A stretch of DNA of 63,847 nt, counting the filler, from Octopus bimaculoides (lineage: Eukaryota): assembly GCF_001194135.2 (NCBI RefSeq). It is 10 parts of 9 records of this genome, joined end to end, with 100 filler letters (N's around TTAATTAATTAA, not from the genome) between each part and the next. Parts side by side here need not be neighbours in the genome. Positions count along the whole stretch, not along the records: positions 14,673 to 38,854 come from NC_068984.1; 9 more parts are not named here. One strand, given 5' to 3'. Position 1 is the stretch's first letter. Every line of letters starts with the position of its first letter. The position numbers and the translations under genes were made by a program. Of the stretch, positions 1 to 63,847 are shown in pieces. The notes beneath the pieces were generated by a model, which saw only the letters and a program-made list of their open reading frames with translations, searched no databases and had not been told where the DNA came from.

Positions 1-12134: not shown

Positions 12135-12217
12135 CTAAACAAATTTTTTAAATAGTTATATGTATATATACACACATATACATTATAGACATACACACAC
12201 ACATATGCAAATATATT

Positions 12218-12260
<43 letters not shown>

Positions 12261-12887
12261 NNNNNNNNNNNNNNNNNNNNNNNNNNNNNNNNNNNNNNNN
12301 NNNNTTAATTAATTAANNNNNNNNNNNNNNNNNNNNNNNNNNNNNNNNNNNNNNNNNNNNGTATGTATGTATGTATGTATGTACGTATGTATGTATGTAT
12401 TTATGGTATGTATGTATGTGTATATGCATGTATGTATATATGTATCAACGTTCCATAACCTTTAACACATATTTAGTGTTTTGTGTCAATTAAGTTCAAC
12501 AGAATTAACCTGTCATAAAAAAAGGCCACATTCTCATTAGCTTTACAGACTCAATCACAGACATAAACACACTCACACACACACTCACACACATATACAC
12601 ACACACACACACATAGACGACAATACGGGTACAGACACATTTCCGTTCTTAACCTCCCACTCGTTGTAATAAACAAATATATACGTGCATAGATACGTAC
12701 ACCCAACCTACCTTGCGTAAAGGCACGGCTTTAGTGTGTGTAGAATTCTATTGATGCAGGGACGCATACACATGTATGTCCGTATTTGTGTCTGCGTATA
12801 AATGAATGTATACATGCACTTATGTTTTCGCATGTATGCATATTACACCCACCCACACATAGACACACACACACACACACACATATA

Positions 12888-12933
<46 letters not shown>

Positions 12934-13935
12934 NNNNNNNNNNNNNNNNNNNNNNNNNNNNNNNNNNNNNNNNNNNNNNNNNNNNNNNNNNNNNNNNNNN
13001 NNNNNNNNNNNNNNNNNNNNNNNNNNNNNNNNNNNNNNNNNNNNNNNNNNNNNNNNNNNNNNNNNNNNNNNNNNNNNNNNNNNNNNNNNNNNNNNNNNNN
13101 NNNNNNNNNNNNNNNNNNNNNNNNNNNNNNNNNNNNNNNNNNNNNNNNNNNNNNNNNNNNNNNNNNNNNNNNNNNNNNNNNNNNNNNNNNNNNNNNNNNN
13201 NNNNNNNNNNNNNNNNNNNNNNNNNNNNNNNNNNNNNNNNNNNNNNNNNNNNNNNNNNNNNNNNNNNNNNNNNNNNNNNNNNNNNNNNNNNNNNNNNNNN
13301 NNNNNNNNNNNNNNNNNNNNNNNNNNNNNNNNNNNNNNNNNNNNNNNNNNNNNNNNNNNNNNNNNNNNNNNNNNNNNNNNNNNNNNNNNNNNNNNNNNNN
13401 NNNNNNNNNNNNNNNNNNNNNNNNNNNNNNNNNNNNNNNNNNNNNNNNNNNNNNNNNNNNNNNNNNNNNNNNNNNNNNNNNNNNNNNNNNNNNNNNNNNN
13501 NNNNNNNNNNNNNNNNNNNNNNNNNNNNNNNNNNNNNNNNNNNNNNNNNNNNNNNNNNNNNNNNNNNNNNNNNNNNNNNNNNNNNNNNNNNNNNNNNNNN
13601 NNNNNNNNNNNNNNNNNNNNNNNNNNNNNNNNNNNNNNNNNNNNNNNNNNNNNNNNNNNNNNNNNNNNNNNNNNNNNNNNNNNNNNNNNNNNNNNNNNNN
13701 NNNNNNNNNNNNNNNNNNNNNNNNNNNNNNNNNNNNNNNNNNNNNNNNNNNNNNNNNNNNNNNNNNNNNNNNTATATATATATATATATATATATATAAT
13801 TATATGTGTGTGTGTGTGTGTGTGTGTAAGTAGGTGTTTGTTTGTATAAGCATATACAGTCATGTGTGTTTATATACAGATATATAGATATATAAACGCG
13901 CACACACACACATATATATATATATATGTATGTAT

Positions 13936-13982
<47 letters not shown>

Positions 13983-14507
13983 CTTACATACATACAGACA
14001 CACACATATATGTATGTATACATGAATGAATGAATGAAATATAACACATAAGAAAAATGAATAAGCTAGCAAGAAAGAAAGAGAGAGAGAGAAAGAAAGA
14101 AAGAAAGAAAGAAACGCGAAAACAAAGCGGAAATCTCTGGTGTATGTATTGGTGTCTAGGCGTGAAAAGGTAAAAGACAGATATGAGAGGATATAAAGAC
14201 AAACACACTGGGTGACCTCCCCCTTACTATGCTTCTGGTGAGATCTTTTCAATGACGAGATGAGGGTCATACCAGCGACAACAACAACGGCAGGAAAGGC
14301 ATAGAAATAGGTTTTTAAAAACCCACAAAACTCTTCACAAAATTTTTCCCACAAAAAAAAAAAAAAAATGAGAAAGAAGGAAAGAAGTGATAAAAGGAAG
14401 GAAGGAAGGAAAAAAAACGAAAGAAAGAAAGTTTTTGAAAGATCGATGAAACGAGAGGGCGACACAGGTGGAAGATTTAAGAACAATTTATCCACCCAGC
14501 CATTTAT

Positions 14508-14543
<36 letters not shown>

Positions 14544-15027
14544 TTATATTGCTTTATATGTATGTATGTATGNNNNNNNNNNNNNNNNNNNNNNNNNNNN
14601 NNNNNNNNNNNNNNNNTTAATTAATTAANNNNNNNNNNNNNNNNNNNNNNNNNNNNNNNNNNNNNNNNNNNNAGTTAGTGGAATAGTTTCATTTTTAAAG
14701 TGAAAGTATTTGACATGAGTGTTTTTGTTTCACTTTTGACACGTAATACTTAAATAGTGGAGGAGATATTATGTTGCCGTGTGCTCGAACTCTGCAAGAA
14801 GTTAATAATTTTTTTTGACTAAAACACAACTGGAACCCTAAGTAAGGCATGTGTAAAATTTGAATGAAATTGGTTGCGTAGTTCTCGAGTTTTAGGGATT
14901 CACACACACAGACAGACAGACAGACAGATAGACAGACACACATTCTCATTTTTATATATATAGATAGATGAACAATTAAAACAATTGTCATAACTAAATT
15001 AATGCTTTCTCATTTTAATTTTTCCAG

Positions 15028-15101
15028 ATAATGTCCATTTCCAGCATTCAGCACAACTTATTAAAGCTTTGACCAATGCCAATATCTATTTCAGAACTCA
15101 G
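15028..15101 (+). CDS. Dipeptidyl peptidase IV family (S9B; DPP4/DPP10-like) penultimate exon
   Basis: tttccag|AT AAT GTC CAT...ACT CAG|gtaag gives (D)NVHFQHSAQLIKALTNANIYFRTQ. The DNVHFQ motif carries the catalytic Asp (human DPP4 DDNVHFQQSAQISKAL). Confidence 0.92.
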
Positions 15102-16414
15102 GTAAGATTGTTTCAAATATAACCGTATATTTAATTGAATCTTCCATCATCATGTCAAAAGAAAGTGATTTTTATTCTTAATATTAAAATTAGCAGCTGC
15201 TAAAACCAGTTGTTTTTCTTTCTCACTTGGTCTCCAGTGATCTAATAATCAGTATAAGTATCAAAAGGCAATTTATATATCCAACTTAACATGGATGACT
15301 TGTTAGAATGCAGAATACTGCAGTATTCTCTTTGAGAGATAAAAGTAATAACATATATCATAGCTGGTTATTTGTGACATCATTGACTGGAAAGACTCTA
15401 TACTCTATATATCATATAAGTAAGGTTTGTCTGGTATGTGGTCACCAGACACCTGCTACTGAAGAAGTGCGATACACTGGAATCATGTGATCTAGCAGCT
15501 CAAGTACCTATACCAGATGATTCTTATCTGTTACAATATATATCTGTGCCTTTGTGCACCATGGCATCATGCATCTTTATGAGAGAATCTTTCAAAGTGA
15601 ATACTGCAATATCTTGGTGTGTATTCTGACAAAACATTCACATTAAGTTGGATATAAAGATTGCTTTTCATACTAATACTGTTTCTGTTGCTAATAATTA
15701 TATATAGATATTAATCAAAGTGTATGGTATTATATATCCATTACAGCCAATATCCATTATGGCCAATTGGTTTCGCACCAGAGATTCAACAGACTATTAG
15801 GTAATACTCCAATTATGTAACGCTGTGCTCTTCAGAGGTAGCAGCTATGGAATGAAATGTGGCGACTGCTCTCTATTGTTGGAGGTTAATAGACACATCC
15901 AGTTTGTAGTTGCTGTGCAAAACATGATGAAACAAAATGAGCAGGTGTTAAGTTAAGAGTTATGTCCCTTGGTATTAAAACATCATTTCTGGGGTGCTTT
16001 TGCTGCAAGTCGGTGAGAGTTTTCTGGAAATGAGTGTACCTTTAAAGTTGATGCTCCTGTGGAAATGGAAAATGTGTTGTGGTATTATATGTATAGCCTT
16101 TGCTGGTGGGTGGCGGGCATACACATCGGTGTTCGTTAGTGCGTTTTCTTTCTATTATGTTTTGGTTAAATTCTTGGGGCAATTATGTATGCATGCAGCA
16201 TGTGTAGGGGTACAATTCTTGTGGGGGCTTATATTGGGGAGTGATGGAAAAAATCCGTTGGGTCAGTGTCTGCAGTTCAGGGGTGTGTGTGCTTGTGGGT
16301 TCATTTGTGTATCTTCTGGACAAACTATTTGCTGGTCTCCCCGGTATTAGTGAAGCGCTGAAGTTGGGGGACTGGTGATTATAGTTGTGATGGGGTACAC
16401 ATGTATGATAAGAT

Positions 16415-16870
16415 TTACTTCCTTTCATGTGGGCAAGTATTAAAAATTTCACTTCTGCTGTTCAGGTAGACATCTAGGTGTTGGGAGCACATTAAAATCC
16501 ACTTTCTCAGCCAGCCATAATCCGGATTTCCTACAGCTATGGAAGTATGCTCCACTTTAAGCTGTGCTCAAAGGCACTTTTTTTTCAACAACCATACATG
16601 CTTGGCTAGGGTTGTGGAATTATGTTTCTGCAGGATATTGAAGGAGGACTTGTGGTTGATATAGATTGTGAAGAGACCTTCGTTTGCTATCACATTCTTT
16701 CACACATTTGGTTCCCATTGGAATATTGCTGTTATCTCAGCTTTGTATACAACAGTCTCCATATTATAGAGAAGATGTGATTTTTTTTTTGTCTCTCATT
16801 CACATCTAACTTTGCATTCAAAATAATAATTTTTCTATCGTCTTGGCCTAACAGCCCTTACCATTTGTTT
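16415..16870 (-). mobile_element. Degraded Penelope-like (Neptune-type) GIY-YIG endonuclease remnant in the DPP intron
   Basis: Minus-strand pieces INHKSSFNILQKHNSTTLAKHVWLLK, HSLKWSIL and LNSRSEIFNTCPHERK*, joined by frameshifts. Confidence 0.75.
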
Positions 16871-17786
16871 TCACTGTTCTGTCTTGTTTTTACTGTCTTC
16901 ACCTAGGTCAACTTTGCCTTTCATCCTTTCAGGGTCGATAAATTAAGTACCAGTTGCATACTGGGGTCGATCTAACTGACTGCCCCTCACCCCTAAAAAT
17001 TTTGCGCCTTGTGCCCAGAGTAGAAAAGAATATATTTTACATCGGCGCTACTAATAGGGTCCAGAGTTTTGATGCACTTATTTCTACCTATGGTTTAGTG
17101 GTTAATATGCTCCTTATTCTAAACAGTGTTGCTATTTGATATATTTTAAATATTAATATTATTTTCCTATTATGTCCATTATTAGTGTACCTACTGTTGC
17201 TATAATTGCATTGACTTCTATTATTATGCATATTTAATCTGGTAGTTGTATTATTACCATAGTGCATACACAAATCAGAGCTAACTCCATGATGATGGCT
17301 GTCATTCTTTGTAGTATCAAGATTATTACCTGTACACTTTCTACTAGTATGTAAGTTATTATTTTTCTGGTGTTTCAAATAGATACAGTATTTGGGAAGG
17401 TAGGTAATTCTGTCAACTTATTCAGTTTGAACTAAGGTTTCAATGTAATATTCAGAGTTTTGGTTGAATATTTCTTCATTAGCCAAAAGCATGGATATCT
17501 TGGTAGAAACATTATTCATTATTGACCTAATTACATGTCAAGGATGGTTTGATAGTCGGTTCATATACTTCAGATGCTCATTGGGTTTATGATATGACCT
17601 ATGCAGGCCAGAATCAAGATCCAATGTAACATCCTGGAAACAAACTATCCTCTGGTTACTGTCAAATGCTTAAAATGTCTGAACAATTTTTTTTTATATT
17701 TCAAATGAACTTTACATTCACTGTTCCACTGTCACATTGTCATTATTGATTATCATTGTTGTCATCTTCTATTGTCTATATTTCAG

Positions 17787-17951
17787 ATTTACACTGATGA
17801 ACAGCACAGTCTGAACACAGGCAATACTTACAGACATTTACATGAAACCATGGAAGATTTTCTCTTGGAGTGTTTTAATGGAAAATCTAAGAAATTTGAT
17901 AAGAAAACAAAGAAACAGGAAAAACTTTCAGCAAAACAGGAGGATGAATAA
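17787..17951 (+). CDS. Dipeptidyl peptidase IV family terminal coding exon
   Basis: tttcag|IYTDEQHSLNTGNTYRHLHETMEDFLLECFNGKSKKFDKKTKKQEKLSAKQEDE*. YTDEQH corresponds to the catalytic His motif (DPP4 WYTDEDH). The exon is in phase with the previous one. Confidence 0.92.
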   Translation: MYTDEQHSLNTGNTYRHLHETMEDFLLECFNGKSKKFDKKTKKQEKLSAKQEDE

Positions 17952-19290
17952 TAACTGTACTCCATTTAATTTTCTGGAAGAAAACTTTGTAAATGGAGTC
18001 TGTTCCTTTAATTTTTCAAACTAACCTTATCATTTACTAAGTTATTATTTTTACTATTAATACAAGCTATCGTTTCATTTAATTAGTTATTTAATAAAAT
18101 GCCTGAAATGGTCACAACTTAAATGCAATATTGAAATCAGTGTCTTAAGTTTTCAATTATAAATATCAGAATATTAAGATAAACAGTTAAACAGATAAAA
18201 CACTTGCTCTAAATGGTTTAAGTATATATCTAAAAAGAGAGAATATTTGTTCATCTTTTTTCACACTATATATTCAGTTTAGCGTACTAATTTTTACTAA
18301 TTATTTAGTCCAGATTCTAAGGATCTTAATATGATTTAATCTATGTTATATTAAGTTAGCAGTATTCGAAAAACCAAGTATATTTAGATAATAGTAAACC
18401 AGACTAGTTTCTATAAAGTAAATGAACTCTTAAGATAGCTGTATTGCCAAAATAGTTTGACTAATTATTTGTATCAAGTGTAATTAATTAGTCTACATTT
18501 GTTTTTACTAAAATGCATCATAATGTGAATGTAACAAATTATTTTACATCCATTATTTACCTTAAGAGCAGGGTTTTTCGTTTTGTTACTTACTAAATGC
18601 TAATCTCACCCCACCCAAGAATATTCATTTTCAAGAAGTTTTGCTGATAAATCTGTTTCATTGAATATCAGCTCTGAATCTAATGGTTTTCTTATAATGT
18701 CAATATATTTATATATGTATACAATATGTATATTTTTTTTTATATTTAATCTAATGAAATAAGCATGTTTAACTTAAGCACAGTAACTTTACACTCACTT
18801 TAATTCTTTAATTCTTATACAAAACTGTCAAATCAACACATTAAAAAAATTTATTTAATTTAAATAATGATATTTTTAAAATCTAGGTAATTGATTTCTG
18901 AATGATTAAAGCTCAATAAATAGACAATAATTCACTTACAGCGTTGAATTAGTGGGAAAATTATCAAAGTCGCTTCCATTAAAAAATATGTTAAAAATTA
19001 AAAAAAAAAGAATATGTTATAACTTATGATATTTTTCATCTGAAAGCTTTAAGGGTTTGGTTACTAACATATATTTTGACTTAACACCTTCATTTACATC
19101 GATATTTTATTTAGTTGTTATTGTTGTTGTTTTTTTTGTTTTTTTTTGTTATATGTTTTATTTATATTTCCAAAAATATTGAAATTCATTCATAATTTGT
19201 TATCAAAACAAATTCTAATAACTAACTTCCTTGTAGAGGTTAAGATTATTTAATTGTTTTCAAGATGACTTTGAGATGGTATTAGTAAGA

Positions 19291-19520
19291 TTAACCCTTT
19301 TGATACCAACCGGCATGAAACCACCTCTGGCTCTGTAGTACAAATTTCTTGTTTTCAAAAGTTCTGAATTAAAATCTTCCACCAAACCTTAGTCACAATT
19401 TATGTTCCTAAGACTAGTTTAATGATAACTAAGTTATTTTACTAAATTCTATGTTATATTTAAAATTAATTGAAAGAAACTCAGAGCATCTCAACAAAAA
19501 TATGGTAACAAGAGGGTTAA
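19291..19520. mobile_element. piggyBac-type MITE
   Basis: TTAACCCTTT...AGAGGGTTAA. Its reverse complement aligns with 11655-11866. Confidence 0.75.
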
Positions 19521-19860
19521 TTAGTAAGCTGGCATATTTTTATGTCCTGCATCAGTCATTCTAATAAATTATCACAGAATAGCACCAAATCTTAGTTTCA
19601 TAATTTTGTAAACTATTTTAATTATTTCATTTCAAAATTCAATTTTATTTTCTTTAAAGTTAAACTTGAGATTAAAAAGATTTAAAATCTAAGTTTACCT
19701 TCCAATTTAAATATATTTAGTATTTTCATTAATTCTAAGATTTAATTATTTTTTCACCTCTTTTCCACATTTTCCCTTCTCCCATACATGTCATGTCCAC
19801 ATTGAACTATAGTTTTTCATTCATAATTTTCTCTTTTCCTCTTCACCACCATGTGCAAAT

Positions 19861-19896
<36 letters not shown>

Positions 19897-20229
19897 CTGA
19901 TACATATATCCTTTCCATTCATCATTTCTTCATTCTCTAAGAAATATGTATAAAGAATTGATTTAACAAACTCTACTGGTGATATTTCTTATTTATTACT
20001 CAAGATCAAAGCATGCCTTGTTTTTTTTTTGTGCTTTTTTTTCAATATTTTTCTTTTTATTATTTTCTTTATATCCCACCTATTTTATGTATTTTTAAAG
20101 AAGCTAAACCATTGCTTTTTTTTTTTATTCCAAACATAAAATTTCTAGGCAAAAAAGAAAGAATAAATTATTCAATATTTATTGTAATATAATCCAGTAT
20201 GAAATACATTTTATACTTTTGCTCTAAAG

Positions 20230-20466
20230 CATCAAACAAAATGCCTTGCAGTATTTGTTCTGGCTTTTTACTTCTGAATTCAAATCCCACTGAGGTCAAC
20301 TTTGCCTTTCATCCTTCTGGGGTTGATAAAATAAAGCACCAGCAATGTGCTGGGTTGATATAATTGACCGTTACCCTCCCCCAATATTTCTGGCCAAATG
20401 ATTTTTAATGCTTGACAGTTTTATCTTAAGTTAAGAATGATTATTTATAATGTTGTATTATTATTA

Positions 20467-20509
<43 letters not shown>

Positions 20510-20935
20510 CATTATTATTTTATAAGGGCAGTGGATTGGCAAATTCGGTATCAATGTAGACAAAATACTTTTGTGGTATTTAGTTACATTTCTTTATGTC
20601 ACAAGTTCAATTCCCACTGGGATTTACATTGCCTTTCATTCTTAAGGGATGAAAGTTGATAAAAAAAATACTACCAGTCAAGTACCAGAGGTCAATATAA
20701 CTGACTAACTCCTCCCTAACTCCAAATTTGAGGTTTTGTGCCTATTTTAGAAATTATTTTTAAGGCAGAATCATTAGCACACCTGACAAATTGTTTCAGG
20801 GCATTTCATCTGTCTTTACATTCTGAGTTCAAATTCCACTGAGGTTGATGAAATAAGTACCAGTGAAGTACTGAGGTCAAAGAAATTGACTAGCCTCCTC
20901 CTACCAAAATTTGAAGCCTTGTGCCTATAGTACAA
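20230..20935 (+). mobile_element. Cluster of three SINE copies plus a (TAT)n tract
   Basis: Repeated GTTCAAAT.CCACTGAGG..GA..TTGCCTTTCATCC...GATAAA..AAGTACCAG...CCTTGTGCC motifs at about 20230, 20520 and 20765. Confidence 0.75.
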
Positions 20936-22139
20936 ATGATGATTATTATCATTATTAAAACAAAAGAGAAGAAATCATTACAATTACATTATTAATTGTA
21001 AAACTTCAGTTGTTAATATCATTAGTGATAGCATCATTATGTATATCAAGAGGAGTTATGGTACTTGATGGTCCAGATAAAAATCCCAGCTAAGATTTCC
21101 ACTCAGATAAAGAGGTTTGTATTAACTCTTCAGTTAAACCAGGTGTTTCCAAAGTGGGATGACACAAGTCAATAAAGATGTTGCATTCCTGAAGTTAAGA
21201 AGATAGAGTGACAAAGTTATGGAAACACTGGAAACCACAGGCTAAAACTACAGCACATTGCATTAAAATAAGAAGCTGATTGTTATGCTTCATTCCAGAA
21301 AATGATAACTCAAACACTGATATAAACAGTAGATATGCCCAGTAATTAAAAGCATCGTCCTTATGATCCATGAAACTCAGGGTTAATGAGTTTCATTGGT
21401 AAATTTTCACAGAAATAATGTTTCACACCATAATCAAAATTAATTCCAAAAATATTAAAAATTCAAGTAAATTCATTTAAATTAAAAACTAAAGGAAATA
21501 ATGTTTGTGTTCTTTGAATTTATATTTTCAGTTTCTAGTTAAATTTTTGATAGTTACTTCATGAGTATTTAATTTGTGAATCATAGAAGATATATACATT
21601 TATAAAGAAAACGCTATGGTTAAACATTCAAAGAATCTATTAAAAAATATAAAACATACAATCATGATCTCATAACTACTTAATTGTATGCTGATAGTTA
21701 TACTAAAGAATTCTCTAAAGCTTTGTGAAAGAGTACCAAATTTCAATATTTTAATAAGGAATATCCCATTAAATAGTGATCTCCATTTTGTATGATGGAT
21801 TCACATTTTCTCTTTCTATTTACACATTTATCTACTTTATATCTACTATTTTATCTTCATAAATAGTTTTCTCTAATTCTCTAATCAACCCAATGCTTAA
21901 CCCCAGCAGGAAAACTTTCTACTAGTACAGTATTGTATTGGCATTTGTCTGTTTTGGAAGACAATGGCAATGCTACAAAGTCATTTCTGTTTCACTAAGC
22001 ATTTTTGGTAGTTGCTTAGCAGTGCTATTCTAGTGTAACAGACACTTCCACACTATCTTTACATATACAACAAGCTGAAGAGTATGATTGGTTATACCAC
22101 CTCTGATGCAAGGGATCATGAGTTTTATCTACCACTGCC

Positions 22140-22300
22140 TTTCTGCTTAACAGTTTCAGCTTCAAGTTCTTTTTGCGCAAGTTCTTGGAGCACAGTAGCA
22201 GGCAAACTGTTCTTCAAGGTCTTCCAGCAAGCACTCCAAACAGGAGGTCTTTTGGGATGCAGCCGTCTTCCATCCAATGAACATGTTCAAGCCAGCTCTG
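22140..22300 (-). mobile_element. Degraded RTE/BovB-like LINE C-terminal fragment
   Basis: WLEHVHWMEDGCIPKDLLFGVLAGRP* resembles the RTE motif WLGHVxRMxDGRIPKxxLYGEL. Confidence 0.7.
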
Positions 22301-23949
22301 GTAACATTAGTACACTATCTACCATTCTTGCAACTGCTGCAATTCTTCACAGTAAATTATATTATACAGTAAATTATATTATACTTTATAGAAGTAAAGT
22401 TCTATTGAAATTATTCTGAATTTGTCAACTCACTTCATGGTTAACCATTTTGTTTAGAAAATATTCTTATAGGAAAATGTTTAAAAATATTTTGAGCATT
22501 AGTTGAAGGCTTGTAGATTAAATTGCAAGTCAAGGATTATTATGTTATTTATTTAAATACAAATTTTCCTTTCACTTGTAATCCATTCTTTATATAACAG
22601 TAGAAAAAAAATTATATTATCCTACAAAACCTTACTACAGTTGTAGAAGGTCTGGAGAAAATAACAGGTGTTATTACTAGGAGTGGATATAAACAAATTG
22701 AAAGACTGAGTCTTCAACATTGTAAATGGACTAATTAAAATAAACATAATATAAAAATAATCAGTTGCAATGTTTTAACCAATTAAAATAAATACTTATT
22801 TTTTAAAATGCCATTTGGAAATTCCAACAATTATTGTTTTGAACTTTTAATTGATGTACAATAAACAGAAACTTCATTCTAATTCAGGAAATGAACTAAC
22901 GATATGATGAAATAAATATGTAATCATTCAACAAATACATTTGTGAACTATGAAGCAATGTTATTGGACAAAACAAGAGAACATGTTTGGGGACCTTGGT
23001 TCAAATCCTACATGGATTGATTATGTCCCACCCCTGAAATATAAAAGAAAATGATCTTCTGTATAGAAAAAAATCCAATATACAGTGAGTAAAGTCTGTG
23101 ATGCTCTTTTGATGCTGGTTGATGTGATTTCATTAACTTCATGGTTTCCAAAGCCTCAGAGAAAATCACAAAGATTATCATACTTCATCTTTCCTAAAAT
23201 ATATGCTCTCTATGTCAGCTCAGAAGTACACAAATGATTGAGTACTAATCTAGATGCTTTATGCTTTAATCATGAATCATCTCTGGCTGGAGTTAAATTT
23301 CTCTCTCTCTCTCTCTTGAAGTCAATAAAATTGTTTATATCTCTGTCCGTAAAAAAGATTGAGCTTTCGTGCAAAGGCAAGAATAAATCAAAATATAATA
23401 GGGCATAATAGACCTTGCAACACCATATCAATGTTCTAAAACCTGTATTTGTTATTCAACCTAGTCCTTACCCTTTTTAACCCCAATTCCTGTTGATTAT
23501 AACATTATCTCTTCCTTATACTCATGTGCTTTCATATGTGCATTCATATTTCTGTACTACATATGTGTACATATGCACATACACATAGCATTTGATGATT
23601 AATCGATGGCAAAGGCAAAAACAACTAATCTAATGAATACTCAACTAAAAGGGGTAAATGATAAAAGAAAAATCTATTAAAATAAAATGGAAAGGAAAGA
23701 ATAAAAATAGAAATCACCAAGAGTTTTGATTTATCATAATCTTGGTATACATTTATAATAGTTTAGTAATCTAAAAATAAAGTATAAAAAGACAGAAATC
23801 AATAGATGCTGGATTGAAAACTGGGGGAAAAAAACGTTGCTATTATAAGCAACATTAGCTGGCTAACAATAACTTGTAACTGTTGCCAAATATGTGGTTT
23901 CTGTCATGTAACAGTAAATTGGTTGTTTGTTACTAATGTAACAAGATGC

Positions 23950-24480
23950 TTGATGCTTTTGATTTAAAGAAACAGATCATCACTATTAGTTATTACCAAT
24001 GATTGCAGAAAACTACTAACGCAAAATATAGCAGTAGCAAGTAATGTGAAACAATGTTTGCCAGACAGTAACCAGTTTCCTAACAATGATTGCTGGTAAC
24101 CAGCAAATAAACTGTTTGCTAGTATAGTAACCACTGTACAAACCAATTATTGTTGGTATAGCAACCAGAAACCAAAAACAAAGATCGCTGTTATGGTAAG
24201 CACCAGCCAGATTAAAGATTGCTGGTATGGTGGTCACCAACAAAACAAATGATTCCAGATATGTTGACCATCAACCAACAATAAATGATTGCTGATAACA
24301 ACAAATCAATGATTGCTTATATGGTAATTAATTGCTGCTTACTAACAGCTAATTGTTGGTAACAAGCAACCAAGCCAATAATTACTGGTACCTAATAACC
24401 AAGATTATTAGCAAACTACAACCAAAGTTTGTTGGTGACTAACAACCAAACCATTGGCTACTAACAGCGGTAACCAGTGG
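23950..24480. repeat. Highly degenerate minisatellite (about 25-30-bp units with a GATTGCTGGTA/GTAACCA core)
   Basis: Recurring AATGATTGC(T)G, ATTGTTGGTA and GTAACCA words across about 500 bp. No ORF explains the periodicity. Confidence 0.6.
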
Positions 24481-24677
24481 TTGTGTAAAGGAATAACTTT
24501 ATCTATGGACTTTTATTATTGTATTTTGTTACTATATTAATTTTCTATTCTATTTTTCTGTTTATTCAAGCAGAAATTTATTGCATTTTATAAAATTATT
24601 TCCATTGCATTTAAAGACAAGTAGTTAGTTACAGGTTGTTTTACACACTCTTAGTTATTAAATACCTATATATGTGT

Positions 24678-24710
<33 letters not shown>

Positions 24711-24760
24711 AGTGACTGTGTGCATATATATGTATGTTACTATGTGTATATCTATGTGTG

Positions 24761-24813
<53 letters not shown>

Positions 24814-27327
24814 CATGTAAATACTTTATTACATCTGTTTATGTCTACCTTTAGTTGGACAATGTGATATCATATGTTAAATGACACTAAAATGTCAAAG
24901 GAAAAATGAAAGTTATTCAATTAGAATCAAATTTAATGTGCAACCAATATTTTTTGTTCTTTGATTGTAATTATAGTTACTATTATTATTATCATTATTA
25001 TTACTACCTGTATCATTATTTTATTTTTATTTTATTTTTCATTATATGATGAATTATGTAAATATCAATATGCATTTATATAATAGTAAATTAGTTTTCA
25101 ATGTGTTTTTGTTGTTGTTTTTCTCATTTTATCTTTATTTTTTATATTTTCTTGATTGGCTTTAAATGTTCTTCAAAAATGTCCTAATACTAAATACTAT
25201 TTGAAATTTTGACGTTGTTGTTGTTTTTTATTTGTTTGTTTTTTTTTAAAAACATTAAGTATTATTTTTATTGTCATCATCATCATTCATCATCACTTAT
25301 TGAAATCATTTATTTATTGTAATTATCTTCATTACTGTAAATATTTAGAATGATTTGTAGTAATTGCTCCTATGGTATCACTATAAACAATTTCACATTA
25401 CTTGTGTTCTTTTCACTGGCATATTTAACCCATTCACTATTGCAGGATTCTAGGAGCAAAATGAAAAAATAGAGTGAAAAAGGGGAAATAGAAAGATAAA
25501 TCAAATTCTATATCAATATACAAGGTGGACGGATTAACAGAAACAGAGGTGAGACAGCAAAATACCTTGTGGTATTTAGTTATGTCCCTTTGTATTCTAC
25601 GTTCAAGTATTGCCAAAGTTGACTTTGATATTCAGCCTTCAAAGGGTTAATAAATTCCAAGTCAAAATAATAACCAAAGTTGATTTTAGCCAATTGTATC
25701 TTCCCCACCATAATAAAAATTAAGACTTTGTATCAATGTTAAAATTCAATATATGACTACGACGAAAGGAGTGGTAGTTTGGAACAACATAACTCAGCAA
25801 TAGAAATTTGCTGAAAGCATCGAAATGTCTTACTCGCAATTTCTTCTTATATTCCAACAAAAGAAGAAAAAAATATATAAAAAGTGGGAATCTTTTGTCT
25901 GATTTTTTTTTTTTAATTGTACAAGGACTATGTTTAAAAGAAAGTTTTGTACAAAAATAAACATGTTATTATTGGTAACACAATATAAGAGAATGATACC
26001 TCTACTACTACTAATAATAATATTGAGGGTAGGGTTTTAACACACAGATATCAGATTTTTTTCTTATTTTCAATTGCATAGCACATTGCCTGCTTACATC
26101 TTTAGATGCAAAAACTTGTTGACTTTTACTGTCTTTGGTTGAAACTTGGGTGCAGCTGGTATAAATTAAAGAAAAAGCAAAACATTTCACATTCCTCGAA
26201 CCAGCAGAATAACTATTGTGCTTCCTTTTCACTTTAACTGAAGTGGTTTTAACCAGTGTTATAGTAATTGCACTTAATGTTTATTACACACATACACACA
26301 CACACAGATGTTAATACATGTGCAAATTTGTCCTAGAATTATTCTGAACAGTGATATCATAGTTAATACTACTTTTTGTTAGTTTGACTGTTATTTTTTT
26401 CTCCTTTGGTTTTTCTTTTTATTTGGTCAATTCTGCCAGGAAGTTGAAGACTTTGTATGCTACTTGATATTTCACCATTTATTGTAAATACAGTATGATT
26501 AAATCTGTTTATGTGATGGACTTCATTTGTTATGTTGTCAATTTACTTTAATAGGTACATATATGGGCAAAATGCCTTCTGGTTCAAACCCCACTTAGGT
26601 CAACTAAGTCTTTTATCCATCCAATCCTATCCCCTAGAAAAGTGATCATACCAAAGAAGTACAAATCAGGAGCTGGGGTCCTTAAAGCTGCCTGCAACTG
26701 TCCTCAACTTTGTTCTGACACTTTCTGTGACAACACTTATTACTAAACTGTATCAGTCCTGGTGCTTTCTCTTGAACAAAATCAATTGTATGGAGAGAAC
26801 TGATCCACAGTATGGGAAACTATTGGTCTTCTATACAACTTTGCTTCAAGGAATGCATTCTCTTCAAGAGCAGATCCATGATATGAAAGATGACTATGAA
26901 GATAGTTATCCATCACACCATGGAACTTAGGGGTTAATATTTTACAGTGAATGTGGTACTATAATTATATTCCATCTTTTCTTGAAAAGTTTAATTATAC
27001 TTCCATCTTTTCTTGAAAAAGAAGCAAAACATAATAGATATGAAGCCAATGAAGTAAACTGAATGCAAGTAGTCACTCAGCCTACTAGAAACAGCAACCA
27101 AATCTCTTAAATTTCAAGTTACTATCTTTAGAAAAGAGACATATTCAACAATGTAGTCCTAAATATGCAAAAAAGACAGGTCTTAGTTGGAACTCCCTTT
27201 GACCATAGAGCTGCCTCATCAGGGCCAACTTTGCATTTAGTTAAAGAAAACATCCAGTGTTTGATCAAGTTTGTTTGAATTTGCCTGACTCAATTACATC
27301 TCCCATAGCAGACTTGCGTAACATTCC

Positions 27328-27620
27328 GCTTGATCACTTCTTCATGGTGTGTATCACGATCGCTACTTAGATTCTTTGCACAATGTTTGATCAAGCTCAA
27401 TAACGATCTGTTAAGCAACAACTACCCCAAAAGTATACTATCCACTCCAATTATGAAGAAGAGAGAGGATGAGGCCAATAAACTGTCCACAGTCTGTCTA
27501 CCCTATGTGAAAGGCCTCTCCGAAAAGATACAAAAGATATGCGACCCATATGACATCAGGAGAGTATTCAAGAGTAATACAACACTTCGCAAATATCTCC
27601 TTCGAGTAAAACCACCAATA
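27328..27620 (+). mobile_element. Penelope-like element fragment (RT thumb/linker) with an inverted 5' segment
   Basis: Plus strand 27388-27620 reads IKLNNDLLSNNYPKS...TVCLPYVKGLSEKIQKICDPYDIRRVFKSNTTLRKYLLRVKPP. Minus strand 27385-27328 reads HCAKNLSSDRDTHHEEVIK, which directly precedes it in coding order. Confidence 0.8.
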
Positions 27621-28612
27621 GGTGACCAAGTCTGTAGTGGGGGGTGGATGCTCATAGAATGTTACCTCTAGAATAAGAATAACCTGGGCAATGTTCAGAA
27701 AGCTCCTATTCCTACTGGTGACAAAGGGCCTCTCGCTTAATGTGAAAGGTAGATTGTACGATGCATGTATGCAAACTGCTATGCTTCACAGCAGTGAAAC
27801 ATGGACTGTGACTGCTGAAGACATGCATAGGCTCGAAAGAAATGAAGCTAGCATGATCTGCTGGATGTGTAATGTCAGTGTGCACACACGACAGAGTGTA
27901 AGCTCCCTCAGAGAAATGTTGGATATAAGAAGCATCGGATGTGGCGTGCAAGAGAGACGTTTGTGTTGGTATGGTCATGTACTACGGATGGATGAGGATA
28001 GCTGTGTGAAGAAGTGCCACTCCCAAACAGTGGAAGGAATCTGGGATAGAGGGAGACCCATGTAGACATGGGATGAGGTGGTGAAGCATGACCTTCGAAT
28101 ATTGGGCCTCAGAGGCAATGACAAAAGACCAAAGCCTCTGGAGATATGTGGCAAGTAAAGCAAGTTCACAGCTGTAACCTACACCAGAGTCGCATAACCA
28201 GCCCACTCAAAAAGTACCTTGGATTGTAGGGCAACATGCTGTGCTTGAGAAGACCTATTGAGTCAAGTACATCAAAATCAAAATCAAATCAAATCACAAT
28301 CAAATGGAAATTGTAGTTGTGGTCTCTGTGCCAGTGGCACGTAAAAAGCACCATCCGAATGTAGCTGATGCCAGTGCTTCCTTGACTGGCTCCCATGCCA
28401 GTGGCACGTAAAAAGCACCATCTGATCATGGTCGATGCAGCTCTCTCTTGCCCCTGTGCCGGTGACACATAAAAAAGCACCCACTACACTCTCAGAGTGG
28501 CTGGCATTAGGAAGGGTAGACTGGAGCCTGGTGCAGCCTCCTGGCTTCCCAGATCCCAATCAAACCGTCCAACCCATGCCTGCATGGAAAATGGACGTTA
28601 AACGATGATGAT
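27621..28612 (+). mobile_element. RTE-clade LINE 3' half with 3' UTR and (GAT)n tail
   Basis: GDQVCSGG...KGRLYDACMQTAMLHSSETW...ERNEASMICWMC...RRLCWYGHVLRMDEDSCVKKC...RGRP, then hairpin repeats and AACCCATGCC.GCATGGAAAATGGACGTTAAACGATGATGAT. Confidence 0.9.
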
Positions 28613-29050
28613 ATATAAAGCATGATTTATTCATGATCGGAGTTGTTTAAAAACCAAGGTACTACTGTATTTCAGTTTGTATAGTTCTTTCAGTTTCCAC
28701 CTACTATATCCAGTCCCAAGGATTTGGTCGCCCTAGGTCTATAGTAGAAGACACTTACTCAGGATGTTCTGCAGTGGTAGTGGTCTCCAAACACACTGTG
28801 GGGAAACAAACTTCTTAACTACACAACCTGTGCCTACTATTTTATCATTAGTAAATATACAAAAAACATAATACAAATATATTTAATATCAGCATAACAT
28901 TACAGACACATATCTCAGAAGTATAGTTTATTCCAATGAATGAGTACAATGCAATCCATATAATGAAATGTATATAATGTACTGCTTTAAAGAAAGATGT
29001 AAAGTATTTAAATGATAATGCTTGAAATGTTTGAATTGCTTTAACACAGT

Positions 29051-29180
29051 CTAGCCAGGAATACATGTGCAATAAAGAGGAACAGAGAATAAGTCAAAAG
29101 TTGGTATCAAACTGGTTGAATTTTTCCAGGCCAGCAATGAAATTGTTCTGTTCCTTGATTCGCATTCAGTACAAAAACCC
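29051..29180 (-). CDS. Spaetzle/neurotrophin-like cystine-knot protein, terminal coding exon
   Basis: ttgtttag|G GGT TTT TGT... gives (T)GFCTECESRNRTISLLAWKNSTSLIPTFDLFSVPLYCTCIPG*. It ends in FxVPxxCxC and has NRT and NST sequons. Confidence 0.8.
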
Positions 29181-30114
29181 CTAAACAAAAACAAAGAGCA
29201 ATGAAAATTATTTTAGATATTCATGTCCACACTCATTAGCAAATGTTATTTTAATACTCAAATATATTTTATGTGATGGGATTAAAAACTCTAATTGTAT
29301 AATTACCACATCATGAATTTATTCTACAAATGCCAAAATTTACAAACTTAAAATTTTTTCTAACAAACATTAAGCCCCAAAATATAAAGAAGTATGTAAC
29401 AGATAAAAAATGTTTTTCTATTGAGCTGACCATCTTTTCTCTGATTTCATTCTTAATATTCATTAAGCATTTATTCACCACTATACAGAAAATGTTGTCA
29501 CATTTGGGCTGGAGCATCACCTGATGTCCTTTCTTTGACTTGACATCGACACATCAAACCTATAATCATTGTTCTGTGAAACATTGTTCTGCATCATATT
29601 CATGCCACTGTTGCTCATTTGGATGCACCTTTTCCACTCAGCATAGCTCTTAGGTTATGAAAACATTTTTCTTACTTTCCATCTTCATTTCATTTCCAAG
29701 ATCCAGGAACAAAACAAAAAAAGAAGAATGGAAAAGGAGGAGGTGGAAGAGCTGGAGCAGGGAGGGTGAGAAATGGAAGAGGAAAGGTGAGGGAGGAAGG
29801 AGGGAAGAGAAGAAAGAGGAGAGAGGAGAAGAAAGAGGTAAGAAGGAGAGGAGAAGAAAGAGGAGAGGAAGTGGAAGAGGAGAAAGAGGAAGGGGAAGAA
29901 TATGAAGAAAGAAGGAAGACTCAAAAGAAAGAACATGAAAAATTCAAAAACAATAATAAAGAAAAGAAACAAAAGAAATGACAACAAAGATGATAGAAAA
30001 AGAGAAAGAAGAAAAGAGAATAGAATGAAAAGTTACATGAAAGAAATATAGAAATGGTTGGGATGATAGATGGAAGAAGGATGAGAAGGGTATGTCTTTG
30101 ATCTGTCTACTTAC

Positions 30115-30228
30115 GTGCCTGAACATGTAACCCAAGGAATAACTTGGTACGCATCCTCAAAATGAATTATAGGTCTTTCTAATCCATCTAAATTTTGCAG
30201 GGCATCTAGCATTTGGAAAGAAGGTGTC
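30115..30228 (-). CDS. Spaetzle/neurotrophin-like cystine-knot protein, penultimate exon (114 bp)
   Basis: ttttgttcttag|G ACA CCT...GGC AC|gtaagt gives TPSFQMLDALQNLDGLERPIIHFEDAYQVIPWVTCSG(T). Strong splice sites; joins in frame to 29180. Confidence 0.8.
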
Positions 30229-30349
30229 CTAAGAACAAAAAATAAAGATTAGAATTTAATTGCAAGCAAACAGTGAAAAAAATTAGTTGACATAGATAAG
30301 GTGTTGTACTACCACCTGATGTAATTTCATGTATTATGATTTCAAACTC

Positions 30350-30510
30350 TTTAGAAAATGAAAGAACAAATATGTGGTTCAGAAGTTCACCTTGCAACCA
30401 TGTGGTCTCCAATTCAATCTCACTATACAGCATTCTGAGCAGATATCTTCTACAATAGCCCTCGGTTGACCAATGCCATGTGAGTGAATTTGGTAGATGG
30501 AAACTGTAGC
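30350..30510 (-). mobile_element. tRNA-derived SINE
   Basis: On the plus strand TGAGTGAATTTGGTAGATGGAAACTG and GATATCTTCTACAATAGCCCTCGG match the SINE family in the opposite orientation to the 960-1683 copy's plus-strand text; head near 30370-30420. Orientation of this copy is best taken as plus-strand head; assignment of strand is uncertain. Confidence 0.55.
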
Positions 30511-30599
30511 AAACCCAAGGTATACACATACACACACACACACACACACACTCACACGCACATACACAAACAAACAAACACACACACACACACACACAT

Positions 30600-30800
30600 A
30601 TATATCAAAGTAAGCACATAAATGTGAAACTGGGTGGGGAAAACAGTACTCGAATACCAGAGGAAGAGTAATATGCTTTATAATTATTAAAGCTGTAAAA
30701 ACATCACAAAAATATCAGAAAAAACTGCTACTCAGAGTTTCTCGTTACCATTTGTCAGACAGTTTAGATTCTCAATTATTTTAACTCAGAGCACATGGCC
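30600..30800 (-). mobile_element. Penelope pseudo-LTR-derived repeat with a decayed hammerhead (30722-30765)
   Basis: Homologous to 10750-10910 (GTACTCGA.TACC.GA.G.AGAGTAATATGCTTTA; CTGyTACTCAGAGTTTC). Confidence 0.6.
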
Positions 30801-31358
30801 TTAAAATTTTGGGGAGAAGGAGGCTAGTTGATTACATTGACCCCAGTGTGTACCTGATATATATANNNNNNNNNNNNNNNNNNNNNNNNNNNNNNNNNNN
30901 NNNNNNNNNNNNNNNNNNNNNNNNNNNNNNNNNNNNNNNNNNNNNNNNNNNNNNNNNNNNNNNNNNNNNNNNNNNNNNNNNNNNNNNNNNNNNNNNNNNN
31001 NNNNNNNNNNNNNNNNNNNNNNNNNNNNNNNNNNNNNNNNNNNNNNNNNNNNNNNNNNNNNNNNNNNNNNNNNNNNNNNNNNNNNNNNNNNNNNNNNNNN
31101 NNNNNNNNNNNNNNNNNNNNNNNNNNNNNNNNNNNNNNNNNNNNNNNNNNNNNNNNNNNNNNNNNNNNNNNNNNNNNNNNNNNNNNNNNNNNNNNNNNNN
31201 NNNNNNNNNNNNNNNNNNNNNNNNNNNNNNNNNNNNNNNNNNNNNNNNNNNNNNNNNNNNNNNNNNNNNNNNNNNNNNNNNNNNNNNNNNNNNNNNNNNN
31301 NNNNNNNNNNNNNNNNNNNNNNNNNNNNNNNNNNNNNNNNNNNNNNNNNNNNNNNNNG

Positions 31359-32105
31359 ATATAGCCGCCCCCAAATCATCACAGATCCTCCTCTATGTTT
31401 AACAGTTGGAAGAAGGCAGTCTGGATCAAATGCTTCTTTTGGCTGTCTCCACACATATACTTGGCCAGTGGTCGGAAATGAGATAAAGGATGACTCGTCC
31501 AAGAAAATAACATTCTTCCACTGCTCTAGGGACCAATTCTGTAGGTTTTTACTCCACTTTAAACACTTTGCAACATTTGTTTTTGAAAGTAGTGGTTTTC
31601 TGATTGTAGCTCTTCCATGAAACCTGGCTTTGTGCAACTCCCAGAGAACAACTTTTGTGGAAACTGGGTTCTCGAAGTGGTCATTAAGCTCTGCAGTAAT
31701 TTTGGGAGCTGTACTTTTGTGATCCTTTCTAACAATTCGCATAAGAGTCCAATGGTCCCTATATGAAAGTTTGGGTTTTCTTCTGGAGTTTTGTTTCAAC
31801 AAGGAGGTTTTTCCCTCTTTCTCAAAGGCTGTCATTACTTTCGAGAGAGTACTTGTTGATACACCAAACATTTCGGCTGTTTTCATTATGCTAGTGCCTG
31901 CCATCCGAGCACCAACAATTTGACCTCTTTGAAAGTCATGACTTTTAATTACCTTTTCTGATGATATCTGAAAAGAAACAGCAATTTTAGCAAACCATAT
32001 TAATAAGTAAAAAAAAACAAAAATAAACAAGCTTTTGATGGCTTTATAGATATTTCAAAATTATGATGCTATGATGCTAAGTGTTTCCATTATTTTGTCC
32101 AACCC

Positions 32106-32108
<3 letters not shown>
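31359..32108 (-). mobile_element. Tc1-family DNA transposon, 5' half (TIR plus transposase N-terminus to the first catalytic Asp)
   Basis: TA|CAGGGGTTGGACAAAATAATGGAAACAC terminus. DFQRGQIVGARMAG...GRATIRKPLL...WKNVIFLDESSF...TVKHRGGSVMIWG; truncated by an N gap. Confidence 0.92.
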
Positions 32109-32188
<80 letters not shown>

Positions 32189-32502
32189 CATAGATATGCT
32201 TGTGGTTTGTGTATGTGTAGACAAACAGACAGATAGACTAATAACCTGGTGTAAAACACAATGTTAGATGAGTATAGAATGGTAATAGGAACAAAGAGAT
32301 GACACATTAAAAAATATTACATATATTATATATACACACACACACATACACATAAACTTCTAACGGTGTATATATATGATTAAGTGGATCTATAGATGTA
32401 TGCATATGTGTATGTAGTAAGTTTTAAACCACCCTTGTGATCTTTTTTATACATATACCACACCTGGCTCTACAGTTTTTATTGTATTTGGTACTTATGT
32501 GT

Positions 32503-32611
<109 letters not shown>

Positions 32612-32619
32612 AAAATTTG

Positions 32620-33420
32620 CTTTGGGGGTTTGAAAACGCACCTGAATTTGAAAAACGTGTAGCTGTTTTTAAATAGCTTTATTCATATACCAAACTAGTT
32701 TTAACAATTTTTTGTTTATCAATGGCACAAATGTATACAAATGTGAATAAAACAAGGGGATTTTAACAGAGTTCAAAATTACAAAGTAGAAATCGAATAA
32801 ACATGTTTAAACCATTAAATGTTCACATGAAATTCAATGAGCTTCGCAGGGATAGCTAATATCAAAGTACGTACTTGGCAAAGAATATAACAAATGTACA
32901 TTACTAAATTTAGGTGAAAGTTTGGCCTGACTTAAATTTATATGTTCAGCCCTCTGAGAGGTAGATACAGGTCCAGCAGTTAGGACAGTTGCATTTTTTG
33001 ACTAGTGGGGTTGTATTTTTGGTGGGTAATTTGGCACTGGTAAAATTTCATTCATACTGAGTTTTTAGAGAATGCATGGACAAGAGAGAGTAAAAAGAAA
33101 GGGTTCTTTTTACAGTTTCTATCATTGTGCAGTTCTTTTTTCTGTTGTTTACTGGACTCTTCACTTTTAATGAAGTATTTTGAGGATTCAGAAAATATCT
33201 TGTGTATATATGTTTTTACAGAAAAGGATCGAATTTTTGATTCATTATAATTTTGATGACGTCTTATTCTTTCTGGTGGATGTTTTTGGTCAAAAAGATA
33301 AATTTTGTTTTGGTATTAGTGTTTTGGTTGGTTGTTTTGTTGGTTCCCTGTACATAGAAACATGTTTTGATTGGTAGTAGGTTTCCTGACGTCACTTTAT
33401 TTTGATAAAGAACCTGTTTT
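32620..33420 (-). mobile_element. Heavily degraded Penelope-like element (RT thumb/GIY-YIG region)
   Basis: Minus strand KKCNCPNCWTCIYLSEG.(TY)KFKSGQTF resembles the PLE Cys cluster ahead of GIY-YIG. Many stops and frameshifts. Confidence 0.45.
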
Positions 33421-33544
33421 TGTTTTGATCAAGTTCGGCATTCTGTTTGGTTGACTTCCCTGTAGGGACTCAGTCATTAGTTTTTACCTAATGGTCATCA
33501 ACCATTCCAGTTGGTTGATTCCTTTCAGGAGTTGTTTTCTAGTT

Positions 33545-33575
<31 letters not shown>

Positions 33576-33599
33576 TCCAGTTCTGATCAGGGGTAAAAT

Positions 33600-35400
33600 T
33601 TCATTAATCTAGTGACAACAACCAGATTACTACTTATCACTTTGAAGGGTATGCATTTGCAAAACAGGAACAGGAAATATCAACCAAATAACTGATGCAC
33701 AAAAGAGATAGAGATGCAGGAAAAGCAGTAAAAAATGACAATCGATGCAGACTTTGTAGAGTTAACACTGAAGATATCACCCACATCATAAGCAGTTGTC
33801 CGAAAATGTCATCACAGTATTATCTACCGATGAGGCATGATATTGTAGTTAGGATGCTGTGTAACAAGATTTGCCAAAAAGATATCCCCAAGGGCAAAGA
33901 CAAAAGAACCTACAGTATGGTGGAAGCAATAGCTTCTCATAATAAAAAGGATGTAGTGAAACCTCTCTCTCCAGTATTTAATTACAAATGATAACGTGGC
34001 GGCTAACATCTAGCTTTCGGCCGTTTGGATCCCTTGTGTCCACCACCCTGATTGGTTCTTATTTGTGCGGCATTTATCACCAGTTCAGTTTCGCGCCAGG
34101 GTGCATACCGTCCAATCGTGGCCTTCAGATAAGGTCACGTGAGAGAGTTTCCGGTGAGCCCTATTTCATCTATAAATAAGCCTGCTCCAACTACGCCTGT
34201 TTGTTGCGACCACAGACCTTTTCAGATCTGGTCGTAGACCACACACAGAACACAGCTCCAACCAGTTTCCAGCGACGACGCCAACACTACCGATCTACTG
34301 TCTACTACAGTTCCGCCAGCAGCACCACCACCAGAGTACACACCAACAACGACAGTGGTTTCATCTCTGCACTGTTCGAGTGGATTATTTCCACCACGAA
34401 GATAACAGTCAGAACAACCATGCGAGAATCTTCTGTACCAAGTAACCGGTCGCAGCATCGACGCTCGACTTCACACACAACATGTAACACCACAGCTCTG
34501 CTCCTTGGCCACGACTTCTTGTACAGACATTCTACTTGTGTACCTCTTCTATGAACTGGTATTTTCTCCATCTTTGTTCAGAATGCTTATAGTCTCTCAC
34601 AGACTCTTATTCCATGTCCTGTATTTCTCTCTCACATACACATATATTGTACTCACACATATTGTACACACACTCTTGCTTATACGACGGTCCGTCATTC
34701 ATATTGTTGTATACATACTCTTGTACAAGAAGGCCTGTCATACACATTGTATTGTTTATATTGCCGCATGCACGTACACATAGACACACTGTTCACTATG
34801 TTAATAAACCTACTCTCTCTCTATATATATATCTAACTGTTGTCTCTGTCACTCGCTCTCTCTTGTTCCTTTACTGGCACTTGCTCGCATCATCATACTG
34901 CGAGCCCTTCATATGTCCTATTACATGTTTTGTGTTCGACCATGCGACGCGTTTAAAGGAGTCTCTCCACTTCGTCGCCATCTCCTTGATTTGCACGGTT
35001 GTTCTTTTACAAGGAGTATTGGTGAAATGTCCCAGTAAAAACTTCAATAAAATGTAAACATAATAGAGCTGATATAATGATTTGGGATAGAAAAGAGAGA
35101 AACTGTATAGTTGTGGAAATCAGTTGCCCAGCGGATATTAATATAAACCTGAAGATCAGTGAAAAAGAGAAAACCTGCACTAAACTATTGAGAAATCTGT
35201 AGTTATACTATCCAGATTACAAGTTCAGGTTTACACCTATGATTATTGGGGCACCGGAATATGTAACACACTGACTAAATACCAATCTTGAGAAATTAGG
35301 CTTCTTAAAACCAGAAAAGAGAAAGCTGATTCAAAGACTACAGATCCAAGCCATCACTGGAACTGTAAAATCTGTAAAACTTTCCAGAAGTTTATTATTT
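33600..35400 (+). mobile_element. R4/Dong-like RLE LINE 3' part (CCHC finger plus PD-(D/E)xK nuclease), split by an LTR
   Basis: CRLCRVNTEDITHIISSC...MRHDIV (33695-33951) resumes in frame at 35016 as EYW*NVPVKTSIKCKHNRADIMIWDRKERNCIVVEISCPAD. Confidence 0.88.
33952..35011 (+). mobile_element. Solo LTR (1060 bp) with a 4-bp TSD
   Basis: TGTA...TACA termini, AGGA duplicated at 33948-33951 and 35012-35015, TATAAATAA near 34170 and AATAAA near 34803. Confidence 0.85.
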
Positions 35401-35775
35401 AAATATATATGAACATGTCTAGATATGCAACTATATGCATGAGAATATATACAAAAAACAAAACATACAAATCTGCACATATACATACATACTTGCATAC
35501 AAAAACACCCTGTTGTTGACGTCGAAATTCCAATGAAGGAACCTTGGATCTAAGTTAGTAACTGGCTCTTTATCTATTGGTAAGAAATCTTGAAATAAAA
35601 CTGAATAATGACATACATACATATGTACACACACTCACATGCATATCTGCAGTATACTACCAACAAGTGACACCTAATGGCTGTTTCAAATTACTGTAAA
35701 CTCGACACTATGGTACCCAGCCAGTACTAGCATCCTACTTGTTGACATGCCTGGATTTTATGAATCCTGTAACTA

Positions 35776-35812
<37 letters not shown>

Positions 35813-35822
35813 ATCTCTATAT

Positions 35823-35884
<62 letters not shown>

Positions 35885-35886
<2 letters not shown>

Positions 35887-48025: not shown

Positions 48026-51000
48026 NNNNNNNNNNNNNNNNNNNNNNNNNNNNNNNNNNNNNNNNNNNNTTAATTAATTAANNNNNNNNNNNNNNNNNNN
48101 NNNNNNNNNNNNNNNNNNNNNNNNNAAACGGAGGAGGGGGTAATTGAAATTTTGAAAATGCGTCTTCTGAAAACTTTTCCCGAATCGGATCCTCCATAAC
48201 CTAAAACGTAGGATTCCGTAAAAAAAAAAAAATCCATTTTACCGGAAGTTATGACGGAAAAATCGGATCTTCTGAATTTTCCGAAAGTCCCCTCCCCAGG
48301 GTCGTCAGCGCGCATTTTTTTTCTTCATATTCGTTTTCCATACACTCTTTAACACACCACAGGCTGGTTTATTATTTTTTATTGTTCCCGAGTGAAAGTC
48401 ATATTGACCCATTTGCGTAGGCATGCCCAATTTTACTCGAATAAAAAATATCGACTAACTTCTGTTCTATTTAACTATGGAACTGAGCCCACTCGACTTA
48501 CTAAAAATCGCAGCCAAATTCTATCCTCATCTTAAATACGCACAAAATTATAACCCAATTGCGACAGATCACTTTTAAAATAGTCAAACTGGAGTTGCAC
48601 TCAATTCCAAGCTTAATTATGAAGGCCGTCTCGCAAGATGTAACAGCCTAGGGTTGACAAGTTCAAGGTAAGGAGAAAAACTGCGCACGGTATATCCCAG
48701 CATTTACAAAATTACATTTTTTTATAAAATTAGATATATAAATATTCGTGCTCGGCTCTTATCCGTCTATCATCCTATTTCAATCAGCCCAACTAATATT
48801 TCTTTTTGTCTTAGTTTTAAAATTACCCAGAAACTGATTAGAAATTTACAGCTGCTGTAATTGCATTTATTTTGTTATTTAAATACATTTCGATTGCATT
48901 TGAACTGTAAAAGGTTTGTTTCCATTTGTAATTACATTTTCATCCTTATTTCTGAAAATTCAACCATTTCATACATTTCTAACGCAGTCGAAATTAAAAT
49001 GTTCTGCTGTTGTAAGCCCCCACTCAAATCTCATTTAAGGAAAAATTCAATTTTTTTCTTTTTATTTCAATTGATTATTTATTTTGCAGATTCTAAGTCT
49101 GATGTTCAAAAGGAATTGGAATACCCTTTATTAAAAAGTAAACTAATAAATAAAAAAAAACCTAAGATTTAAAAAAAAATCGGAGAAAAGAAACTTAACA
49201 CTAGTGCTCCTTTACAATTTAAGGCTAGCTTTATGGCCTAAAAACAAAAAAGACGAAAAGTAGATAAGAGAAAAGGACTAAAGCGGCCCAACTCACACGC
49301 TGTTCGAAGTTAGCGATCTAGAACTTTCCATCCAGGCAAGTATTGTTGCCGGAGATCAAATTAAAATATTTTACTTTTAAGATAAGTATCTGAGAGCCGC
49401 AAGAACACTTCGATGGAGATGACTGATAATTATATGACCTTCATGCCTTTCTTTAAAAAGATATTGCAATGCAAAATGGGCGGGTTTGAAACCAGGTACT
49501 TGCTCGATAGAAAAGTGATACTTCCGATCTATCGAATTAGTGCGCGGTTCTAAATTAAGAAGTTCTCTGAAACTGAATTCTGCTCGATTTCGACATTATT
49601 TTGATAAGCGATTAAATTTTATAGATCTGGTTTGGTTTCATACATAAAAATTTTAGAAAGCTGAAAGAAATGCATATACAATAAATATTTCACAAATGAG
49701 GAGCAAGGCACAAATGTCACAGCACCCACACTCATCCTCTCATTGTTCATACGAAGAGTGTAAAGGATTAATTTACTAGCCATGATAATTAACTACAGCC
49801 CTTTCCTCCAAAAGCTATGAAAAACTAGCTCCAGCCCTAGAACTAACACAGGATTAAAGGACAGAAACTGTTCCGTATTAATGTAGGAGTGGGAGGTGCC
49901 GCGTATAAACAAAAGATTCAAGACAAAGACTTTAAGGGAAGGAGTGGACATGTGAGAAAAGGGCCAGAGCGAGACACATGGCCCTTCAGTATAGAATCTT
50001 CCGAGGGACGTCATAAAAAGGGATCAGCTCTTTCAGAATAGATTTCGAGTATGGTTAGCTACATAAATACTCGTTGAAAAGACATGAATTCCACAGTTTG
50101 ACATTTCCTCTTATAAAATTATTAAACTTCATGTGAGGAGTTTCCATGTATACAATAAATATAAAGAGAAGCGGTGCAAGAAAAGAAAAGAAAAATGAAC
50201 TATCTTTCCTGCAGAAAAAAAATTGGCTGAGCTGGATTCAATTAATAGCGGCCTTTAAAAAAAAAATTTTTTTTCTTCAAATATGCTCACCCTTTATGAA
50301 AGGGATTCTGAATTCTACAGAGAAATTATATAATACAACGTAAGCGAGCAGGGTTTATATAACTATAAATTTATGTCTTTTTCAATGACGCCTCCGTAAA
50401 ATTATTAAATACAAACAAGCGAGCTTATAGGAAAGTTTTTTTGTTTTTTTAAATAAAAAACGCGTAATTTAACAGCAATATATAAAACATATATACATAA
50501 ATAAAATACAATAACTTAGAGAGAAAAATGGCAAATAGGGAATAATAAAATAGAAGTGAATTTTACCTGAGAGAACGAGGTAAGACGAAGTCTGCAAACA
50601 GTTTGAGTAAGAAAATTTAACCGGCAACGGAGACGTCTCACAGGTTTAACAAATGTGCACTCGGTGCGACACGTGATATATATATATATAGGCAGAAGTG
50701 GGGTTGTTACAAAAGTACTACTGGCTTCACAAACGAAATACGGATATGCTATGACTAAGTATTTTTAAAGCTAAAGAAATTTATTTTACATTTAACTTCT
50801 AACAGAATGAATTACTTTTATTTTTTATTTTTTTATTCATCTTTTTATCTATATTTTTATTCGCTAATTTTTTTCTCTCCTAGCTTTCTACCCTTCCTTA
50901 TTCTTTAGCTTTCCTATTGTATTAAATTTCTTTTACTAATTATTTTTCATTCCTATTCGATCTATATTATTTTCTTTCTATTATTTCTTCTCTAGCTTTC

Positions 51001-52129
51001 TCCATCTTTCTTTCATCTATCTTTGCATTATTTCATTAATTTTATAATTTTTCATTCTTGCATTTCGGTTCGTTTTTTGTTATTCATTGACAGTTTTCAA
51101 AAACATTTTCTCTTTGCTTTTCCTTTCTGTCTTTTGTAGTCCATTTTAATTATTTTCATCTTTTATTTTCGTTCAATCTTGTTCGTGTTTATATTATTTT
51201 TCCTTTCGATTTTTGATTTTATTTGTTTTTGCTTTTTCTTTTTCGAATCCTTTCTTGTTTTTCGTTCATTCTCTTCCCAATCGCTTTGTTGATTCTTTCA
51301 CTTTCAAGTCATTCATTTTCATTCAATATTTCTCGTTTTGTTTTCTCTTTGCTTATTTTTTCAACTATTTTCTTTTTTGTCTTTATTATTTCCTGCTCCT
51401 ATTTTTATTCTTTATCTCTTATATGTAAATGACACTGGTTAATTAATCAACAAGATCAAAATTTCATATTTATTTTTCCATTAATGCATATAGATAATGC
51501 AGATAAAAATGTTCTTTGCTCAAAAATGGTATTAATTACTTGGAATAAAAGAAATGACAACGTGAAAGCAAATTGACAAAAGAGAAAAAATATCTCTAGC
51601 GTCCTCGTAATGTTATGTTTAATGTCGTCAGAATTGCGTGTTTTACATGCTAATTGAGCCTATTTATAATGGGTCGCTATTCACCAGAATAAGCCAAGCT
51701 TTGACGTCTTTGGATGTTAAGGCTTGGCTCATTCAGTTTTATATTCTTAAATGCTTTTTGTCGTCGGGCAAATAGGACACCACGTTTGCGAAGTGATGAA
51801 AGCTATGATATGCTGTTTCGATAGAGATCAATATATCTCCCATACAAATTGACATGTCCGAAAACATTATAATTGCTTCTGATTTATTGATGATTTTTAC
51901 ATCCATTATTCTAGTTACTAAACGATAATCTAAGCGATACATCCTCTTTTATCTTCATCCTTCAAGCAACAATTCAATAATCTCTAAGGTATACTTAGCT
52001 CTCTTGATTCCCAACATTTGATAGTTCCAACAGTTTTATGACAGTTTCTACCTTGATATGTTGATTTTAAACAGTTCTAACTGCAATACTGTCTTCATCT
52101 TGATCAATAGTAACATGATCCATGTCATT

Positions 52130-53425
52130 TCCAACAACATATTTGCAACATTTGTAAGACATCTAGACGGTATGTAAAGGACGCCTCCGTGCATTATACG
52201 GCCCTCAAGGTATCCCTTCCTCTAAGACTACAACCAATCATTTTGGTCCCTGGCTAAAAGAATCTTTTCCAACTTTACAGAATCCTCTTTTTCTCCTATT
52301 CTAAACAATGATGGCTCTATATGCAATAACCCTATGGAGAAAGCTTCCATCTTCGCCGCCTGCTCTTCAACTAACTTTACAATACCAAAACTAAGCCGCT
52401 CCAAATCTAACCCTTTCTACTCTACTAGGCTCCACACCCTGTACACACACGCCAAATATGAAAATACTTCCGGTTGCTTCTAATAAACTAGGCCTCTGGC
52501 TCGGACAGTGTCTCTTTTAGTTCATTCGAGCGCTGTATCGCAGAACTTGCTCTTATACTTACCAAACTATTTAATATCTCACTCTTTACGGAAATATACC
52601 CTGGCATTTGGAAGCACGATTCAGATCAAAGAAAACCAACCCTTATGACCCAGTCAACTGGGTCCTTTTTTGCTCTCATCTCAAATATCTCTAAAAGTAA
52701 TAGTGACAGCCATTAAAGCTGACGTTCTCGCCCCCATCTCTCTCAGTGATCACCAGTACGACTTCTGCAGAGCCAGATCCACTGGCGATCAACTCTCTCA
52801 TGCCATTCACCAGTGGGCTTTTCCTTTAGAGAAGTTCGGTAAAAACAACGATGTTGCCCTAGACATCAACAAAGCCTTCAATTGTATCTGACATTCAAAT
52901 ATCTCCCACTAAAACCTTTCGCCTTCGGTCTCTACCCATCTCTCATCTCTATCTGATCGCACTATCGAAGCATAAATTGACAGGATCTTTCTGCTCCAGT
53001 CTCAATTGATTATCATCTTCCCCAGGTTTTCGTTTTGGCTCTATTCTCTTCCTACTTGTATCTAACAACGCCCATTTTTATGCAGACAACACAACCCCTC
53101 ATTCCTCCCTAACTTACTCTAAACATGCATCATCCAAACACAATGACAAATTGCATTGATTTTTTTAAGTAGACGTCTTGAGAAAACCTTTCAGTAGATC
53201 CCTGCCATCCTTGTATCTTTTAACACAAGGACAAACCTACATTGATTCTTTAAGCGAACGTCTTGAGAAAATCAAGTGACTCCATAACAAAGCACTGCTC
53301 CCACATCTGGCACAATGTTACTACGCACACACCCATCCCTGGGCTGCATCCAGAGAAGGGCTGCTTGACTAATTGAAATTTAATTAATAATGGACACATG
53401 CTGGCGTCTAACTCAGAAACATGCT

Positions 53426-53464
<39 letters not shown>

Positions 53465-53780
53465 GCTACTATAATGGCCTCTGTTCCTATGAGATAGCTG
53501 ATCTCGTACCTCCACCACTCAAGCATCCTCGATCCAGTCGTCATTCTACTCCTCATCACTTCTGGTGCATCCAATCCCATTGGTCTCATACTAACCATTT
53601 CACCCAGTCCTTTCGTCGCAAAACATCAGCCTTCTGGAATCTTCCTGCTCATGTCTTTCTGTAGGTGTTGAACTGCAACAGTTTAAACGGAACATTAACA
53701 GCATCAAGATCTGTCTTGGTGAGGGGGTGCTACAAAGGTCATGGGCAATGCCCCTATCTCTAGATTAAACAAGTAAAAAA
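52130..53780 (+). mobile_element. Degraded CR1/Jockey-group LINE (RT through 3' end)
   Basis: DHQYDFCRARSTGDQLSHAIHQWAFPLEKFGKNNDVALDINKAFNCI, FYADNTT (decayed YADD) and an A-rich 3' end; multiple stops. Confidence 0.85.
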
Positions 53781-55452
53781 TATTTTCATTTACCCTCTGA
53801 ACAGTGGCGGCTCGTGTATTAGCACTGCGGAATTGCAGAACTCCTATTTCCACTCGATATTATCGGTAACATTCAATATAATGAGTCCTTTTTTTAAAAA
53901 ATTCTTTCTTTATACTTGTACATCATATAATCCTTAAGTTTAATGTCAGTAGTCATCTCCCAGTGTATGAAAAAGATACAAAAATCCTTGTATAGAACTG
54001 TGCCCTTCACAGTTCCAGCGATGCGGTGATTAGCTGTTGTGCGCATGCTCATATGTCCGAGGGAGAAAGAGCACTGCGTGAACGACAGTGCCGATCCCGG
54101 TGTTCTGGTGGAAGGTAATGTTTCTTTTTGACTCCGTGTGTATTGTGCTTAAAAACGTGTTTATATTCTTGAATGTGATGAAGTGTAGAATTGAATTATT
54201 ATCCTGCTTCCAGATTCAGTATTGCTGCCAGGATTTGAAAAATAGGACACATTCCCCCTCACCTATTTTGTGATTTAGGGGGGATTTTTTGAAAAACAAG
54301 GGGGAATTCGCGGCGATGTTGAATGAACAAATTAAACACTACCCGGCAGTGGCTAAAACGCGAACCGATCAACTTTATGTATAAATTTTCTTTTTATATG
54401 TTTGTTTCCTTTTACACAATATTAAAGCAATTTTTCTTTATTGCCCACGGAAGGCTAAATATAGAGGGGACAATACGTAAACAAACAGGATGGTACAATG
54501 AAAGTGGAGACACAAAAACGGATGGAAAGATGAATAAAAATAAAATAAAATGAGTAATGAAATGACGCTCAACCTCACGTCCGGGCGCCTTCATTTAACC
54601 TTACATACATACTTTTTTCTTTTTTTTTAAAAAATTTAAACTGTTAAACATTGTAAAATGTGTATATTAAAGTTTTCTTTTAATTTAAATAGACTCACCG
54701 TTGTGGGCATCTTGCTGGTATCTATATTCTTTGCTACGTATTTAACCCATAAGGCGCTGGGATTTGCATTTACATAGAATGGACTGCTGAGCACATTTTA
54801 TGAAAATGAGACTACCATGCACACATAAACACACAAAAATTAGTTTAAATATCTTCTTAGTATATCATAGTGGCAAGTTTTACATCATCTGTAAAGTCAT
54901 TCTGTGGGGTATCGGAGCGTTTGAGTGACATTAAACCCCCAATAAACGCCCATGAATTAAATGCATCTATCTGGGCCCCGATCGTGGCCTGTCGACCTGT
55001 GTCTGACGGCCACGATCGTGGCCCGTTGCGCTTTAAGTGTTAATGTTCTCTTCATATTCCTTTAGTTGCTCCTCATATATAGGATCGACTATAATGTTAC
55101 CCAAATTCCTGGGCACCTCCTCACAAAAATATGTGCTCACATATATTATCTTGTCCCAACAATAAACTTCATTTATAAGTTTGGTATTTGCTTCATCGTA
55201 AAACACGATGTACTTTTTTTCTCTTCTTTCCTTACATAGCAGGGGTTGGGAAATTTAAAGCTCCTGTGTGCATGTGCTCATTTTTCCGTGTCGAGTGGGA
55301 CGGGGAGAGGATTGGTGTCTGCAGGGGAAGGATGAGGCAGAGTGGGCTTGGGNNNNNNNNNNNNNNNNNNNNNNNNNNNNNNNNNNNNNNNNNNNNTTAA
55401 TTAATTAANNNNNNNNNNNNNNNNNNNNNNNNNNNNNNNNNNNNNNNNNNNN

Positions 55453-55501
<49 letters not shown>

Positions 55502-55717
55502 CGTACGGAAGGAAGGCCACATATGTTTGTATATGAATACATACATGTATACTGGCTTATGTTTGTACATATATAGTTACTCACATATGCTTGTGTGCAT
55601 GTTTGTGTATATGTGTGTGTATATGTGTGTGTACATACATATTTCTATGTAGATATGTTAGTCGGAGGCTATCACTCTTGAAGTTTGAATATGTGTACTT
55701 GTGCGTGAATATGTGAA

Positions 55718-55756
<39 letters not shown>

Positions 55757-55858
55757 CTCTGTGTATGTATGTGTGTGTGTGTGTGTGTGCCTCTGTGTGT
55801 GTNNNNNNNNNNTCTGTGTATGTATGTGTGTGTGTGTGTGTGTGCCTCTGTGTGTGTA

Positions 55859-55902
<44 letters not shown>

Positions 55903-56323
55903 GCAGAGAGCGAAAGAGACCAAGAGCGAGAAAGAAAGAGAGAAAGCGTGCGATAGAAAGAGTAATAGAGTAATAGAGAGAATTAGAGGGAAAGAGAGAG
56001 ATACGGGAAAACGACATTGCGTCTTAGATAGTTTTATTCGTTTGCAGTAAAATTGACCAGTTGCCAGTTAGTAAATAGTGGTCATCAACCATCAACCGGT
56101 TGGGGCAATGGTAATGATGATTCGTTAGATGAGAGAGTGGTGGTGATGGTGGCTGTTGTGGGAGAAGGAAATGTTAGCAGGAAAAAGGTCGGAAGAGGTC
56201 AGAACAATGAAGAGTTTGGGTGAGATGGCGGGTAGGCTCAAGTTGAATAAGATGGAATTAAGCAAAGTGACACGGAATGCGTGTTTGAATGTTTGAATGT
56301 TTTCCGCTATGTGTATGTATATA

Positions 56324-56418
<95 letters not shown>

Positions 56419-56669
56419 TTGTGTGTGTGTGTGTGTGCATGTGTGAATGTGTGAAGTGGTTTTAGATTATGATGCAGCATGGTTTAAAGGCTAGACTACG
56501 AATAGGCTGCTTGCCAAGTCTTCCACTCCTGACCGTACGGTCAGCTATCGAGCCAAGAAAACAATCCAAACAAAAAAAAAATAATAAAAAATAAAGTAGC
56601 TATTAAACAAATAAAGAAAATAAGTACTGTAAAACAACAACAAGAACAACACATAATCATAATAGTAAT

Positions 56670-56710
<41 letters not shown>

Positions 56711-57279
56711 TAATAATAATAATAATAATAATACTAAGAACGCCAGTATGGGGATTTACATAAAATCGAATGATTAAAAAAGCTGAAATGTTAGCATACA
56801 TGATATATAAGTTCAGCGAAAGAAATTAAATATATATATACATGCTATGCAGCAGTAAAACAATGTCGATGATGAGACAATCTGATACAGATTGCTTCTG
56901 ATATTGGAGGACCTCTAGGGTTAATCGAAGAACTAATCATCCAAGAACTCCCCGAGTACCAAGAGGGAGTGCTGCCTCTAACTTTCGTTCTCTGACTTAT
57001 AGATTTATATTCTAAATGGTCTCATCCACTCTTGTCATTTACGCTATTCTCAATAAATTCCTTCAAAGATAATACCTAATACTCGGCCCTCAAATTCTTT
57101 TCATGTGGAAGCTGAAAAGTTCAACGAGGCCTCTATTAAAGAAGGAAGTCTCCGTCCTCATAGATTTCAACCACGTCTACCACACGACCCCTCTCGTTTT
57201 AGTCACAAGATAGGGAAAAAACTGTCTTCACTATTCGGATAAAGAAGGGCGGTTTGGCAATCATCACGATGGACACAGT

Positions 57280-59066
57280 TAATATTCTAATAGAAAAATA
57301 ATGGTCTCCGATTTCAGTACCAGGTCAAACATTTTGATGGGTAAGTGGAAAGTCAATTCCATCGATCCAGTTACTATTACTTTATTTTCTTGAACTTGGA
57401 AGATTAAAACGCAGAGTTGATCTGAGTGGAATTTGTTCGCAGAACATAAAGGGACAAAACAAATGTCGTAAGGCATTTTTGCTGGAGTTCTAACGTTTCT
57501 TTCACCACACAAGAAAAAAAAAATAATAAAAAGGGCCGGCAGTCATCCAGCAGAATACGTGGCACACAGACTGTCAACTAAACAGATAACTAATTTTTTT
57601 TCTCTTGCATTTCTTTCCTTCTAAATTCAAATGTAGGGATACATTCGTGTCTTTTGTATGTAAAACGACTGCCTGTTGCAACTCATATTCCATGTCACAA
57701 TATTAATTCTAGATATGCCGAACATTTCTAAGTCTTGTTCAATAAACTAAAACTGCTTCATTGAGGCGTTTTAATAAGATAGGAAAATGGCCATTGATTT
57801 AAGCAGCAGGTTTTTAAAACAAGATCCAACTCTATTTGTAATATTTTTGTTTTCCAAGAATTTCAGTGCGCTGATTTAACAGGAGTTATCTCCCTTGATT
57901 ATGTTTAAGTTTTAAACACTCATAATGGGAGTTTTGCTTACTAATTGCAAGGATACTCTCTGTTAAATAAATATTTTCATCTCATTAAATTATATATGCA
58001 AACCCTACCGTATGTATATACTTAATATACTATGGCTGAGTTGAATGATTCAAACAGAATCGTCATAGTTATTTTGGTCATCATACGTCTTTCATTGTCA
58101 TCATATGTCTTTCATTGTCATCATATGTCTTTCATTGTCATCATCATCCACGTCATCCTCTGTATCGTCGTCGGCGGCAGTGTCATTGTGGCTTGGTCAT
58201 CGATAAAGTCCTTTCTATTAATTTAACCTAATATCGGTTTCAAATTTTTAGGGAAGTGGGTAAGTCGATTGAATCGATCCCAGTAATCAAATATCGATTC
58301 CCAAAAGACGAAAGACAAAGTCGACCTCAGCAGAATTTGAACTTACAATGAATGTAAAGACGGACAAAATGCCGCTAAACATTTTGATCGGCGTGCTAAT
58401 GATTCTGCGAGCTCACTACCTTGTTAATTTATCTAATATCAAGATTAATGTGGCGTTTTATTTCTAATGGCTTCTGGCAAATTATAAAAATCCTCTTCCT
58501 TCTGGTCTTCACACTACTACTACTACTACCACNNNNNNNNNNNNNNNNNNNNNNNNNNNNNNNNNNNNNNNNNNNNNNNNNNNNNNNNNNNNNNNNNNNN
58601 NNNNNNNNNNNNNNNNNNNNNNNNNNNNNNNNNNNNNNNNNNNNNNNNNNNNNNNNNNNNNNNNNNNNNNNNNNNNNNNNNNNNNNNNNNNNNNNNNNNN
58701 NNNNNNNNNNNNNNNNNNNNNNNNNNNNNNNNNNNNNNNNNNNNNNNNNNNNNNNNNNNNNNNNNNNNNNNNNNNNNNNNNNNNNNNNNNNNNNNNNNNN
58801 NNNNNNNNNNNNNNNNNNNNNNNNNNNNNNNNNNNNNNNNNNNNNNNNNNNNNNNNNNNNNNNNNNNNNNNNNNNNNNNNNNNNNNNNNNNNNNNNNNNN
58901 NNNNNNNNNNNNNNNNNNNNNNNNNNNNNNNNNNNNNNNNNNNNNNNNNNNNNNNNNNNNNNNNNNNNNNNNNNNNNNNNNNNNNNNNNNNNNNNNNNNN
59001 NNNNNNNNNNNNNNNNNNNNNNNNNNNNNNNNNNNNNNNNGCTGCCACCACCACTACCACCACCAC

Positions 59067-59102
<36 letters not shown>

Positions 59103-59890
59103 TAAATAACATAATATTATTTTTCTGGAATTTTAAAATTATTCTGCCGTAAGTATGGAGGATGGAAAGCAAAGCTGATGACTGTGAGATCTGATTAAAG
59201 TACGTTAAAAGGTAAAAGAAACGCCGTGGTATGGGCATATTCGAGAAAATAAAGTCAGAAAATGACAAAACATTCCACATTCGAGGACACATCAGTACAC
59301 ACAGACAGAAAGATCTAAGTCAACTGGCTATTATTGTTAAGAAAGGCCAGGAACTATGAGTGGCTCCTAATAGACGTAAAAGTCCAAAGAGATAAAAGAA
59401 ATAGTGGAATTATAGTGAAATTATAAAAATGTGAAAATAGAGATTATCTGAATGACGCTACGGCAAAATTGATCCTAATAATGATATGATCACAAACATG
59501 CAGACAAATACATAAGCAAAACCCCGGGATTGACAAATGTACACCACATATGAGTTTAGGCCTACATATTTAAACATATTTATACATATTTAAAACAAAA
59601 GCAACAAATCAAGGCAAAATATGCACATATTCGAAGCACACAATTCCGCGTTCGGTAATGTAATGAAACCATACAATAAAAAATAGATTAATGAGTAATA
59701 ATTATTTTTACTATTGACTCAGAGCCTGGAAAGCTTGGGAAGGGGAGTTTACTTGACCTTGTTTGATCGACCTCAAAATGATGAAAGATAAAGTCGATTT
59801 CGGTGGCATTTAAGCTTAGAGAGGATCACAGACGGAATGTCGCTAAGCATCTTGTCCTGCATGCTAACAATTCAACCAATTCACTACATT
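57280..59890 (-). mobile_element. Several diverged SINE copies (about 57280-57510, 58230-58430, 59110-59240, 59700-59890)
   Basis: Recurring GATGAAAG..AAAGTCGA..TC.G.GG.ATTTGAAC...GAA and CGCTAAGCAT..TG motifs. Confidence 0.65.
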
Positions 59891-62357
59891 TCTGAAAATA
59901 ATAGTATGAAAATGACATTCAGTAACACGCAAAGCTGTAAAATTAGCTTCAAATTTATTTTATGAGGTGTCACAAGTTTTCATCGAGCATCTGCAAGCTG
60001 GCCACTAGCACAGTTTTACAGTGTAACCGAAGCTATGTCCAACTAAATGGGACATACACCTGAAATAAATTTTAAGTGGTTTTAACAGCTTAGTGTGTTG
60101 TAAATGCTTAGAATGGTTCTTCCAAAGTCTCAGATAAAGTTACTTGCTAGACAGATACAATTAATGAAATGATAAATGAGTCCAGATATAATTATGAAAG
60201 ACTAGAACAAAAACGCCTTCTCAAACAATATTTAGTCAGGAAAGAGGTCGAGAAATTGACAAATTACATGAATCTTGATGCTAAAATAAGCAGGATGCGG
60301 TGCATGAAAGTGGAAACAATACTAAACATAACTGCAGGACAAAGTATGAGATAAAAATTATGAATAAAAATATAAAAATAATTATCAAACTTGCGAAAGC
60401 ATACCTTTCACAGCGACCGAGAAATATCCTGCGTCCTGTGGAAGTCATTCAATTCAATACCGCAACTCAACAAGTAAACTCTGCCCTCAGCAAATACCAA
60501 ATACAATGACCAGTCAATAAAATAAAGACAACTCTCAAAATACCTACTTTACGGAGTCACTACAATGCAATATAACACACCACATACTCTACGCCATCAA
60601 CAATCAGTAACTACAAATAGCATTATATAACCAAAACCTGCCACTGTGGCACGCAACAGCACGCGCATTTCATATTCTACTAAGTTTCCACCCATTAATA
60701 TAACACAACGTACTCATCTCATACACTACACAATCGACATCTGATGCTGACACACATGATACTAAGCACACAGTAAATACGAAACAAAGTCCACCTAACA
60801 AAATAACACAAAGTGAACGTTGCGCATATTCTATTTTACACAATATTGAAACACTAAAATAACATAAAAAACCTAAAGAAACACCACAATAAAGCAAATC
60901 TGATGCAGTATACGAAAACACTATTGTACATCCCCTAAAGACAAAGCTGCGCACACCCCAGGAACATGAAAGTGTACCAAGTGGTGCTATAGATACTTGC
61001 AAAAATCTGTTGAAATCATAAATAATACGAATGATGATACTAATAATATCATTACTAATAATTAAGATAATAATGATAACAAAGGTGAATGATTAAAAAA
61101 CAGCGTTAGAAACAACAATAAATGTATATGCTCAATGAAAATATGCTATAGCTACAAGCGCAGTGTTTTTGTGATTAATCTATAATTCATCTTCTATATA
61201 TGGCTGACCTAAAATTATGTGTACGGCCAATAATAACTAGTTCAGGAGCATGCTTCGAATAGAAACAAGAATTAATACATTGTATGCATACTCCCACTCA
61301 TAGAAAAAGAAAAAAAAAACACATATACAAATAATCAAAATATTAGTTATGTGCCAAAAGCAACATAAATAAATGTAATTCCTAAAAAAGAAAGTGAAAA
61401 AAACCCTCATTACTTATTGATTTACAAATAAGCTTTAGGTTTGCAAAAGTATACAAACATACCGCATACATACATATATGAAAGCAAATGTATGCATATT
61501 TGTCTATTTTTCGTTTGAAATAACATTTTTTGTCATGGTAATTGAAAAGTAATTTCCTACAATTTTTTTTTTTTTGAGGGAAAAGACTATTTTAAGTAAA
61601 GAAATAATATTTTTATAATATAGATTTAATTAATCTTAGTCATAATAATATAATCTTCTACGATATCAATTGATTTTAATTTGCAAAGTTTTGACACATG
61701 TGTAAATATCTTATATATTTCAATCATCAAGTGACATGTTATAGAAACTATAAAATAAGCAGAAGCCTCAAAACAACGAAAGCAAATATTGAAAAAAAAA
61801 AAAAAAAAGACAATAATACTAAGTTTAATAGAAACATAAACAAAATTGATTAAAGTAATTATGAAAATGATATAAGTAAAAGAAATATAGTCCAATCTTT
61901 TCCTATTTCTGCACGAAAATACTTGAAATCAATAGACGTGACATAGAAGAGAATATTTTGGAGCGTTCAAGGGTCCTTCAGATTTGTGAGCAAACATGCA
62001 TGTATAATCAAATTTTGACATATTTTCGTGTAAGTATTTTGTGTGAAGTTGTAGAATATGAATTATAATAGGATTTTAAAAAAAATGTGGAAACTTTTGA
62101 AAACCAGGTGGTAAAGAAAACGAGTAGAATGGAAACTATGAAATTCAAATAAGTACAAATTCAAAAAAAAGTATAGAAGTGTATGAGTGTATAAAAGTAA
62201 TTAAAACATATATATGTATATACGTGTATAAGATATCATGTGTATGTATATATATANNNNNNNNNNNNNNNNNNNNNNNNNNNNNNNNNNNNNNNNNNNN
62301 TTAATTAATTAANNNNNNNNNNNNNNNNNNNNNNNNNNNNNNNNNNNNNNNNNNNNA

Positions 62358-62690
62358 GCACGCATCCTTGCCCTGACAGCACACCCTTCGTGTTTAGCAT
62401 TGAAGTGTTGGTCGAGGCCCAACCTCGCCGCTAAAACGTCGGATGCGATGCCACTTCGCAATGCCTCTTCTAACTTTATCACTAGCTCCCCCTCTTCTCT
62501 GTTCCTCTCTACAGCTAGTGCCCTGCTATACCTTATTGCTTCCGCCCTTACTGCTCTCTTGAGGGAAAACCACCATTTGTTGTTGACGATGGCTCCCGTC
62601 AAAGCCCTCTTTACTAACGTGCTAATCCGGTCTCTGAAAACCTGTCTCGACGGGAAAGACGCGTTTAGTTTCCAGTAACCGGGACCCTGC
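62358..62690 (-). mobile_element. Tx1/L1-clade LINE ORF2 fragment (APE-RT linker)
   Basis: GYWKLNASFPSRQVFRDRISTLVKRALTGAIVNNKWWFSLKRAVRAEAIRYSRALAVER...GCAVRARMRA. Confidence 0.8.
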
Positions 62691-62699
62691 CTATGTTAA

Positions 62700-63125
62700 A
62701 GATAGATCCATAGATAGATAGATCCATAGATAGATAAATCCATAGATAGATAGATCCATAGATAGATAGATAGATAGATAGATCCATAGATAGATAGATA
62801 GGTAGATAGATAGATCCATAGATAGACAGATCCATAGATAGATAGGTAGATAGATAGATCCATAGATAATTTTCTTTATTGGCCACACAGGGCTGAACAC
62901 AGAGGGGACAAATACAAATGTAGAGTTTTTCTTTTCGAAAATGAAAAAGAAAAAGGGAAAAAATGAGACAAAAAAAAAGTAAAATTCTGATCAAAAGGGA
63001 TCGGGAAAAAAAAGATTCATAGATAGATAGATAGATAGATCCACAGATAAATGAATAGATAGATCCATAGATAGATAGACAGATAGATCCATAGATAGAT
63101 AGATCCATAGACAGGTAAAGATATA
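62700..63125. repeat. (CCATAGATAGATAGAT)-type GATA-variant minisatellite
   Basis: Direct reading; two tracts separated by about 140 bp of other sequence. Confidence 0.9.
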
Positions 63126-63639
63126 GATAGATGACTTGATAAAGATATAAATATGTTTGTGAGTTCATGTTTATAATAATGTTCTTATGTTAATGTTCTG
63201 ATGGTTGTATCCAGTATTAGCTGCAAGATCTTGATTATGCCAAAGTAACAGCATTCATCCTCAGTAATTTTTGGAAGTAACAATTGTTGCAAGTGGCCCC
63301 AACATTCGTCATTGGGTCCTTCATAATGTTCTGTACAATCACACACCTATTTCTCTATAATAACTGGGCACATCACTGCTGACTGTTCCTCTATATCAAC
63401 TGAGTACATCACTATTGACTGTTCCTCTACTCTTATTTTTGTTATAGATCTTCTACATGGTTACTCAACCTACTAGAAATAATAGCCAAATTTACTTGAA
63501 ATTAAATTTTGCTGCCTTGAATGAAAAAAAAAAGATTTGTTTAAGATAATATAATCCTATATTATGACTGTAATAAAAAAAATAATAAGAGTATAGTCTT
63601 ATCTGGAATACATTTGATCATTTTTTTTTTTTTACGCCC

Positions 63640-63847
63640 TTTCAAAGCCTAGTCAGGCTCATGGGCCCGGTTTCTATGGCATATGTGTTCCCCCCAGCTG
63701 GACGGGATGCCAGTCCATCGCAGCGTTACTCAAGAAACAGGAAGAAAGAGTGAGAGAAAGTTGGGGCGAAAGAGTACAACAGGGGTCGCCACCACCCCCT
63801 GCCGGAGCCTCGTGGAGCTTAGGTGTTTTCGCTCAATAAACACTCAC
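63640..63847. mobile_element. SINE-like repeat containing a Meta-domain-like segment
   Basis: CCCCCAGCTGGACGGGATGCCAGTCCATCGCAG resembles the recalled MetaSINE central domain; runs off the window end. Confidence 0.5.

Follow-up and report, generated by a model that had tools for sequence, protein, structure and literature searches.

The window, i.e. the whole stretch of DNA that was analyzed, comprises 63,847 nucleotides (filler included) of the Octopus bimaculoides assembly GCF_001194135.2, of which positions 14,673 to 38,854 come from record NC_068984.1. On its minus strand, this part carries the last two coding exons of the gene LOC106877899, together with the 3' portion of an upstream intron that harbors transposon remnants. 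From high to low coordinates, the features are as follows:

38182-38854, plus strand: gag zinc-knuckle and aspartyl-protease fragment (Pfam match)
33695-33991: zf-RVT fragment (Pfam match)
30801-32030, minus strand: Tc1/mariner transposase, broken by an assembly gap (Pfam match of neighboring ORFs)
30229-38854, minus strand: 3' part of the first intron (~20.3 kb) of isoform X1, with the transposon remnants, placed by exon mapping
30115-30228, minus strand: penultimate coding exon with AG acceptor and GTAAGT donor, covered by RNA; tblastn 100% to residues 96-133 of the gene product (P0001)
29181-30114, minus strand: intron of 934 nt, GT..AG, its joint seen in seven RNA runs
29051-29180, minus strand: coding part of the last exon (last base of the T133 codon, aa 134-175, TAG stop)
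28916-29050, minus strand: 3' UTR, delimited by the ends of RNA contigs, with AATAAA at 28932-28927

The exon borders are canonical. Read on the gene strand, with a slash at each border, the acceptor at 30228 is ...ttgttcttag/GACACCTTC... (exon start GACACC), the donor after 30115 is ...TCAGGCAC/gtaagtag... (exon end GGCAC), and the acceptor at 29180 is ...tttgtttag/GGGTTTTTGT... (exon start GGGTTT); the coding region ends in CCTGGC TAG, with the stop codon at 29053-29051. Joining 30228-30115 to 29180-29051 yields 244 nt, which translate in frame 1 into an 80-aa peptide that contains five Cys and, as its two N-x-S/T sequons, NRT and NST. Since this is exactly the peptide quoted in the preliminary description, which had postulated two minus-strand exons with canonical splice sites joined in frame, that observation was correct to the base. 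The penultimate exon is common to isoforms X1 and X2 and comprises the last base of codon 95, aa 96-132 and the first two bases of the T133 codon; residue 95, encoded by the split codon, is Val in X1 and Met in X2. This exon encodes the beta-strands that follow Cys I as well as Cys II (C130), and the last exon contributes Cys III-VI (C136, C139, C170, C172), the sequons N143 and N153, and the terminal motif FD.FS.P.YCTC.

Transcription across the 29180/30115 joint, the check proposed in the preliminary description, was seen in seven RNA runs, five of them in assembled transcripts (X19, X20, X25, X27, X28) and two in raw reads (X24, X42). The RNA skips 934 nt, bordered by CT..AC on the plus strand and thus by GT..AG on the gene strand, and read depth is restricted to these exons, with contigs and reads covering 30114-30228. 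Most transcripts end at 28914-28918, 10-15 nt past the AATAAA signal (contigs X19, X25, X27, X28), and one low-depth contig (X20) extends to 28808. The intron itself holds a long CT-rich low-complexity tract at about 29740-30040, with tandem-repeat rows at 29793-30032. Upstream of 30228 the transcripts continue into ACTTGACAGCAAG... (plus strand), translating as ...EYEKKSCCQV/TPSFQ.... This upstream exon is absent from the window, as judged from the loose RNA end and from tblastn, which also detected no paralogous exons in the window piece.

When 1.84 billion representatives were searched exhaustively with phmmer, the peptide proved identical (100%) to aa 96-175 of a 175-aa protein, P0001 (XP_014782433.1/XP_052823039.1; UniProt A0A0L8GC44). 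Exact-protein look-ups with the spliced peptide and with the mechanical 47-aa ORF retrieved nothing, and a word-indexed homologue search with the 80-aa fragment gave no match, where the exhaustive HMMER search succeeded. Three further HMMER matches (P0003, P0006, P0008) were discarded as spurious, being long repeat proteins of low complexity. The protein is annotated as "uncharacterized protein LOC106877899", the locus has been present in RefSeq since the first annotation, and the UniRef label reads "Spaetzle domain-containing protein", a name that a scallop relative likewise bears. As the protein already stands in RefSeq and UniProt under a Spaetzle label, the finding is already known, and the earlier portrayal of an undescribed gene, invisible to the ORF track, does not hold. 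A literature search for LOC106877899 found no paper naming the locus; what is undescribed about this gene is its function only.

Loci L001 and L002 of the chromosome assembly CM046604.1 served to map the remainder of the gene. Isoform X1 consists of three coding exons, the first of which encodes aa 1-95 and ends in ...TGC TGT CAA GT/gtaagt, followed by a 20.3-kb intron and the two shared exons. The window piece stops inside this intron, about 11.7 kb short of X1 exon 1, and its intron portion (30229-38854) contains no exon of LOC106877899. In isoform X2 (P0012, XP_052823040.1; 168 aa) the first exon of X1 gives way to two others, one of 9 nt (ATGCTGAAA/gtaagt) and one situated 26 kb farther upstream; the 5' exons of X2 lie 26-31 kb further upstream than the first coding exon of X1. 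Their product has another signal peptide, RYPNLFYT in the prodomain, a furin-type KRGRR/S site and the sequence ...EEFCCPM. Like the X1 exon, the X2 exon stops two residues after CC and in the same codon phase, which indicates duplicated, mutually exclusive 5' modules feeding one knot body. All upstream joins in the seven RNA runs examined are of the X1 type. The protein annotated for Octopus vulgaris (P0002) represents the X2 type, and an intact, unannotated X1-type exon (L003:57615-57893) is situated there between the exon of X2 type and those that are shared, retaining its cag/ATG acceptor and GT/gtaagt donor. As both first-exon sets are intact in O. vulgaris, the architecture is conserved between the two octopus species.

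P0001 shows the layout of a secreted precursor, as is typical of Spaetzle proteins: a hydrophobic N-terminus (MCANKLFLIFVIMDICVYA...; KD 3.0) predicted to be a signal peptide, then a prodomain for which two helices are predicted and in which the conserved motif reads KYPGIFHT (YPxLFxT in the family), and finally a C-terminal knot domain of ~90-100 aa. The latter contains seven Cys (92, 93, 130, 136, 139, 170, 172), the first knot Cys being encoded by the upstream exon, as had been anticipated. Candidate cleavage sites before CC are RGRR/S in X2 and a single Arg or Lys in most relatives, with none obvious in X1; in most family members a basic residue occurs 6-12 positions before CC.

True relatives are few, yet three molluscan classes are represented: cephalopods by O. 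bimaculoides and O. vulgaris (the orthologue of the latter being 86% identical to the 80-aa peptide), gastropods by three Elysia species, and bivalves by Mizuhopecten yessoensis, two paralogues of Mercenaria mercenaria, and Ruditapes philippinarum; a few unlabeled transcript assemblies provide further relatives. Invariant in an alignment of 11 members are CC, N107, G110, Q123, P126, C130, G134, C139, L149, F161, F164, P167, Y169, C170, and C172, and the family consensus reads ...CCP...N..G...Q.IP...C...G.C..C..N.T..LL...FD.FS.P.YCTC. The Elysia members have no Cys III, so disulfide pairing may vary within the family. Neither the database searches with the peptide and the family profile nor a profile search restricted to the domain reached arthropod Spätzle.

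The structure of the C-terminal domain was predicted with AlphaFold2. For the full protein (11-sequence alignment) pLDDT values of 84-95 were obtained over residues 90-175, and the domain alone gave an all-beta model with a pLDDT of 87.6 and a pTM of 0.73. In a Foldseek search against the PDB, the best 22 matches were neurotrophins (NGF, NT-3, BDNF, NT-4) and horseshoe-crab coagulogen, with a probability of 1.0, E-values of 1e-3 to 6e-2 and a query TM of up to 0.72. The prothoracicotropic hormone PTTH (5AOQ) ranked 23rd (E 0.14, probability 0.99, query TM 0.53), followed by VEGF, TGF-beta, and IL-17 knots at E-values of about 0.3-1.3 (IL-17A chains ~0.9-1.3). The C-terminal domain, as modeled, thus has an NGF-like cystine-knot fold, and the earlier suggestion of a spliced gene for a secreted cystine-knot protein is borne out by the RNA junctions, the predicted signal peptide and this fold. 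No Spätzle chains occurred among the top 50 Foldseek matches against the PDB, which speaks against a particular structural closeness to Spätzle; their lack may reflect the incomplete loops of the Spätzle crystal structures. A comparison of the peptide and the family profile with PDB sequences gave no match.

At the sequence level, Spaetzle (PF16077) was the only Pfam family matched. The 80-aa fragment reached 17.9 bits (E 0.0047), and five of the eight full-length members matched at E-values of 0.0016-0.08, the other three giving no match. Across the family the scores range from 14 to 19.5 bits (P0001 17.2, best member 19.5), all below the gathering threshold of 27 bits that strict membership in PF16077 requires. 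The Spaetzle-like character asserted in the preliminary description stands as the sole, sub-threshold profile match, and Pfam NGF (PF00243) was not matched at E-values up to 10. For calibration, the sequences of Spätzle C-106, Bombyx PTTH, and human NGF were validated against PDB chains; Spätzle C-106 scores 107.5 bits on PF16077, and PTTH matches Noggin only, and weakly. Aligned by hhalign with Spätzle C-106, the octopus family profile attained an E-value of 3.3e-4 and a probability of 38% over 65 columns, pairing C130, C139, C170, and C172 with C47, C68, C99, and C101 and thereby YCTC with CCKC. The probability was 0.5% against PTTH (10 columns aligned) and 0.2% against human NGF. The Cys spacings were compared likewise:

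Octopus family: Cys I-II 37, Cys IV-V 31
Spätzle C-106: Cys I-II 37, Cys IV-V 31
PTTH: Cys I-II 23, Cys IV-V 42
NGF: Cys I-II 43, Cys IV-V 28

The six knot Cys thus follow the Spätzle spacing for I-II, IV-V, and V-x-VI. The III-IV loop is shorter by 11 residues, with 2 intervening residues (offset 3) in the octopus family and 13 (offset 14) in Spätzle.

The closest known system is arthropod Spätzle. Drosophila Spätzle C-106 (PF16077; PDB 3E07, 4BV4, 4LXR), the ligand of Toll, has the same succession of signal peptide, prodomain and C-terminal seven-Cys knot of ~100 aa, and shares with the octopus family the 'Q.I...C' before Cys II and the C-terminal F.(I/V)P..C.C. The spz gene reportedly has alternatively spliced prodomain isoforms as well. 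Several features differ: the YPxLFxT prodomain motif belongs to the molluscan family only, no site of the Easter/SPE type is evident in the octopus protein, where X2 instead carries the furin-type RGRR, and the spare Cys, which in Spätzle is interchain and adjoins Cys V (CCKC), adjoins Cys I in the octopus family (CC at 92-93), the position before Cys V being occupied by the invariant Y169 (YCTC). With five Cys in view and a sixth assumed upstream, the preliminary description had suggested from YCTC that the interchain disulfide might be lost. This is not supported, as the invariant upstream CC brings the total to seven, an odd number. With a spare Cys beside Cys I, as in the interchain bond of PTTH, and an odd count, a covalent dimer is no less likely than a non-covalent one.

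Among mollusks, the closest described case is the homolog from Paphia undulata, presented as the 'first mollusk spätzle homolog' (Yu et al., 2015, Fish Shellfish Immunol 47:712; cited in PMC7773633, PMC6915886). According to a later account, it was induced by heat-killed bacteria, a link to TLR signaling was not demonstrated, and this single clam homologue was the only one that had been described outside arthropods (PMC7773633). Paphia is a member of the Veneridae, as are Mercenaria (XP_045167964.1) and Ruditapes (XP_060558392.1), from which two members of the octopus family derive.

Taken together, these data suggest, with a probability of roughly 0.5, that LOC106877899 encodes a secreted pro-protein with a knot of the NGF/Spätzle/coagulogen type, a molluscan counterpart of Spätzle acting as an extracellular dimeric ligand. 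The precursor would enter the secretory pathway and form the knot pairs I-IV, II-V, and III-VI (C93-C139, C130-C170, and C136-C172), and two chains would be joined as a dimer through the spare C92. Cleavage of the prodomain would occur at a basic site lying 6-12 residues ahead of CC, for which the furin-type RGRR/S of X2 is a candidate. X1, the sole form seen in the RNA runs examined, has no obvious cleavage site, an observation that counts against this model. The freed dimer would serve as an extracellular ligand cross-linking a receptor. The two first-exon sets would provide one knot body with two modules of signal peptide and prodomain, and it is proposed that these alternative 5' modules correspond to two modes of expression or activation.

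The evolutionary rate of the gene bears both on its integrity and on a different view of its role. Over the 80 codons shared with O. vulgaris, 3.7 synonymous and 16.3 non-synonymous differences were counted, giving a dN/dS of ~1.3 from small counts; the ratio is ~1.2 for the X2-type exon and ~1.0 for the X1-type exon, and the intron that separates the shared exons shows 86-91% identity. The pairwise value of ~1.3 means that no signal of purifying selection is visible at this distance. Ten of the 11 amino-acid changes in the shared part fall into two surface loops (aa 129-140, around Cys II-IV, and aa 152-156), and the strands and all invariant residues are unchanged. A pseudogene or chance ORF was rejected in view of the RNA, the intact ORFs in two species, the Cys and motifs invariant across three classes, and the confinement of substitutions to loops; judging from the sequences, the gene appears to encode a fast-evolving but intact ligand and not to be decaying. 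Such a rate and its concentration in loops would also suit a fast-evolving secreted effector that re-uses an NGF-type scaffold for, e.g., salivary or venom, clotting, or reproductive functions, and would not be a receptor-activating cytokine of a conserved pathway. Snake venoms contain NGF, and coagulogen ranks near the top of the fold matches (query TM 0.72, rmsd 2.9 Å). This explanation is nevertheless distinctly unlikely: the family, its invariant residues and the prodomain motif are kept in cephalopods, gastropods, and bivalves alike, few substitutions were counted, and the Pfam profile Coagulin was matched neither by the fragment nor by the full-length members. Membership in the coagulogen family itself was rejected on the same Pfam result and because only the knot half of the 175-aa coagulogen architecture aligns (1AOC, target TM 0.40).

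Still less probable is a ligand of the Trunk/PTTH type, i.e. a disulfide-linked dimer activating the receptor tyrosine kinase Torso. The octopus pattern CC...C...C..C...CxC resembles the CxC...C...C...C...CxC of PTTH, and the layout of seven Cys with a spare one beside Cys I and a short III-IV loop fits Bombyx PTTH better than Spätzle. In the disulfide map of Bombyx PTTH (5AOQ, Ishibashi et al.), C15 forms the interchain bond and C17 is Cys I. The prodomain of PTTH/Trunk is removed at a basic site, a further likeness to the processing predicted for the octopus precursor, 5AOQ is itself a Foldseek match, and Trunk and Torso are reported in lophotrochozoans, with molluscan Trunk/PTTH precursors described both with and without dibasic sites (PMC8398477, PMC6660194). 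Against this stand the negligible hhalign probability with the validated PTTH, the different I-II and IV-V spacings, and a fold match weaker than those of the neurotrophins and coagulogen. The Pfam signal of PTTH is a weak Noggin match, whereas the octopus family matches only Spaetzle and none of its members matched the Noggin profile. Membership by sequence profile, with Bombyx PTTH as the reference, was accordingly rejected.

A true neurotrophin, a covalent or non-covalent dimer signaling via receptors of the Trk/p75 type in the octopus nervous system, is improbable to the same degree. Structurally, nothing matches better than the vertebrate neurotrophins (E 1e-3 to 3e-2, probability 1.0, target TM 0.5-0.65), which are, like the octopus domain, elongated beta-strand cystine-knot monomers of similar size. 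However, similarity among the NGF, Spätzle, and coagulogen folds is superfamily-wide and does not discriminate between them, and the neurotrophins differ in having six Cys and not seven, other spacings and non-covalent dimers, with no profile similarity to the octopus family. Moreover, mollusks possess a separate canonical neurotrophin that is recognizable as a member of the NGF family (Aplysia ApNT). With a fold that is common, no profile match and a different Cys count and spacing, assignment to the neurotrophin family was rejected. The knots of IL-17 (a family expanded in octopus), VEGF/PDGF, and TGF-beta were dismissed, as none gave a Pfam match and their Foldseek ranks were poor, the IL-17 fold match lying far behind the neurotrophins. 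The AlphaFold and Foldseek checks proposed in the preliminary description thus returned a confident all-beta model matching NGF-type cystine-knot chains, and its interpretation was largely right at the superfamily level; it was wrong on the disulfide and on the term "undescribed".

Returning to the reading of a Spätzle counterpart, candidate receptors can be ranked as Toll-like receptor, then another or unknown target, then Torso, then Trk/p75. A Toll-like receptor is placed first because of the Spätzle-like sequence and Cys spacing, and would be the most likely partner, at odds somewhat short of even. Mollusks have many TLRs. A wider proposal, at present rather doubtful, is that the pan-molluscan family defined by the YPxLFxT prodomain and the CC...YCxC knot represents an endogenous cytokine of molluscan Toll-like receptors, with X1 and X2 as activation modes and with diversifying loops. 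The question at stake is whether the TLRs of lophotrochozoans are triggered by a cytokine, as in Drosophila, or directly by microbial molecules, as in vertebrates. The gene itself is an automatically labeled, already annotated entry, and its interest would rise if the family turned out to be the molluscan Toll ligand. If this were true, the Spätzle-Toll ligand-receptor axis would be older than the divergence of ecdysozoans from lophotrochozoans, the two first-exon sets of octopus would endow one knot with a furin-cleaved (X2) and a furin-site-less (X1) mode of activation, and the receptor-facing loops would be under diversifying selection. The octopus gene, which is expressed, and its gastropod and bivalve relatives are concrete candidates for an endogenous TLR ligand.

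The final two coding exons of LOC106877899 and its first intron are accompanied by several repeat- and transposon-type sequences, which are distributed over the window as follows.

27330-28065, plus strand: two ORFs downstream of the gene, with no Pfam match
29740-30040: CT-rich (on the gene strand) low-complexity tract of ~300 nt, inside the 934-nt intron between the two shared exons
30524-30598: (AC)n microsatellite, upstream of the 30228 acceptor at a distance of ~300 nt
30801-32030, minus strand: Tc1/mariner-type transposase ORF (Pfam HTH_Tnp_Tc3_2 and HTH_28)
33695-33991, plus strand: weak, sub-threshold match to zf-RVT (reverse-transcriptase zinc-binding)
38182-38854, plus strand: gag fragment of an LTR retrotransposon, carrying a zinc knuckle of the CCHC type

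The transposase ORF lies in intron 1 and is broken by a 492-N assembly gap (30866-31357). Both the gap 37707-38181 and the piece edge truncate the gag fragment, and after its zinc knuckle comes a gag-type aspartyl protease match that is weak and below threshold. The two downstream ORFs look like retroelement remnants. Since positions 36444-36776 and 37377-37632 show 92-96% identity to sites further upstream in the same intron (17203-17536 and 18883-19135 of the chromosome locus, L001), they are, judged by sequence, copies of a dispersed repeat.

Within the 934-nt intron, low-depth RNA contigs (runs X20 and X19) occur at 29376-29559 and 29737-29986, together with scattered reads of run X24. They are explained most simply as pre-mRNA or repeat-derived transcripts, and none of these contigs and reads inside the intron displays an alternative joint.

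Pairwise comparison of 29051-30228 with the O. vulgaris locus (L003:70842-72100) yields a dN/dS of ~1.3 over 80 shared codons, with 10 of the 11 replacements in these codons clustered in two loops, at aa 129-140 and at aa 152-156. Divergence is faster in the X1-type first exon (dS 0.22, 61% amino acid identity) than in the adjoining intron (86-91% identity). Within the annotated O. vulgaris gene (OX597817.1), this exon is intact but unannotated (L003:57615-57893), reads ATG...CCQV, and retains both the conserved acceptor and the conserved donor. Therefore, the X1-type isoform, missing from the O. vulgaris annotation, is probably made in this species too.
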